Source: Planctomycetota bacterium
GTDB taxonomy: Bacteria > Planctomycetota > UBA8108 > SXIK01
Reading direction: 5' to 3'
NCBI GenBank assembly: GCA_965223845.1
Contig: CBDCXR010000004.1
Span: forward strand, 512,001-576,000
Length of the DNA: 64,000 nucleotides
Shown here: positions 1-64,000 of the stretch, piece after piece
Position numbering within the stretch: the stretch's first letter is position 1
Layout: each line of letters begins with the position of its first letter
Made by a program: the position numbers and the translations under genes
The notes under the pieces: generated by a model
The model's database searches: none
What the model saw: the letters and a program-made list of their open reading frames with translations, nothing else
Told to the model about the DNA's origin: nothing

Positions 1-384
1 CGAGCGTGGGATCTTCGCCTCGAGCACGTCCGGCGAGCGCCCAAGATCGTGATCAAGACCATCGGCCGGAGCTCGGATCCGCGCGCCTGGACGCTGCGTG
101 AAGCCGCGAAGCTCTACGCGAAAGAGGTGCTGGATTCTCTCAGTGGGATCGACAGCGCAGCGGCGTGGAAGCTCCGGCAGGAGCTCCGCGAGAAGTGGCC
201 CAACACGTGCGTCTCGAGCATCGGCGCGCGCGTTCAGTCCGAGCGAGCGTGGAACTTTCGCTGGGAAATGGTGCGCGCCAATCCGGAGAACCTCCTCCTT
301 CTCAAGCACATCATGAAGGCGGACCTCCGGACGCTCGAGCTGGACGATGATTGGGACGACGAGGACGAGTCGGATTTTACGTAG
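1..384 (+). CDS. 5'-truncated helical-repeat (HEAT-like) protein with acidic C-terminus
   Basis: Frame is open from base 1. Repeated RAWDLR/RAWTLR/AAWKLR/RAWNFR units; ends LDDDWDDEDESDFT. Confidence 0.7.
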   Translation, partial: RAWDLRLEHVRRAPKIVIKTIGRSSDPRAWTLREAAKLYAKEVLDSLSGIDSAAAWKLRQELREKWPNTCVSSIGARVQSERAWNFRWEMVRANPENLLLLKHIMKADLRTLELDDDWDDEDESDFT

Positions 385-441
385 TCCGGCGTCGTCGACG
401 GCGGAGTAGCGCGAGCGAACGGAAGCCGCCGATCGATCGAC

Positions 442-1386
442 TCAGCGCGGCTCCGCATCGGAATCTTCGTGTTCCTCGTCGCCCAGCGAATCGCTCGCGA
501 ACGGCATTTCTCCGCGAGCGCCCGAGTCGAAGAGGTCCGCGATCCGGAGCGGCTGAGGCTCGACGGACGTCTCCTCGTCCTCCTCGTCGGCGCGCTGGCG
601 GAGCTCGAACGTGAGCTGTCCGCTCGCCGCGCGGGAGACTCGCGCGGGAGCGTCGTCGTCCTCGCCGGCGAAGATCCACCCGTAGCGCTCCTCCCACGGC
701 GGGATCGTCGCCCGTATCGCGACACCGGCTTCGTTCTCTTCTAGAAGCTCGATCGCGTCGAGGACGGCCGGGTGGTTCGACGCGAACTCCGCGCCGTAGA
801 GCTCTTTCAGCACGGGAATCTGACGCCGATCGCCAACCCGCGCGATGGCACCGCAGAGGTCGACCAACCCGCGCTCCTCCGGTGCTTCCCGACGTTCGGC
901 CGAGACGCGACTCGCGAGAAACTCCATCACTCGGTCGCGGACGAACTCGTCGTCGAGAACGCCGATCGACCCGAGAGCTCCGTAGACGCGACGATTGAGG
1001 TGCGGGTGCCCTTCTTCTTCCACTGCGGTCATCAGAGCCTCGACCGCCGGTTCGCCGATGCGAAGGAGGGCCACCTCGGCGGCGTCCTGGAGCTGCTCGT
1101 CGTTCTCGACGAGCAGCGCGCGGAGGAGGAGGGGGATCGCGACGCGCGATCGGAGCTCCCCGAGGATGACGGCGGTCCAGACCGATGCCGACGAGTCGTC
1201 GTTTTGGTGCTCGAGCGACAGATCGAGAAGATCGATGAGCTGCTCTTCCGCGCGTGAATCCTGCGCGGCGAGCGCGACGAAGTGCCGAACCGCGCGCGCG
1301 ATCTCCTCATCGTCTTCAGAGAAGAGGGCGAGGAGATCTTCGTCGACCATCTCCCGGAGCCAAGGGGTGTCGTCGATTTGAGTCAA
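442..1386 (-). CDS. HEAT/PBS-lyase-like repeat protein, acidic
   Basis: Helical repeats such as AVILGELRSRVAIPLLLRAL and ALLRIGEPAVEALM; acidic tail. Confidence 0.8.
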   Translation of the reverse strand: MTQIDDTPWLREMVDEDLLALFSEDDEEIARAVRHFVALAAQDSRAEEQLIDLLDLSLEHQNDDSSASVWTAVILGELRSRVAIPLLLRALLVENDEQLQDAAEVALLRIGEPAVEALMTAVEEEGHPHLNRRVYGALGSIGVLDDEFVRDRVMEFLASRVSAERREAPEERGLVDLCGAIARVGDRRQIPVLKELYGAEFASNHPAVLDAIELLEENEAGVAIRATIPPWEERYGWIFAGEDDDAPARVSRAASGQLTFELRQRADEEDEETSVEPQPLRIADLFDSGARGEMPFASDSLGDEEHEDSDAEPR

Positions 1387-1434
1387 GCCGCCACCGTTCG
1401 GGGAAGAGGAGACGCGAAGAGTCGAGCGCGGCGA

Positions 1435-3639
1435 TCACCAGTCGTCATCGTCGTCGTCGTCTCCCCAGTCGTCATCGTCGTCCGAGGAGTCGTCGTCATC
1501 GTCGTCTCCCCAGTCGTCGTCGTCGTCCGAGGAGTCGTCGTCATCGTCGTCTCCCCAGTCGTCGTCGTCGTCCGAGGAGTCGTCGTCATCGTCGTCTCCC
1601 CAGTCGTCATCGTCGTCCGAGGAGTCGTCGTCATCGTCGTCTCCCCAGTCGTCGTCGTCGTCCGAGGAGTCGTCGTCATCGTCGTCTCCCCAGTCGTCAT
1701 CGTCGTCCGAGGAGTCGTCGTCATCGTCGTCTCCCCAGTCGTCATCGTCGTCCGAGGAGTCGTCGTCATCGTCGTCTCCCCAGTCGTCGTCGTCCGAGGA
1801 GTCGTCGTCATCGTCGTCTCCCCAGTCGTCGTCGTCCGAGGAGTCGTCGTCATCGTCGTCTCCCCAGTCGTCGTCATCGTCGTCTCCCCAGTCGTCATCA
1901 TCGTCGTCCGAGGAGTCGTCGTCATCGTCGTCTCCCCAGTCGTCGTCATCGTCGTCCGAGGAGTCGTCGTCATCGTCGTCCGAGGAGTCGTCGTCATCGT
2001 CGTCTCCCCAGTCGTCGTCGTCATCGTCTCCGGGCTCGGGATCGCGCTTTCGGTCTCCTCCGGGCGTATTCTTCTGCTGGAGAGCGACGACGCCTTGAAG
2101 CTGCTCGAGGAGCTTCGACGCGTCGTTGCGAATCGCCGAGTCTCCGTACTGCATCGCATTCTGGAGGACACGAACCGCCTCCGGTCCTTTGCTCGCCTGA
2201 GTCAGTCGCTCGACCCTCTTCTGATCCTTGTCCCAGCGAGACGTGAGCTCGGCCGAGATATCATCCACCTCCGGGTAGATCTCCTCCTTCCGCCGCGGAT
2301 AGGACGCGAGGAGTTCCTCCAGCACGGCGAGGGCGTCGCCGAGCTGTCCCTTCTCGCGGAGGCTTCTCGCTTCATCGAACGACTTTGTGAATGCCGATGC
2401 GCCGCCGCCGGCTTCCTCCTCGACCATCGCGACATCGCGCTCTCGCTCCTCCCATGCCTTGTACACGGCATCCGAGAGGAGCTTCGCCTTCGGCGAATCG
2501 AACTGCACGTCCATCTTGCGGCGGTATTCTTCGTAGCGTCTCTTCGCCGGTATCGCGCTCCCCCCTTTGAGGAGACGATCGATCTGGAGGCCTCTCTCGG
2601 CGAATTCTTGCTTCCAGCCCGCAATGCGGTCGGCGAGCTGCTTTTCTTGCTTCACTCGGTCTTGCTCGGGGATCGCGGCGAGGGAGCGCTCGGCGTTCAC
2701 CTTTGCTTTGTGAACGAAGAAGATCCCGATCACGAGTCCGAGGAGTGCTCCCGCGATCGAAATGTAGGGCGTCGGGCGGCGCGGCGGGAGCCCGTAGTCC
2801 CCGGAATCGAGATCGTCCTCGACCGCACGCTGGCGATCGGCCCCGACTCGTCCTCCTCGTCGTCCGGAACCGCGTCGAGAGTTCGCCCCTCTCGTCCGGC
2901 GCCCGCCGCCTCTGCTTCCGCGAGCTCCGGCCGAGCGATCGGGCTCTGCGCCGCTTGCACGCGCCCCCGCGGCCCGACGGACAGCGCCCGATTTCGCCTT
3001 GGCGCGAGCGGTGCCCGCGGCCGGTGCTGCCGGCGCCCGTCCGGCGCTGCGGGTCGGAGCGGCCGCCGCAGGACGCGCCGGAGCCTTCCGAGCGGGCGCT
3101 TCGGTGGCTTTCCCGGTCGCGCCGCCCGCATGAATCGCCGCGGCGAGTCGGGATTCTAAGTGCTCGAGGCTCGCCGGACGATCGGCCGGCTCCTTCGCGA
3201 GCAGGCTGGACACCACGGCGTCGAGCGAGGCGGGTGCATTCGGCGCGGCATCGCGAAGCCGGGGTGCGTTCGCGCTGATCTGCGCTTTGAGGAGCGCCTT
3301 GGGCGAGTCCGCGGAGAAGGGCGGAGTGCCGGTCACCAGCTCGAACAACGTACAACCGAGCGAGTAGAGGGTCGCGGCATCGTCCGGCTCACCGCCGCGG
3401 GCCACTTCGGGAGCGACGTACGCAGGGAACTCGACGACAGGAGGGAGAGCATCGTCCCCGGGGAGCAGTCGGATCGATCGATCCGCACCGAGCGCGATTC
3501 TCTCCGGGGCGATGATGCCACCCACTCCGCCGGCCTTGAGCTGCCGAACGATCGAGAGGACGACCTTCCCCGCTTGCGCCGGCGGGAGTGCCCCCTTCGA
3601 TTGGAGATAGCGGTCGAGCGTGAGGCCGTTCCCTGCCAT
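1435..3639 (-). CDS. Membrane-anchored Ser/Thr kinase-like (pseudokinase) protein with Asp-rich repeat tail
   Basis: Kinase C-lobe motifs AYVAPE, LYSLGCTLFELVTGTPPF and LLAKEPADRP are present; HRD and DFG are not. TM segment ISIAGALLGLVIGIFFV. GAGGTG RBS lies upstream of the ATG. Confidence 0.85.
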   Translation of the reverse strand: MAGNGLTLDRYLQSKGALPPAQAGKVVLSIVRQLKAGGVGGIIAPERIALGADRSIRLLPGDDALPPVVEFPAYVAPEVARGGEPDDAATLYSLGCTLFELVTGTPPFSADSPKALLKAQISANAPRLRDAAPNAPASLDAVVSSLLAKEPADRPASLEHLESRLAAAIHAGGATGKATEAPARKAPARPAAAAPTRSAGRAPAAPAAGTARAKAKSGAVRRAAGARASGAEPDRSAGARGSRGGGRRTRGANSRRGSGRRGGRVGADRQRAVEDDLDSGDYGLPPRRPTPYISIAGALLGLVIGIFFVHKAKVNAERSLAAIPEQDRVKQEKQLADRIAGWKQEFAERGLQIDRLLKGGSAIPAKRRYEEYRRKMDVQFDSPKAKLLSDAVYKAWEERERDVAMVEEEAGGGASAFTKSFDEARSLREKGQLGDALAVLEELLASYPRRKEEIYPEVDDISAELTSRWDKDQKRVERLTQASKGPEAVRVLQNAMQYGDSAIRNDASKLLEQLQGVVALQQKNTPGGDRKRDPEPGDDDDDDWGDDDDDDSSDDDDDDSSDDDDDDWGDDDDDDSSDDDDDDWGDDDDDDWGDDDDDDSSDDDDWGDDDDDDSSDDDDWGDDDDDDSSDDDDDWGDDDDDDSSDDDDDWGDDDDDDSSDDDDDWGDDDDDDSSDDDDDWGDDDDDDSSDDDDDWGDDDDDDSSDDDDDWGDDDDDDSSDDDDDWGDDDDDDDW
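1438..2028 (-). repeat. Coding tandem repeat, ~45-bp unit encoding WGDDDDDDSSDDDDD
   Basis: Directly visible: 197 codons with 14 Trp and 12 SS pairs, the remainder Asp/Gly. Confidence 0.97.
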
Positions 3640-4014
3640 GGATCACCTCGCTGAGGTTGTTGGGCGCCGAGCGGCCACGCGGGAAAACCTAGATCGTGGC
3701 AGCAGCGCGCGAGAGACGGGTTGCGAGGACGCACGCCTCAGACGAGGCGCATCGCTCAAAGTTCGGTGGACGATTCGCGCTTCGGCGCGGACGGCATCGA
3801 AAGTCGCCCCGGCGCCGCTCGACTCGCGTGACCGTCTCTCACTCCCTTTCGTCCCGGCCGGGGTCCGGTCGCCGCGCGGCGATCCCGGCTCGGGGTGGTT
3901 TCATCCCGCTCCGTCCCGCTCGCGGGACGGTGGGATGGCAAGGTGTGCGAGGGCGAGAGCCACCGGGGGACGCGGGTGAACATCTCCCCGCGCCGACTCG
4001 ATTCCAAGCGGGAA

Positions 4015-4875
4015 TTATAGCACGGCGTGAAGTACGACCGCGGTCATAAAAACTAGGCTCACGACTCCGTTCAGTGTGAAGAACGCGAGATTGACCCGGC
4101 TCAGGTCGCCGCCGCGAACGAGGCTGTTCTCGTAGGCGAGAATCGCCCCGACGCAGACGACACCGACCCAGTAGGGGAGAGTGAGCTCTCCGAGCCAGCC
4201 GACTGCAGCGAGGAGTCCGACTGACGCGACGTGGAGGACCCTCGTCACGACGAGCGCGCGCCGGACACCCCAACGGGCGGGGATCGAACGGAGCCCGTAG
4301 GCGACGTCGAACTCGCGATCCTGACACGCGTAGATGATATCGAACCCGGCGGTCCAGCAGATGACTGCGAGTCCGAGCAGAGCCGGGAGGACGGCGACTT
4401 CCGCGCGCACCGCGACCCAGGCCCCGAGCGGCGAGAGTCCGAGCGCCACGCCGAGGGCGATGTGGGAGAGAGACGTGAATCGTTTGGTGAACGAGTACCC
4501 GAAGAGAACGACGAGGACGATCGGCGAGAGCGCGAACGCGAGCGAGTTGATCCAGGACGCCACCGCCACGAAGCCGAGCGAGGAGAGAAGCGCCGCGCCG
4601 CCGACGAAACGGCGGCTGAGCCGCCCGGCCGGAATCGCTCGCTCCTCGGTGCGCGGATTCGCGGCGTCGATGGTGGCGTCCGCTAAGCGGTTGAACGCCA
4701 TCGCCCCCGTTCGCGCGAGCACGACGGCGAGAACGATCTTTCCTAGGAGCGCGAGGTTCGGTAGACCCTCGGACGCGAGAAACGCCGCCGCGATCGCGAA
4801 CGGAAGCGCGAAGATCGAGTGAGCGATCTTGATCGATTCCGCGAACTCTCCGAGCTTACGGAGGAGGGACGTCAT
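4015..4875 (-). CDS. ubiA: UbiA-family polyprenyltransferase (MqnP-like)
   Basis: IKIAHSIFALPFA, AMAFNRLADATIDAANPRT and GFDIIYACQD motifs; ATGA overlap with the ubiX stop. Confidence 0.9.
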   Translation of the reverse strand: MTSLLRKLGEFAESIKIAHSIFALPFAIAAAFLASEGLPNLALLGKIVLAVVLARTGAMAFNRLADATIDAANPRTEERAIPAGRLSRRFVGGAALLSSLGFVAVASWINSLAFALSPIVLVVLFGYSFTKRFTSLSHIALGVALGLSPLGAWVAVRAEVAVLPALLGLAVICWTAGFDIIYACQDREFDVAYGLRSIPARWGVRRALVVTRVLHVASVGLLAAVGWLGELTLPYWVGVVCVGAILAYENSLVRGGDLSRVNLAFFTLNGVVSLVFMTAVVLHAVL

Positions 4876-5537
4876 CGCGCCTCGTCCTCCCGCCAACGAG
4901 CGAACAGATCGTTGTCGATTCCGAGAGCGTCGAGCACGCGTGAGACGACGAAATCGACGGCGTCGTCGAGAGTCTCCGGATGTTGATAGAACGCGGGGGA
5001 GGGCGGGACGATGGTCGCTCCGGCCCGGGCGAGTCGGAGAAGGTTCTCGAGGTGGATCGCGGAAAGCGGGCTCTCCCGCGGCACGATCACGAGTCGGCGC
5101 CCCTCCTTCAGCGCGACGTCCGCCCCGCGGTGGATATTGTTGAGGCACACGCCGTTTGCGATCGCACCCACCGTTCCCATCGACGCGGGGATGATCGCCA
5201 TCGCGTCGAATCGAAACGTGCCGCTGCAGAATGGAGCGAAGAAATCGCGCTCGGGATAGATCTCGAGGTGATCGTCGTGCTCGGATACCCACGGACTCTT
5301 GGTCGCGGCCGCTTTCCCGCGATCGGAGCCCGCTCCTTCCTCGCGGAGTTCCTCTTTGATCACGAGCCGTCCAGCCGCGGAGACGGAGAGGAGCACGCGC
5401 GTCTCGTTCGCGAGGAGAAACCGAACGAGTCGCTGAGCGTAGACGACACCGCTCGCGCCGGTAACGCCGACGACGATGCGGCGCCCACCCGGAGTGCCGG
5501 TAGCTTTCGATTCAAGTCGTTCGCGATCAGGACGCAT
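4872..5537 (-). CDS. ubiX: Flavin prenyltransferase UbiX
   Basis: VGVTGASG, ADVALKEGRRLVIVPRESP and PAFYQHP motifs. Confidence 0.95.
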   Translation of the reverse strand: MRPDRERLESKATGTPGGRRIVVGVTGASGVVYAQRLVRFLLANETRVLLSVSAAGRLVIKEELREEGAGSDRGKAAATKSPWVSEHDDHLEIYPERDFFAPFCSGTFRFDAMAIIPASMGTVGAIANGVCLNNIHRGADVALKEGRRLVIVPRESPLSAIHLENLLRLARAGATIVPPSPAFYQHPETLDDAVDFVVSRVLDALGIDNDLFARWREDEAR

Positions 5538-6366
5538 CGCTCCCTCCCGCGTCTCGATGGACCCGTGCCCACCAGAGCGCCCAGCGCTCGAAGTTCTGCA
5601 CCTCTTCGCGTTTGAACCGGAGGACTTCGTTCAGGCGGTGCGACTCGAGGAACCGCGTGACGGCTTCGGCCCGGTAGGCGTTCGGAAGAAACGCGGCGAG
5701 CCGATCGGCGAGCGAGAGGAAATTGTCGAGGCTGTGGCTCCTCTTGTCGTCGCCGAGGAACGAGAAGTCGAATCGATCGCGCTCGATCCGCAGCGTTCCG
5801 AGCGGAGGCGGACAGTAAAGATGGATCTGCCACTCGACTCCGTGGAGCTCTTCGTCGTCCATCTCGGTGATGAGTGCGCGGCCGCGGGGGCTGAGGTCGC
5901 TCAGCTCGACCGGGGCGCTTCGGCGGTTCTGCGCGCCGGTCGTGCCGGCTTCGGGGCGGAGCGCAAAGAGATCGAGGGCGAACACATCGTCGCGTTCGAT
6001 CACGAAGCTCCGTCCCGTCGAGAGGCTCGCCGTGATGCGCGTCCCCTCGAATTGAACGGCCGCGAGGCGGCAGCCGCGCGGGATGTCGAGCCACTCTTCG
6101 AGGGGAACCGCCACCGTGCGGAGAGCGAGCTCATCGCGGAGCACTCGCGCGTACTCGTCCGCCTGATCGCGCGTCACGTCCTCGGCGATGATTCCGCGGC
6201 CGTAGCGAACTCTCGCGCGCGCGTCGGGTAGAGGGATCTCGATCCATCGCGCCAGCCGATCGCCGACGTCCGCGATCGGGACGGTCTCGCCGGGCTCGCT
6301 GATGAGGACGAACATCCGATCGTCGTCGCCCTCCGGGGTCGGTAGTTCCTCCGCTGCCGAAGTCAT
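5527..6366 (-). CDS. Hypothetical protein inside the quinone cluster
   Basis: Protein-like ORF overlapping the ubiX start. Start placed at MTSAAEE (uncertain). Confidence 0.7.
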   Translation of the reverse strand: MTSAAEELPTPEGDDDRMFVLISEPGETVPIADVGDRLARWIEIPLPDARARVRYGRGIIAEDVTRDQADEYARVLRDELALRTVAVPLEEWLDIPRGCRLAAVQFEGTRITASLSTGRSFVIERDDVFALDLFALRPEAGTTGAQNRRSAPVELSDLSPRGRALITEMDDEELHGVEWQIHLYCPPPLGTLRIERDRFDFSFLGDDKRSHSLDNFLSLADRLAAFLPNAYRAEAVTRFLESHRLNEVLRFKREEVQNFERWALWWARVHRDAGGSDAS

Positions 6367-6418
6367 CGTCTGCTCGCCTCGTTCCCGCGTCCGTGGCTCT
6401 CGTTCCATCGCAAGCGGC

Positions 6419-7201
6419 TCAATGCGGCGCGATTCTCGCCGCCGCGTCCGCCGGCGCGGCCGCTCCGTCGAGCGGCCGCGCACCGCGCGTTCCGACATGC
6501 ACGGCCGCGATCCCGAACGTCAGTCGACGAACGCGGATCGCCTCGAACCCGCAGCGTTCGAGTCGCCGACTGAACTCCGCCGCCGGCGGGAACTCTCCGA
6601 CCGAGGCGGGAAGGTAGCGGTAAGCGTCCGCAGCCTCGCGCGTACCCGAGATCCGCGCGGCTACGCGCGGCAGAAACCCGTGAAAGTAGAGGTGATAGGC
6701 TCGCCGTACCACCGCCCGCTCGGGCGTCGAAAACTCGAGAATGGCGACCTTTCCGCCCGGGCGGAGCACTCGGTGCATCTCGCCGAGCCCGCGGTCGAGA
6801 TCGGAGACGTTCCGAATCCCGAATGCGACGGTGACGGCGTCGAACGTCTGATCGGCGAACGGCAGCGCCATGGTGTCCGCGATGGCGAATCGAACGTGCT
6901 TCACGCCGCGCTTCGCGGTCTTCTCGGTGCCGAGCGCGACCATCTCGCGGGTAAAGTCGGTTCCGACGACCTCGCCGCCCGAGCGCGGATCGAGCGTCCC
7001 GCCGAGGGCGAGTGCTAGGTCGCCCGTCCCCGTGCAGACATCGAGGACGCGAGCCGAGGGGGCGAGGTCGAGCTCGCGCACGGTGCTGCGGCGCCACGAA
7101 CGATCGATGTTCAGGCTGAGGAGGTGGTTGAGAAGGTCGTAGCGCGGACTGATCGCGGCGAACATGTCGCGGATGCGAGAGCCGTTTTTGTCGACCGCCA
7201 T
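6419..7201 (-). CDS. ubiE: Demethylmenaquinone/ubiquinone C-methyltransferase UbiE/MenG
   Basis: MFAAISPRYDLLNHLLS, VLDVCTGTGD, AFGIRNV, RVLRPGG and AYRYLPASV motifs. Confidence 0.93.
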   Translation of the reverse strand: MAVDKNGSRIRDMFAAISPRYDLLNHLLSLNIDRSWRRSTVRELDLAPSARVLDVCTGTGDLALALGGTLDPRSGGEVVGTDFTREMVALGTEKTAKRGVKHVRFAIADTMALPFADQTFDAVTVAFGIRNVSDLDRGLGEMHRVLRPGGKVAILEFSTPERAVVRRAYHLYFHGFLPRVAARISGTREAADAYRYLPASVGEFPPAAEFSRRLERCGFEAIRVRRLTFGIAAVHVGTRGARPLDGAAAPADAAARIAPH

Positions 7202-7694
7202 GCTGACCTCAGAGGGGTGAGAGTTCGCCGGTGCGACGCGGGGCCGACCCATGGGGCGTGACCCCCGTCCCGCGGTCGGTCGGCGGGACGGGATCGTCCG
7301 AATTCGGCCGACGGCTACCTCGCCAACCGCAAATCTCGGAAGCCGTTCACTGAGTCCGCCGAACGGCGCGAGTGTTTTCGTGAATATTCGGGCGCGGGCG
7401 CCGTCCCATCGTCGAATCGACGTCTCGCTCTCCGTTGAAAAGGAGGGCGGGAGAATCATCGGCCGACGTGGGGAATTTTGCAACGGGCCGGAGCATCGCG
7501 GCGCAGACGAGCCTTCGTGCCGCGCCGCGCCGGGAGTGTCGACCGGGTCGTGCCGATCCGGCGGTAGAATCGTGCGTGAGCTCCGGGTTAGCATGCGGGC
7601 GGCGGATGCGGCCGCCGTCCCGTTCGCGATCACCCGTCTCCCGCCGGTGAGGCCGAGAGTTTCGAGCGGTCCGCAAGACCCGAGGAGCGATTCG

Positions 7695-8714
7695 ATGGAG
7701 AGACTGCGCGGCTGCGCTTGGCTGGGGATGGTGGCGGCGCTGATGTGGGGCTACGGCTCGGCGCCGGATGCGTTCGCGCTCGAGATCGAACCGGCGAGCG
7801 CGGCCGAGAGCGGAGCCGCGAGCGACGAGACGAAGCCACCCGCGCGAAAGCGAAAGGCCGCCTCGCCGAAGGGCGTGGAGCTCGATTGGCAAACTCTCGA
7901 GAAAGCGCTCAAGAAATCGCGCCCGAAGGATCTGCCGCTCCTCGTCGTCTGCGATGGAAACGAATCCTACCGCGAGACTCTCGCCGAGTACGCGCGCAGT
8001 CGAACGTTCGCGCGAACGCTGCGGTCGTTCGTGCTCGTCCACCTCAAGGCCGACGATCTGAAACGTCCTTATCCCGCGAGTCCGGACCGCGCGAAGGACA
8101 CGACGAGTCCCGAACGCAAATCGCGGACGGGTCGCGTCGTCGATCGCGACCCACCGGCCCGCGCGGGCGGAGAGCGACGATCCGCTACCGCCGCGACGGT
8201 GAGAGAGCGACTCGAGCTCGACGAGAACGCGACCGCGTGTGTAGTCGTCCTCACCTTTCGCGAGAGAGTGGTTGCGAAGTGCGACGAAGAGCTCGCGGAC
8301 CGGCGAAAGCTGGGCGCGAGACTCGATCGCATCGCCAAGGTAAATCGAATCTTCGCGAAGGAGGAGCGCCGCGTGGCGAAGCTCCTCGAAAAAGCGCGCT
8401 ACGCGTTTCTCAACAAGAAGCGGCGCGTCGCCGTGCTCACCGTGAACAAGCTCGCCGAGAAAAAGGCGCAGAAGCGAATGGACGAGGAGACGCGAAAGAG
8501 CGTCACCCGCGTCCTCGACGAGTTCACCGTCGTCGCGAAGAAAGAGATGGACCGCGCCGACGCTCTCGACGCTGCCTTCGACTACCAAGAGGCGCTCAAC
8601 GTCTACACTCGGGTGCGGAACGAGTTTCCGATTCTCGACGTGCAGAAGCGCTGCGTCCGGCGGATCGGAGAGATTTGGCAGAAGCTGCAGATCGCGACCG
8701 GTCGAACGCGTTGA
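7695..8714 (+). CDS. Secreted basic hypothetical protein (degenerate thioredoxin-like plus helical region)
   Basis: Signal-peptide-like N-terminus ending AFA; TTGA overlap with murQ. Confidence 0.65.
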   Translation: MERLRGCAWLGMVAALMWGYGSAPDAFALEIEPASAAESGAASDETKPPARKRKAASPKGVELDWQTLEKALKKSRPKDLPLLVVCDGNESYRETLAEYARSRTFARTLRSFVLVHLKADDLKRPYPASPDRAKDTTSPERKSRTGRVVDRDPPARAGGERRSATAATVRERLELDENATACVVVLTFRERVVAKCDEELADRRKLGARLDRIAKVNRIFAKEERRVAKLLEKARYAFLNKKRRVAVLTVNKLAEKKAQKRMDEETRKSVTRVLDEFTVVAKKEMDRADALDAAFDYQEALNVYTRVRNEFPILDVQKRCVRRIGEIWQKLQIATGRTR

Positions 8715-9655
8715 ATGATCCGTCCTCGTCGGCGGCGGACGCGGAACGCGCGGTTCCCCACACGGAGCGCGTCCACCCGGGCTCGGTCGGTATCGATGCG
8801 CGGGACGCCGCGGAGATCTGCGGGGCGATGCACGCGGCGGATCGCGAGGCCTTCGACGCGGTGGGCGCGGTGCTCGCGGACGTTGCCGCGGCGGTCGAGC
8901 GAGTGTCCGAAGCTTTCGCCGACGGCGGGCGACTCGTCTATTTCGGCGCCGGGACGAGCGGACGCCTCGGCGTTCTCGACGCGTCGGAGTGTCCCCCGAC
9001 CTTCGGCGTCTCTCCGGATCTCGTGACTGCGCGGATCGCCGGTGGCGACGGCGCGCTGCGCTCGGCGATCGAAGGCGCGGAGGACGACCCCGCCGCGGGT
9101 GCCGCGGCTGTGGACGAGCTCGCCGTCGGGCGTCGCGACGTCGTCTGCGGAATCGCGGCGAGCGGGACGACGCCCTACGTGCTCGGGGCTCTTCTCGCGG
9201 CACGGCGAAAGGAGGCCGCAACGGTGCTCGTGACCTGCAATCCCGACTGGGCCAGCGCCGTCCCGCCGGCAACGAGCCGGGCGATCGAGTGCGCAATCGT
9301 TCCGGCGGTGGGCCCCGAGATCCTCGCCGGATCGTCGCGTCTCAAGGCCGGGACGGCGACGAAGATGGTCCTCAACATGATCACGACCGGGGCGATGATT
9401 CGGTGGGGGCGCGTTTACGACAACCTGATGGTCGATCTCGTGGCGACGAATCGAAAGCTATGCGCGCGCGCGACGCGCCTGGTCGAGTCCATCGGAGGAG
9501 TCGATGCCGCTACCGCGCAGAAGCTTCTCGAGCGCACCGGCTGGCGCGTCAAGCACGCAGTCGTCATGGCGTGCCGGGGGGTCTCGGCGGAAGAGTCGGA
9601 GGCGATCCTCGCGCGGCATGCCGGCCGCCTCCGCGCCGCCCTCGAAGAGACGTAA
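8711..9655 (+). CDS. murQ: N-acetylmuramic acid 6-phosphate etherase
   Basis: GAGTSGRLGVLDASECPPTFG, GIAASGTTPYV, GSSRLKAGTATKMVLNM and NLMVD motifs; TTG start inferred. Confidence 0.95.
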   Translation: MNDPSSSAADAERAVPHTERVHPGSVGIDARDAAEICGAMHAADREAFDAVGAVLADVAAAVERVSEAFADGGRLVYFGAGTSGRLGVLDASECPPTFGVSPDLVTARIAGGDGALRSAIEGAEDDPAAGAAAVDELAVGRRDVVCGIAASGTTPYVLGALLAARRKEAATVLVTCNPDWASAVPPATSRAIECAIVPAVGPEILAGSSRLKAGTATKMVLNMITTGAMIRWGRVYDNLMVDLVATNRKLCARATRLVESIGGVDAATAQKLLERTGWRVKHAVVMACRGVSAEESEAILARHAGRLRAALEET

Positions 9656-9758
9656 GCGGGCGACGGTCCCCGACGATTCTCGGAATCGAACGGCAACTCG
9701 CGTGGCGACGTCACGCGAGGCGGCCCGCTCGGTTCAGAGTCGGTACTCGGAGCGACGT

Positions 9759-10244
9759 CTAGGGCTCCGGCGGCGTGATTCCGAGCTTCGCCTCGATGGC
9801 CTCGAGGCGCCGCTCGTTCATTCGCCGCTCTTCGTCGAGTTGTTCCTCGAGCTGCATCTGCCTCTCGCTGAGAGCGGCCTGGTTCTCGCGCAGGGATTGT
9901 AGCGCAGTCGACAGTTGCTCGATCGTTTCGGACTGCGACTCGCTCGACGCCTTGAGGGCGTCGATTCTCTCTTGGTGCTCGCTGGCGAGACGCGACGTCT
10001 CGGCGAGCTCGTTCCGCGTCTCGGTGAGCTCGACGTTCAGCTTCTCGATCCGCTGCCGGTTTTCGGTGGCGGTCGCCGTGTTGGTCTCGATCCGCGTCGC
10101 GTGTTGTTCGATTTCGGCTGCGTTCTCGCCGACCCGGACCGTGTTGTCCTCGACGCGGCGCGCGAGACGCGACTCGCGGTAGTAGTGGTAGCCGACGGCG
10201 CTCGAGACGACGACGAGCAGAATCGCGACGAACTTCTGAACCAT
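9759..10244 (-). CDS. Membrane-anchored coiled-coil protein
   Basis: N-terminal TM segment followed by heptad-rich E/Q/R sequence. Confidence 0.75.
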   Translation of the reverse strand: MVQKFVAILLVVVSSAVGYHYYRESRLARRVEDNTVRVGENAAEIEQHATRIETNTATATENRQRIEKLNVELTETRNELAETSRLASEHQERIDALKASSESQSETIEQLSTALQSLRENQAALSERQMQLEEQLDEERRMNERRLEAIEAKLGITPPEP

Positions 10245-10562
10245 CTTCACTTCGGTCCTCCGCGTGGTTCCCGGTTCCGTCACCGGCTTCGCCCCTCCGC
10301 CTCGCCGTGGCGAGGGGGCACGGCGAGCACCGCCCCTCTCGGCAACTCGACGGATTCTACCCCGACATCGGTTTTGGTTCCGAAACCATCGGCCTCGACG
10401 CGACGATTTGTTCGCGGGCGCTGCGCTCGATTTTGCTTGCGGCGTACCGGTCGTCTTCGTGAGATGGGAGGGCCTCCATCCAGGCGGAAACAACCGCCGC
10501 GTTCGCGTCGGGCGTTCGCCCGGGGGACTTCCGGTATCACTGCGTTTAGAAGGGAAGAGACC

Positions 10563-11228
10563 ATGGTGGTTTGGTCCTGTCGTCGACGTTCGGCGAAATT
10601 CGCGAGTCGCTCCCTCGTGGGGGCGCTTTTCCTCAGCTTGCTCGCGGCCTGCTCGACGAGTTCCGATCGTGACGATTCGGCTCCGGGAGATGGTGGAACC
10701 GAGTACGGCAATGGCGGGACGACGACCGCCCTCGCGACCGCGGAAGAGGGTCTCGATTCTCCTCGTCCCGTCGTAGCGCTCTCCGACGGCGAACTGACGG
10801 CCGCGATCGGCGAGGGCACGCGCCGATCCGCGCGGGGTCTTCCCGTCGAGCTGCGCGGCTATCCGTCCTGGCCTCGGCTCACCGCGGATGACACGCGCGC
10901 GGAGTTCGTGGGCGGACTGGGGGGAGCGCGCATCTACGCGCAAACGGCACCCGAGACGATCTGGGATCCGGGCGACGCGCTCGAGAAGCATCTCGAGGAC
11001 GGATTCACCGTTGCGATCGAACGCGCTTCGGATCGAGGCGATTTCGTCGCGCGCGTCGATACGCTGCGCCGAACCGGAGAGGGGTGGGAAGTCCGCGCGT
11101 TCGGCCGAGCGGGCGACGACGGGGAGTTCGAGGAGTTGCCCGAGGCGAGCGCCGGCGCCGCGTCATTCACCGCGCGGCTCGGAGAAGAGCTCGCGACTCA
11201 CGCGACAGCGTGGAAGCTCGTCGATTGA
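10563..11228 (+). CDS. Putative lipoprotein
   Basis: Lipobox LAAC after a basic/hydrophobic signal peptide. Confidence 0.7.
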   Translation: MVVWSCRRRSAKFASRSLVGALFLSLLAACSTSSDRDDSAPGDGGTEYGNGGTTTALATAEEGLDSPRPVVALSDGELTAAIGEGTRRSARGLPVELRGYPSWPRLTADDTRAEFVGGLGGARIYAQTAPETIWDPGDALEKHLEDGFTVAIERASDRGDFVARVDTLRRTGEGWEVRAFGRAGDDGEFEELPEASAGAASFTARLGEELATHATAWKLVD

Positions 11229-11429
11229 GCACGGCCTGAGTTCGTCCGGACGAAGAGGGAAGAACGGACGCTGGTTTCCGGGCGCTCCCGGGCTGCCGAT
11301 TCTTCTCCTTCCGAGCGCCGCGCTCGCGAGCTTCGCGCGCTCGGTGTTTGTTCGCCCGATCCTTAGGCGTCCTTCGTCACTTTCGCGATTCCCGCGGGGC
11401 TCGATTGCGCTTGGCGGTGCGGGCTAGCG

Positions 11430-11888
11430 GTGTTAGATTCCCACCTGACACGGGAACCGGTCGATGAGGAATCGATCGGACGAAGCTCGAGTCGGGATCC
11501 CCGAGGCGGATCCCCCAGCGCGGAGGCCGCGACGATGTCGGAAGGTGGCACCCCCGGAAGTTGGGCGATTGAGTTTCCTCTCGGTCGCGGCGACGCCGTC
11601 GCTCGGCTCGGCGATGTGCTCCGGCGGCGAACCGGTGCCGCGGCGGATCAACTGCGCGCGTTTCTCACTCGCATCGAGGAGTGCGCGAGTCCGGCGCAGT
11701 TGCGTGCGGTGCTTCGGAGCGTCGTCGCGCGCCTGAAGCACGAGCGCGCGGAGGCGCCCGATACGATCGATCCTGCCGCGCTCGAGTTCGAGGCGATCTG
11801 CCGGCAGATCCTCGAATCGGGCGAGCGGACATCGATCGAGAATTACGGCGAGTACCTCTTCGCGATCGACGTCGAGATCCGCATCTGA
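11430..11888 (+). CDS. Hypothetical protein
   Basis: Helical, protein-like C-terminal half; start uncertain. Confidence 0.55.
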   Translation: MLDSHLTREPVDEESIGRSSSRDPRGGSPSAEAATMSEGGTPGSWAIEFPLGRGDAVARLGDVLRRRTGAAADQLRAFLTRIEECASPAQLRAVLRSVVARLKHERAEAPDTIDPAALEFEAICRQILESGERTSIENYGEYLFAIDVEIRI

Positions 11889-11969
11889 GATCGATCCGGG
11901 TCCGCCACTCGCAGCCGTCCTCGCTCCCGGCGGAAGGTCCAGCGTGACCGCGAATGTCGACTCCGTGTC

Positions 11970-12761
11970 TTAGCGGGTCGACTTCGGTTCTCCGGGCAGC
12001 CCGAAGAGCGTCTCGGTCGTTTCGCGGGCGATCTCAGCGAGCTCGTCCGTTTCGATCGCCTTTTCTCGGGCGATGAACTCGCAGGTGTGCACGACGAACG
12101 CCGGCTCGTTCCGCTTCCCGCGTCGAGCCTGCGGCGCGAGAAACGGTGCGTCCGTCTCGAGAAGGAGCCGTTCGACCGGGACGACGGCGAGCGCCGCGCG
12201 CAGGTCTTCTGCCTTCGGGTACGTGACGTTCCCCGCGAACGAGATGTGGAAACCGAGTGCGAGCGCGCGCTCGGCCTGCGGTGCCCCGCCGCCGAAGCAG
12301 TGAAAGACTCCGCGCGGTACGGTCCTCCTTCGCTCGAGGAGCTCGAGGAGCTCGTCGAGCGCATCGCGGCAGTGAACGACGATCGGGAGACCGCGATCGA
12401 GTGCCATATCGAGCTGTGCCTCGAGCTTCGGATACTGGTCGGCGAGCGGCACCTCCTTCCAATGATCGTCGAGGCCGATCTCGCCGATGGCGACGACGCC
12501 GCGTTCGTGCGTGAGCTCGATGATGCGGCGGAGCTCGGTGTCGAGATCGTCGACCGCAGTCGTCGGGTGAATGCCGACGGCGGCGTGGAAGCCGCCGTGC
12601 TCGCGGGCGAGATCGATCGCCTGCCGACTCGTCGCGACGTCGATCCCGATGTTGATGACACCAACGACGCCGGCAGCGCGGGCGCGGGCGATCGTCTCGC
12701 TTCGATCGGAATCGAAGCTGTCGAAGTAGAGGTGGGCGTGGGAGTCGATGATCTGGGGCAC
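11970..12761 (-). CDS. tatD: TatD-family hydrolase/DNase
   Basis: IDSHAHL, GIHP, IGEIGLD, HCR, HCF and LLETDAPFL motifs. Confidence 0.95.
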   Translation of the reverse strand: MPQIIDSHAHLYFDSFDSDRSETIARARAAGVVGVINIGIDVATSRQAIDLAREHGGFHAAVGIHPTTAVDDLDTELRRIIELTHERGVVAIGEIGLDDHWKEVPLADQYPKLEAQLDMALDRGLPIVVHCRDALDELLELLERRRTVPRGVFHCFGGGAPQAERALALGFHISFAGNVTYPKAEDLRAALAVVPVERLLLETDAPFLAPQARRGKRNEPAFVVHTCEFIAREKAIETDELAEIARETTETLFGLPGEPKSTR

Positions 12762-13578
12762 GGCTTCGGTGGCTGCGACGTGAAGGGGTGAAGTCTATCT
12801 GCGAGCGCACGGGGGAGGCCGAGAGCGGACCGCGAGGAGACATCGCCCCGCGTTCCAGCCGAGGCGCGTCCTCCTCCGCTCGCCTTCGGTGTCGCCGACC
12901 GCCGGCCAACCGAAGTTCCGACCTCTCGCTAACCATATATCAGCTATTTGGTTGTGGCGAGTCCCCGCGGGGCCGAGGAGCGCGGAGCCAGGAATCGGAG
13001 GCGGTCCTTTTTCACTATGGGAGCTTGGACGGACGTGTATGATGGTAGGGGTCTATGCGCTCCGACTAGGGTCTCCCTTCCCGTTCGCGAGCCCAGAACG
13101 CTTGAGAGTCGAGGAACTCGCGCCCTCGTCCGCGGTTGGTCGAAGGACACCGTCGGGCGTCGCGAGAGTGTTCGTCCCCGCATTTCCGGCGGCGAATGAT
13201 TTCGGCGCTCGAATCGATGGGCGACCGATCGGGTCCTTCGCCGAGCGAACGGCGTCGGGTATTGGGTTCGAGCGCGCGGTCCGGGTGATGAGGCGGGATC
13301 GCTCCCGTCGTTGTTCGGGGAGCTCGCGTCGGTTGGCGAGGTCCCGACGATCTCTCGCCGGCGGCGATCGCGCGCAGGCGCGGACGGTTTCGATTCAGTT
13401 CTCAAGTGTGATTGACGATTTCGACGGCCGCACCGCGCGAGCGTTCGTGCTCCGTGCGGCGATTGGGGGGTGCACGCTGTGGGTCCGTTCGAATACTGAA
13501 GTGTCCTTGTGGCGCGCCCGCTCGCGCTCACCGACCCTTTAGCGCGGATCGAACGGGATCGCGAACGAGGAGTTCACG

Positions 13579-15540
13579 GTGAGATCACTACAGATTGCGT
13601 TCGGTACGCTCGTCGCGTTGGTCGCCACCGCCGCGTCCCCGCAGCTATCGGCTCAGCTCGTCTTCAATGAAGTGCTCTTCGATCCGAGCGGAATCGACAA
13701 CGGCCGCCAGCTCGTCGAGTTGCGAAACACGGGTGACGAGCCGATCGACCTGGGGGAAAACGGTTACTGGCTCTACTGGGCCCCGGCGCGGTGGCAGTTT
13801 CCGCCCGGCGTCGTCGTCGCGCCCGGCGACATCATCGTCGTCCACATCAATCGTCCCGGCGAGGACACCGAGCGGGAGTTCCACACCGGTGTCTCCGGAA
13901 CACGCAATCTCTCCGCCGTCGACTCGATCGGACTGTTCCGCACGAACCTCTTCGGCGACCCGAGCCAGATCGTCGACTTCGTTCAATGGGGGGCCGGCGG
14001 GAACAGCGGCGAAGAGGTCGCGACGACCGCTGGAATCTGGACCGAGCTCGCGTTCGTCGATGTTTCGTCGCTCCGCGACGGGGGCAGCCTCGTCTACGAC
14101 GGATCGGGCGATGCGCCGAGCGATTGGTGCGTCGATGGTTCACCTTCGCTCGGTGCGGAGAACGACGAGTGCACTCCGTCGTTCGCCTCGAGCCAGGTGC
14201 GCCTGAGCGAGGTCGGCTGGACGCGTCCGAACGACGCGCCGTCGCACTACGCGGTTGAGCTGTTCCACGAGGGCGATCTCCTCGAAGACCTCTCGGGACG
14301 CTGGCTGGCTCTCGACGGTGAAGTCGCGTACGCCTTTCCGCCCGGGACGGTCGTCGCGCCGGAGGAGAGGGTGATCGTCCGATTCGGTCTCGATGGCATC
14401 GACAGCTTTGACCTCGACGCCGGTCTCTTCGACCTCTACGCCGGCGCCGAGCTCGACTGGACTCCCGAGAGTACCGGGTCCGCGTCCCTTCACGCGGGAG
14501 AGGAGGCGTCCGAGCCGACGCAGCTCCTCGACTTCGTCCAGTGGGGCGGACGCACCGCCCTCGAGGACGCCGCCGTCGCGGCCGGCCACTGGGGCGACGG
14601 CGAATTCGTCGACGCCTCCTCTTGGCGCCCGGACGGCGCGTTCGCCGTCGTTGCGGGAGGGGTCGGCGCCTCTCGGTGGCGTGTCGACAACACGGGATCC
14701 ATCGGACAGCCGAACGATGCTCACCCGCACGTCGCCATCGTGATCAACGAGGTCCTCCTCCGTTCGAGCACGGGCGCGGGACACGCGATCGAGCTGCTCA
14801 ACGTCCACCACGAGACGGTCGACGTCGGCGGATATACGCTCTGCGTCGATTCTCCGCGCGCGTTCGGACGACGCTGCTTCACCATCCCGGGAACGGTCTC
14901 CGTACCATCCGGAGAGCTCGTCGTCGTCGAGTGGAATCGAAACGGCGACGACGAAGAGCGTCGATTCTTCGCCGGTACGGGCGCCGACTACGAGAGCGGG
15001 GCGGGTTCGTTCGGGCTCTTCGTCGCTGCCGACGAGGGCGACGACAACAACGCGATCGATTTCGTCGCCTGGGGCGTCGAGTTCGAGACCTCGCGCGAAG
15101 CGCAGGCGGTTCGCACCGGGCTCTGGACTTCTGGCGACAGGGTGGATGTGAGCGTGCTGCCGGAGAGCGCGAGCCTCGCCTACGACGGAATCGGCGACCT
15201 CTCCTCGAGCTTCCGGATCGACGACTCGCCGAGCATCGGCGAGCTCAATCGGGAGCCGCCGCCCCGGAATCCATTCCGCCGCGGAGACTGCAACACCGAC
15301 GGCAGCACGGACATCTCCGACGCCATCCGGCTGTTCGGACTCCTCTTTTCCGACGGGCTCGATCCCGTGTGCCAGGCCGCGTGCGACTCGAACCGAGACC
15401 ATGGAGTGGACATCTCCGACGCGGTCTACATCCTCAACTGGCTCTTCCGCGGCGACGACGGACCGCCCCCGCCGAACGAGCAGTGCGGCTCCGATCGCGA
15501 CGCGGCCGCGCTGACGTGCGCCGAATACCTCGCCTGCTGA
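13579..15540 (+). CDS. Secreted protein with three lamin-tail-domain-like repeats and a C-terminal dockerin-like domain
   Basis: Signal peptide. LVFNEV/VRLSEV/IVINEV units, each with DFVQWG or DFVAWG. C-terminal FRRGDCNTDG...DISDAVYILNWLF. Confidence 0.85.
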   Translation: MRSLQIAFGTLVALVATAASPQLSAQLVFNEVLFDPSGIDNGRQLVELRNTGDEPIDLGENGYWLYWAPARWQFPPGVVVAPGDIIVVHINRPGEDTEREFHTGVSGTRNLSAVDSIGLFRTNLFGDPSQIVDFVQWGAGGNSGEEVATTAGIWTELAFVDVSSLRDGGSLVYDGSGDAPSDWCVDGSPSLGAENDECTPSFASSQVRLSEVGWTRPNDAPSHYAVELFHEGDLLEDLSGRWLALDGEVAYAFPPGTVVAPEERVIVRFGLDGIDSFDLDAGLFDLYAGAELDWTPESTGSASLHAGEEASEPTQLLDFVQWGGRTALEDAAVAAGHWGDGEFVDASSWRPDGAFAVVAGGVGASRWRVDNTGSIGQPNDAHPHVAIVINEVLLRSSTGAGHAIELLNVHHETVDVGGYTLCVDSPRAFGRRCFTIPGTVSVPSGELVVVEWNRNGDDEERRFFAGTGADYESGAGSFGLFVAADEGDDNNAIDFVAWGVEFETSREAQAVRTGLWTSGDRVDVSVLPESASLAYDGIGDLSSSFRIDDSPSIGELNREPPPRNPFRRGDCNTDGSTDISDAIRLFGLLFSDGLDPVCQAACDSNRDHGVDISDAVYILNWLFRGDDGPPPPNEQCGSDRDAAALTCAEYLAC

Positions 15541-15709
15541 TCGCGGACGGCGGTCGCTAGCTGGCGCACGAGCGTCTCACGTTCTGCTCGAGAGCGATGC
15601 CCGAGATCTGGCATCGCGGACTGGCGTGCCTTATACCTCTGGTGCCGCTGCATCGGTCGTCGGGTTCGACCGGGATGCGGCGCGATGGGTGTCGAGACGC
15701 ATCGGTAGC

Positions 15710-17284
15710 ATGGAACGCAACGAGATTCTCTTTCGCGAGCTTCTCCGGCTCGGACGCGCGCGGCGCACGTATTTTCTCCGTGGAGTCGCCCCGCTCGCCA
15801 TCGGAGTCCTCCTCCTCGCACTCTTCGTCTCAGAGAACGTTCAGACGGGGATCTACGCGTTTCGCTGGCTGATGGTCGCTTTCAACGTGTTCGCGTTCGT
15901 GGCGATGCCGCTCCTCATCTCGGGCGTCCTCCACGAAGAGTGGCAGTCGAACACGCTCTCCGTGCTCTTTCTCGCCGAGACCACGCTCAGCTCGATTCTC
16001 CGGGGGATCCTCGGGTCGCGCGTCATCATCGTTCTCGCGAGCCTAGTCGCGTGCTTTCCTCTCCTCATTTCGGTGATGAACTTCGGTGGGGTGACGAGTA
16101 CGCAGATGGTTCAATTCTCGACCCTCATCGTCTCGCTCACCGTCTTCTACGGCGCGTTCGCGATGTGGGCGAACTGCGTCTGCCGCACGCGGGAGATGGC
16201 GCTCCTCTTTACGTTCGGCATCCTCGGTGTCCCTCAGCTCGTCTGCGCGTACTGGTTCCAGATCGGGGCGAAAGAGTGGGGGAGCCTGCCCGAGGCGCTT
16301 GGAATCGCGCCATCGGTCGTCATGCTCCAGCTCACCGAAGGAACCATTCCGTGGGGTTGGTCGGGGCGCCACGGTCAGTGGGCCGGCGCGGCGTCGCTCG
16401 GAGAGGGCTTTCAGTTCGGGTGGCTGTCGCTTCAATTCATTTCACTCGCGCTTGCGAGCGTGTTCTTCCTCCTCGCCCGTCGATCGCTCGGCCGGCGGAT
16501 CGTCACCAGCGAGGGGGCGAAGGCGAGCGGACCGGCCGACGCGCCGCCGGTCCGCGTCGAAGAGAAACGAGGCCGCGAGCACACCACGATCGTCGGCAAT
16601 CCGATTAGCTGGCTCGTCCTGAAGCGCTTCGATCCCCTCTTCGGGGTACCGAAGCTCGTCGCGGTGGTGATCGCCTTCGCGCTGACGATCGGGCTCGAGG
16701 TGCTCGACGAGACCGTTTCGGTGGCGGTCGCGCGCGACGCCGTGCTCTTTCTCGGGCTCGCCCTCATGGCGTGGACGTTTCTCTGGGCGTGTCTCGTCTC
16801 AGCTCAGATGTGGATGGAGGAGCGAACCGAGCGGACGATGGAGCTTCTCCTCGCGACGCCGTACACACTCGACGAAGTGATTCTCTGGAAAGTGGACGCT
16901 CTCTTTTGGGCGCTCATCGCGCCGGCGACGATGTACAGCGCGCTCTGTTCGACGGCGATCTGGTCCTTTCAGCACGGAACGAGCCTCGCGCTCAAGCTCT
17001 TTCTCATCGCTCCGTTCACGCTCTGCTGTTTTCTCTACTCGTACGTGGGGCTCTTTGTCGTCGTCTACGTGACGATCTTCTTCGCGATGCGTGCAGCGAG
17101 CGCGGTTCAGGCTGTCCTCTCGACCTTCGGGCTGATCGGCGCGACGATCTTCGTCAATCTTCTCGGGTTCGGACTTGGGACCGAATCCGGACTCTTCTTG
17201 ATCGCCGTCCTCTACGATTTCGTTCTCCTCGCGGCGTTCGTTCCTGCGTTTCGCAAGCGCCTCCGGACGTTCGAGCTCCGCTGA
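15710..17284 (+). CDS. ABC-2-type transporter permease-like membrane protein with a duplicated module
   Basis: Two ExxxxTLxxL motifs (EEWQSNTLSVL, EERTERTMELLLATP); many TM helices. Confidence 0.8.
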   Translation: MERNEILFRELLRLGRARRTYFLRGVAPLAIGVLLLALFVSENVQTGIYAFRWLMVAFNVFAFVAMPLLISGVLHEEWQSNTLSVLFLAETTLSSILRGILGSRVIIVLASLVACFPLLISVMNFGGVTSTQMVQFSTLIVSLTVFYGAFAMWANCVCRTREMALLFTFGILGVPQLVCAYWFQIGAKEWGSLPEALGIAPSVVMLQLTEGTIPWGWSGRHGQWAGAASLGEGFQFGWLSLQFISLALASVFFLLARRSLGRRIVTSEGAKASGPADAPPVRVEEKRGREHTTIVGNPISWLVLKRFDPLFGVPKLVAVVIAFALTIGLEVLDETVSVAVARDAVLFLGLALMAWTFLWACLVSAQMWMEERTERTMELLLATPYTLDEVILWKVDALFWALIAPATMYSALCSTAIWSFQHGTSLALKLFLIAPFTLCCFLYSYVGLFVVVYVTIFFAMRAASAVQAVLSTFGLIGATIFVNLLGFGLGTESGLFLIAVLYDFVLLAAFVPAFRKRLRTFELR

Positions 17285-17548
17285 GCGGCTCGAACGAGGT
17301 TCACCGGGACGGCGCCTTCGGCCGATACCCGAATAGATCGCGTCCTTCGCGTCGGGGAGTGCCGCTGCGCATTCTTCGGCTCCGCTCCGTCGACCGGTTC
17401 GACCTCGTTCGCGGGGCGATAACTCGCGTTGCGGGCGATGCCCCTCGAGTAGAATCTCGAGAGGACTCGGCAGATTCGTGCGCTCCGGGCACTCGGCTCG
17501 CGAGCGGATCGATCGGGATGCATCTTTGAGACTGAGGTTTCGCTCACG

Positions 17549-17905
17549 ATGGGAAGAATTCTGATCTCGCTCCTCGCGGTCGTGTTGGTGCTGAACGCCA
17601 TGACCTTCCTCCTCGTCGCTTTTCAAGAGGGACCGGAGGAGTCCGCGGCTGAAGTCGACTCGGGACCCGACCCGGCGATTCAAGGCCTCGTTCGACAGGT
17701 AGGCGAGATCAAGAAGAAGGTCGACGACCTGTCTCGCCAGCGGACATCGTCCGCTCAGCTCACGCGCAAGCTGGATGCACTCACCAAGAAGCTCGACACG
17801 ATCCAGCGGCAGCTCGACGAAGCGTTCGCCGCCGAACCGGAGCCGGAACCGGAACTGGAGCCCGAGCCCGTCGAGGACGATGGCGGTGCGGGCGAGGATG
17901 CGTAG
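17549..17905 (+). CDS. Small membrane-anchored coiled-coil protein
   Basis: N-terminal TM, coiled coil and EP-rich acidic tail; GAGG RBS. Confidence 0.75.
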   Translation: MGRILISLLAVVLVLNAMTFLLVAFQEGPEESAAEVDSGPDPAIQGLVRQVGEIKKKVDDLSRQRTSSAQLTRKLDALTKKLDTIQRQLDEAFAAEPEPEPELEPEPVEDDGGAGEDA

Positions 17906-17923
17906 ACGGTCAGCGAACGAGCG

Positions 17924-18715
17924 ATGATTCCAGCGCCCGAACCCGACTCCGCTCCCGCCGTGATCGCCGGCGGTACTTCGTCCGCGACCTTGGACGTCGC
18001 GGGCGAGGAGACGCTCGAGCTCTTCCGTGAGAACCCGGCCTACAACGAGTTTCTCGTCGAGCGACTGATTCGGCTCAGCGGAAGTCCTCTCTCCGGGCGC
18101 GTGCTCGAGATCGGCTGCGGCATCGGGAACATTACCTCGGTCTTACTCGCGAAAGAAGGCGTCGAGTATCTCCACGGGGTCGATCTCGATCCGGCCTACA
18201 TCGAGCGGGTGCGGCGGGAGATCGCCGATTCCCGCCTCGAGACGACGGCTGCGCGCGCGGAGGAGTTCTGTCCCGAGAGGTTCACGGCGGCGGACGGCCA
18301 GTTCGACACGATCTTCTGCAGCAACGTCCTCGAGCACATCGAGGACGACGAAGGTACGCTGCGAAACTTCGCCGCGATGCTTCGTCCGGGCGGACGAGCG
18401 CTCGTCCTCGTCCCGGCGCATCCGTCACTCTTCTGCGGACTCGACGAGAATCTCTCCCATTTTCGCCGCTACCGGCGGCGAGACTTCGACGCGCTCGCCG
18501 CCCGAACCGAGCTCCGCGTCGTCGCGTCGCGCTACTTCAACCCGCTCGGGGCGCTCGGTTGGTGGCTGAACGGGAAGGTGCTCAAGCGGCGCGTGCTCCC
18601 CGCCGGACAACTCTCGGCATACACGCGCTTCGCGATTCCGATTTCGCGCCTCGTCGACTGGCTAAATCCCTTCCCGCTCGGCGTCTCCGTGCTCGCCGTG
18701 CTGACGCCGCGGTGA
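17924..18715 (+). CDS. Class I SAM-dependent methyltransferase
   Basis: VLEIGCGIG, NVLEHIEDD, LRPGG and HFRRY motifs. Confidence 0.9.
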   Translation: MIPAPEPDSAPAVIAGGTSSATLDVAGEETLELFRENPAYNEFLVERLIRLSGSPLSGRVLEIGCGIGNITSVLLAKEGVEYLHGVDLDPAYIERVRREIADSRLETTAARAEEFCPERFTAADGQFDTIFCSNVLEHIEDDEGTLRNFAAMLRPGGRALVLVPAHPSLFCGLDENLSHFRRYRRRDFDALAARTELRVVASRYFNPLGALGWWLNGKVLKRRVLPAGQLSAYTRFAIPISRLVDWLNPFPLGVSVLAVLTPR

Positions 18716-18790
18716 GGAAGGGGAGCGAACCGCGCGGATCGGCCGGCGATCGGCCGATCCGCACGGTTCGCCGCGACCCCAAGTCTGTCG

Positions 18791-21700
18791 TTACTCCGTC
18801 GGCAGACAGGCGATGTCGTCCTCGGTCGGATCGAGGCCCGGCTCCGAGAACGGGCTCGGTGGTTCCGGCCCGTCGGCGAAGAGGTGGAGGAGCAGATAGA
18901 TCGGATCGGTGATGTTCACCCGTCCGGTGTCGTCGACGTCGGCGGCGTCTTCGCAAGCGAGTCGGCCGTCGCCGAAGAGATACTCGAGGATCGCGACGGC
19001 ATCAGCGAGGTTCACAGAATCGTCCCCGTTGACCTCGCCGCGGAGGAACGGGATCTTGCTCGGATCGGGGATGACCGTGACGGTTTCGGTGGCGACGAGG
19101 TCGCCGCTCCGGCTGAACGCGAAGATCTGCACCTCGCTCGCCGTGTCGCCGGGAACGTCGACGCGCATGGTCCAGCGCGTCGGGAACTGACTTCCCGCGG
19201 AAGCCCATTCGATGGCCGCCGTTTCGGTGTCCCCGTCGTCGACTACGGTCAGGAAGCTGCGCGCGTCGAGCGGGGCCGTCCCCGTGATCGTGGCGACCCC
19301 GTCTTCGGCGATGATCGGAAGATCCGACGTCACCGCAAAACCCGCGGCGAACGAGGTGCGCCACGTGCTGTTGACGCGTGAGACTCGCGTGCGCGCGAAT
19401 CCTAGAATCCCGTTCGGGCTATTCACGCCCCCTGGGCCGGCGTCTTCGGCGACTGCAGACGTCCAGCTCGTCAAATAGGCGTTCGACCAGAAGGTCTCGG
19501 TGAACTCCTTGAGGATGCTGCCGTAGAGCCGCCGGTATTTCGGATAGTTGTAGAGACGGCTCACGCCGCTCGCGGCACTGTCGCGCGGAATGAGCGTCGC
19601 ACCGGTGTTCGCGAAGGTATGGTCCATGTCCCACGGGAGGAGATAGCAGCGACCTTCGATCGGGGCGTAGTAAAGGTACGCGTTCTGGCCGTTCCCGATT
19701 CCGATCGTGTCCCAATCGTCCTGGAGAACGCGGATGATGAACGTGCGGAAGAACGATTCGACGTTGAGGATGCCCTCGATCGTTTCTTCGAACACCTCGT
19801 CCGGCGTCGTCGTTCGATCCATCGCCCGGAGGAGCGCGATGAGCGGCGAGAAATCATCCTGATCACGGAGAATCTTCGGGTGCCAGTAGTAGCGAAGGTT
19901 CTCCGGCGATTCTTCCCCGGCGTACGGCGCACCGCGGTAGCGCCGGAACGCCGTCCAGTCGTTTGCCTGCATGTCGGGGCCGCGCCCGCCGGAACTGTCG
20001 TTGAACGCGAGTTTCCCGGTGATCTTCCACGCCATACCGCCGGAATCCTCCGGCCAGTTGAAGTCGGCGTAATCTTTGTCGATCACCGACACATGCGCGA
20101 GCGCACCGCCGCTGTGCTGCGCAGCGTTCCGGTAGACTTTGTGGTAGTCGTAGATCTGGCCGGTCGGAACGACGGCACCGGGAACCGAAGCTTTCGCGAG
20201 AAGCTGATACCCCGTTCCTTCGTTCTGCGCCGACCCGTAGCGGCTGATATTGAACTTTTTGAATTCGTCGCGGTAGCGGTGGTCGCCGTTGAACCGCACG
20301 CGGAACATGCGCGGTGAGCCGGGACGGTTCCACGGGCTCCCGTGGTAACGGAAGCCGACGTCGTAGTAGACCTCCTCCTCCTCGAACACGAAAGTCCCGC
20401 GGATGAGATGGTTCGAGTGGAGGAACTGGGTGTCGAGCCGCCGGTTGTTCGTCGAGTTGAGGACGACGCGCTGGCGGAGGAGCGGACTCTCGATCGGCTG
20501 ATCGACGATGCACGCCCAGGTTTTCTCCGGGGCGTCCCAAGGATACGCGTGCGTCGCACCGAGCGAATCCTTCGTCTCGAACCAGAAGTTCACGATCGCT
20601 CCGTCCGACTGGCTCGGGATACGACCGCCGTAGCGCCCGTCCCCCGCGACCTCGTCGCCGTCTTCGCCGGCGTCGTTGAGCGAGATCATCTGCGCGACTT
20701 CGTCGCCGTCGACGAGGTAGTGGAGGTTCACCTCATCGATGCCGTCCTCGTCGGCGACGTCGGCCCGGAACGTAATCAGCTCCGTCGGGAGCGGCACCGC
20801 CGGAAAGTGACGCGCGTTCGAGACCACGGGCCCGAGGTTGTCGGCTCGAACGCTGTTTTCGCGTCCCGGCGTCCCGGGCTGGGTCGGCACCGGTAACCAC
20901 ACCGTGCGGCCGAACGCGTTGTTGTGACCGCAGACGTGAAGCGCATTGCTGCCGGTGATCCAGCGCGCGGAGACGCGGATCGTTCCTTCACCACGCGGAT
21001 AATTGCGCGAGGCCTGCGCTTCCACTCGGTTCGCTTTGTTGTTTCCGCCGCCGCTAGCAACGATGTGGAGGCTACCCTCGCCGCTTCGTGCGTCCTCGGT
21101 GGTGTGGAACGACTCCTCGTGGTTTCCCCAGAGACGCCAGCGGGTGTCGCCGTCCTCGAAATCGCCGTTCGCGATGTGCTCCGTAGCGCCCACCGCGACC
21201 GAGACGTCGTCGACGAGGCACTCGCCGGCCGTCAGGAGATAGAGGTGGATCTCGGGGTCCGCCGGACCGGGAGCGACGGGATCGAGCCGCGCGGTGTACT
21301 CGACGTCGATCCACGGAGCCTCCTCGATGCTCCCGCGCCACGCGTGGCCGGAGGAGTTGTCGGCGTCGGGATCGATCAACTCGAGGCTCGACCCGCCGTT
21401 GTCCGCGCGAACGTCCCACTGCCCCTCATCGAAATACCGCACGTCGTCGATCGTGTTCCCGAGCGGATCGACGAGGCGCAGACGATCGCCGCTGTTGCTC
21501 AGTGTGCCGAAGCGATCGAGTTCCTCCTCGGTGGCGTTTCCCGGCAAGCCTACGACGATGTCCGCACCGAGCTCGTACCTCGACCGGACATAGTCGACAT
21601 CACGGGCGACCACGATGTAGCTGCCCGGGCCGATCGTCGCGTCGCCCGGGAAGTCGTACCGGATCGCGGAGCGGAGAGAGTATCCCGCGAGCGGAATCTC

Positions 21701-23374
21701 TCGCTCCGAGCGATTGTAGATCTCCACGTACTCGCCTCTCGCGGTGTCGACGAGGGGCCGGTTGTCTTCGTCTACGAGACGCGGGTGGTACATGATCTCG
21801 TTGATGACGAGACCCGTCTCGAGCTCGATGATGTTGCTCTCGCCGAGACTTGGAGTCGTCGACAGAGCCCAAGCCGCGTCTCTGCCGGGGAGCCGGGAGT
21901 GGCTGCGCGCCTCCTCCGGGAGTGCGGCGGGGTTGTCGACGTGGGCGGCGGACTCGACGCTGCCGTCGCTCCGGTAGAGAAAGAGCCTCAGCTCTTCCGC
22001 GGTGAGCGCGAACCCGAGCTCCGCTTCGCTTACCGCGAAGACGCCGTTCGCCGCGATGACCGTGTCGTCGGGGAAGACGTACTTGAGCGGCTCGCCCGGA
22101 TCGTCGCTCACGTGGTAGCCGTCGAGCGGAAGCGGCATACCGAGCCGGTTGATCAGCTCGATTCCGCGCTCGGCATCGGGCGCTTGAGACACGATTTCGT
22201 TGAAGTCGACCTGAGCGACCGGCGGCGGCTGGAAGAACCGAAAGGTGCGGTAGCCGATTCCGAGCCCGACTCCACCGTCGTTCGAGCCGAGGCTGACATT
22301 GTGCACCGAGGCGGCGAGGACGTTCGTTCCGACCTGCACCCGCTCCTTCGGAATGGTGATCTCTTCGGACGTCGTGAGGTTCCGCGAGCGCCGGGCGCGG
22401 CTCTCGACGGAGATCTCTTCGAGCGTGTCGTCGCGCATGTTGAGCAGCGTGACGAGCTGGCCGTTGAGGAAGAAGACGCCGCCGTCGTCGATGCTGATGC
22501 GCAGAACGAGCGAGTCCATCGCATCGAACTCTTCCTGCGTGACTTCGAACGACTTGCGCACCGCGAAGGAGTAGAAGTTGTCCTCCATGCCTTCGATCAG
22601 CGTCGCGACGTCTTCTGCGGGGTAGCCGATCGGCAACTCTCCCGACGCCCAGCCGTCGTCAGCAAAATCGGGGGCGCGCCAGGCGGCGGGCGGATCGGAA
22701 AACTCGGCGATCGCGCCGGCTTCGACATCGAAGGAAACCTTGTACCGGACCGTGGATTCGGGCCCAGTCTCCGGCGTGAGCGGGTTGTACTCGGGGATCG
22801 GCGGCGGAAAGTTGTCGATCCCCGGCGTCCCATCCGGTTGACCGCTGCGGACCCAGTTCACCCCGCGGTCGGGGTCGAGGAGCGAGCCTCGGAGGGAGAG
22901 CGTATGCCCCGTCCCGTCCGCTCCCGGAGGCCAAGGATAATCGTCTTCGTAGCGGAGGCTGACGAGCGGTTGACCCGATGCGGTGACGATCTCGATGCGC
23001 TCGCCGCCGTTGTCTAGCCGGCCGGTGAAGTTTCCGATCGCGTTGGCGATCCCGTACTTGGCGACGACGGCGTCCACGTCGCGGCAGACGACGAGTCGCG
23101 CGCGGGACGCGAGCAACGTACCACCGGGAAACGCGAACTCGATGCCCGATGCGAAGTAGGCGCCGGAAAGGTCGATCGGGATCGAGAGGTCGTTGTAGAT
23201 CTCGACGAACTCGAGTGACTCGGTGGGGTCGTCGGCGGGGTTCGGGTGGTAGTGAACTTCCGTGATCCGAAGTGCGGACACCGGTGTCGTCATGAGACAC
23301 CAGACGGCGGCCGCGAGGATCAGCGTCGAGCCGCTGCGTGCGGCTTGGCCGCGTCCGAAGGAACGATTCCCCAT
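18791..23374 (-). CDS. Large secreted lamin-tail domain / CotH kinase family protein with C-terminal dockerin-like domain
   Basis: LRITEVHYHP and LVINEIMYHP LTD starts; CotH-like DWD...NAYLY...LPWDMDHTF; FLRGEVNGD...DAADVDDTG. Confidence 0.88.
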   Translation of the reverse strand: MGNRSFGRGQAARSGSTLILAAAVWCLMTTPVSALRITEVHYHPNPADDPTESLEFVEIYNDLSIPIDLSGAYFASGIEFAFPGGTLLASRARLVVCRDVDAVVAKYGIANAIGNFTGRLDNGGERIEIVTASGQPLVSLRYEDDYPWPPGADGTGHTLSLRGSLLDPDRGVNWVRSGQPDGTPGIDNFPPPIPEYNPLTPETGPESTVRYKVSFDVEAGAIAEFSDPPAAWRAPDFADDGWASGELPIGYPAEDVATLIEGMEDNFYSFAVRKSFEVTQEEFDAMDSLVLRISIDDGGVFFLNGQLVTLLNMRDDTLEEISVESRARRSRNLTTSEEITIPKERVQVGTNVLAASVHNVSLGSNDGGVGLGIGYRTFRFFQPPPVAQVDFNEIVSQAPDAERGIELINRLGMPLPLDGYHVSDDPGEPLKYVFPDDTVIAANGVFAVSEAELGFALTAEELRLFLYRSDGSVESAAHVDNPAALPEEARSHSRLPGRDAAWALSTTPSLGESNIIELETGLVINEIMYHPRLVDEDNRPLVDTARGEYVEIYNRSEREIPLAGYSLRSAIRYDFPGDATIGPGSYIVVARDVDYVRSRYELGADIVVGLPGNATEEELDRFGTLSNSGDRLRLVDPLGNTIDDVRYFDEGQWDVRADNGGSSLELIDPDADNSSGHAWRGSIEEAPWIDVEYTARLDPVAPGPADPEIHLYLLTAGECLVDDVSVAVGATEHIANGDFEDGDTRWRLWGNHEESFHTTEDARSGEGSLHIVASGGGNNKANRVEAQASRNYPRGEGTIRVSARWITGSNALHVCGHNNAFGRTVWLPVPTQPGTPGRENSVRADNLGPVVSNARHFPAVPLPTELITFRADVADEDGIDEVNLHYLVDGDEVAQMISLNDAGEDGDEVAGDGRYGGRIPSQSDGAIVNFWFETKDSLGATHAYPWDAPEKTWACIVDQPIESPLLRQRVVLNSTNNRRLDTQFLHSNHLIRGTFVFEEEEVYYDVGFRYHGSPWNRPGSPRMFRVRFNGDHRYRDEFKKFNISRYGSAQNEGTGYQLLAKASVPGAVVPTGQIYDYHKVYRNAAQHSGGALAHVSVIDKDYADFNWPEDSGGMAWKITGKLAFNDSSGGRGPDMQANDWTAFRRYRGAPYAGEESPENLRYYWHPKILRDQDDFSPLIALLRAMDRTTTPDEVFEETIEGILNVESFFRTFIIRVLQDDWDTIGIGNGQNAYLYYAPIEGRCYLLPWDMDHTFANTGATLIPRDSAASGVSRLYNYPKYRRLYGSILKEFTETFWSNAYLTSWTSAVAEDAGPGGVNSPNGILGFARTRVSRVNSTWRTSFAAGFAVTSDLPIIAEDGVATITGTAPLDARSFLTVVDDGDTETAAIEWASAGSQFPTRWTMRVDVPGDTASEVQIFAFSRSGDLVATETVTVIPDPSKIPFLRGEVNGDDSVNLADAVAILEYLFGDGRLACEDAADVDDTGRVNITDPIYLLLHLFADGPEPPSPFSEPGLDPTEDDIACLPTE

Positions 23375-23893
23375 GTTCTTTCCATCCTCTCCGTGGATTC
23401 CGATCGCCGTGCGGGGGCGGTCTCGACCGGCTGGCATGAGCGCCGCGCGACGCTCGACCGCTCTTGCGAGCAGACCCGAGTCGGGCGTCGACGTACCGAT
23501 AACACCTCGTGAGGTGCGACTTTAAGGCTTCGCGAAGGCCGGAGGAAGGAGAAAAGAGCGCGCGCTCGATCCAGGTTGGCGCACCGCCGGCCGCGTGAGT
23601 CGCGATCGGGTCCTGTATGCGTCCTCGCCGTCCGCCAGACGCGCGGCGCACGGGCAACGTCCAGCGGCCGATCGAGCGGATCGCCCCGCCCCGACGCGTC
23701 AGCGCCGACCCAGGGCTCCCGGAGATCGACAACCCGTGACAACTGGCGACAGCTTGCGACTGGGAACGGCGAAACCGGCCGGGGAGGATAGCGACTGTCG
23801 AGAGCGAACGGGCCCCGCGGTCCCGGCTCCACTCTCGACGTTCCGAGGTGGAGCGCCAAGCATTCGGCAAACTCTCGCAGAAAGGAAGCGACC

Positions 23894-25741
23894 ATGCGCG
23901 TTTCGAATTCGGTTCTCTTCTCGAGCGCGGTGCTTTCGGCCGCGGTGCTGTTCGGCGCCCGCGGCGGCGTCTTCGCGGACGATGCCAAGACTCCCGCGAA
24001 GACCGTCGGCGCTCTTGAGACGCTCATCCCAGCCGACGCGGTCGGATTTCTCACGCTCAAGGATCTTCGCGGCACGATCGACTCGTTTCCCGGCTCTGAT
24101 CTTCACCGCTGGGTGACGTCGCACCCGCTCTATTCGCATGTGCTCGGAACCCGCGACGTGAAGAAGGGACTCGACCACTTTCGTCGCGCGCAGTCTTCCG
24201 TCGGGATCGACCTCGTCGACCTCGCGAAGGACTTGTTCGGGGCTGAGGTCGGCATCGGCGCGTACCTCGATCTCGGCGGCCCGCGCTTGGTCGCCGTGTC
24301 CCGCCTCCGGGACCCGGAGCGGGTCAAGAAGAAGTTCGCCGTGATCCTGAGCGGATTTCGCGAAGGAACGGAGGATTCAGTCCGCGGCGAAGTCACCGAG
24401 TACTCCGGGTATTCGATCGAGACGTTTCCCTTTCTTGCGTACTCGTTGGTCGACGACGTGCTCGTCCTTGCGAGCGAGCTGTCGCTCGTCGAGGAGGTGA
24501 TCGACCTCCGGCGCGGGAAGGGGAACGGATCCGTGGCCACGTCGGAGAGCTTTGCGGCGGCGTTTCCCGCGCCGTCCGGACAAGTGCGGCTCGCTGTACG
24601 GCCGAAGTTTCTTCCCTCCTACCGGCTGCCGACGAAGATGGGCGAGCCGCTTCCGAGCCTCCTCATCGGCGGCTGGCTCCATCAACTTCGAGAAAGCGAT
24701 CTCCTCCAGCTTTCGCTCCGCCTCGACGAGCGCGGCGTGCGACTGAGCGGCTCTACGCACCACGGGACGGACGGGATGTCGGAGCGCGTCGCACCTTGGT
24801 TCCCCGCGGTCTCCGCCGATCGCATCGTCGACTCGATTCTCGCCGAGAGCGAGCTCGCCTCGTTTCGCATCGGTCGCGACCTCAGCGCGTGGTGGGCGGC
24901 GCGGGAAGAGAACCTGACGAGTCGAGCGCTGCGCGGACTGTCGGACTTCACTCAAGGGATGACCTTCGTCTTCGGCGGGCGTAACTTCGAAGACCAGGTT
25001 CTTCCGGAGATCGCAGCCCCGATCACCTTCGTCGCGGCGCCACAGGATTACTCGAGCCTCGACGCCGTCCCGCAGCCGGCGATTCCGGAGTTCGCGTTTG
25101 TCGTTCCGCTCAAGAATCCCGAGACGTTCGGGGACACTCTCCTCTCGTCCTTTCAAAGCGTGGTCGGATTCCTTCGGACCACGATGACGCAGAACCGAAA
25201 GGACGGCGGCTACGTCGACATGCTCCTCAAAACGGAACGCGTCGGGGACCGCGAACTTCACTACGTAAAGATCAGTGCGGGCGAGTCGGATCTCTCCTCA
25301 CTGCTCCGCAACTTCTCCCCGAGCATCGGGACGGTCGGCCGCTACTGTGTGCTCAGCTCGACGAAAGCGCTCGGGACGCGTCTCGTCTCGGAGCTCGGCG
25401 GATCGGCCCACTCCGATGCGAAGTCTTCGGATCGCTCCCCGAAGAACCGTAGCACGCGATCGTCCGTTCGTGCCGCGGGCGACACGCTCCGCGTGAGTGG
25501 GGCGGGGGTCCGCCGCGCGCTCCGCGACAATTACGACCTGTTCGTCGCGAAGAACATGGCGGAGAAGGGTGCTTCGAAGGCGGCTGCCGAGGGCGAGATC
25601 GACACGATTCTTTCCGTTCTCGACGTCGTCGGCGACGTCCGCTTTCGCGCGACGAACCACTCCGACCGACTCGGTCTAGAGCTGCGCGTCGGACTGACGA
25701 AGTCGCTCCGGAAGGAAGGTGCGACCCAGCCGACGAACTGA
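23894..25741 (+). CDS. Secreted hypothetical protein (DUF3352-like)
   Basis: Signal peptide; LIPADAVGF start typical of such proteins; first gene of a run with DUF1800/DUF1501. Confidence 0.7.
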   Translation: MRVSNSVLFSSAVLSAAVLFGARGGVFADDAKTPAKTVGALETLIPADAVGFLTLKDLRGTIDSFPGSDLHRWVTSHPLYSHVLGTRDVKKGLDHFRRAQSSVGIDLVDLAKDLFGAEVGIGAYLDLGGPRLVAVSRLRDPERVKKKFAVILSGFREGTEDSVRGEVTEYSGYSIETFPFLAYSLVDDVLVLASELSLVEEVIDLRRGKGNGSVATSESFAAAFPAPSGQVRLAVRPKFLPSYRLPTKMGEPLPSLLIGGWLHQLRESDLLQLSLRLDERGVRLSGSTHHGTDGMSERVAPWFPAVSADRIVDSILAESELASFRIGRDLSAWWAAREENLTSRALRGLSDFTQGMTFVFGGRNFEDQVLPEIAAPITFVAAPQDYSSLDAVPQPAIPEFAFVVPLKNPETFGDTLLSSFQSVVGFLRTTMTQNRKDGGYVDMLLKTERVGDRELHYVKISAGESDLSSLLRNFSPSIGTVGRYCVLSSTKALGTRLVSELGGSAHSDAKSSDRSPKNRSTRSSVRAAGDTLRVSGAGVRRALRDNYDLFVAKNMAEKGASKAAAEGEIDTILSVLDVVGDVRFRATNHSDRLGLELRVGLTKSLRKEGATQPTN

Positions 25742-25827
25742 ACCCGGCCTCTCCCCGCGCGGACGCGACTCGCGCCCGCGCGGGACGGCAGTCGAACACC
25801 CGCGGAAGCGATCGCACGGAGACGCCG

Positions 25828-27105
25828 ATGACAGAGACGAACGCCACCATTCAGCCGTACCGTCCGGGAGTCGACGGACCTTGGGGACGCGCAGAGGCGT
25901 CGCATCTCGTTCGCCGCCTCGCATTCGGCGCGCCGCCCGAACTCGTCGCGGCAGCGCAGTCGGCGAGCCCGAACGCCGCCGCGGAAGACCTCCTCCGCCT
26001 TCGCCCCGAATCGGAAGACGTCGAGTTCGTCCGCGCGAGAGTCGAGCCGCAGCGCTCGATCGCCGCCGTTCAGGGCGCGTGGCTCTACGCGATGATGCAC
26101 TCGACGAATCCGGCGCGGGAAAAGCTCGCCCTCTTCTGGCACGGCCACTTCGCGACATCGGATCGAAAGATCGAGCAACCGAATCTGATGCACCGTCAGA
26201 TCGAGCTCTTCCGTCGACTCGGCGCCGGTGGGTTCGGCGAGCTCGCGCACGCGGTCGCGAAGGATCCGGCGATGCTCCTCTGGCTCGATGGCAACTCGAA
26301 TCGGTCGGGACGGCCGAACGAGAACTTCGCCCGCGAGCTCATGGAACTCTTCACCCTCGGAATCGGAAACTACACCGAAGCCGACATCAAGGAAGCCGCT
26401 CGAGCGTTCACGGGTTGGCACGTTCGCAACGGCGAGTTCGTGTTCGAGCGCCGCGCGCACGACCGCGGAGAGAAGACCGTCTTCGGCCGATCCGGCGCGT
26501 GGGAAGGACACCAGATCGTCGACTTCTGTCTCGAGAAGGCCGCGTGCGCGCGGTTCATTGCGACGAAGCTCTACGAGTTCTATGTTGCGCCGAACCCGTC
26601 GCCCGAGCTCGCCGCTGCGCTCGCCGAGATGTACGAGGCGGGGGGCAAGTCCACGGCGGAGTTCGTCGCGAAGCTCTGCTCCTCGCGGGCCTTCTTTGCG
26701 CCGGAGGCGCGGCGCGCGCTCGTGGCCTCGCCGGTCGACTTCGCCGTGGGGGCACTCCGGACGCTCGGCGGCTCGACGAGCGCGACCGAGCTCGCCGAGA
26801 GTCTCGCGGAAATGGGACAAGACATCTGCCGCCCGCCGAGCGTGAAAGGTTGGAAGTCGGGGCTCGATTGGCTCTCGTCGACCACGCTCGTCGCTCGGAT
26901 GCGATTCGCATCGACCTTCGTCCGCGCCGGGCGGCACCACACGCACATCGCTTGGACGGATCTCGCTCAGCCGTCCGTCATCGAGCGATTCTTCCCCGAG
27001 GGACTCGACTCGAAGACGCAGGAGGCGGTGATCGAAACCGCCGAGGCCGACCGCGCGGCAATCGCCGAGGGCTGCCTCCAGCTTCCCGAGGCGCAGTTCG
27101 TTTGA
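25828..27105 (+). CDS. DUF1800 family protein
   Basis: HLVRRLAFGA, REKLALFWHGHFATS, NENFARELMELFTLG, ARAFTGW and PPSVKGW motifs. Confidence 0.93.
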   Translation: MTETNATIQPYRPGVDGPWGRAEASHLVRRLAFGAPPELVAAAQSASPNAAAEDLLRLRPESEDVEFVRARVEPQRSIAAVQGAWLYAMMHSTNPAREKLALFWHGHFATSDRKIEQPNLMHRQIELFRRLGAGGFGELAHAVAKDPAMLLWLDGNSNRSGRPNENFARELMELFTLGIGNYTEADIKEAARAFTGWHVRNGEFVFERRAHDRGEKTVFGRSGAWEGHQIVDFCLEKAACARFIATKLYEFYVAPNPSPELAAALAEMYEAGGKSTAEFVAKLCSSRAFFAPEARRALVASPVDFAVGALRTLGGSTSATELAESLAEMGQDICRPPSVKGWKSGLDWLSSTTLVARMRFASTFVRAGRHHTHIAWTDLAQPSVIERFFPEGLDSKTQEAVIETAEADRAAIAEGCLQLPEAQFV

Positions 27106-27169
27106 GACGGTTCGACGTTCCACCACTCGTTCAAAGACCGCTCACGTAGCGGAAAGCGAGGACTCGACT

Positions 27170-28414
27170 ATGAATCTCTCCCGACGCCAATTCCTGAGCG
27201 CGACGGCGCTCGCGGGTCTCACGCCCGTCCCGCGCGTGCTCCTCGAAGCCGCACTCCGGCCGCGGGCGAACGACGAGGACGCGACGACACTCGTCGTCCT
27301 CCAGCTCTCGGGTGGGAACGACGCGCTGAACACCGTGATCCCGGGTGAGGATCCGATCTACCGGCGCGAACGGCCGACGCTCGCCGTGGGCGAGGAGCGC
27401 GTGCTCTCGCTCGCGCGTGGAGCTTTCGACCCGGCGGGCGTGACTCTCTCGGGCGCCGCCCAAGCGGAACACATCGGATTCCATCCGGAGATGAAAGCGC
27501 TCTGGGAGCTCTACGGAGAAGGACGCGTCGCGGTCGTGCAGGGAGTCGGCTACCCGAATCCGAGCCGATCGCACTTTCGCTCGATGGACATCTGGCACAC
27601 CGCGCGTCCCGACGTCGAAGATACGGAGAGCGGCTGGCTCGGGCGCACGATCGACCGCCACTCGGGGGCGATGTCCGCCGTCGACATCGGTCACGCCGCG
27701 CTGCCGCTCGCGCTTCGCGGGGAAACGGAGGTCCCGAGTCTGCAGAATCTCGACTGGCTCGACGAGCTCGCGTCACCCGAGGGTCGACGCGTTCGCAGTC
27801 GGCTGCGCGCGCTCCACGCGGCCGGACGAACCGGGCCCGCTGAGCGCGTGCGTCGGCTGGCCGTATCGACCTTCGCATCGCTCGATCGTCTCGTCGAGCT
27901 GCGCAACCGGCCCGTGCCTGTCGAGTACCCCGATTCCCGTCTCGCCGACCGATTGAAGTGGGCGGCGCAACTCATCTCGGGTCACTTCCCCGCGCGCGTT
28001 CTCTACCTCTCCCTCGGCGGGTTCGACACCCACGCGCAACAGCGCGAGCACCACGAGCGTTTGCTCCGCGACCTCTCTGGTTCCGTCGCCGCGTTCTTTC
28101 GCCACCTCGAGGCGCAGAGCGAGGAGAAGCGAGTGACCGTGCTCGTCTTCAGCGAGTTCGGCCGGCGTGTGCGCGAGAACGGCAGCCGGGGGACAGACCA
28201 CGGCGTCGCGGCGCCGCTCTTTCTGATCTCGGGCAAGGTCCGAGGAGGGGTGTACGGACCGCACCCGCGACTCGACGACCTCGACGACGGCGACCTCCGG
28301 TTCCACACGGACTTTCGCCGGATTTACGCGACGCTCCTCGACCGCTGGCTCGGGGTGGGGGACTCGAAGACGCTTCTCGGGGGCGAGTTCGCTCCGCTCG
28401 ACGTGTACGCGTAG
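27170..28414 (+). CDS. DUF1501 family protein with Tat signal
   Basis: SRRQFL Tat motif; LSGGNDALN, RSHFRS, GGFDTH and SEFGRR...GTDHG motifs. Confidence 0.93.
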   Translation: MNLSRRQFLSATALAGLTPVPRVLLEAALRPRANDEDATTLVVLQLSGGNDALNTVIPGEDPIYRRERPTLAVGEERVLSLARGAFDPAGVTLSGAAQAEHIGFHPEMKALWELYGEGRVAVVQGVGYPNPSRSHFRSMDIWHTARPDVEDTESGWLGRTIDRHSGAMSAVDIGHAALPLALRGETEVPSLQNLDWLDELASPEGRRVRSRLRALHAAGRTGPAERVRRLAVSTFASLDRLVELRNRPVPVEYPDSRLADRLKWAAQLISGHFPARVLYLSLGGFDTHAQQREHHERLLRDLSGSVAAFFRHLEAQSEEKRVTVLVFSEFGRRVRENGSRGTDHGVAAPLFLISGKVRGGVYGPHPRLDDLDDGDLRFHTDFRRIYATLLDRWLGVGDSKTLLGGEFAPLDVYA

Positions 28415-28645
28415 AGATCGGCGTGTCGACTCGACTCGAATCCCGGGTCCGGGTGATGTCTGCCCTCGCGGAGAGGCCGCGGACCGCGCACTCTCGTGTC
28501 GCTCCGAGGGGCCAGGGGCGCCGCGCGGGTCGCGGCGGAGGCCGGCTCGGCCCGAGCGCGAGCTCAAAGTGTCAGATTCTTGGGCGATTGGCATCTACCC
28601 CCGGTGGCGACGCCGCCTAAGTCGTTAAAATCGAATGGTTTAGGT

Positions 28646-28661
28646 TGGCACGCGCGTTGCT
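28646..28661 (+). promoter_or_regulatory. Sigma-54 (-24/-12) promoter
   Basis: TGGCAC-GCGCG-TTGCT is an exact match to the TGGCAC-N5-TTGCW consensus, in an AT-richer intergenic patch. Confidence 0.85.
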
Positions 28662-28671
28662 CTACAATCCA

Positions 28672-28788
28672 GTGAGACCCAAAACCCTAACCCAACCCTT
28701 CCTCATGATTCCTCCTCCGAGGAACCTTCCTCTTCCGAGGGCGGGGGCCGGTGGCGCAAGCCACCCGCCTTCGCCCTTCGTGCCTTTT
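28672..28788 (+). ncRNA. Candidate sigma-54-dependent small RNA
   Basis: Begins at the predicted TSS. C/U-rich tract with CCTTCCTC, TTCCTCCTCC and CCTTCCTCTTCC, followed by a long GCAA-loop hairpin and TTTT. The next gene is convergent. Confidence 0.6.
28738..28788 (+). terminator. GC-rich hairpin with GNRA loop and short T run
   Basis: GAGGGCGGGGGCCGGTGGC-GCAA-GCCACCCGCCTTCGCCCTTC, followed by GTGCCTTTT. Confidence 0.6.
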
Positions 28789-28826
28789 AGGGGGGCCGGG
28801 TTTCTCGCGCGGTGACCCCTCGCGCC

Positions 28827-30056
28827 TCACTCCGCGAGCACTTTGCGGATGAGTCCCGACGGGAAGAACCCGGGATGACCGCGCCACCGAATCGTGCCCG
28901 CGCGATCGATCACGACGAGTCCCGGCAGGCTGTTCGCGAGATACGCGTCCCACACTCGATCCTCCGGGACAAACGCGACGTCCATGAACTCGAATCCCGT
29001 CTTCTCGATGTAGAGCTCCGGGCTCTCGGTGCTCTTCGGGTCGTTGGGATCGATGACGCCGAGCCACGCGACGCCCTCGTCGCCCCAGGTCGCGATCAGC
29101 CGGCGAAGGTTGGGCGCCTCTTTCGAGCAGTTCGTGCACCACGTGGCGACGAAGACGAGAATGCGGACTTCGCCGTCGAGTGAGCGGATGCCGGTCGAGT
29201 CGACGACTCCGTTCAGCCACTTCGCGGCGCGGAGCGGAGTGTACGGGCGACCGACGATCGAGAGCTGGCGAAGGTATTTTTGCGCGCGCTTCACGTCGGC
29301 GGTGCGATCGGGAAAGTCGCGAATGACTCGCGCGTAAGTGCGCCGCGCGGCCGGGATCTGATCGAGCCCGGACTGAACGATGCCGACGCGAAGAAGCGAA
29401 CGCGAGCGCGCGGGGTCCGCCGGATACTCATCGAACGCTCGCGCGTACTGAGCGAGCGCTTCGTTCTGTTTTCCGAGCATCAGCAGCGTCGATCCCGTCA
29501 TGTAGGTCGCGGACGCGGCTTTCGGGGCGCGCGGGTGCTCCTTCGTCACGGCGCGGAAGGTCGCGAGTGCGGTCTCGAGCCGCTCGATCCCTGTCGCTTC
29601 CGACACCGGCTTCTTCCGCAGATTCTGCCCCTGCAGATACTGCGTTTGACCGACTTCGAATCGGAGCTCAGCGCGCACGTCGCCGATCGGATTCTTCGCG
29701 AGACCGTCCGCGAGCACGGCGAGTGCTTCGTCGTATTGATACTGTTTTCGCAGGCTGCGGACTCGCTCGACGACGGCCTCGGCAGAGCGGAGACCCGGTC
29801 CGGAGGACGCGCCGCCGCCATCGGTCGCGGGCGAGGATGGCGATTCGTTCTGCTTCGTCGCGTCGCCGTCGCCCTTCGTCGAGGCGTCGCTCGCCACCGG
29901 CGTCGTAATCGCGTCCACCGCGGTCGTCGGATTCGCATCCGGGGCCTTCTTCTCCGGCGGCGCGCCCGAGTCTCCGGGCTCTCCGGAGCAAGCGGGAAGT
30001 GCGAGCGCGACGACGAGGAGAACGAGGGCGGGGATGACGGCGGCGGCGGAGCGCAT
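28827..30056 (-). CDS. Lipoprotein with TPR repeats and TlpA/redoxin domain
   Basis: Lipobox LPAC; TPR helices; FVATWCTNC; cis-Pro motif SLP...IDRAG. Confidence 0.85.
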   Translation of the reverse strand: MRSAAAVIPALVLLVVALALPACSGEPGDSGAPPEKKAPDANPTTAVDAITTPVASDASTKGDGDATKQNESPSSPATDGGGASSGPGLRSAEAVVERVRSLRKQYQYDEALAVLADGLAKNPIGDVRAELRFEVGQTQYLQGQNLRKKPVSEATGIERLETALATFRAVTKEHPRAPKAASATYMTGSTLLMLGKQNEALAQYARAFDEYPADPARSRSLLRVGIVQSGLDQIPAARRTYARVIRDFPDRTADVKRAQKYLRQLSIVGRPYTPLRAAKWLNGVVDSTGIRSLDGEVRILVFVATWCTNCSKEAPNLRRLIATWGDEGVAWLGVIDPNDPKSTESPELYIEKTGFEFMDVAFVPEDRVWDAYLANSLPGLVVIDRAGTIRWRGHPGFFPSGLIRKVLAE

Positions 30057-30434
30057 GAGCAGACCTCAGGGGGTGGGAATCGAGTCTCGTTTGGGGGAGG
30101 TGTCGCCGCCCTCTCGCGGCGAGCACGAATGACGATTCTACGGAGGGATCGGATCCTCATGCGACTCCGTTCGGTCACCCGCCGGCGAGACTCCGCTGCG
30201 CCTCCGGTCGCCCGGTGCGCGGACGCGACCCGGTACCGAAGATGTACCTCGCCGCGTCACGAAACGTAGCTCGAACGTCCTTCCGTCGCGCGCGCCCTTC
30301 GCGGATCTCGATGTAACTCGATCCGTTCAAGCAACTTACGCATTCGTCGATCGCTTGGTTTTCGATTTGCTCCTCCGATCGGCTCCGGTGGCGCGCTCGA
30401 GTTCCGCCGTCCGACCACGCACCCTCTCGCGCAC

Positions 30435-31910
30435 ATGACGAAACTATCCCTACCGTTTGTCGCTCTGGGACTTTTGAGCGCGCTCAGCGGCTGCGCGGCG
30501 CCGGGGACCTCCGGCGATTCCGTCCACTTGTGGCCGCTCTACGACCGAGACACCACCTCGGGTGATTCTCTCGAAGTGCTCTGGCCGCTCTACTCGCACG
30601 AGATCAACGGTCCGGAAGACTATCGGGTGAGGCAGGTCCCGCTCTTTGCGTGGGAGCGCGACGGCGCGCACCGGGAACTCGACGTGCTCTGGCCGCTCTT
30701 TAAGCTCTACTTCGGTGATGATCGTCGTGGTGGTCGCCTCGCACCGCTCTACTTCCACCATCGCTCGCCGGCGAAGAACTACGACGTCGTCTTCCCGATC
30801 CTCTGGTGGTGGCACGACGAGGCCTTCCATCTGTGGCCGCTCTATTCCTGGGACGAAGACGGCGGCCACGGAACTCTCTGGCCGCTGATCGGGTTCAGCT
30901 CGGAGAGGACGAAGATCCTTCCGTTCTTCTATTCGAAGCGGACGGAGGAGGAGCGCACGCTTTTCGTTTTCCCGTACGGATCGCGGACCGAGGGCGACGA
31001 GCGAACGCGTTGGATCGTGCCGTTCTACCTCGAGCACCGCGGGCCGGTCGATCACCTGCGTCTCGTCCTTCCGTTTTGGTACAACGCGAAGAACACGGCG
31101 GCCGACACGCGCGGCCGCGTGGTCTTTCCGTTCTACTGGGACTTTCGGCGCGAAGAGGACTACACGACGGTCGTCGCGCCCGTCTACGGCCGGCGGCACA
31201 CCGCCGCAGGTCGCGATACGCAGTTCATCGCTCCACCGCTCTATATTTACGACCGAGACCGAAGCGCGGCGCGCTCGTCGCATCACCTTCTCTGGCCCTT
31301 GTTCGAACGCGGATCTGGTACGGACTACTCGCGCACGCGCGTGTTCCCGTTCGAGTACGGCTGGGAGGAATCGGTATCGGACGCGGGCGAAGAGGGCGAA
31401 GGCGAGAACCGAATCCGCCGGTCACACTTTCGGATCTACCCGCTCTACTTTGCGAACCATCGATCGAACGGAGCGGGCGAGACGGTTCGCCACCACACGC
31501 TGTTTCCGCTTTGGTGGTACAAGGACGATCCGGTCGCGAAGCGCAGCCACAACGTCGTCTTTCCGCTTCTCTGGCACTACCGATCGGAGCATCGCGCGAC
31601 GGACTTTCTCTTTCCGCTCCTTTGGGTCCAGAACGATCTGCGAGAGGACGAGCAGTATTACTCGTTCCTTTGGCCTCTCACCTGGTACCGCACATCGCCT
31701 CGTACGAGTGATTTCAGATTCCTCTGGAAGCTCATCGAGGTGACGAACGATCGGGAAGCGGAGCGAAGTCACTGGGCGCTGAATCCGATCGTCCGGATGG
31801 AGCGGGTCGGTGAAGACGAGAGGCGCTTCGATTTGCTCGGCGGACTCTTCGGCGTTCGCGTCCGCGAGGGCGAGACGTCGCTTCGATTCTTCTATTTTCT
31901 CGAGATCTGA
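30435..31910 (+). CDS. Lipoprotein built from aromatic-Pro (LWPLY-type) repeats
   Basis: Lipobox LSGC; more than 20 (W/F/L/V/A)P(L/F)(Y/F/W)-type units. Confidence 0.85.
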   Translation: MTKLSLPFVALGLLSALSGCAAPGTSGDSVHLWPLYDRDTTSGDSLEVLWPLYSHEINGPEDYRVRQVPLFAWERDGAHRELDVLWPLFKLYFGDDRRGGRLAPLYFHHRSPAKNYDVVFPILWWWHDEAFHLWPLYSWDEDGGHGTLWPLIGFSSERTKILPFFYSKRTEEERTLFVFPYGSRTEGDERTRWIVPFYLEHRGPVDHLRLVLPFWYNAKNTAADTRGRVVFPFYWDFRREEDYTTVVAPVYGRRHTAAGRDTQFIAPPLYIYDRDRSAARSSHHLLWPLFERGSGTDYSRTRVFPFEYGWEESVSDAGEEGEGENRIRRSHFRIYPLYFANHRSNGAGETVRHHTLFPLWWYKDDPVAKRSHNVVFPLLWHYRSEHRATDFLFPLLWVQNDLREDEQYYSFLWPLTWYRTSPRTSDFRFLWKLIEVTNDREAERSHWALNPIVRMERVGEDERRFDLLGGLFGVRVREGETSLRFFYFLEI

Positions 31911-31915
31911 CTCGC

Positions 31916-32986
31916 ATGGACCGCAACGCCCGCCGCGAGGCGCAGAAACGGATCCGCCGCATCGGCGAGTTCCGCGAGGAGCTCGCCGAGCTCGAGCGGG
32001 AACGAGGGCTTACGCTCACTGCCGCGCAACGCGCGAGTCTCGATGCGCACCTAGAAACTTCGCTCGCCGATCTCACCTCTCGCTTCGATGTCGACGTCAC
32101 TCGATCGGGGAGGTGGATCTCGTGGGGCGCGCTCGTCGCGTCGATCCTCGGTGCGGCCGCGTTCTCGGCGGCGATCATCCTCTTTCTTCACCGGGTCTGG
32201 GGAGTCGTTCCGGCGAGCGTACAGGTCACGGTTCTCGTGGGAATTCCTCTCGGCTTGCTCGCCTTGACCGAGCTCCACGCTCGTCGGAAGGGAAAACCGT
32301 TCTACACCGCGCTTCTGGCGGGAGCGACGACCGTCGCCTTCGTCGTCGAGTTGAGCTCGCTCGTCGCGGTGCTTAACGCCGTTCCGTCGGTGCATCTGCT
32401 CCTCGCGGGAGGGAGCTTTGCCGTCCTCATCGCGTACGCCTACAGCCTGAGGCTCCCGCTCGCCGCGGGGTTGCTCGCGCTCTGCGCCTACCCGGCAGCC
32501 TTGCTCGCTGATCTCGAGGGATCGTTTTGGCCGCTCTTTCTCGAGAGGCCGGAAACGGTGCTCCCGGCCGCACTCGCAGTGTACGCAGTTCCGTCGTTCG
32601 TCTACCGCCGCGACCGAAGCGGATTCGGATTCGTGTATCGGATCTGTGGCGCCACTTCGCTTCTGCTCGCGGTGCTCGTCCTCTCGATCGTGGGCCACTC
32701 GAGCTACGTCCGCATGTCCATCCGGACGATCGAAACCGTGTATCAAGTCGCCGGAATCGCGCTCAGCACGGGACTCGTCGTCCACGGGATTCGACTGGGC
32801 CGAATGGGCCTAGTGAATCTCGGCGCGCTTGCCTTCGTCGTCTTTCTCTACGTGAAGCTCTACGCCTGGTGGTGGGCGTGGATGCCGAAGTATCTCTTCT
32901 TCCTGCTGGTCGGTCTGATCGCGATGCTTCTTCTCTATCTGTTCCGGCGCGTTCGCGCTCGAGTCGCGAAGGGAGGGCTAGAATGA
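31916..32986 (+). CDS. DUF2157-type integral membrane protein
   Basis: N-terminal FREELAELERE and C-terminal WWWAWMPKYLFFL pattern; many TMs. Confidence 0.8.
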   Translation: MDRNARREAQKRIRRIGEFREELAELERERGLTLTAAQRASLDAHLETSLADLTSRFDVDVTRSGRWISWGALVASILGAAAFSAAIILFLHRVWGVVPASVQVTVLVGIPLGLLALTELHARRKGKPFYTALLAGATTVAFVVELSSLVAVLNAVPSVHLLLAGGSFAVLIAYAYSLRLPLAAGLLALCAYPAALLADLEGSFWPLFLERPETVLPAALAVYAVPSFVYRRDRSGFGFVYRICGATSLLLAVLVLSIVGHSSYVRMSIRTIETVYQVAGIALSTGLVVHGIRLGRMGLVNLGALAFVVFLYVKLYAWWWAWMPKYLFFLLVGLIAMLLLYLFRRVRARVAKGGLE

Positions 32987-33729
32987 AACGCGCACTCGTC
33001 TGGATGGCCGCCGGAGTGCTCCTCGCTGCCAATGCTTCCGTTCTCGTCTCGGTTTCAGCCCAGCGGAGTTCGGATCTCGGCGGCACGATCGAGCTCACCG
33101 AACGAGAGCTGCGTCTCCCGGAACGGGTCGGCGAGAGCACGGCGCTCTTCCTCACGCTCGATTGGGACGCGATCTCGAATCCTCCGGGACGACGGCGAGC
33201 TCCCGTGTGGCTCGACGCCGGGAAGCTGGCCGAGCTCGGCTTCGACTGCGACGTGCCGGTGACCAGCTCCGACGCGCGCCGGCACTATCGGTCCCAAAGG
33301 ACCGCGATGGTCTATCTCGTCTTCGAATTCGAAGGCGAGTCGTGGAAGGGAGCGCCGCCCGACCGCAAGCGGGAAACGCGACTCTTCGCCGTCGATGCCG
33401 GAAGGGATCCGCAGGCGATGCGCGAACTCTACCCGGACCGCGCAAGATACTTGCTGATTCGCGGGCTCGTCGGGATTCATCTCCGCGAACACAGCGCGGT
33501 AGACCATACGCCCCTTCCCGAGCCGCGCCTTCACGGCTGGATCGTCGCCGTGCTGCCGGCGCAGATCTTCGTCTCTCGACCGCACAACGACGTCCTCGAG
33601 GATTTGCGCGCGCTCGACGGGCCGAGCGAGCGGCCGAAAGTCAGTTCCGTGCCGCGGTTCTCGGCGACGGTCTCCTGGGGCACTCGCGGCGAGCCGCGCG
33701 TGGAGCGCGTCCGTCGACGAGAGGATTAA
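32983..33729 (+). CDS. DUF4824-like protein
   Basis: LTERELRL, WLDAGKLAELGFD and TRLFAVDAG...LYPDR motifs; ATGA-coupled to the DUF2157 gene. Confidence 0.75.
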   Translation: MKRALVWMAAGVLLAANASVLVSVSAQRSSDLGGTIELTERELRLPERVGESTALFLTLDWDAISNPPGRRRAPVWLDAGKLAELGFDCDVPVTSSDARRHYRSQRTAMVYLVFEFEGESWKGAPPDRKRETRLFAVDAGRDPQAMRELYPDRARYLLIRGLVGIHLREHSAVDHTPLPEPRLHGWIVAVLPAQIFVSRPHNDVLEDLRALDGPSERPKVSSVPRFSATVSWGTRGEPRVERVRRRED

Positions 33730-33740
33730 GGTCCGCCCGC

Positions 33741-34673
33741 TCAGCCACCCACGAGCGCCCCGACGTGTGCGACCACTGTCGGTCCCAGCGCCTCGAGGTT
33801 GTATCCACCCTCGAGCACCGAAAGCAGCCGGCCGGGCGGGACGCGCTCGCGGAGAGACCTCGTCAACTTGGCGAAGTCTTCGTCCTCGAGAAGCAGGCCG
33901 CCGAGCGGATCGCGGCGGTGCGCGTCGAAGCCGCAGCTCACGATGACGAAGTCCGGCGCGAACTCGCGGAGGATGCGTTCGGAGTCCTTCGCGAAGAGCT
34001 CGTGATAGCGCGCGATGGGAAACGAGTGGGGTACCGGCCGATTGAGAATCGACCCGACTCCGTCGCCCGTCCCGGTCTCGTCCTCGAAGCCCGTTCCCGG
34101 GTAGTGCGGATGCTGGTGGATCGAGTAGTAAAAAACCTGCGGGTCCGCTTCGAAGATGTCCTGCGTGCCGTTTCCGTGGTGGACGTCCCAATCGATGATC
34201 CACACGCGCTCGCAGCCGATCGATCTCAGATGCCGCGCTGCGACCGCCACGTTGTTGTAGAAGCAAAAGCCCATCGCCCGCGTCGGCGTCGCGTGATGGC
34301 CGGGCGGGCGGACGAGGCAGAACGCCGAGGCCACTTCTCCGTCCGACCGGTAGACCTCTTCCGCGGCGGCGAGGACGACCCCCGCCGCGCGCGCCGCAGC
34401 GTCGGCCGAGCTCGGCGAGTGCACGGTGTCCGGGTCGAGGTGCCCGTGCGTGCCGCGAGTGGCCTGTACGCGTCGAATGTGCTCGGCGGAGTGGCAGCGG
34501 AGGAGAGCCTCGTCGGTCGCCGGCGGTGCGGTTCGCCAATCGAGCGCCGCCGCGAACGGAGCCGCCTCCAATGCCGCCCGCATGACGCGGATTCGGTCCG
34601 CGCACTCGGGGTGCGGCCCGGTGTCGTGTTCGAGGAAGATGTCGTCCGTATAGACCGGAAGCTGCTGAACCAT
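33741..34673 (-). CDS. Histone deacetylase family (Zn-dependent) protein
   Basis: HPE, RPPGHHA, GFC, DWDVHHGNGTQ, GFDAH and LEGGY motifs. Confidence 0.95.
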   Translation of the reverse strand: MVQQLPVYTDDIFLEHDTGPHPECADRIRVMRAALEAAPFAAALDWRTAPPATDEALLRCHSAEHIRRVQATRGTHGHLDPDTVHSPSSADAAARAAGVVLAAAEEVYRSDGEVASAFCLVRPPGHHATPTRAMGFCFYNNVAVAARHLRSIGCERVWIIDWDVHHGNGTQDIFEADPQVFYYSIHQHPHYPGTGFEDETGTGDGVGSILNRPVPHSFPIARYHELFAKDSERILREFAPDFVIVSCGFDAHRRDPLGGLLLEDEDFAKLTRSLRERVPPGRLLSVLEGGYNLEALGPTVVAHVGALVGG

Positions 34674-34808
34674 CGTCTCGCATGATAGCGCCTCGGCTTC
34701 GACGGGGGAACGCTCGCGGGCGGCACGGCAACGCCGTCGCCGCCGCGCGCGTCTTTACCCCCGAACCCGCGCGACTTAGGATGCGCGCAGGTCAGGAGAG
34801 CGAAAGAC

Positions 34809-36278
34809 TTGAGACGGTTTCTCATCGTTGCCGCGGCGGTGCTCGTCTGCGGCGGACTGGCGTACTGGCTCTACGAACCGCCGGAGCTTCGAGATCCGCC
34901 CACCGACAGCCTCGAGCCGGAGGAGTGGGAGTTCGACCCGGTCGACGATCCCGCGCCGCCGCCGATCGAAGAGCACGCGCTCGCGAGGGAACCGCTCCCG
35001 ATTGAGGGGCGCGTGTTCGACGGCGATGCCTCTCCCGTCGAAGGCGCGGTCATCGAGCTCGGGCGCATCGACGAGGAGAGCGAGACGTTCAGCGCGCTCG
35101 AGGAAGCCGCGACCGCGGCGGACGGTTCTTTCGAGTTTCCCGCTGCGGATCGTCCTCGCGTGCTCGCGGTGCGTTGTCGTGGGATCGGCGAGTTCTCGGA
35201 GACTTGGTCCGAGGTGATCGTCGGGATGGTGGAAGGCATCGCGCCGGCGGACGATCCGCACTCCGATCGCCCTCCGGCCCGTCCGGCGTTGATCCGCTGG
35301 ACACTCAACATCCCGAGCGAAGCGAGCGATGAGACGTCCGAGCGGTTTTGGATTTCACCCGGTTCGGTGATCGTCGAGGAGTGGGGCGAACGCGCGCGCA
35401 TTCGGTGCCGCGGGCGGACGAACCTCCCGCCGGGTGCTCACGTTGCTGCGAGCGCCCACTTCGATGGCGCTCGATTCCTGGGCGCGTACGATCCAGCCGA
35501 AGTGAGCGAAGGCGGAGGCTTCGTCGTGGTTCTCCCGAAGGGTGCCGAGGGGCAGCGTCTCTTCTCCGGGTCCTACGAAGCTCAGTTTTCGTTCAATCCC
35601 GTGCTCGAGCGGCCGAGCGCCATGGCGAAGTGGGAGGAGGAGTATCCGAGCCTGCCGTGGGAATCTCCTCTCGCCGAGGCCGCAGCGAAGTTCTTCGTCG
35701 GCGATCCCGCGCAGGCGCGCGACGAGGACATCGCGGCGCAGAACTACTACCGCCGAACCCTCGCGGCCGCCGAAGATTTGCGCGCCGCGTTCACGACGCG
35801 CACCAACGAGATCCGCCGCCTCGGAAAGGGGTGGTCGCCCGATACGATCGCTCGTCGCCGCGCGATGCGGAGCGGCTGGTTTCACGAGGACTTCGTGCTT
35901 CCCGACGGCTCGTTTGACGAGGCCGCTTGGCGACGTTTTCTCGATCGAGAGTGGCGGCCGACGGTGAGTGCGCTCCTCGACGCGCAGAAGGAGCGCGGCG
36001 TGCAAAAGTACCCGGACGCAGAAGGCAAGATGCTCTTCTTCCTCACCGGGATCCTCCAGGAGAGCTACATCTACTCGCGCTTCGTCGTTTACCCGCTCTT
36101 CGGTCTCCGAGGAAGTCCCGAGGATTTCTTCTTCGACGAGTACGGCATCGGCGATCTCCCCGTTCTCCAGCGGCGCCTCGCCTCGACGAGAGCGGGACTG
36201 GAGCGGTTCCTGCTGCTCGTGCCCGACGCGCCTGCGGACCCCGGCGAGGCTCCCGCGGCTCCTGGTGGCGCGAAGTAG
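34809..36278 (+). CDS. Membrane-anchored protein with carboxypeptidase-regulatory-like beta domain
   Basis: N-terminal TM; IEGRVFDGDASPVEGAVI...TAADGSFEF. Confidence 0.75.
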   Translation: MRRFLIVAAAVLVCGGLAYWLYEPPELRDPPTDSLEPEEWEFDPVDDPAPPPIEEHALAREPLPIEGRVFDGDASPVEGAVIELGRIDEESETFSALEEAATAADGSFEFPAADRPRVLAVRCRGIGEFSETWSEVIVGMVEGIAPADDPHSDRPPARPALIRWTLNIPSEASDETSERFWISPGSVIVEEWGERARIRCRGRTNLPPGAHVAASAHFDGARFLGAYDPAEVSEGGGFVVVLPKGAEGQRLFSGSYEAQFSFNPVLERPSAMAKWEEEYPSLPWESPLAEAAAKFFVGDPAQARDEDIAAQNYYRRTLAAAEDLRAAFTTRTNEIRRLGKGWSPDTIARRRAMRSGWFHEDFVLPDGSFDEAAWRRFLDREWRPTVSALLDAQKERGVQKYPDAEGKMLFFLTGILQESYIYSRFVVYPLFGLRGSPEDFFFDEYGIGDLPVLQRRLASTRAGLERFLLLVPDAPADPGEAPAAPGGAK

Positions 36279-36323
36279 GCTCGGCCGTCTCTCCGTCGGG
36301 CTTGGCTCTAGACTCGGAGACGA

Positions 36324-37250
36324 TCAGTTCTTTCCCGGAGCGTTTCCGTTCGCCTTCGACTTCGGCGGTGCGTTCGACCCGGGCGTCGTCTTCGATTTCG
36401 GTTCCGGCGCCTCGGGCGTGAGTACGACGCGAAGCGCCGAGCGCGGGAATTCGACTTGGACGAGACGGCTTCCCGCGTCGAGCCAGATGTTCCCGCTCAT
36501 CGCGTTCTCGGTGGTGCGAAAAGCGTAGCGTCGGGCGACGATGGCGCGATCGCCGATCTTCAGCTTTTCGCTTCCGTTCGCCCGCAGATGGACATCGAAC
36601 ACCCGGCGCTGGTCCGGGTAGTAGAGCTGGACCGTTCGGCTCGCGAACTCTCGCGGAAGCTGGGCGGTAAACACGACCCAGTGCTCGAGCGCCTGATTCC
36701 CGCAGAGGTAGACGCTCTCATCGAGCTCGCGTTCACGCACGATCGTCGACCGCTCGACATCGTTCGGGCGATACGTCACGCGGACCTTGCGCCCGTCGCG
36801 CTCGAACTTCGTGGTCTGCTTCGTGCCGCGGTCGGGCGTGGCCGCGGGAACGAGGAAGAGCGTCTCTTCGAACCGGAGCGGAGATCCTGTCGTCGTCACG
36901 AGTGTGACCCCCGTCGCTCGTCGCGTGATTCCGTCGTTCGAGTACGTCCGAGCCGATCGGATTTCGAGGATCTTCTCGCCGGGACGCGCCGGGTGCGGAA
37001 GCTCGGTCAGCCGGAATCGCGTTTCGCCGACTTTCTGCTTCTTTTGTATCCACACGAAGCGATGTTCGTCGCCGTGCGTCCAGCCGCGCGTCGGTTCCGG
37101 GCGGACGCTCGATGCCGCTCCTTCCGGACGCGTCACCTCGCCGGCGGCGAGGGGCGCAGCGATCACGAGAGCTACGGCGGTCCAAACGACGAGCGGCGTC
37201 GGTGCCGAGTGAGGTTCGGGCGGGGAATGATTCGTCGAAGGTGTGAGCAT
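36324..37250 (-). CDS. Secreted beta-rich hypothetical protein
   Basis: Signal-like segment; beta-strand pattern ending IWLDAGSRLVQV. Confidence 0.7.
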   Translation of the reverse strand: MLTPSTNHSPPEPHSAPTPLVVWTAVALVIAAPLAAGEVTRPEGAASSVRPEPTRGWTHGDEHRFVWIQKKQKVGETRFRLTELPHPARPGEKILEIRSARTYSNDGITRRATGVTLVTTTGSPLRFEETLFLVPAATPDRGTKQTTKFERDGRKVRVTYRPNDVERSTIVRERELDESVYLCGNQALEHWVVFTAQLPREFASRTVQLYYPDQRRVFDVHLRANGSEKLKIGDRAIVARRYAFRTTENAMSGNIWLDAGSRLVQVEFPRSALRVVLTPEAPEPKSKTTPGSNAPPKSKANGNAPGKN

Positions 37251-37876
37251 GTCTCAGTGCGTGGCTAACTGGGGGCCGCGAGATGAAGCGGCGGACGAGC
37301 GAATCCGCATCGGACCGTGCCGAGAGGCGCTCGAGTGCTCGCCTCACACCGGGGCCCTGCCTCGGACGACGGGCGTCCTGACCGGGGCACAGGTACGGCC
37401 GAAGACCTCCCAAACGGGGGATTTCTACGGAATGCAAACGACGCGCCAGACGTCTTAAGGGAGAGACGGAGAACGAGAGGCAATCTCGGGATGAGTCTAT
37501 CGTCGGGGCGATGATCGGGGGATGCAAGTCCGCAGCCTCGGCCTCGCTCCCCTTGGTCGTAAGATGTTGTTTCTAATCGTTTTGCGATTCTTTCGGTCGC
37601 GGTGTTCCCGGGCCGAGCGAATGTCGACGCGCCTGCGAGCGCCCCTATAATAGATAGGTTGAGGTGAGGAACTGGCTCCAGTGAGAGAGGCGATCCGCGC
37701 GCGCTCCGTCGCCGCGTCGACGTCTCTCCGCGGGAATGTTCGTCCAGGTTAGGCGTCCGGAACGGCGCGGCAGCGAGGAGACGGCCGCGAGTGTCGACGG
37801 GCGCATCGGGAGAGATGGCTGTCGCCGCGCGATCGAGTGCGGCGGACGGGTCTGACGGGCCGGCACCAGCGCGAGG

Positions 37877-38902
37877 ATGACTTCCGTGCACCGGCTCGCT
37901 GCGAGGGTTTCCTGCATGGTGCGTAAGCTGGAGAAGATCGAGAAGGAAATCGGCTACTGCGACGTCAAGCTCGAGAAGGAGCGTCGTCTGCGGACCCAGG
38001 TCGAGTTCCTTTCCGCCGAGCTCGAGGCGGTCGGTCGGTTCCTCAAGCTCTACGAGAGCTCCGATCTTCAGCTCCACGAGCTCCCCTTCGGGGAGATCGC
38101 CCAGCAGATCGCGATCGAGCGATCGAGGAGCGAAGAGCCCGGGCCGGCCTACCAGCGGGCTCGCGACAGCTTCGTCTCTGCCGGCGTGTTTCAAATGGTG
38201 CGCGAGGACCGCGAGATCCTCAGCCGCGAGCGCGATGAGCTCCACTCGAAGTTGATGAGCTTTTCGGGGTTCCTCTCGAAAAAGCGCGTGCTCGCCGAAG
38301 AGCGCCGCATGGCGCTCGGTGCACTCGCGCCCGCTCATTCGGGTCGAGTGCGCAAGCTCGCCGACGACTTCAAGCGCGTCGAAGATCAGTGGAACAGCCT
38401 CACGGAGGACGCGCTCAACCTCGATGAGGCTCTCTTCTTCCTCTCGCGAAACGTCGACTACGTGAAGAGCGCGCGGGCGTTTCTCGTCGCGGCGAAAGGG
38501 AACTTCGACGTCGAGAACTGGCTCGACAGCGGCTACCAATCAGATCTCTTCCGCCATTCGAACATCGCGCGGACTAAGGAGATGCTCGACGGGGCGTGTC
38601 GCAACCAGAAGCTCGCTCAGAAGGAGCTGAGCTGCATGGTGCACCTTCGCGTCGAGCTCGAAGGATTCGAGCCCGTGCTCGTTGAATTCCTCGACGCGCT
38701 GTTCGGAGATATCTTTCTCGACGCAAGGCTCCACCGCTCGCTCGAGCACGTCGAGTCTGCGCTCGGAAAGTGCGAGGAACACCTCCAGGCGGTGCGCAGC
38801 CGGCAAGAGGTCCTGCACGAGAAGCTCGACCGCACCGAGAAGGAGCGGAACGTCCTCTTCCAGCGGATGGGCGGCGAGCGCCGCGGTCGCGTCGCGAACT
38901 GA
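37877..38902 (+). CDS. Alpha-helical coiled-coil hypothetical protein
   Basis: 341-aa ORF with typical codon usage and heptad-rich E/K/R/L sequence; start may be 37916. Confidence 0.8.
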   Translation: MTSVHRLAARVSCMVRKLEKIEKEIGYCDVKLEKERRLRTQVEFLSAELEAVGRFLKLYESSDLQLHELPFGEIAQQIAIERSRSEEPGPAYQRARDSFVSAGVFQMVREDREILSRERDELHSKLMSFSGFLSKKRVLAEERRMALGALAPAHSGRVRKLADDFKRVEDQWNSLTEDALNLDEALFFLSRNVDYVKSARAFLVAAKGNFDVENWLDSGYQSDLFRHSNIARTKEMLDGACRNQKLAQKELSCMVHLRVELEGFEPVLVEFLDALFGDIFLDARLHRSLEHVESALGKCEEHLQAVRSRQEVLHEKLDRTEKERNVLFQRMGGERRGRVAN

Positions 38903-39141
38903 GTTTGTGGCCGCACTGGGTTTGTGGCCGCACTGGGTTTGTGGCCGCACTGGGTTTGTGGCCGCACTGGGTTTGTGGCCGCACTGGGTTTGTGGCCGCA
39001 CTGGGTTTGTGGCCGCACTGGGTTTGTGGCCGCACTGGGTTTGTGGCCGCACTGGGTTTGTGGCCGCACTGGGTTTGTGGCCGCACTGGGTTTGTGGCCG
39101 CACTGGGTTTGCGGGGGCACTGGGCTTGCGGCCGCACTGGG
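38898..39141. repeat. 17-bp tandem repeat (ACTGGGTTTGTGGCCGC) x ~14
   Basis: 11 perfect head-to-tail copies (38915-39101), one variant before, two degenerate copies plus a partial after; no spacers. Confidence 0.97.
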
Positions 39142-39387
39142 CGCCGAGGTACCGTCGGTTCCCGCGCCTCGCGGACACTCTCGAAGAGTGCTTCGCCTCG
39201 AGACCGGCCCGGTTGCGTTCAGATTCGCCGCGTCGAACGGCGCCGGTCGTCCGGAATGATCGGGGTCTCGCACCGCCGAATCGAGCGCGAGCGCACCCTG
39301 TGATCGGCCGAAAGAGTTTTTGCGCGGGCGTCGGGCTGAGCTTCTCCGTCGCCCGCTCGCCTTCCTCCGCACTTGTTCACCCTCCCG

Positions 39388-40656
39388 ATGGAATACCGCA
39401 CGTTCGGACGCACCGGACTCCGCATGCCCGTCTTTTCCTGCGGCGGGATGCGCTTTCAGAAATCTTGGAATCAAGCCGACGCCCATCGTGTCGACCGTGA
39501 GAGCCAAGCGAACCTCGAGGCAATCGTCGAGCGCGCGCTCGAGGTCGGCATCCATCACTTCGAGACCGCGCGCGGCTACGGGACGAGCGAATACCAGCTC
39601 GGGAAGATCCTCCCGCAACTCGAGCGCGATGCGTTTCTTCTGCAAACGAAAATCCCGCCCGAGCGCGACCCCGACTCATTCCGCCGTGCGCTCGACCAGT
39701 CGTTCGAGCGACTGGGGGTCGAGCGGATCGATCTCTTCTCCTTTCACGGCGTCAACCACCGCGAGTTTCTCGATCAGGTTCTCCGTCCGGGCGGATGCTA
39801 CGAGGTCGCGGCTCGCCTTCGCGACGACGGACGCATCGGTCACATCGGTTTCTCGACTCACGCTCCGACACCGCTCATCGTCGAGACCATCGCCACCGGG
39901 CTCTTCGACTATGTGAATCTCCACTGGTACTACATTTTCCAGGACAACGCGCCGGCGATCGTCGCCGCCGCCGAGAGTGGGATGGGAGTCTTCATCATCA
40001 GCCCGTCGGATAAAGGCGGGATGCTCTATCGACCGCCGGAGAAGCTCTCTCGGCTCTGTGAGCCGCTCCCGCCGATGGTGTTCAACGATCTCTTCTGCCT
40101 CGCGAATCCGAACGTGCATACCCTCTCGATCGGCGCGGCGCGCCCGAGCGACTTCGACACCCACCTCTCGGCGCTCGAGCGGCTCGACGAGGCCGCGGCG
40201 ACGATTGCGCCGATCGTCGAACGCCTCGATGCCGCGTTTCGAGAGGCCGTCGGCGAGGAGTTCGCGGCGACCTGGAGGGAGGGGCTCCCGGCCTGGGAGG
40301 AGACGCCAGGGCGGATGAACTTGAAGACGATCCTCTGGCTTTACAACCTCGCGCGCGCCTTCGACCTCGTCGAGTACGGGCGGATGCGCTACGGACTGCT
40401 CCACCGCGGCGGAGGACACTGGTTTCCCGGACGAAAATACAGCGCGACCGCAACCGCTCGGCTCGGTCGAGCCCTGGCCGGTTCGCCGCACGCCGAACGG
40501 ATCCCGAAGCTGCTCCGCGAGGCTCACCAGCTCCTCTGGGTCGCGCCGCCGCTTCGCGACTCCGTTCGCCATTGGACGCGGACGTCGATCAAGCGCGCGC
40601 GGGTGGCCCTCTCTCCTCTCAAACGACGCATCAAAGCCCTAGTGGGTGCGCGCTGA
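39388..40656 (+). CDS. Aldo/keto reductase family protein
   Basis: YRTFGRTG, HFETARGYGTSE, LQTK, HIGFSTH and HWFPG motifs. Confidence 0.9.
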   Translation: MEYRTFGRTGLRMPVFSCGGMRFQKSWNQADAHRVDRESQANLEAIVERALEVGIHHFETARGYGTSEYQLGKILPQLERDAFLLQTKIPPERDPDSFRRALDQSFERLGVERIDLFSFHGVNHREFLDQVLRPGGCYEVAARLRDDGRIGHIGFSTHAPTPLIVETIATGLFDYVNLHWYYIFQDNAPAIVAAAESGMGVFIISPSDKGGMLYRPPEKLSRLCEPLPPMVFNDLFCLANPNVHTLSIGAARPSDFDTHLSALERLDEAAATIAPIVERLDAAFREAVGEEFAATWREGLPAWEETPGRMNLKTILWLYNLARAFDLVEYGRMRYGLLHRGGGHWFPGRKYSATATARLGRALAGSPHAERIPKLLREAHQLLWVAPPLRDSVRHWTRTSIKRARVALSPLKRRIKALVGAR

Positions 40657-40877
40657 CGCTCGCGAAGCGGCCGCGGAGAGAAGAAGCGAGCCACCGACAG
40701 GGCCATTGGTCGGATAGGTTTAGGATCGAGGTAGACGCAATGGTAACTGTATGAGGGTGCCACTGCCGGCGACTCGCACGAGGTAACGGACGCTTCGGCG
40801 AGCGAGTTCCCGGAATTTTGGTTCGATTTCCGGGTTTGCCCGCGCGGATCCGGGTCAGGTGAGGAGAGGTCGCAGAA

Positions 40878-41453
40878 ATGGGCATCGTCGTCTCTCGCGG
40901 GCGCGTTATCTGGTTCCTCGTCGTCGTGGGAGCCGTGATCGGGCTGTCGGTGACCGTTTTCCGCCGCTCGCAGACGTCCGTCGAGGTCGAGCGATTGACG
41001 TCGCCCGAAGCGACCGCCGCGGAGCGCGGCGAGGCCCTCGCGGAGATCGCTCGCGGTGGGGGGGAGAGCGCCCTCCGTCGGCTCCGCTCGATTCAGCGCG
41101 ATCTCGCCGACACGCTCGCGCAAAAATCGAGGGACGACGTCGTCGATTTCCAGCACCTGAACTACGACGACATGATCCGGCTCATCGCCGACCGGCGCGG
41201 ATCGGAATCCCGCCAGCGTCTCTGGGCTGCGCTCGGAGAGATCAACGCGAAGATCCTCGAGCTCGAAGGCGGCCCGATCGCCGACCTTGCGAGCGATCCC
41301 GTGACCGTACCGTCGCCCCTCGCGCCGACCTCGCCGGCGGATCCATCGCCTCAGCCGGAAGACGATGCCGCACGGGGTGTCGGCCCCGTCACCGCGCCCG
41401 AGGCGGCGCCCGCCGCCGGCGACGGACTCCGCCCGGAATCTCAGCCGGAGTGA
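40878..41453 (+). CDS. Membrane-anchored hypothetical protein
   Basis: N-terminal TM and Pro-rich tail; GAGG RBS. Confidence 0.65.
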   Translation: MGIVVSRGRVIWFLVVVGAVIGLSVTVFRRSQTSVEVERLTSPEATAAERGEALAEIARGGGESALRRLRSIQRDLADTLAQKSRDDVVDFQHLNYDDMIRLIADRRGSESRQRLWAALGEINAKILELEGGPIADLASDPVTVPSPLAPTSPADPSPQPEDDAARGVGPVTAPEAAPAAGDGLRPESQPE

Positions 41454-41661
41454 AGCGCGATCGAGACGGCGCTGGCGCTCCATTCGGTCGCTCGGTTCAA
41501 TGACGTGCCGCCGGCGGCGCCTCGATGGATGAATCCGGCTCGCTCGGCCCAGCTGTGCTTCTACCGCGGCTGCAGATCCGAGTCGCGACCCATCCGATGC
41601 TCAGCCTTCGACTTGCGGTAGCGTAGGAATCCCTGGCGAGGAATTCGGGTGAGAGGTGGAC

Positions 41662-42771
41662 ATGAAGATCAAGCGCATCACGGTGTTTCAGGTCGATCTC
41701 CCTCTTCACGAAGGGAGCTACCGCTGGTCGGGCGGGAAGTCGGTCGATGTGTTCGACAGCACGATCGTCCGAATCGAAACCGACGAGGGCGTCGTCGGCC
41801 ACGGCGAGGTCTGTCCTCTCGGCCCCTTTTACCTTCCGGCGTACGCCGAGGGCGCGCGCGCGGGCGTGGCCGAGCTCGCGCCGCACTTGATCGGTGAGGA
41901 CCCGACTCAGATCGTTCCGCTCAACCGCCGGATGGACGCTGCGCTCAAGGGCCATCCCTATGCGAAGTCGGCGATCGACTGCGCGTGCTGGGACGTTCTC
42001 GGAAAAGTGGCCGGGACGCCCGTCTGTAGTCTTCTCGGCGGTCGCTTCGGCGAGAGCTTCCCGCTCTACCGTGCGATTTCGCAGGAGGACGCGAACGTGA
42101 TGGCAGAAAAGGTCGCGGGATACCGCGCCGAGGGGTACAGGAAGTTTCAGCTCAAGGTCGGAGGCGACCCGAGCGACGACATCGAGCGCATCCGAGCGGT
42201 GGCGGAGCTCCTCGATTTCGCGGGCGGCGATGTCCTCATCGCAGATGCGAACACCGGCTGGCTCATGCATCAAGCCGCGCGCGTCGTGCGCGCCGTCGAC
42301 GAGGTCGACGTCTACATCGAGCAGCCTTGCGCGACGTACGAGGAGTGTCTCTCGATCCGCCGGCGGACGAGCCATCCGTTCGTGCTCGACGAGGTGATCG
42401 ACGGAGTCGACGTGCTCGTTCGCGGTCACGCCGATCGCGCGATGGACGCGGTGAACATCAAGATCAGCAAATTCGGCGGACTGACGAAGGCGCGACTCGC
42501 TCGCGACCTGTGCGCGTCGCTCGGAATCGCGATGACGATCGAAGACAGTTGGGGCGGCGATATCACGACGGCGGCGATCGCGCATCTCGCGCACAGCACG
42601 CCGCCCGAGCTGCTCTTCACGTCGACGGATTTCAACAGCTACGTAACGGTGAGCACCGCGGAGGGCGCTCCCCAGCGAGCCGACGGACGTCTCGCCGCCT
42701 CGACCGAACCCGGACTGGGAATCAAGCCGCGGCGAGACGTCCTCGGCGATCCCGTGCTCGAAATCGACTGA
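41662..42771 (+). CDS. Enolase-superfamily (MR/MLE) enzyme, cis-3-hydroxyproline dehydratase / hydroxyproline-betaine epimerase-like
   Basis: [29 protein letters not shown] and IEDSWGG motifs. Confidence 0.88.
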
Positions 42772-42792
42772 CGGAGCGAGCGACACCCACCT

Positions 42793-44088
42793 ATGGAACC
42801 GGGATTCGGCGAGAGCCGCTGCGGGCTCTCCGCGACGAGGCATCTCCGCGAGCGCGACGTCCGCCTCCGTCTCGACGCTCTCGGTGAGATCCTCGCAACC
42901 GGCGCCGAGTTGTGGCGGGCGCACGGGCCTCCGGAAGGCGACGATTGGCGCGCGCGATTCCCAGCGGAGCGGCGGTTCGTCGACGCCGCTCGGTTCGACC
43001 GCTCGGCGATCCTCGGGCTCGATCTCGCGCGGGTTCGCGCCGCGGAGATTCCGAACGCCGTCGTTCGGACCGGACGAGACGTGGATCGACTGAGCGCGCT
43101 CTGCGATCTACCCGGGGGTGAGCTCGACCTAGGACGCGAGCTCGATCGAGGTGCGTCCGCTCGAAAGCGCGCGCAAATCGAGCGATTCGCGCGCGTCGTC
43201 GCGGGAGCACTCGGCGACGACGGCGGTGCCATCGTCGATTGCTGCGCGGGGAAGGCGCACCTCGGCCGCGCCCTTGCGTACGCCACGGGTCGCGCCGTGG
43301 TGAGCGTCGACCGCGATCCGGCCCTCTGTCGTGAGGCCGACGCCCTCGCCCAGCGGAGTGGAGTGCCGCTGCGAAGCCGCTGCGTCGACGTCCGGTCATC
43401 GTCGTTCGCGCGCGACTTTGTCCCCGGATCGACTGCGGTCGCGCTGCACGCCTGCGGAGATCTCCATCGCGAGATCTTGCGCTGCGTCGGTCCGCGCGGC
43501 GCGCGGACCGCGATCGTCGCGCCGTGCTGCTACTTCCGCACGCGAGACCTCCCGGCACGAGCGTTGTCCTCGGCGGGACGACGATCCGGGCTCCGGTTCG
43601 ATCGGGCGGATCTTCAGTTTGCGACGTGCCGTGCGACGATCGCGTCGCCTCGGGCCCGCGCCCGCGTCGCGACGAAGCAAGCCTGGTATTTCGGGATCCG
43701 CGACTGGTGGCGTCGATGTCTTCCCGAGTCCGAGATCCCGCTCCAGCGCACGATCCGCCGGGCATGGATCGCGGAGGGATTCACCGCCGTCGCGCGGCAC
43801 CTCGCCACCGCGGCCGGCGTGCCTCCTCCGAGCGTCGCGGAGCTCGCGCCCTACGAGGCCGTCGGCTGGGAACGGCTCCGGCGAGCGCTCGCGTACGAGC
43901 GAGTTCGCGATCCCTGGCGGCGCGCGCTCGAGGCGTGGCTCTTTCTCGATCGCGTTACGTGGCTCATCGAGCGAGGGCTCCGCGTTCGCGCGGGAATCTT
44001 CTGCAGCGAAGGCGTCACCCCTCGGAATCGCGCGATGATCGCCGATGCGCCTAGCCCCGTCGTCTTTCCGCGCCTGCAGCGCAGTTAG
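42793..44088 (+). CDS. Methyltransf_32-type methyltransferase
   Basis: RKRAQI, VDCCAGKAHLG, ALHACGDLH, APCCY and TPRN motifs. Confidence 0.85.
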   Translation: MEPGFGESRCGLSATRHLRERDVRLRLDALGEILATGAELWRAHGPPEGDDWRARFPAERRFVDAARFDRSAILGLDLARVRAAEIPNAVVRTGRDVDRLSALCDLPGGELDLGRELDRGASARKRAQIERFARVVAGALGDDGGAIVDCCAGKAHLGRALAYATGRAVVSVDRDPALCREADALAQRSGVPLRSRCVDVRSSSFARDFVPGSTAVALHACGDLHREILRCVGPRGARTAIVAPCCYFRTRDLPARALSSAGRRSGLRFDRADLQFATCRATIASPRARARVATKQAWYFGIRDWWRRCLPESEIPLQRTIRRAWIAEGFTAVARHLATAAGVPPPSVAELAPYEAVGWERLRRALAYERVRDPWRRALEAWLFLDRVTWLIERGLRVRAGIFCSEGVTPRNRAMIADAPSPVVFPRLQRS

Positions 44089-44318
44089 CGGCCGCCAATT
44101 CGTCTCTAACCGCCCTCCAATCTCGACCCCTTAGAGTTCAACGCAGCCGACGAAAAACGTCGCTGCTTCGGGCCGCGCTCCGCGGCGCGCCCGAAACTCG
44201 AACCCGAGCAGATCGTGGAGGCGCCCCATTCCTGCTCGCGTCGGTGAACGCGACCGCACGGGTGAGACGGGCTTGCCCGCTCGAGCGTTCGAAACCTCAC
44301 GAGTTGGAGCAAAGCACG

Positions 44319-45797
44319 ATGACTTTCGTCAAGACCCATCGCTGGGCGATTGCGGCCGGCGTCGCGATCGCTCTCTTCCTAGGGATCGCGGTTTCCGAGA
44401 GCTGGGGACGCAGTTGGAACGGTTGGTGGCGTGAATACAGCGACTCGGAAATCGAGATCCCGTTCGACGAAGCCGAGCTCTTCTTCGAGCTCAACGACAC
44501 CGACGGTGATCTCGGGATTCACTCGTCGATCGACGGTGAGGCTTGGACCGAGCTCGAGATCGAAGCGCCGAACGGACGCGAGCTCCTCGAGATCGAGCTG
44601 CAGAGTCGATTGAAGCGTCAGGGTCTCACGCAGATCGAGTTCGAGAGCGCGGAGCCGACCTTCGACGAGCTCGACCCGGAGACGTTTTTCCACCGCTTTC
44701 CCCCCGGCGAGTATGAGATCGAGGGTGAGACGCACGAGGGCGACGAGCTCGAAAGCGTCGCGATTCTGACGCATCTCCTTCCGGCGCCGCCGGCGAACGT
44801 GCACGTGCAGGGCCAGGCCTCCGCCGAGGACTGCGACGCAGAGGAGCTGCCCGTCGTCGACGGCGAGGAACCCGTCGTCATCAGCTGGGACGCGGTGACG
44901 CACTCGCACCCGGAGCTCGGCGAGACGAACGAGCCGATCGAGGTCGTTCAGTATCAGGTCGTCGTCGAGCGCGAAGAGCCGACCGAGCTGGTTTTCAGCG
45001 TCGAGCTTCCGCCTTCCATCACCGAGATCGAGATCCCGGCGAGCTTCATCGCACTCAGCGACGAGTTCAAGTTCGAGATCCTCGTCCGCGAGGCGAGCGG
45101 CAACCAAACCGCCGTGGAGAGCTGCTTCGAGGTCGAGTCCGACTCGGAATTCGAGCCGTGCTTCCCGACGACGGAAGATCTGGAGCTCTGCGATCCAGAA
45201 GAGGCGACGTTTACGCTCGACTCGACGAATCCGTACTACCCGCTCGTCGTCGGCTCGGTGGTCGTTCTCGAGGGTGAGGAGGACGGCGACGTCATTCGCG
45301 TCGAGCGGAGGACTCTTCCCGAGTCGATGGTCGTCGACGGCGTGACGACACACATCCTCGAGCACACCGAGTTCATCAACGGCGAGATCCACGAGATCGC
45401 CCGCAACTACTACGTCGAAGCGAGCGACGGCACCGTGTGCTACTTCGGTGAGGACGTCGAGTTTTACGAGGACGGTGAGCTCGTGAGCACGGGCGGAACT
45501 TGGCGCGCCGGCGTCAACGGCGCGAAACCTGGAATCATCATGCCGGCCGATCCTGCGGTCGGGCAGGCGTACTTCCAAGAGGATGATCCGGAGAACGCTC
45601 GCGATATGGCTCGCGTAACGATGACGGGAACGACCATGACGGTCGGAGAGTTCACCTTCGACAACGTCGTTCAGATCATGGACGCGAATCCCATCGACGA
45701 CGAGGACCCGTGCGAGGACGAGGAGAAGCTCTACGCACCGGGCATCGGAGAGATCAAGGACGTCGATCTGGAGCTGGTCGAGTTCGACATTCCCTGA
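44319..45797 (+). CDS. Secreted acidic two-domain hypothetical protein
   Basis: Signal/TM; N domain FELNDTDGDLG...EASGNQTAVE; C domain TNPYYPL...YFGEDV...WRAG...KLYAPGIG. Confidence 0.8.
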   Translation: MTFVKTHRWAIAAGVAIALFLGIAVSESWGRSWNGWWREYSDSEIEIPFDEAELFFELNDTDGDLGIHSSIDGEAWTELEIEAPNGRELLEIELQSRLKRQGLTQIEFESAEPTFDELDPETFFHRFPPGEYEIEGETHEGDELESVAILTHLLPAPPANVHVQGQASAEDCDAEELPVVDGEEPVVISWDAVTHSHPELGETNEPIEVVQYQVVVEREEPTELVFSVELPPSITEIEIPASFIALSDEFKFEILVREASGNQTAVESCFEVESDSEFEPCFPTTEDLELCDPEEATFTLDSTNPYYPLVVGSVVVLEGEEDGDVIRVERRTLPESMVVDGVTTHILEHTEFINGEIHEIARNYYVEASDGTVCYFGEDVEFYEDGELVSTGGTWRAGVNGAKPGIIMPADPAVGQAYFQEDDPENARDMARVTMTGTTMTVGEFTFDNVVQIMDANPIDDEDPCEDEEKLYAPGIGEIKDVDLELVEFDIP

Positions 45798-45965
45798 TCC
45801 GGCGAGGTCTCGGCTCCGCGGTCGGAAGGCGCGCGACGTCTCTCGACCGCGGGTCCCGTTCCCGTTCCCGTCTCTTTCCCCCCGTTCTCTCACCGGCGCA
45901 AAACCTCGCGATGCGCCTAAGCACCAAGGTCTGAGACCGAACCGGCCGAGCGGAGAATCTTCACC

Positions 45966-47321
45966 ATGTATCGAGCTCGAGCTCTCCAGGTCCTTTCGCT
46001 AACCTTCGCCGTCGGTGGCGCCGCGTGCTGCGCGCTTCTCCTCGGGGTGCATGCCGAAGGCGAAGCAAATGAGCGGCTCGGCTCGGTCTGTGGCGGCGAC
46101 GGCAGCGGTTGTGAGGAGGTGGTTCTCGGCCGGTGGGGGAGACTGCCTCCGGCGGACATCGGAGCGACCGAGGAAAGTGTCCGCTCCCGCAACGCTCGAG
46201 GAATCCCCGTCGCCGCGCTCGGCCTCTTCTATTTCTCGCTGCTCGCGATCTGGTTCGCTGCGGTCGGAAATCCGCGCGGGGAAGGACGTGCTCGCGTCGC
46301 CCTCGCCACCCTCGTCGTGTGCGCGCTCGGTTCGTGCGTGTCGCTCTTCTATCTCGGCCTGATGGCGTTTGTCGTCGAAGCGTGGTGTCCGCTCTGTGTC
46401 GGTTCGCACGCGGTGAGCTTCGTCCTCTTCGGCTTGATGCTGTTCGCCTGGCTCGAGTCGAAAGTCGTTCGAGACTGCATTCGCGAACGGACCGTGGCGT
46501 TCCGACATCCGAGCCTGCGTTTTTCGATCGTGGTCTTCGCTCTTGCCGGCGCCGTTTGGGCGGCCGAGTGGAATGCGTACCGCGCGGCGGCCCTTGGACG
46601 CACCGCGGAGTTTGCCGAGGAGCTGCGACAAGACGGAGCGTATCTCGAGGCGGTCCATTTCGCCCAGCCCCGGCACGCTCTCGACGCCGCGTCTCGGAGT
46701 CGAATGCGCGACGCACCCGCAGCTACGCTCGGCGTACGTGCCGACGATCCCATGATTCTTCCGCGCGCGAACGGATTCGTTCACACGCTCGTCGTCTTTT
46801 CCGACATCGAGTGTCCGTCGTGCACGCGTTTCGATCGGCTACTCGAAGACGAAATCCTTCCGCTCTACGCGGGACACCTTCGCGTCGTTTACAAGTACCT
46901 TCCGATGGCGCGCCTCCACCCGAACGCACTTCGCGGAGCGCGAGCCTTGGGAGCGGCGCGGCTCCAAGGGAAGTTCTGGGAGATGCGAAATCTTCTCCGC
47001 GCGAACCGGCGTCTTCTCGCCGACTTCGGTTTCGCCGCGGCAGCGGAGCGAGTTGGGATCGATGCCGACCGATTCGTCCGGGACATGAGCTCTCGAGTCG
47101 TTCGAAAACGCATCGCCGAAGACCGGAAGACCGCGATCGCTCTCGAATCGAGATCGACCCCCGACGTTTTTCTGAGCGGCCGTCGCGTCGACTCGAAGAT
47201 CCGGGACCTCGTCGCGTTTTGGCGAGCTCGCGCGCACGCGCTGAAGGCGCGACGGCTCAGCGCGAATCAGGGTTGGGGGCCGGACGCAACTCACGTCCTC
47301 GCAACTGGGGGACGACGATGA
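45966..47321 (+). CDS. VKOR-DsbA/thioredoxin fusion
   Basis: Loop cysteines CGGDGSGC, TM WCPLC, then FSDIECPSC and STP cis-Pro. Confidence 0.9.
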   Translation: MYRARALQVLSLTFAVGGAACCALLLGVHAEGEANERLGSVCGGDGSGCEEVVLGRWGRLPPADIGATEESVRSRNARGIPVAALGLFYFSLLAIWFAAVGNPRGEGRARVALATLVVCALGSCVSLFYLGLMAFVVEAWCPLCVGSHAVSFVLFGLMLFAWLESKVVRDCIRERTVAFRHPSLRFSIVVFALAGAVWAAEWNAYRAAALGRTAEFAEELRQDGAYLEAVHFAQPRHALDAASRSRMRDAPAATLGVRADDPMILPRANGFVHTLVVFSDIECPSCTRFDRLLEDEILPLYAGHLRVVYKYLPMARLHPNALRGARALGAARLQGKFWEMRNLLRANRRLLADFGFAAAAERVGIDADRFVRDMSSRVVRKRIAEDRKTAIALESRSTPDVFLSGRRVDSKIRDLVAFWRARAHALKARRLSANQGWGPDATHVLATGGRR

Positions 47322-48361
47322 AGCGCTCTACGCTTACGACTTCGCTCGCGGTTTCACTGCTCGCTCTCGGGAGCTTCGCCGTGGTCATCGTCCACCGATT
47401 CGAAACCCCATCGCGCGCTTCGATCGAATCCGGTGACGCGGACGATAATCGCGCCGGCCGGGACGACGGCACTCGCTCCGTCGCGGCGGCGAAGTCGGTT
47501 CAACTTGACTCACTCACGAACCGCGCGCACCGGCGGACGAAGCGGATCTCGGCGGACGCCGTGCGCACGTCGAGACGAGCGGGCTCGCGTGCACGGCAAC
47601 CGAGCCGTGCATTCGCTCTCCTTCGCTCGCGCGACCCCGGCGAGCGTTGCCGCGGCGTGCGTGCGCTCGAAGCCGCGGCCGAGGCGGGTACGGCTCCCGC
47701 GGCGCGAGCGGCGATTCGTCGGGCGCTCAGCGACACGCACGCGAGCGTGCGCCTAGAAGCCGTTCAGTCCCTCACCGATCTCGACGATCGCACCTCCGTT
47801 CAGCGGATACGTGAGCTGCTCGACGATCCGAGCCCGAGCGTGCGTGGAGAGACGGTCGCGGCGCTCGTCCAGCTCGGTGACGACGCGGAGGTCGACGCGA
47901 TCGCCGCCCTCGCCGGCGACTCCGACGCCGGCGTGCGTGCGGACGCCGCCGCAGCGCTCGGGCGCTTCGAGTCGTACGTCGGGCTCGATCGACTCGTTGC
48001 GCTGCTCGAGGACTCGGACGCCGATGTCCGCAGCGAAGCGATGCGATCCCTGCGTCGTCTCGGTGCCCCGTCCGCGCTTCCGGCTCTAGCCGAGCTCTAT
48101 ACCTCGACCGAAGGACCGCCGTCGTTCGAGCTCCTCGATGCGATGCGGCGGCTCGGAGACGAGGAGCCGCTCCGGCGTGAAGTCGATCGGCTCGCGGAGA
48201 TCGCGCTCGCGGGGGACGAGGTGGAAGCTCGCTACGAGGCGATCCAAACTCTCGCTCGCGAGGCTCCCTCGAACGCGCGCGAGGTGTTTCGTCGCGCGCT
48301 CAACGATCCTAGCGCACGTGTGCGCAAGGCAGCTTCACGCGCGGTGAAGAGCGCTCGCTGA
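47318..48361 (+). CDS. Membrane-anchored HEAT-repeat protein
   Basis: Repeated LxDxxxxVRxxA units; ATGA-coupled to VKOR-DsbA. Confidence 0.85.
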   Translation: MKRSTLTTSLAVSLLALGSFAVVIVHRFETPSRASIESGDADDNRAGRDDGTRSVAAAKSVQLDSLTNRAHRRTKRISADAVRTSRRAGSRARQPSRAFALLRSRDPGERCRGVRALEAAAEAGTAPAARAAIRRALSDTHASVRLEAVQSLTDLDDRTSVQRIRELLDDPSPSVRGETVAALVQLGDDAEVDAIAALAGDSDAGVRADAAAALGRFESYVGLDRLVALLEDSDADVRSEAMRSLRRLGAPSALPALAELYTSTEGPPSFELLDAMRRLGDEEPLRREVDRLAEIALAGDEVEARYEAIQTLAREAPSNAREVFRRALNDPSARVRKAASRAVKSAR

Positions 48362-48588
48362 GCCCGAACGTGTCGGCCGTCGCGTCTCGCCGTCACCGGC
48401 GGTGGCCGTTCGTTCGGAGTGAGTTCGGGCGAGAGCGTTCTCGAACCCTGCCGCCCGGCTTTCGCGTCCCGGACGACGCGATGGTGCCGACTGGGATTCG
48501 CTCGCGCGGCGCGGGATAATGGGGGCGGATCGCGGCTGCATGCCTAGACGCGGCGGTCTCACCTTTTCCATCGACTCGGCCGATCGGT

Positions 48589-50367
48589 ATGAACGTTCGA
48601 TCTCCCGGTACTCTCAGAGTGCGCGAGTCTCTCGCGCATCGTCGCGAGGTACTGCGTCGCGCGCGGCGCTTTGCGGTCTCTGTCGCACTTGCGGCGCTCG
48701 CGTCGCGCGTGTCCCTCCGAGCCGACGACCTCCTGCCGGATCTCATCGTTCCGGAGAATCCCCTCTTCGGCTACCGGGTGCAGTCGAAGTCGGACGGTAC
48801 GCGCGAGCTCCGCTTCACGACCTCGACCGCGAACATCGGGCGCGGCCCGATTCGCGTCATCGGCCTACTCCCCGTCAACGAGGACGGCACGCAGGCCGTC
48901 GACCAGATCATCGAGAGCGACTCGGGCGCGGCTCGCGCGCATCGTGCCGGGAACTTCGTCTTTCACGAAGACCACGGTCACGTTCACGCCGAGAACTGGG
49001 CGAGCTATCGACTGCGCGCTCGGACCGAATCCGGAGCGCCGGGTGAAGTCGTCGCGGAAGGAGGTAAGACGAGCTTCTGTCTCGTCGACCTCGTCGTCTA
49101 CGACCGCGAGCTGCCGCGGTTCCCGAGCGAAGGCCGGTTTCACAGTTGCAAGTCGCTCGAGCAGGGAATCTCCGTCGGTTGGTCGGACGTCTACCACTGG
49201 TCGCTCGAAGGTCAGAGTCTCGACGTGACAGACGTCGCCGATGGCGAGTACTGGCTCGAGGTGGTCGTCGATCCGGCGGACCAATTCATCGAGGAGGACG
49301 AGACCAACAACTCCGCCCGGATTCTGGTTGTTCTCGGTACTCGGCCGGGTCGCCGCGATGCGTACGAGCCGAACGACTCGCCCGAGCGACTGCTCGAGCG
49401 CACGGTCGGCGGTCCGAACAGTCCGAACCTCGGTCCGGTGGGGCCATCGCTCGTGCTCTCCGATCTCACCATCCATACGGCGGGCAACGAGGACTGGTTC
49501 CGCTTCTATTCCGGCGCGGTCGGCGACGTGTTCTCGTACGTCTCGGCCGTGACCGCGGACACCCGCGGGCGTTTGACGCTCGCGCTGTTCGATTCTTCCG
49601 GCGAGAACCTCGCGGACGCCGGTCGTCCGCGCGTCGATCCGCGCGTGTCGCTCGCCGGATTGCCGGCGGGCTGGTACTTCGTGCAGGTGACGAGTAGCGA
49701 CGCGGGAGGCGTCACGTACGAGTTGACTCTCGAACCGCCGGCAAACGCACCACCGGCAATCGCGGTGACGAGCCCCGTGGGACAGCGGATCGAGCTCCGC
49801 CACGGGCTCGATCAAGTGCCGGTAGCGTGGGAGGCGAGTGATCCGGATGGAGATCCCCTCTGGGTGAGCGTGTTCCTCGCTCGCGACGGTTTCGACGACC
49901 CGCCGCAGCTTCTCGAGACGAGTCGCAACACACCGGCCGAGCACGGTGTCTACACGATCAATTCCGCGGAGGTCGACGCCGGGGAATACCGCGTCTTCTG
50001 CCAGGTGACGGACGGAGGTACGAAGACCGGCGCGTGGGCCGAGACCATTGTGGTGTTCGCCGAGCTCCCCCGGTTTATCCGTGGCGATTGTGACGGTGAC
50101 GGACGCGTCACCGGACGCGTCAGCGACGCCCTCTTTCTCCTCAATTACAACTTCGCGGGCGGGCCGACGCCGCCGTGCTTCGCCGCTTGCGATGCCAACG
50201 GTGACGGGATCGTCGTCGGAAACGTCGTCGACGCGCTCTATCTTCTCAACTACAACTTCTCCGGTGGACCACCGCCCCCGCCGCCCCTCGTCCATTGCGG
50301 CCCGGGCGTTCTCGTGTCCGACGACGCGATCGGATGCGCGGTAGAGACGGAGAGTTGCCCGGAATGA
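48589..50367 (+). CDS. Secreted lysyl oxidase family protein with PPC-like and dockerin-like domains
   Basis: HGHVH Cu site, KTSFCL, QGISVGWSDVY, DAYEPND...EDWF and FIRGDCDGDG motifs. Confidence 0.88.
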   Translation: MNVRSPGTLRVRESLAHRREVLRRARRFAVSVALAALASRVSLRADDLLPDLIVPENPLFGYRVQSKSDGTRELRFTTSTANIGRGPIRVIGLLPVNEDGTQAVDQIIESDSGAARAHRAGNFVFHEDHGHVHAENWASYRLRARTESGAPGEVVAEGGKTSFCLVDLVVYDRELPRFPSEGRFHSCKSLEQGISVGWSDVYHWSLEGQSLDVTDVADGEYWLEVVVDPADQFIEEDETNNSARILVVLGTRPGRRDAYEPNDSPERLLERTVGGPNSPNLGPVGPSLVLSDLTIHTAGNEDWFRFYSGAVGDVFSYVSAVTADTRGRLTLALFDSSGENLADAGRPRVDPRVSLAGLPAGWYFVQVTSSDAGGVTYELTLEPPANAPPAIAVTSPVGQRIELRHGLDQVPVAWEASDPDGDPLWVSVFLARDGFDDPPQLLETSRNTPAEHGVYTINSAEVDAGEYRVFCQVTDGGTKTGAWAETIVVFAELPRFIRGDCDGDGRVTGRVSDALFLLNYNFAGGPTPPCFAACDANGDGIVVGNVVDALYLLNYNFSGGPPPPPPLVHCGPGVLVSDDAIGCAVETESCPE

Positions 50368-52454
50368 ATGCTCGCGATCGAGCGGTGGACGGTCGACGCC
50401 GTCGCGCCGCGACCGCGCTCGAAAGAGGTGTCCGCTCCGCGGCCCTCCTGCACGTCGTCTTCGCGATGTGCGCGTCTCGGCTCGCTTCGGCTCAACCCGA
50501 AGCCTTGCTCGAGCTCGAGTCGCCCGGCGATACGCTCACGGTGAGACTCGGTCTCGACGAGACGGGTCGACCGCGCGGTACCGTCGCGAAGGGGGATTCC
50601 GTCGTCGCCACGTTCCGTCTGGGGCTCGACCTCGCAGGCTCCGGACGCGCCGTCGAAGGACTGCGGCTGGTGCACGCGGAGCGTGCTCAGCGCGACGAGA
50701 GCTACTCGATCCCGGTGGGAAAGACCTCGCGCGCGCGCGATCACCACCGCGCGCTCACGGTGACGTTCGCCGATCGTGAAAGCGGCGGCCATCGCTTCGG
50801 CGTGACACTTCGGGCATACGATGACGGCGTCGCGTTTCGCTATTCGCTCCCGGCGGGCGCGGAGGACTCGTTCGTTCTCCGCGACGAGCTCACCGAATTC
50901 ACATTCCCCGGTGAACCCGTCGCGCGGTACCTACCGCTTCCGAGCTACACGACCTCGTACGAGGCGCGCTACGAGACGCGTGCGCTCTCGGGCGTGTCGG
51001 CGGGCCTGATCGCCCTTCCGCTCCTCCTCGAGCGACCGGAGGCGGGCGGACAGCGGGTGTGGATCGCGCTCACGGAGGCGGAGCTCACCGATTACGCGGG
51101 ACTCTACACCGAGCGACTCGAAGGTACGGACGCGACACTGGTGGCGCGTTTGTCGCCTCTCCCCGGTCGAACCGATGGCGCGAAGGTCATCGGAAAAACG
51201 CCGCACGCATCGCCTTGGCGAGTCCTCATGATCGCGGACGAGCCGAGCCGTCTGCTCGAATCGAATCTCGTGTTCCATCTCAACGAGCCGAGTCGAATCG
51301 ACGATCCGTCCTGGATTCGTCCGGGGAGGACGACGTTTCCGTGGTGGAACGCGTACACGCTCGGTGACGTCCCCTTCGAACCGGGCCTCAACACCGAAAC
51401 GCACAAGCACTACATCGACTTCTGCGCGGAAGAGGGGATCGAGTACCACTCGCTCGACGGCACGGACACTGCTTGGTACGGCGGCCCGATCGTGCCGAAG
51501 GGTGTGACGGACATCACGACGAGCGTGCCGGAGATCGACCTTCCGGAGCTCTTCCGCTACGCGAAGAAGAAGGGGGTTCGCCTGCGCCTGTGGATGCACT
51601 GGCGCGCGCTGAAGCCGCAGATCGATGCCGCGTTCCCTCTCTACGTGTCCTGGGGCGCTGAGGGAGTGATGGTCGACTTCATGGATCGCGACGATCAGGA
51701 GATGGTCGCGTTCTATCACGAGGTGGCGGAGAAGGCGGCCCGGCATCGTCTCACCGTGACGTGGCACGGCTCGTACAAGCCGACGGGGATGGAGCGCACC
51801 TGGCCGAACGTGCTCACGTACGAATCGGCGCTCAACCAGGAGTACAACAAGTGGGATGAACGGGGGACTCCGCCGGAACACAACCTGAGCGTTGCGTTCA
51901 TTCGAATGCTCGCCGGTCCGGTCGATTACCATCAGGGCGCGATGCGGAACGTCCCGCCGGGCGAGTTTTCGCCGGAGTACCGCGCACCATCGGTGCCGGG
52001 AACCCGCGCGCATCAGCTCGCGCTCTACGTCGTTTACCAAAACCATCTACCGATGCTCGTCGACTACCCATCGGCCTACCGCGGGGAAGCGGGCTTCGAC
52101 TTCATCGCGCGGGTGCCGGTGACGTGGGACGAGACTCGCGTCCTTCACGCCGAGATCGGGCGCGCGATCATCGTGGCGCGACGGAGTGGCCGGACTTGGT
52201 TCCTCGGCGGACTGAACGCCGGAGAGCGGACGACCGTCAGGCTCTCGCTCGCGTTTCTCGGTCCGGACGAGTTTGCCGCGACCGTGTACGAGGACGATCC
52301 GCCGGGCGGGCCGCGGGCGCTTCGGGTGCGGCAGGTCGACGTCGAGCCCGCTCGAGAGCTCGCGGTGACGATGGCGCCCGCCGGCGGATTCGCCGGCGTG
52401 GTCCGGCCGCGCGGAGTCGAAGGGGCGGATCCAGGGCCTGCGCCGAGCGAGTAG
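50364..52454 (+). CDS. Glycoside hydrolase family 97
   Basis: RAYDDGVAFRY, SPWR, SWIRPG, YIDF, GVMVDFMDRDDQ, RTWPN, RMLAGPVDY and PVTWDET motifs; start uncertain. Confidence 0.92.
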   Translation: MNARDRAVDGRRRRAATALERGVRSAALLHVVFAMCASRLASAQPEALLELESPGDTLTVRLGLDETGRPRGTVAKGDSVVATFRLGLDLAGSGRAVEGLRLVHAERAQRDESYSIPVGKTSRARDHHRALTVTFADRESGGHRFGVTLRAYDDGVAFRYSLPAGAEDSFVLRDELTEFTFPGEPVARYLPLPSYTTSYEARYETRALSGVSAGLIALPLLLERPEAGGQRVWIALTEAELTDYAGLYTERLEGTDATLVARLSPLPGRTDGAKVIGKTPHASPWRVLMIADEPSRLLESNLVFHLNEPSRIDDPSWIRPGRTTFPWWNAYTLGDVPFEPGLNTETHKHYIDFCAEEGIEYHSLDGTDTAWYGGPIVPKGVTDITTSVPEIDLPELFRYAKKKGVRLRLWMHWRALKPQIDAAFPLYVSWGAEGVMVDFMDRDDQEMVAFYHEVAEKAARHRLTVTWHGSYKPTGMERTWPNVLTYESALNQEYNKWDERGTPPEHNLSVAFIRMLAGPVDYHQGAMRNVPPGEFSPEYRAPSVPGTRAHQLALYVVYQNHLPMLVDYPSAYRGEAGFDFIARVPVTWDETRVLHAEIGRAIIVARRSGRTWFLGGLNAGERTTVRLSLAFLGPDEFAATVYEDDPPGGPRALRVRQVDVEPARELAVTMAPAGGFAGVVRPRGVEGADPGPAPSE

Positions 52455-52507
52455 CGGCGGCGCGGGTCGGGTCGGGTCGGGGGGGGCGTCGAGGGCGGAC
52501 CGACGAC

Positions 52508-52535
52508 TTGACATATCGTATGATCGCGATATATT
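52508..52535 (+). promoter_or_regulatory. Sigma-70-type promoter overlapped by a palindromic operator
   Basis: TTGACA (52508-52513), 16 bp, TATATT; ATATCG-N8-CGATAT at 52513-52532. Confidence 0.75.
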
Positions 52536-52620
52536 GATTGATCAGAGGCGGGGCATCTTCGGGTTCCGACCGGGAAGGCCTCGCCGCGCGTCCCCCGTCA
52601 CCCATCCTTGGGAGGTGCAT

Positions 52621-53175
52621 ATGATTCGGTCGATTCCCGCCCGCGTGCTGGCGACGAAATCGGAGGAGGGTCAAACCGTCGATCTCCTCGACGTCCGCAC
52701 TCCCGTCGAATTTCGTGAAGTACACGCAGCGCCCGCGCGCAACATTCCCCTCGAGAGTCTCGACGCCGACGACGTCCTTCGCGAGCGCAGCTCGGAGTCA
52801 CCCGAACCGATCTACGTCATTTGCCAAACGGGAAGTCGCGCGAAGCAAGCGGCCGCGAAGCTCGAGCGGGCGGGCGCAGAGAGCGTGATCCTCGTCGAAG
52901 GAGGAACGGCTTCGTGGGTGGCGGAGGGCCTCCCGGTAGTACGCGGAAAGAAGGCGATCTCGCTCGAGCGGCAGGTCCGGATCGCGGCCGGCGCTCTCGT
53001 ACTCGCCGGATCACTCCTCGGCTTCTCCGTGGATCGGTGGTTCTTCGCTCTGCCGGCCTTCGTCGGCGCCGGGCTCGTTTTCGCCGGCCTGACCGACACC
53101 TGCGGAATGGGAATGCTCCTTGCGAAAATGCCGTGGAACCGCGTGAAGGGGGAGTGCGGAGCGTGCACCCGCTAG
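52621..53175 (+). CDS. Rhodanese plus DUF2892 membrane protein (YgaP-like)
   Basis: DVRTPVEF, CQTGSR active loop, SLERQVR and TDTCGMG motifs; GGAGG RBS. Confidence 0.92.
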   Translation: MIRSIPARVLATKSEEGQTVDLLDVRTPVEFREVHAAPARNIPLESLDADDVLRERSSESPEPIYVICQTGSRAKQAAAKLERAGAESVILVEGGTASWVAEGLPVVRGKKAISLERQVRIAAGALVLAGSLLGFSVDRWFFALPAFVGAGLVFAGLTDTCGMGMLLAKMPWNRVKGECGACTR

Positions 53176-53993
53176 CCGTTCTCTTCGGGGTCGCCGTCGG
53201 CTTCTCGCTGGGACTCACCGGCGGCGGCGGCTCGATCTTCGCGGTTCCGCTCCTCGTCTACGGGCTCGCCGTCTCGCCGCGCGAGGCCGTCGGGGTTTCG
53301 CTTGGCGCCGTCGGCGCCACGGCCCTCGTGGGTGCGGTCGCGCGGATGCGAACGCGAGAGGTCGAGCTGCGCACCGGACTCCTCTTCGTCGCGGCCGGGA
53401 AGCTCGGCGCGCCCGTCGGGATCCTGATCGGCGGCTACCTGCCGGCTTCGATTCTTCTCGGGCTCTTCGCCGGACTCATGGTCGTCGTCGCGATCCGGAT
53501 GTGGGTCGGTGCGACGAGGGATCCCGCTGCGGCCGGTGAAGTGCGCGCGCTCGGGCGATCGAGCGGAGATCGCTTCGGCCCCGCCTGCCGGCGCGATCCG
53601 ACCGGTAGATTGCGACTGAGCTCGCGGTGCGCGTTCGTGCTCTCGCTCGCCGGAGTCTCGACGGGGATTCTCTCCGGTCTCTTCGGCGTCGGCGGAGGGT
53701 TCGTCGTCGTACCGGCGCTCGTGTTCTTCAGCGGTATGGACGTTCGACGCGCGGTCGCGACCTCGCTGTTCGTGATCGCGCTCGTGAGTCTTTCGGGTCT
53801 CGCCTCGTTCGCCCTTCTCGGTGAGTCCTTCAACGGGGCGCTCGCGCTCGTCTTCGCCGCCGGAGGAGTCGCGGGGCTGCTCATCGGTGCTCTCGTCGCC
53901 CGGGCGCTCTCGGGGCCGGCGCTCCAGAAGACGTTCTCCGTCGCCATCGTGCTCGTCGCGGGCTTCACGGTCACGAAAACGATCATCGAGTAG
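53163..53993 (+). CDS. TauE/SafE sulfite exporter family protein
   Basis: LGLTGGGGSIFAVP, GLFGVGGGFVVVPAL and AVATSL motifs. Confidence 0.92.
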   Translation: MHPLAVLFGVAVGFSLGLTGGGGSIFAVPLLVYGLAVSPREAVGVSLGAVGATALVGAVARMRTREVELRTGLLFVAAGKLGAPVGILIGGYLPASILLGLFAGLMVVVAIRMWVGATRDPAAAGEVRALGRSSGDRFGPACRRDPTGRLRLSSRCAFVLSLAGVSTGILSGLFGVGGGFVVVPALVFFSGMDVRRAVATSLFVIALVSLSGLASFALLGESFNGALALVFAAGGVAGLLIGALVARALSGPALQKTFSVAIVLVAGFTVTKTIIE

Positions 53994-54005
53994 AAAGGAA
54001 TCGCG

Positions 54006-55415
54006 ATGTACTTCTACCAGCGCTTCGTTCCCGGTCTTGCGATCTACTCGTACTTCGTGGCCGACGAACGAACGAAGGAGGCGGCGATCGTCGACCCGAC
54101 CCGCGACGTGGGCGAGTTCCTCTCGCTCGCCCGGCGCGAGGGATTCCACATCCGCCACGTTTTCGAGACTCACGTCCACGCGGACTTCGTGAGTGGGTCG
54201 GCGGAGCTCAAGGCGCGAATCGGCGGCGATGTGACCGTCCACTCCTCCGGGCTCGGAGGGGCCGAATGGACGCCGCCCTACGCGGATCACATCGTCTCGG
54301 ACGGAGACGAGATCGATATGGGCACGGTCCGTCTCCGGGCGATCCACACGCCCGGGCACACACCCGAGCACGTCTCGTGGGCGCTATTCGATCGCGGTCG
54401 AAGCGCGGAGGTACCGTGGCTCGTCTTCACCGGGGACTTTCTCTTCGTCGGCGACGTCGGCCGACCCGATCTCCTCGGCGAGGAGGCGCGACGAGTGCTC
54501 GCCTCGCAGCTTTACGCGAGTGTGTTCGAAACGCTCCCCGCGCTTCCCGATTTCACCGAGATCTTTCCGAGTCACGGTGCGGGATCCCTCTGCGGGAAGG
54601 CGATCGGCTCGCGGAGCTCCTCGACCGTCGGCTACGAGCGCCGGTTCAGCGCCGCGCTCGAGCGGAAGGACGAGAGCGACTGGGTAGCCGACCTTCTCGC
54701 GGGGATGCCCATCGCACCGCCGTACTTCCGCCGCATGAAGAGCGTGAACGCGGTGGGGCCGAAGATCCTTGGGAGCGACCTCCCCGGACAGCGTCGCTTC
54801 TCGGCGCGCGAGGTCCACGAACGCGTCTGCGATCGCTGTCTCATCGTCGACGTGCGCGGCAAAGAGGCGTTCGCTTCCGCCCACATTCCGGGCTCGGTGA
54901 ACATCCCGCTCGGGCCGAATCTCCCGACTTGGGCGGGCTGGGTGCTACCGTGCGAGCGCCCGACGCTCGTCGTCCTCGATGATTCCCGAGACATGCCCGA
55001 GGTGACGACGCATCTGATCCGCGTCGGATTCGACGACGTCGAGGGTTACCTCGAGGACGGGATCGACGGGTGGGAGAACCGGGGCTACGAGATCTCGCAG
55101 CTCGAGAGCCTCTCGGTCGAGGAGCTCGCTCGGCGCCGCGACGGCACGGACGCTCCGTTCGTCCTCGATGTTCGCACTGAGCGCGAGTGGGCCGCGGGCC
55201 ATCTCGACGGCGCGCACCACATCCACGGCGGCCTCCTCGAAGAGCGCTTCGAGGAGGTGCCGAAGGATCGGCCGATCGCCGTCGTCTGCGGAAGCGGCTA
55301 CCGCGGCTCGATCGCGTCGTCGTTCCTCAAGCGCGAGGGGTACGAGCGCGTGGCGAACGTGCTCGGCGGAATGAGCGCCTGGACGTCGGCGGGACTCCCG
55401 GTGGTGGGGACGTAA
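54006..55415 (+). CDS. MBL-fold persulfide dioxygenase-rhodanese fusion (CstB-like)
   Basis: ETHVHADFVSG, TPGHTPEH, GDVGRPDL and HGAGSLCG motifs; C-terminal CGSGYR. Confidence 0.92.
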   Translation: MYFYQRFVPGLAIYSYFVADERTKEAAIVDPTRDVGEFLSLARREGFHIRHVFETHVHADFVSGSAELKARIGGDVTVHSSGLGGAEWTPPYADHIVSDGDEIDMGTVRLRAIHTPGHTPEHVSWALFDRGRSAEVPWLVFTGDFLFVGDVGRPDLLGEEARRVLASQLYASVFETLPALPDFTEIFPSHGAGSLCGKAIGSRSSSTVGYERRFSAALERKDESDWVADLLAGMPIAPPYFRRMKSVNAVGPKILGSDLPGQRRFSAREVHERVCDRCLIVDVRGKEAFASAHIPGSVNIPLGPNLPTWAGWVLPCERPTLVVLDDSRDMPEVTTHLIRVGFDDVEGYLEDGIDGWENRGYEISQLESLSVEELARRRDGTDAPFVLDVRTEREWAAGHLDGAHHIHGGLLEERFEEVPKDRPIAVVCGSGYRGSIASSFLKREGYERVANVLGGMSAWTSAGLPVVGT

Positions 55416-55773
55416 GCCGCGATTTCGAGACATTGTCAACACCTGGAAGGCGCGGGACCAGCGAGGCTTCGCGGCGCAGGCCGAGGCCGCTGGCGACGAG
55501 GATCTCGCAGCTGCGGTCGCCGTAGCGCTTCAGCGATTCCGGAAATCGGAAAGGCCGCTCGACGTCGCCAAGTTCGCGCGAAAGATCGTTCCCGAGCCCA
55601 TGATGGCCGCGGAGCAGTTGTTCGATCAGGCGGAGGCATCCCTCGATCGTGCCGAAGCCGCGCTCGAAGGAATCCGAAAGAAGCCCAACCCGATTGACAA
55701 GATTGCGCGTGGGCAGCGTCAACGAGCTCGAGTCGCGAGAGAGGAGGAGCGAAAAGAATGGCAACCTTCCTGA
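55416..55773 (+). pseudogene. Start-less gene fragment at the left edge of the islet
   Basis: Open frame reading ...DIVNTWKARDQRGFAAQAEAAGDEDLAAAVAVALQRF...EEERKEWQPS*, with no proper start; its end overlaps the next ORF's ATG. Confidence 0.5.
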
Positions 55774-56018
55774 TCTACCGGGAATACCACGACGTACCCG
55801 GCAAGAACTCGAGCGGTATCCACGCCTGCCTCGCGAACGGCGGGGATGAGTCGGAGGCTCGGGCTACGGCTCGGGCCGCCAGCCATCTCGTGAAGGACTT
55901 CTGGGCCGCGGTTCAGGTGTCGTCGGGCGACCTTCCCGCGGAGGTCCCCTCGGTCACGCTCATCGAAGGGGACGTGCTCCACCCCGGGGCACTGACCCGA
56001 GGTGGGTCGAAGGTGTGA
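55758..56018 (+). CDS. Small hypothetical protein (mobile-element-like)
   Basis: GGAGGAG RBS upstream; 86-aa globular-looking product. Confidence 0.65.
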   Translation: MATFLIYREYHDVPGKNSSGIHACLANGGDESEARATARAASHLVKDFWAAVQVSSGDLPAEVPSVTLIEGDVLHPGALTRGGSKV

Positions 56019-56027
56019 CGACCCGGA

Positions 56028-57011
56028 TTACCCCCCGGGCGGTTGTGGCTCGAGGGGTGGTTCTTGTTGGTCAGACACTGTCTCCGCTGGGAGATCGAGC
56101 AGTTCTGTTCCTTTAACGGGCTTCATTCCTTCAGAGAATATTCGATACGGAAGTTCCTGGCCCGCGTCCCCTCGACTTACATGGTAATTAAGGCGTGTGA
56201 CGTATAGGGTCTGACCGGGATAGATGACGTCATCAGCCCTTCCGGAAAACGTGTACAGATGCTTGTCGGCTAATGTCTGGATCGGTGTGAGGCCGGTGGC
56301 TCTTCTCCCGTCGACGCCCGCTGGGACGATGCCCCACGATCGAGGCGGCTTGATCGTCACCTCGAGACATGGAAATCTTGCTAGTCCTTTTCCACAATTC
56401 CGTATCCCAAGGAGGATGTCGGTCCGTTCGACGTCTTGACTGATTAGTTCGAACACGATTTGGAGCTGAGGGCGCGCTCGACGACCGAACATGTCTTCGA
56501 GATCAAAGTGCTCCATGGAGTAGAAGCTCTCGCCGCTGCGTTTGTAGTACTTGTTTTCTCCAAGTTTGGCCATGTGTGGCGGGAAATCACTCACGGGTAC
56601 GAGTGTCACGACGTAGCCATTCTTGCCATCATGCTCACGTATCGTCTTGTGTCTTATTCCGTCAACTCTTGGGCTGGTAGACTCGCCGGTCAATTGTTCA
56701 AGGCGCGACCTGAACTTGTCGGGTGAGAGGACGGGGCATAGGTCGCAGGCTGCGTCGATTCCTCCCGATTTCCGAGCGTCGATTCCCCACACGATCAAGC
56801 CGCCATCGGAATTGGCGAATCCCGACACGGCTTTGGCGAACGATTGTTTGTCGCTCTTGGCCGGACGGTCAGCTCTGGAGATCTTCTTGAAATCCAGATG
56901 TAGATTCTCTTGATGCCGTGACTCAACGAATTCGTGAAGAACCGACAGATCTAATCGTTCGAACTCGAGTTCTAAGCCCTCCGGGGGCGTGGATGGGGCG
57001 CGATCAATCAT
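56028..57011 (-). CDS. AlbA_2 (Schlafen-like) domain protein
   Basis: ENLHLDFK, KAVSGFANSDGGLIVWGI, PPHMA and YYKRSG motifs. Confidence 0.9.
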   Translation of the reverse strand: MIDRAPSTPPEGLELEFERLDLSVLHEFVESRHQENLHLDFKKISRADRPAKSDKQSFAKAVSGFANSDGGLIVWGIDARKSGGIDAACDLCPVLSPDKFRSRLEQLTGESTSPRVDGIRHKTIREHDGKNGYVVTLVPVSDFPPHMAKLGENKYYKRSGESFYSMEHFDLEDMFGRRARPQLQIVFELISQDVERTDILLGIRNCGKGLARFPCLEVTIKPPRSWGIVPAGVDGRRATGLTPIQTLADKHLYTFSGRADDVIYPGQTLYVTRLNYHVSRGDAGQELPYRIFSEGMKPVKGTELLDLPAETVSDQQEPPLEPQPPGG

Positions 57012-57384
57012 TCGAGTTTTTGCGCTATCCGAGCGATCTCGCTCCAGCGGCTGAGGCGCGCGGCGGATGACATCGGTCGCGTCGAATCCATGCCGTGTGA
57101 GGTCGTCCTGCCCGAACGCCGCGCGAACGGCGAGTAGTAGATCGCGCGGTGGGAGACTGGGTCTGCTGTTCTCTTCGGGCGGCTATTGACACCGTCGAAA
57201 GGCGTCAAATCCGAACGACGAACGCGAGTCAAGGAAGGGCTCGGGCGAAACGTCAATGCGACACTTGGTTGAGCGCGATAGCTTACTGACTTCGGCATCA
57301 TGAGACGAATGGCCGACAGAAATGTGCGATCTCTCGTTCGTCGTATCGACCACGGATTGTTTGTCTCGTGCGTTCCGTGGTCGA

Positions 57385-58968
57385 TCATTTTCGGAGCGCG
57401 TGAATGGGGCAAATGGGTCTGTTACAGCGGCGCAAGTCCCTTCGAAGTGCCAACTCGTGGATAAACATCGGGTGGACCAAGAGTTCGTCGTCTTCGTTGA
57501 CGCGAAGGTGTCCGTCGACGTTGGGCTCGAAGGCAGCCACGTTATAGTGGCCATCTTCGTCGAGGCCATGATCGGATACCTTTCTGCCAAACACTCCAAT
57601 CTCGAACAGCATCTTTTCCAGCCACGATCCACTCGTGGTGTCGCTTGCGGATCTGAACTTCTTCGAAAGTGCTTGCAGATCCTTGAGTCGTATTTTCATG
57701 TGTAGTCCGCGAAGGTGCTCTTGACAGATAGCTTCCGCGAGAGGAAATGTGAACTTAAATACCCCTAGGACTCCTCTGACGAATTGGCGCTCGGCGTTCT
57801 CGACACCTCGTCCGATGCTCTCGGGGGTTGCGATCCCGTTCGGAAACGATCCATTAGACGCTTTTGCTACTTCGTTGCAAGCCATGATGACCTGTCGTGG
57901 AGTGAGTTGGGTATGTCGCAAGATATATGTGAATGACTCCTCCGATATGTTTGCGAAGACGCGGTTTTGCACCCTCTCCGGAAAGTGCTTCAGCCATAGT
58001 TCGTTGGCTGCCTCCGGGGTGCTATAGTCGTCGAGGCGGATTGTCTCTCCGATTCGATCCGACAGGAAAAGGTAGAACGCCAACCGGCGCGCGATCAGGA
58101 TTCTCAGCTCTCGTGCCGTCCACCGCAAGGTGCACAGTCGGGGGTACGTTTTTTCCCAGTTTGTTACATATTTGTAACACTGGCTGAAGTACTCACTGGG
58201 AACAAAGCACTTCACTATGATTTCTGCTGTGGGTTGAAAATCTGCTGCGGAAAGAAGTATCGATCCGAAGATCCTCTGTCGCTTTGCTGTCTTGAGCGGG
58301 TATTCTTCCAGGTTGTCGATGAGGATTACGAGCGACTTGTCTGAGAGGAACTCGGCAGCCTGTTCTTTTGCGTCCTTCAGACTCCCGCGGTTCAGGTCCA
58401 TCAGGGCCGAAATGACGCCAGCTGTTGAGGCGAGCTTGCCGGGTGGGATGTTATCTTGAACGGCGGAGAGTATTCCTTCGAGAATGCTCTTTTCTCCGGT
58501 TCGAGTGCGCTGGAGGAACGTCCGAATCTTGTCGAGTTTTCCTTCAGTGTGTTTGTTCAGCTTGCGAAAAACTAACACCCAAAAATAATTGTAACATTCG
58601 CTCTTGTAAATCTCGATCGGCCCCGGCTTTGATTCGTCGGGTTCTTGGATTGAGGCATCGATCCACTTGGCTAGTTCTTCTTTGCGGCAGACGATTTTGA
58701 AGTCGTAGCGGTCTCCGAGGCGAATCGCTTTTATTAGTGCCGATTTGCCGCTCCCTCTGCGTCCCATGATTAGGCGGTAGTCTGGATGGCTTGCCTGATC
58801 GAAGGAGGAGCAGGGGCTATAGACGTACTTGAATGCGGTCTCGAGTTCGCTCCCGCTCGCAGCTTTGCCGAACGGCAGGTTGTCAGAGGGCGGGTCTAGC
58901 AGGTGCTGGATCTCGCCGCGAGATATTACGTGGTCGGGTACGTAAGGGGAGTTCATGCGTGGGGCCAT
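57385..58968 (-). CDS. FunZ/Sll1717-family P-loop ATPase
   Basis: Walker A GRRGSGKS; Walker B VILIDNLEE; HTQLTPRQVI, LFEIGVFG and VHPMF motifs. Confidence 0.85.
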   Translation of the reverse strand: MAPRMNSPYVPDHVISRGEIQHLLDPPSDNLPFGKAASGSELETAFKYVYSPCSSFDQASHPDYRLIMGRRGSGKSALIKAIRLGDRYDFKIVCRKEELAKWIDASIQEPDESKPGPIEIYKSECYNYFWVLVFRKLNKHTEGKLDKIRTFLQRTRTGEKSILEGILSAVQDNIPPGKLASTAGVISALMDLNRGSLKDAKEQAAEFLSDKSLVILIDNLEEYPLKTAKRQRIFGSILLSAADFQPTAEIIVKCFVPSEYFSQCYKYVTNWEKTYPRLCTLRWTARELRILIARRLAFYLFLSDRIGETIRLDDYSTPEAANELWLKHFPERVQNRVFANISEESFTYILRHTQLTPRQVIMACNEVAKASNGSFPNGIATPESIGRGVENAERQFVRGVLGVFKFTFPLAEAICQEHLRGLHMKIRLKDLQALSKKFRSASDTTSGSWLEKMLFEIGVFGRKVSDHGLDEDGHYNVAAFEPNVDGHLRVNEDDELLVHPMFIHELALRRDLRRCNRPICPIHALRK

Positions 58969-59205
58969 CGGTGGTGGGGTTGTCTCGCGTGGTTTAGGCG
59001 CTCTTTGGATTTCATGAAGGGAGGCCTCGCGCCGCGCTGTGCGCGAGATTGATTCGGGTAATCAGAGTAGGCGGTGCGAGGGGCGGAGGTCAACGAGCGC
59101 GTTTTCACAGGGGGTTTTTGGTAAACGCTGGTCGAGTCTGGTGTGGGGAGGGTCGAGCAGGTCTTTCTTCGGATTGCGTGGCAGAGGGGGGTTTTTCGAC
59201 GCAGC

Positions 59206-59225
59206 CGGTTACTATGCGGTTACTA
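59206..59225. repeat. Direct repeat CGGTTACTA x2 with 11-bp period, resembling integrase arm-type sites
   Basis: Identical 9-mers at 59206-59214 and 59217-59225. Confidence 0.6.
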
Positions 59226-59264
59226 AAACAAAAAAGGACTCACGGCCCACGGCCGTAAGTCCTT
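59225..59264 (-). terminator. Intrinsic terminator-like hairpin downstream of tRNA-Lys
   Basis: Minus strand AAGGACTTACGGCC-GTG-GGCCGTGAGTCCTT followed by TTTTGTTTT. Confidence 0.8.
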
Positions 59265-59272
59265 GTCGTTTC

Positions 59273-59348
59273 TGGTGCGCCCTCAGGGATTCGAACCCCG
59301 GACCCGCTGATTAAGAGTCAGCTGCTCTGCCGACTGAGCTAAGGGCGC
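59273..59348 (-). tRNA. tRNA-Lys (CTT)
   Basis: GCGCCCT acceptor stem; CTGACT-CTT-AATCAG anticodon arm; GTTCGAATC T loop; encoded CCA; 76 nt. Confidence 0.97.
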
Positions 59349-59526
59349 AGAGAGTTTTGTCACGTCGCCGACCGCGCCGCGGCAGCGAGTGCGCCGATGT
59401 ATAACGGCGCGCCACCCGAGTCAAGACCTTCGGTCGGAGCGCGCGGGCGACTTGCCGGGGCGCGATTCCGGGATGGCTTCGCGCGCTGGCGCGCGGCCCG
59501 CTTGCCCGGCGAAGAAGAGAGAAAAA

Positions 59527-59603
59527 TGGCGCGCCCGGCACGACTCGAACGTGCAACCAATGGTTTCGAAGACCACTACTCTATCCAATTGAGCTACGGG
59601 CGC
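59527..59603 (-). tRNA. tRNA-Arg (TCG)
   Basis: GCGCCCG acceptor stem; GTGGT-CT-TCG-AA-ACCAT anticodon arm; GTTCGAGTC T loop; encoded CCA; 77 nt. Confidence 0.96.
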
Positions 59604-59980
59604 GCGGGTGAGGTCGCTCGCGGGGGAGCCCGAAATCCGGGCTGCGTGGTCGATCGGCAGGCCGGTCGAATCCGTAATCGCGGGCAGGGCGGGTCGGGCC
59701 GAGGAGCAGCAGCGCCTCGCTCGTCCTGACGCGCGGCCGGATTATGCCCGAAGCGGGTTCGCTCCCGCAAGCCACAAGAAACGGCGGCATCGGCGGTTGC
59801 GGCGAGCGCTCTCGGTCGCGACCGACCGCCGGGAACCGATTCGGCGTCCGGACGTCCGCCCCGGTGCCGATACGGACTGCGGAAACTCGCGCCAAATGCC
59901 GAAAAAGAAGTGCGTGACCCAGAGACCTCCGCGGACTCGTGTCCGCGGTCGACCGCGCCAGAGGGGACCCCGGAACCGAA

Positions 59981-60526
59981 ATGGACGCACCACAGACGCC
60001 GTTCGATCTCCCTTCGCTCGACGACGAATTTCACGAGCTCGTCGGGAGCCTGATTCAGACCCTCCAGGAGGAAAGCCGCCAACACCAGCGATTCCTCCGC
60101 GTCGTCCGGTCGAAGCGCGCGGCGATGAGCGAGCCGGACGGGCAAAACCTCGAGACGATCCTCCGCACCGAGAAAGAGGTGCTCGCCGATTGTGTCACGA
60201 TCGAGCGCGACCGCCTCGCGATCCTCCTCGCGCTGGGCGAGCGGGTCGGGGGCGAGTCCGGCAAGCCGCGCCGACTCCGGATCGCCGAGCTGGTGAGCTA
60301 CACCCATCCCGAGGACCGCGACGAGCTCCTCGACCTCCGCGACGAGATCCGCGATGTCGCCGACGAGCTCGAGGATCTCACGTCCGGAGGGTCGTTCAGC
60401 CGCCACGCGTCGGGAAACATGCGTCTCTACTTGCGTGAGGATCGCTGGGGCGACCGCGGAGGGGAGGCGATCGACGAGGACGGCACGGTCTCTTGGGAGG
60501 AGTACTCCCAGACCGAGGAGACCTGA
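59981..60526 (+). CDS. FlgN-like helical chaperone
   Basis: L..E......L......K...L....LE..R...L..L....L..L...L helical pattern typical of FlgN. Confidence 0.65.
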   Translation: MDAPQTPFDLPSLDDEFHELVGSLIQTLQEESRQHQRFLRVVRSKRAAMSEPDGQNLETILRTEKEVLADCVTIERDRLAILLALGERVGGESGKPRRLRIAELVSYTHPEDRDELLDLRDEIRDVADELEDLTSGGSFSRHASGNMRLYLREDRWGDRGGEAIDEDGTVSWEEYSQTEET

Positions 60527-60866
60527 GCGTGGAGCTCTCCCCGCACGGGCGAGCGCCTTCACCGACCGATCCGGGTGCCCCGGAGAGATCGCGCCGATTA
60601 GGCGGATTGTTAGGGCGTGGAGCGGCCGAGATCGCCGCGCTTCCGCTGCGGTTCGTCGCTTTCGAGCAGACCGCACCACGGGCTTGTTTCGCATCCGAAT
60701 CCCAGTACAATCCCCGGCTCGAAACTGGCCGGATGTCCGACACATCGCCATCGCGACTCCTTCGCGGTGCGACGGGCACCGAGCGTTCTCGCTCCGTGCG
60801 AAACTGGTCCGCGCGGAGCACTCGAAAGCGAACGCCCGCCGCTCACGAGATCTCGCTCGCCTCGCG

Positions 60867-61352
60867 ATGAAGTACAAACTCTTCGTCTTCGATCTCGACG
60901 AAACCCTTTGGTCCGTATCCGAGGGGCTGTGCACCCTCGTCCGCCCGCCGTTCAGCTTTCCGAGTCCGGACCGGATCGAGAGCGAAGAGGGGTTTTGGAT
61001 CGAGCTCAAGCCGGGCGTCCGCGACCTCTTCAAGTTCCTGAAGAAGCAGGGCTGCTACGTCTCTCTCGCGAGCCGAAACGACGCGAAGCCGACCCTCGAG
61101 ATTCTCGAGGCGTTCAAGCTCGCCGAGATCCTCGACTTCCCGCAGCTTTCGTGGCGCGCGAAGGAGGAGTCGATCTCGCGCATCCTGAAGGACATTCAGA
61201 AGCGCGACAAGGTCGTGATCCGGCCCGACGAAGTCTTCTTCCTCGACGACTGGCCCGAGAACGTCCAGCCGGTCCGCGATTGGGGGGCGACCGCGCTTCT
61301 CTTTGGCCAGGACGTGCAGAGCTTCGACGAGCTCCGCGCGATGCTGAAGTAG
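60867..61352 (+). CDS. Magnesium-dependent phosphatase-1 (HAD IIIC)
   Basis: FDLDETLW, LASRN, K and FFLDD motifs. Confidence 0.88.
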   Translation: MKYKLFVFDLDETLWSVSEGLCTLVRPPFSFPSPDRIESEEGFWIELKPGVRDLFKFLKKQGCYVSLASRNDAKPTLEILEAFKLAEILDFPQLSWRAKEESISRILKDIQKRDKVVIRPDEVFFLDDWPENVQPVRDWGATALLFGQDVQSFDELRAMLK

Positions 61353-61419
61353 AGCGAGCGCGGTCCGCGGCGGGCGAATCCGCGATTGCCTTCGGGCCGC
61401 ACGCCGCTATCGTAGGGGC

Positions 61420-61608
61420 ATGCAGATGCTCGGTCGCGGCCTTCAGATGTTCGGCCTCGTCGTCGTTCCGATGGCGCTCATCTACTATTTTTCGAATCGC
61501 GGACGCGAGACCGAAGCGAAGCTCATGTTCGGCGAGTTGACGATCCTCGCGCTCGGCGCGGCGAGCTTCTGGATCGGCCACATCATCCAGGGGCGAAACG
61601 GCGAGTGA
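61420..61608 (+). CDS. Small two-TM membrane protein
   Basis: 62 aa with two hydrophobic helices; GGGG RBS-like sequence. Confidence 0.7.
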   Translation: MQMLGRGLQMFGLVVVPMALIYYFSNRGRETEAKLMFGELTILALGAASFWIGHIIQGRNGE

Positions 61609-61673
61609 GCCTCGCGTCTCGGCCCACCCGAAGTGACGAGTCCCGCGGCCGGGCGCGACGAACGGGGAGACCG

Positions 61674-63859
<2,186 letters not shown>

Positions 63860-64000
63860 TCGCCGCCGGGCCGGTGAGATCTCCGGGTGACTCCGCTCGG
63901 TGTGCACGGTAGAATGCGCCGTTTCCGCTCGCGCGGCGCCGAGACGGAACCGAGGACGTCGAACTTTCAGGACTGAGATCGATGCACCAGCTCATACCGG

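What the first reader, a model, noticed from the sequence alone, without database searches (positions are those of the whole stretch)
28616..28800. Orphan sigma-54 transcription unit with no protein gene: candidate new anti-SD-type sRNA
Seen: a perfect TGGCAC-N5-TTGCT element at 28646-28661, with an AT-rich imperfect palindrome (CCTAAGTCGTT...AATGGTTTAGG) directly upstream. After the predicted TSS (~28672) come an A/C-rich leader and three CU-rich motifs (CCTTCCTC, TTCCTCCTCC, CCTTCCTCTTCC). These are followed by a ~40-nt GCAA-tetraloop hairpin and TTTT, and the next gene is convergent. Known: sigma-54 drives sRNAs elsewhere (Qrr, CrcZ, GlmY) and needs an enhancer-binding protein, often with IHF; CCUCC motifs pair with Shine-Dalgarno sequences in cuckoo, AbcR and RsaE-type RNAs. 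Inference: a ~115-nt regulatory RNA that may block translation of several targets. I do not recognise it as a known family.
Basis: partly seen in the sequence, partly recalled or inferred. Interest (0 to 1): 0.85.

Follow-up and report, generated by a model that had tools for sequence, protein, structure and literature searches.

The report
Conserved sigma-54-driven small RNA gene
This is a small non-coding RNA gene with a sigma-54 promoter that is kept in every sampled genome of one uncultured planctomycete order, so it is a real and undescribed regulatory RNA family whose targets are still unknown.

Summary
A perfect TGGCAC-N5-TTGCT sits at 28646-28661. It is the only match in the window and one of 4 in the 7.9-Mb genome. 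The A/C-rich leader, three CU-rich motifs, a 38-nt GCAA hairpin and a convergent gene follow as described.

The unit is conserved. A model of promoter plus leader matches 21 of 21 genomes of the order and 0 of 38 genomes of the other orders of the class. I found 35 distinct copies. All keep GG-N10-GC at a fixed distance from a nearly invariant 5' end (GAGACCCAAAACCC...). Most also keep an upstream TGTCAG palindrome and a second fixed-distance element.

The terminal hairpin covaries: 9 of 11 pairs show compensatory changes, and 0 of 500 shuffles reach the observed score. No ORF is conserved. There is no Rfam match. The genome has two rpoN genes and about 30 enhancer-binding proteins, but no Hfq or CsrA.

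The function is inferred. The most likely reading is an Hfq-independent, C-rich base-pairing RNA. Target prediction was uninformative, there is no RNA-seq, and the 3' end is not a canonical terminator.

This is a new sRNA family of a known kind.

The parts
28568..28586 (+). Putative enhancer (UAS) for the activator: AGTGTCAG-N5-TTGGGCG. This is a degenerate copy of the TGTCMG-N5-CTGRCA palindrome of the relatives, 77 nt upstream of the promoter GG.
   Evidence: TGTCMG occurs within 180 nt upstream in 31 of 33 family copies that have at least 170 nt of upstream sequence, mostly at -98 to -101. That an activator binds it is inference.
28616..28644 (.). AT-rich imperfect palindrome CCTAAGTCGTT...AATGGTTTAGG. 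It holds, in inverted orientation, the element ACTTAsGAC that relatives carry 22-24 nt before TGG. It may be a site for an IHF/HU-type or other factor.
   Evidence: Coordinates. The element is present in 29 of 33 copies. Its fixed spacing also let a pattern search recover other sigma-54 promoters. Two HU/IHF-family genes are in the genome. The binding protein is not identified.
28646..28661 (+). Sigma-54 (-24/-12) promoter TGGCAC-N5-TTGCT.
   Evidence: Only match in the window, with 0 of 100 shuffles. One of 4 in the genome. GG and TGC are invariant in the 18-sequence alignment.
28672..28674 (+). Predicted transcription start, about 12 nt after the -12 GC. Sequence conservation begins here.
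   Evidence: Promoter geometry (established knowledge of sigma-54 promoters) and the alignment. No 5'-end data.
28674..28698 (+). Nearly invariant single-stranded 5' region GAGACCCAAAACCCTAACCCAACCC, made of repeats of ACCC. Proposed seed or binding platform.
   Evidence: Invariant columns. Mean unpaired probability of nt 1-28 is 0.80, against 0.43 for the rest, over 37 sequences that include 2 chance hits.
28697..28704 (+). First CU-rich motif CCTTCCTC. A CCUC(C)-like motif at this position is kept in almost all copies.
28709..28724 (+). Small hairpin TTCCTC-CTCC-GAGGAA, which holds the second CU motif. It is lineage-specific and absent in family f3.
28725..28736 (+). Third CU-rich motif CCTTCCTCTTCC. 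It is not conserved as such.
28739..28776 (+). Long G+C-rich terminal hairpin with a GCAA tetraloop.
   Evidence: Its base is conserved with covariation: 94% of cells are paired, 9 of 11 pairs have compensatory changes, 0 of 500 shuffles reach the score, and slid controls give 40-53% paired.
28777..28796 (+). Conserved pyrimidine-rich tail followed by a G run (TTCGTGCCTTTTAGGGGGG). The 3' end of the RNA lies in or beyond it.
   Evidence: The tail pattern yCUC..CAUCC/CUUUCU + GGG is seen in all families. It is not a canonical U-tract terminator.
27170..28414 (+). Upstream neighbour, a DUF1501 protein. Not part of the unit.
28827..30056 (-). Downstream convergent neighbour, a TPR + AhpC/TSA (thioredoxin-like) protein. 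In G003 the same kind of gene lies upstream of the RNA gene on the same strand.

Best explanation
The locus is the gene of a small non-coding RNA. The RNA starts near 28672 and runs at least to the hairpin at 28776, probably to about 28790-28800.

Transcription (inferred from sequence): RNA polymerase with sigma-54 uses the promoter at 28646-28661. It is switched on by one of the roughly 30 enhancer-binding proteins of the genome. That activator binds the TGTCAG-type palindrome about 75-100 bp upstream. A second fixed-position element (ACTTAGGAC-type) lies in between and may be bound by an architectural or other factor.

Action (inferred, not shown): the RNA exposes an unstructured, nearly invariant 5' end made of ACCC repeats, followed by a CCUCC-like motif. 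It ends in a stable hairpin. I think it acts in trans by base pairing of this C-rich 5' region with G-rich stretches of mRNAs, ribosome-binding sites (GGAGG) included. Pairing would lower translation or stability without Hfq, as C-rich sRNAs of Firmicutes do.

It is probably co-regulated with a TPR-CHAT protease / secretin operon that carries the same kind of enhancer.
For: Promoter:
- It is perfect and rare.
- The genome has two rpoN genes and 36 Sigma54_activat matches, about 30 of them strong.

Conservation:
- The sequence model R1 (promoter plus leader) matches 21 of 21 genomes of the order and 0 of 38 of the other orders of the class.
- In a sample of 151 genomes of the phylum, only the own genome and G005 have true copies.
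- There are 35 distinct copies.
- GG and TGC of the promoter and GAGACCCAA.ACCC are invariant at a fixed distance.

Upstream elements:
- The upstream palindrome is present in 31 of 33 copies and the second element in 29 of 33.

RNA features:
- The 5' region is predicted unpaired: 0.80 against 0.43 for the rest.
- The terminal hairpin is kept by compensatory changes.
- No ORF is conserved. 4 of 25 copies have no start codon at all in the RNA, and the others give unrelated peptides.
- Gene neighbours and their orientation differ between families, so the unit stands alone.

Context for the proposed mechanism:
- No Hfq or CsrA was found in the 91.7%-complete genome.
- GGAG peaks 9-15 nt before predicted starts, at up to 182 against a background of about 28, so SD-led genes exist as possible targets.
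- A TGTCAG..CTGACA + sigma-54 arrangement also precedes a TPR-CHAT + secretin operon in 9 of 10 genomes of genus g5.
- The orthologous operon of the own genome has a sigma-54 promoter with GGTCAGGATGCCGGACA at -96.
Against: - There is no transcript evidence of any kind.
- The hairpin is not followed by a U tract and is not called a terminator. Two other small RNAs of the same genomes do end in canonical hairpin + U7-10 terminators.
- Predicted duplexes with translation-start regions are no stronger than for controls. 407 of 4704 genes reach -24 kcal/mol or below, against 306 for the reversed RNA and 492-1323 for five shuffles.
- Exact 10-mer complements at 5' ends number 9, against 14 for the control.
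- An invariant stretch of 14-25 nt is longer than usual seeds. This also fits a protein-binding platform.
- The activator was not identified. The one enhancer-binding-protein operon that carried the palindrome in the own genome does not keep it in 16 orthologous loci.
- In the window itself the enhancer is degenerate.
Confidence: 0.55

Rival explanations
1. It is a protein-binding (titrating or scaffolding) RNA. The repeated ACCC units of the invariant 5' end would be binding sites for an RNA-binding protein that reads C-rich single strands. The sigma-54-induced RNA would sequester or recruit this protein, as CsrB/RsmZ do for CsrA or CrcZ for Hfq/Crc.
For: - The conserved part is a tandem repeat of one short motif (3-5 ACCC units with A-rich spacers). 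It is invariant over 14-25 nt in three families, which is more than base-pairing seeds need.
- No target enrichment was seen.
- A second small RNA of the same genomes (the C-loop hairpin RNA) shows the same motif vocabulary (GACCCAAA, ACCCAAC, CCCUAC) in a 50-nt loop. This would fit a shared protein partner.
Against: - No candidate protein is known, and Hfq and CsrA are not found.
- The same facts fit a shared RNA partner.
- C-rich exposed motifs are the known signature of pairing sRNAs in Hfq-less bacteria (PMC2790875, abstract seen in the search listing).
Confidence: 0.2
2. It is one partner of an RNA-RNA antagonism. The C-rich RNA would pair with the G-rich, also sigma-54-driven, RNA of about 200-260 nt that I found elsewhere in the same genomes. 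One of the two would act as a sponge for the other.
For: - A G-rich RNA with a sigma-54-type promoter and GAGGGUAGGG / GGGUUGGG / GGAGG motifs is present in 20 of 21 genomes.
- In G003 and G005 its complementarity to the 5' end of the C-rich RNA exceeds shuffles, with z = 4.3 and 4.0.
- Sponge pairs of C-rich and G-rich sRNAs are known in Firmicutes (10.1101/278127 and PMC8216469, search listings only).
Against: - In 8 of 10 genomes tested, the window's own genome included (z = -0.2), the complementarity is no better than for shuffled sequence.
- The G-rich RNA fits the other C-rich RNA (the C-loop hairpin) better: z is at least 2 in 9 of 11 genomes, and there is a 24-of-25 antisense stretch in G003.
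Confidence: 0.1
3. It is a cis-acting element and not a free RNA. It could be a sigma-54 promoter with a conserved leader that serves a downstream gene. It could also be a DNA-level element: the template strand of 28677-28698 has four G tracts, a quadruplex-like motif.
For: - In G003 the next gene (an LTD-domain protein) is on the same strand.
- There is no canonical terminator.
- In another planctomycete (G134), sigma-54 promoters with a similar CA-rich leader sit directly before pilin-like genes.
- The four C tracts in the window are read directly.
Against: - The downstream gene is convergent in the window and in genus g5.
- By a rough ORF heuristic the nearest downstream ORF is on the opposite strand in 14 of 21 loci. 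That heuristic mis-calls the window itself, so this count is weak.
- The neighbours are unrelated between families.
- The covarying hairpin travels with the promoter.
- Genus g5 has only three C tracts, so a quadruplex is not conserved.
Confidence: 0.08
4. It encodes a small protein, either the 36-aa ORF starting at 28705 or a leaderless GTG ORF at 28672.
For: The ORFs exist in the window: 47 aa from GTG at 28672, which contains the ATG at 28705 in frame.
Against: - No ORF is shared. 4 of 25 copies have no ATG/GTG/TTG-started ORF at all.
- The others give peptides of 1-100 aa with unrelated sequences.
- Copies differ by insertions and deletions that are not multiples of three.
Confidence: 0.02

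Closest known systems
Sigma-54-dependent sRNAs of Proteobacteria (Qrr1-5 with LuxO, GlmY/GlmZ with GlrR, CrcZ/CrcY with CbrB)
   Same: - An orphan small transcription unit with a -24/-12 promoter.
- An upstream palindromic activator site.
- An intervening element at the place where IHF sites usually lie.
- A terminal hairpin.
- More than one copy in some genomes: G005 has 4, and G014, G016 and G017 have 2.
For LuxO and CbrB I saw only search listings (PMC4878744, PMC6296734). The rest is recalled.
   Different: - No sequence or structure match to any Rfam family, these included.
- The phylum is different.
- The gene is not next to its activator gene. No enhancer-binding-protein gene lies within about 90 kb in the own genome.
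- No Hfq is present.
- The conserved part is an ACCC-repeat 5' end.
C-rich (UCCC-motif) sRNAs of Firmicutes: RsaE/RoxS and relatives
   Same: Exposed C-rich motifs that would pair with G-rich ribosome-binding regions, in an organism without Hfq dependence (PMC2790875 and PMC6158497, starts of abstracts seen). This is what I think the RNA works like.
   Different: - It is not homologous, with no Rfam match.
- The C tracts lie in a linear 5' end and not in hairpin loops.
- The promoter is sigma-54-type.
- Targets are not known.
CCUCCUCCC-motif sRNAs of Alphaproteobacteria (cuckoo/CcsR, AbcR-type anti-SD loops)
   Same: CU-rich anti-SD-like motifs. The window's small hairpin shows CUCC in its loop. 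The comparison with these families is recalled and comes from no call.
   Different: - The CU motifs beyond the first are not conserved in the family.
- There is no tandem array of motif-bearing hairpins.
- There is no Rfam match.
Two other undescribed small RNAs of the same genomes (found here)
   Same: - The C-loop hairpin RNA shares the motif vocabulary GACCCAAA / ACCCAAC / CCCUAC.
- The G-rich RNA shares the sigma-54 promoter type and the ACTTrnGAC-type upstream element.
   Different: - They lie at different loci and have different architectures, and both have canonical terminators.
- The C-loop RNA has a sigma-70-like promoter.

Membership tests
Any Rfam 15 family | Score at or above the family's gathering threshold | tested here: not met
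   The whole window gives only two tRNAs. The permissive search of 28400-28900 gives only sub-threshold chance hits. The best are mir-483 at 24 bits against a threshold of 60, and P26 at 19 against 36.
Sigma-54-dependent promoter | GG-N10-GC with a TGGCAC-N5-TTGCW-like sequence | tested here: met
   Perfect match at 28646-28661. GG and TGC are invariant in 18 aligned copies.
Sigma-54-dependent promoter | rpoN and enhancer-binding proteins are encoded in the genome | tested here: met
   Two Sigma54_DBD genes. 36 Sigma54_activat matches.
Sigma-54-dependent promoter | Transcription depends on sigma-54 and on a specific activator bound upstream | not testable with these tools
   A conserved upstream palindrome exists, but its binding protein is unknown. 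One candidate was rejected.
Trans-acting base-pairing sRNA | A discrete, expressed small transcript | not testable with these tools
   No RNA run is listed for this sequence. The 3' end is not defined.
Trans-acting base-pairing sRNA | A conserved, accessible seed region | tested here: met
   The 5' region is invariant and predicted unpaired at 0.80.
Trans-acting base-pairing sRNA | Complementary sites enriched at target mRNAs | tested here: inconclusive
   There is no enrichment over reversed or shuffled controls. The gene starts came from a crude caller, and the G+C-rich genome gives strong duplexes everywhere.
Non-coding (against small protein gene) | No ORF conserved among homologues | tested here: met
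   25 copies were compared.
Intrinsic (Rho-independent) terminator | A G+C-rich hairpin directly followed by a U tract | tested here: not met
   The scan does not report the 28739-28776 hairpin. The TTTT begins 8 nt after the stem. Relatives have CCUC..CAUCC tails instead.
Qrr / GlmY / CrcZ type loci | The sRNA gene lies next to the gene of its activator | tested here: not met
   The nearest Sigma54_activat genes are at C4:451255 and C4:765243, against the locus at C4:540646. The neighbours in other families are housekeeping genes.

The most novel reading that the evidence does not exclude
The RNA may be one node of a lineage-specific riboregulatory network that works without Hfq or CsrA. The network would have three parts: a sigma-54-induced C-rich RNA (this finding), a sigma-70-type C-loop hairpin RNA with the same ACCC/CCCUAC motifs, and a sigma-54-induced G-rich RNA that carries their complements. 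Together they would set the availability of G-rich ribosome-binding regions. One enhancer-binding protein would switch on the C-rich RNA together with a TPR-CHAT protease / secretin envelope operon. If so, an uncultured planctomycete class couples a sigma-54 signalling pathway to translation through competing C-rich and G-rich RNAs.
Probability: 0.15. Interest if true: 0.8.

Novelty: new member of a known kind. Interest (0 to 1): 0.55.

Why it matters
Few regulatory RNA families are catalogued for the Planctomycetes-Verrucomicrobia-Chlamydiae group. A 2022 review counts 8, against 345 for Proteobacteria (PMC9029176, table passage read). I found none with a sigma-54 promoter in Planctomycetes in the library.

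This family is defined by comparison alone. Even so, it has an unusually complete regulatory anatomy: enhancer, middle element, core promoter, seed-like 5' end and a covarying hairpin. It is universal in its order. That gives a concrete handle on one sigma-54 pathway, out of about 30 activators per genome, in organisms that cannot yet be grown. It also points to RNA regulation without Hfq or CsrA.

The family can be added to RNA family databases at once. The two further RNAs and the shared enhancer with a CHAT/secretin operon give testable links.

Tried and rejected
1. Expression data. The look-up of sequencing runs listed no RNA holder for 28000-29500. There were 5 holders from 2 studies, and none is on record as RNA. 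Read laying was therefore not used. The metagenome scan returned 10 long DNA contigs and no transcript-like short contigs.

2. Target prediction.
- RNAduplex of the first 40 nt against -60..+40 of 4704 crudely called genes: 407 reach -24 kcal/mol or below, against 306 for the reversed RNA and 492-1323 for five shuffles.
- The duplex positions show no peak at the SD.
- Exact 10-mer complements number 9 at 5' ends, against 14 for the control.
These results are uninformative and are not evidence against pairing.

3. Finding the activator.
- The only full palindrome of the TGTCAG-N5-CTGRCA type in the own genome lies at the start of a histidine-kinase / enhancer-binding-protein operon (C4:7737917).
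- The operon is well conserved, at 49-74% identity in 16 orthologous loci. None keeps the palindrome at that place. I rejected it as a chance match.

4. Pilin link. Weak model hits in another planctomycete (G134) are sigma-54 promoters before pilin-like genes with a similar CA-rich leader. In the own genome only 1 of 7 pilin-like N-termini has a sigma-54-like promoter, and its leader is unrelated. I did not pursue this.

5. Pairing with the G-rich RNA. It is significant in only 2 of 10 genomes.

6. Pairing with the 560-nt leader of the own CHAT operon. z = 0.0.

7. Downstream-gene orientation by an ORF heuristic. The heuristic mis-calls the window's own neighbours, so I use it only as a rough count.

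9. Supplementary files of papers were not consulted. None of the cited papers is about this lineage.

10. The name of the lineage. Records of homologues are titled Planctomycetota/Planctomycetia MAGs, among them isolates UBA8108, UBA1146 and UBA1662. That GTDB names a placeholder class after one of them is my recollection and was not checked.
Full report
THE OBSERVATION

- TGGCACGCGCGTTGCT lies at 28646-28661. It is the only match to TGGCACNNNNNTTGCW in the 64-kb window, and none of 100 shuffles has one.
- In the whole assembly (7.93 Mb, 4 contigs, 65% G+C in the main contig) there are only 4 exact matches. There are 46 with one mismatch outside GG/GC.
- The imperfect palindrome is at 28616-28644.
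- The three CU-rich motifs are at 28697-28704, 28709-28718 and 28725-28736.
- The hairpin is at 28739-28776, with a GCAA loop.
- The 119 nt from 28672 fold at -46.7 kcal/mol, with z = -4.4 against shuffles.
- The flanking genes are a DUF1501 protein (27170-28414, +) and a convergent TPR + AhpC/TSA protein (28827-30056, -).

One detail does not hold as interpreted. The TTTT starts 8 nt after the stem, and the terminator scan does not call this hairpin a terminator.

IS SIGMA-54 AVAILABLE

The genome encodes two proteins with the sigma-54 DNA-binding domain. It has 36 matches to the sigma-54 activator AAA+ domain, about 30 of them strong. None of these lies near the locus (C4:540646). The closest are at C4:451255 and C4:765243.

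CONSERVATION

A BLAST-type search of 60 relatives gave one long homologue (G003, 74% over 148 nt). It also gave short, very similar hits to the first 28 nt after the predicted start.
- The 14-mer GAGACCCAAAACCC (window 28674-28687), preceded at a fixed distance by GG-N10-GC, then turned up across the order.
- I aligned 18 copies over promoter plus leader. GG, TGC and GAGACCCAA.ACCC are invariant.
- I built a sequence-only model from that alignment.
- The model matches 21 of 21 genomes of the order (3 families, 11 genera; 28 matches). It matches 0 of 38 genomes of the other orders of the same class.
- In an even sample of 151 genomes of the phylum, only the own genome and G005 have true copies.
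- The three weak hits in two other genomes are not homologues. Two are sigma-54 promoters in front of pilin-like genes, and one is an unrelated site.
- A pattern scan of one genome for each of 185,579 species returned 40 stretches. 21 have the full architecture, and all of these come from records titled Planctomycetota/Planctomycetia or 'uncultured bacterium' MAGs. 19 are chance matches in other phyla without the architecture.
- A metagenome scan with the family-f2 form of the leader returned 10 contigs. All have the architecture, and three are new variants.

In all I count 35 distinct copies: 37 regex hits minus 2 chance hits. Some genomes have several. G005 has 4, and G014, G016 and G017 have 2. 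G018 has 2 that lie at contig ends and may be one.

ANATOMY SHARED BY THE FAMILY

(i) Enhancer-like palindrome. It is of the type TGTCMG-N5-CTGRCA, often followed by TGGCA.
- TGTCMG lies within 180 nt upstream in 31 of 33 copies that have enough upstream sequence. It is mostly at -98 to -101 from the promoter GG.
- A hexamer of this kind is expected by chance in about 8% of such regions (my arithmetic).
- In the window it is degenerate (AGTGTCAG-ATTCT-TGGGCG, 28568-28586) and closer, at -77.

(ii) Middle element. ACTTAsGAC ends 22-24 nt before TGG in 29 of 33 copies.
- In genus g5 it is part of a longer inverted repeat.
- Its position is where IHF sites lie in many sigma-54 promoters (established knowledge). 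The genome has two HU/IHF-family genes.
- The same element at the same spacing occurs at other sigma-54 promoters, so it is not specific to this RNA.

(iii) The -24/-12 promoter.

(iv) The 5' region. The sequence is nearly invariant from the predicted +3 onward: 3-5 ACCC units with A-rich spacers, then a CCUC(C)-like motif at about +25 to +35. It is predicted unpaired, with a mean of 0.80 against 0.43 for the rest.

(v) A variable middle. It has a small hairpin in families f1 and f2 and none in f3.

(vi) A long G+C-rich hairpin.
- 94% of cells in its 11 basal pairs are paired.
- 9 of the 11 pairs show compensatory changes.
- 0 of 500 column shuffles reach the observed covariation score.
- Slid controls give 40-53% paired.

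(vii) A pyrimidine-rich tail that often again contains CCCUCC, followed by GGG(G).

NOT A PROTEIN GENE AND NOT A LEADER

Among 25 copies, 4 have no ATG/GTG/TTG-started ORF in the RNA at all. The others give unrelated peptides of 1-100 aa. The ATG at 28705 has no counterpart in G003. The copies also differ by many insertions and deletions.

The neighbours differ between lineages:
- In the window the TPR + AhpC/TSA gene is convergent.
- In G003 a gene of the same kind lies upstream on the same strand, and an LTD-domain gene follows on the same strand.
- In genus g5 the neighbours are a PUA/SAM methyltransferase (upstream) and an opposite-strand ORF followed by BipA.
- A rough ORF heuristic puts the nearest downstream ORF on the opposite strand in 14 of 21 loci. 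It mis-calls the window, so this is weak.

WHAT IT DOES

Shown: the conservation of a sigma-54 promoter with its accessory sites, an accessible invariant 5' end, and a covarying hairpin.

Inferred: that it is transcribed, that one enhancer-binding protein controls it, and that it acts through the C-rich 5' end.

I favour base pairing with G-rich RNA, Shine-Dalgarno regions included, for four reasons.
- The exposed sequence is C-rich and ends in an anti-SD-like CCUCC.
- GGAG is clearly used before starts in this genome, with a peak of 182 against a background of about 28.
- Hfq and CsrA are not found (the genome is 91.7% complete).
- This is how C-rich sRNAs work in Hfq-independent systems (PMC2790875 and PMC6158497, starts of abstracts seen).

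My target searches neither support nor exclude this. In a 65% G+C genome every C-rich probe finds strong duplexes, and my gene starts are crude.

The length of the invariant stretch and its repeat nature keep a protein-binding role alive.

LINKS FOUND WHILE SEARCHING FOR THE REGULON

(a) Shared enhancer with a CHAT/secretin operon.
- The pattern 'palindrome + 70-100 nt + sigma-54 promoter' gave no hit for its reversed control in any genome.
- Besides the RNA genes, it recovered one further conserved locus in 9 of 10 g5 genomes.
- That locus precedes a 1093-aa TPR-CHAT protein followed by a secretin.
- The own genome has the orthologous pair at C4:791536-796913 (40% and 51% identity).
- It lies behind a sigma-54 promoter at 790949 that has GGTCAGGATGCCGGACA at -96.

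This suggests, but does not prove, one activator for both.

(b) A second sigma-54 RNA, G-rich.
- The pattern 'ACTTDNGAC + 22-24 nt + promoter' recovered a sigma-54 promoter in G003. It drives a G-rich RNA of about 250 nt with a canonical terminator.
- Its very conserved 3' part identifies homologues in 20 of 21 genomes. The own genome's copy is at C4, about 2181700-2181960.

(c) A third small RNA.
- A 25-nt piece of the G003 G-rich RNA is 24/25 antisense to a third element that is 96% conserved in all 21 genomes.
- That element is a hairpin RNA of about 80 nt with a sigma-70-like promoter, a 50-nt C-rich loop and a U-run terminator. The own copy is at C4, about 7375960-7376060, minus strand.
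- Neither of these two RNAs has an Rfam match.
- The loop of the third RNA uses the same words as the finding's 5' end (GACCCAAA, ACCCAAC, CCCUAC).

Complementarity to the G-rich RNA:
- For the finding's RNA it exceeds shuffles only in G003 and G005, 2 of 10 genomes. The own genome gives z = -0.2.
- For the C-loop RNA, z is at least 2 in 9 of 11 genomes.

The finding's RNA is therefore at most a loose member of such a network.

COMPARISON WITH KNOWN SYSTEMS

It works like the sigma-54-dependent sRNAs of Proteobacteria at the level of transcription. I infer that it works like the C-rich sRNAs of Firmicutes at the level of action.

It is a member of none of them.
- There is no Rfam match.
- There is no adjacent activator gene.
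- There is no Hfq.
- The CU motifs beyond the first are not conserved.

Library searches for sigma-54 sRNAs in Planctomycetes found nothing relevant. Only listings were read, plus one table passage of PMC9029176.

VERDICT

The locus is a real, conserved, undescribed sRNA gene family with a sigma-54 promoter, restricted to one order of an uncultured planctomycete class.

The anti-SD mechanism is plausible but untested. The 3' end and the activator are unknown.

Confidence that it is a sigma-54-type non-coding transcription unit is about 0.8. Confidence that it acts by C-rich base pairing is about 0.4-0.45. The figure of 0.55 given for the best explanation weighs the two together.

Noticed in passing
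own genome G000:C4 about 2181700-2181960 (+), outside the window; L169; G003 = L156/L168: A second undescribed sigma-54-type small RNA of about 200-260 nt. Its body is G-rich, with GAGGGUAGGG / GGGUUGGG / GGAGG motifs. Its 3' part is extremely conserved (up to 100% over about 45 nt across families), and it ends in a canonical hairpin + U7-10 terminator. Homologues are in 20 of 21 genomes of the order, and there is no Rfam match.
   Followed up: partly
own genome G000:C4 about 7375960-7376060 (-), outside the window; L180-L191: A third undescribed small RNA of about 80 nt. It has a sigma-70-like promoter and a GGGCCGGC/GCCGGCCC stem that encloses a nearly invariant 50-nt C-rich loop, followed by a U run. 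A 25-mer of the loop is 96% identical in all 21 genomes. In G003 that 25-mer is 24/25 antisense to a stretch of the G-rich RNA. Its complementarity to the G-rich RNA gives z of at least 2 in 9 of 11 genomes.
   Followed up: partly
G004:C7:18000-26000 (L231) and 8 other g5 genomes; own genome C4:790853-796913: A TPR-CHAT protein (1093 aa) and a secretin form an operon behind a sigma-54 promoter. A TGTCAGGATATCTGACA palindrome lies about 96 nt upstream, the same kind of enhancer as at the RNA gene. In the own genome the leader before the ATG at 791536 is about 560 nt long.
   Followed up: partly
L145, L146, L149, L161-L165, L167 (genus g5): A sigma-54 promoter preceded by ACTTAGGAC (here part of the perfect palindrome GGACATATGTCC) lies about 1.1 kb downstream of a 605-aa enhancer-binding-protein gene. 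It drives a gene for a protein with a signal-peptide-like N-terminus.
   Followed up: no
G134:C171:7872-7917 and C159:8421-8465 (L112, L114): In a planctomycete of another class, two sigma-54 promoters precede type IV pilin-like genes. Upstream are repeated TGTCA motifs, and the leader is CA-rich (AACCGAAACCCAAAACC before AAGGAG), like the start of the RNA described here.
   Followed up: partly
whole genome G000: Two rpoN genes (C4:7043805-7044275 - and C4:639835-640311 +) and about 30 sigma-54 activators, many in ORFs of 1600-2000 aa. Only 4 perfect TGGCAC-N5-TTGCW sites. No Hfq or CsrA detected.
   Followed up: no
window 28677-28698, minus strand: The template strand opposite the RNA's 5' end has four G tracts (GGG-N2-4 four times), a quadruplex-like, telomere-repeat-like motif. 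It is not conserved in genus g5, which has three tracts.
   Followed up: no
window 18791-23437 (-): A 1548-aa protein with lamin-tail (LTD), CotH kinase-like and dockerin domains. In G003 an LTD-domain gene lies next to the RNA gene.
   Followed up: no
window 59276-59348 and 59530-59603 (-): Two tRNA genes, the only Rfam matches in the window.
   Followed up: no
own genome C4:7737917-7740217 (L111/L115): A small histidine kinase (273 aa) and an NtrC-type activator (532 aa) form an operon. It is very well conserved across the order, at 49-74% identity against about 40% for paralogues. The TGTCAGAATGGCTGGCA palindrome over its start codon is not conserved in orthologues.
   Followed up: yes
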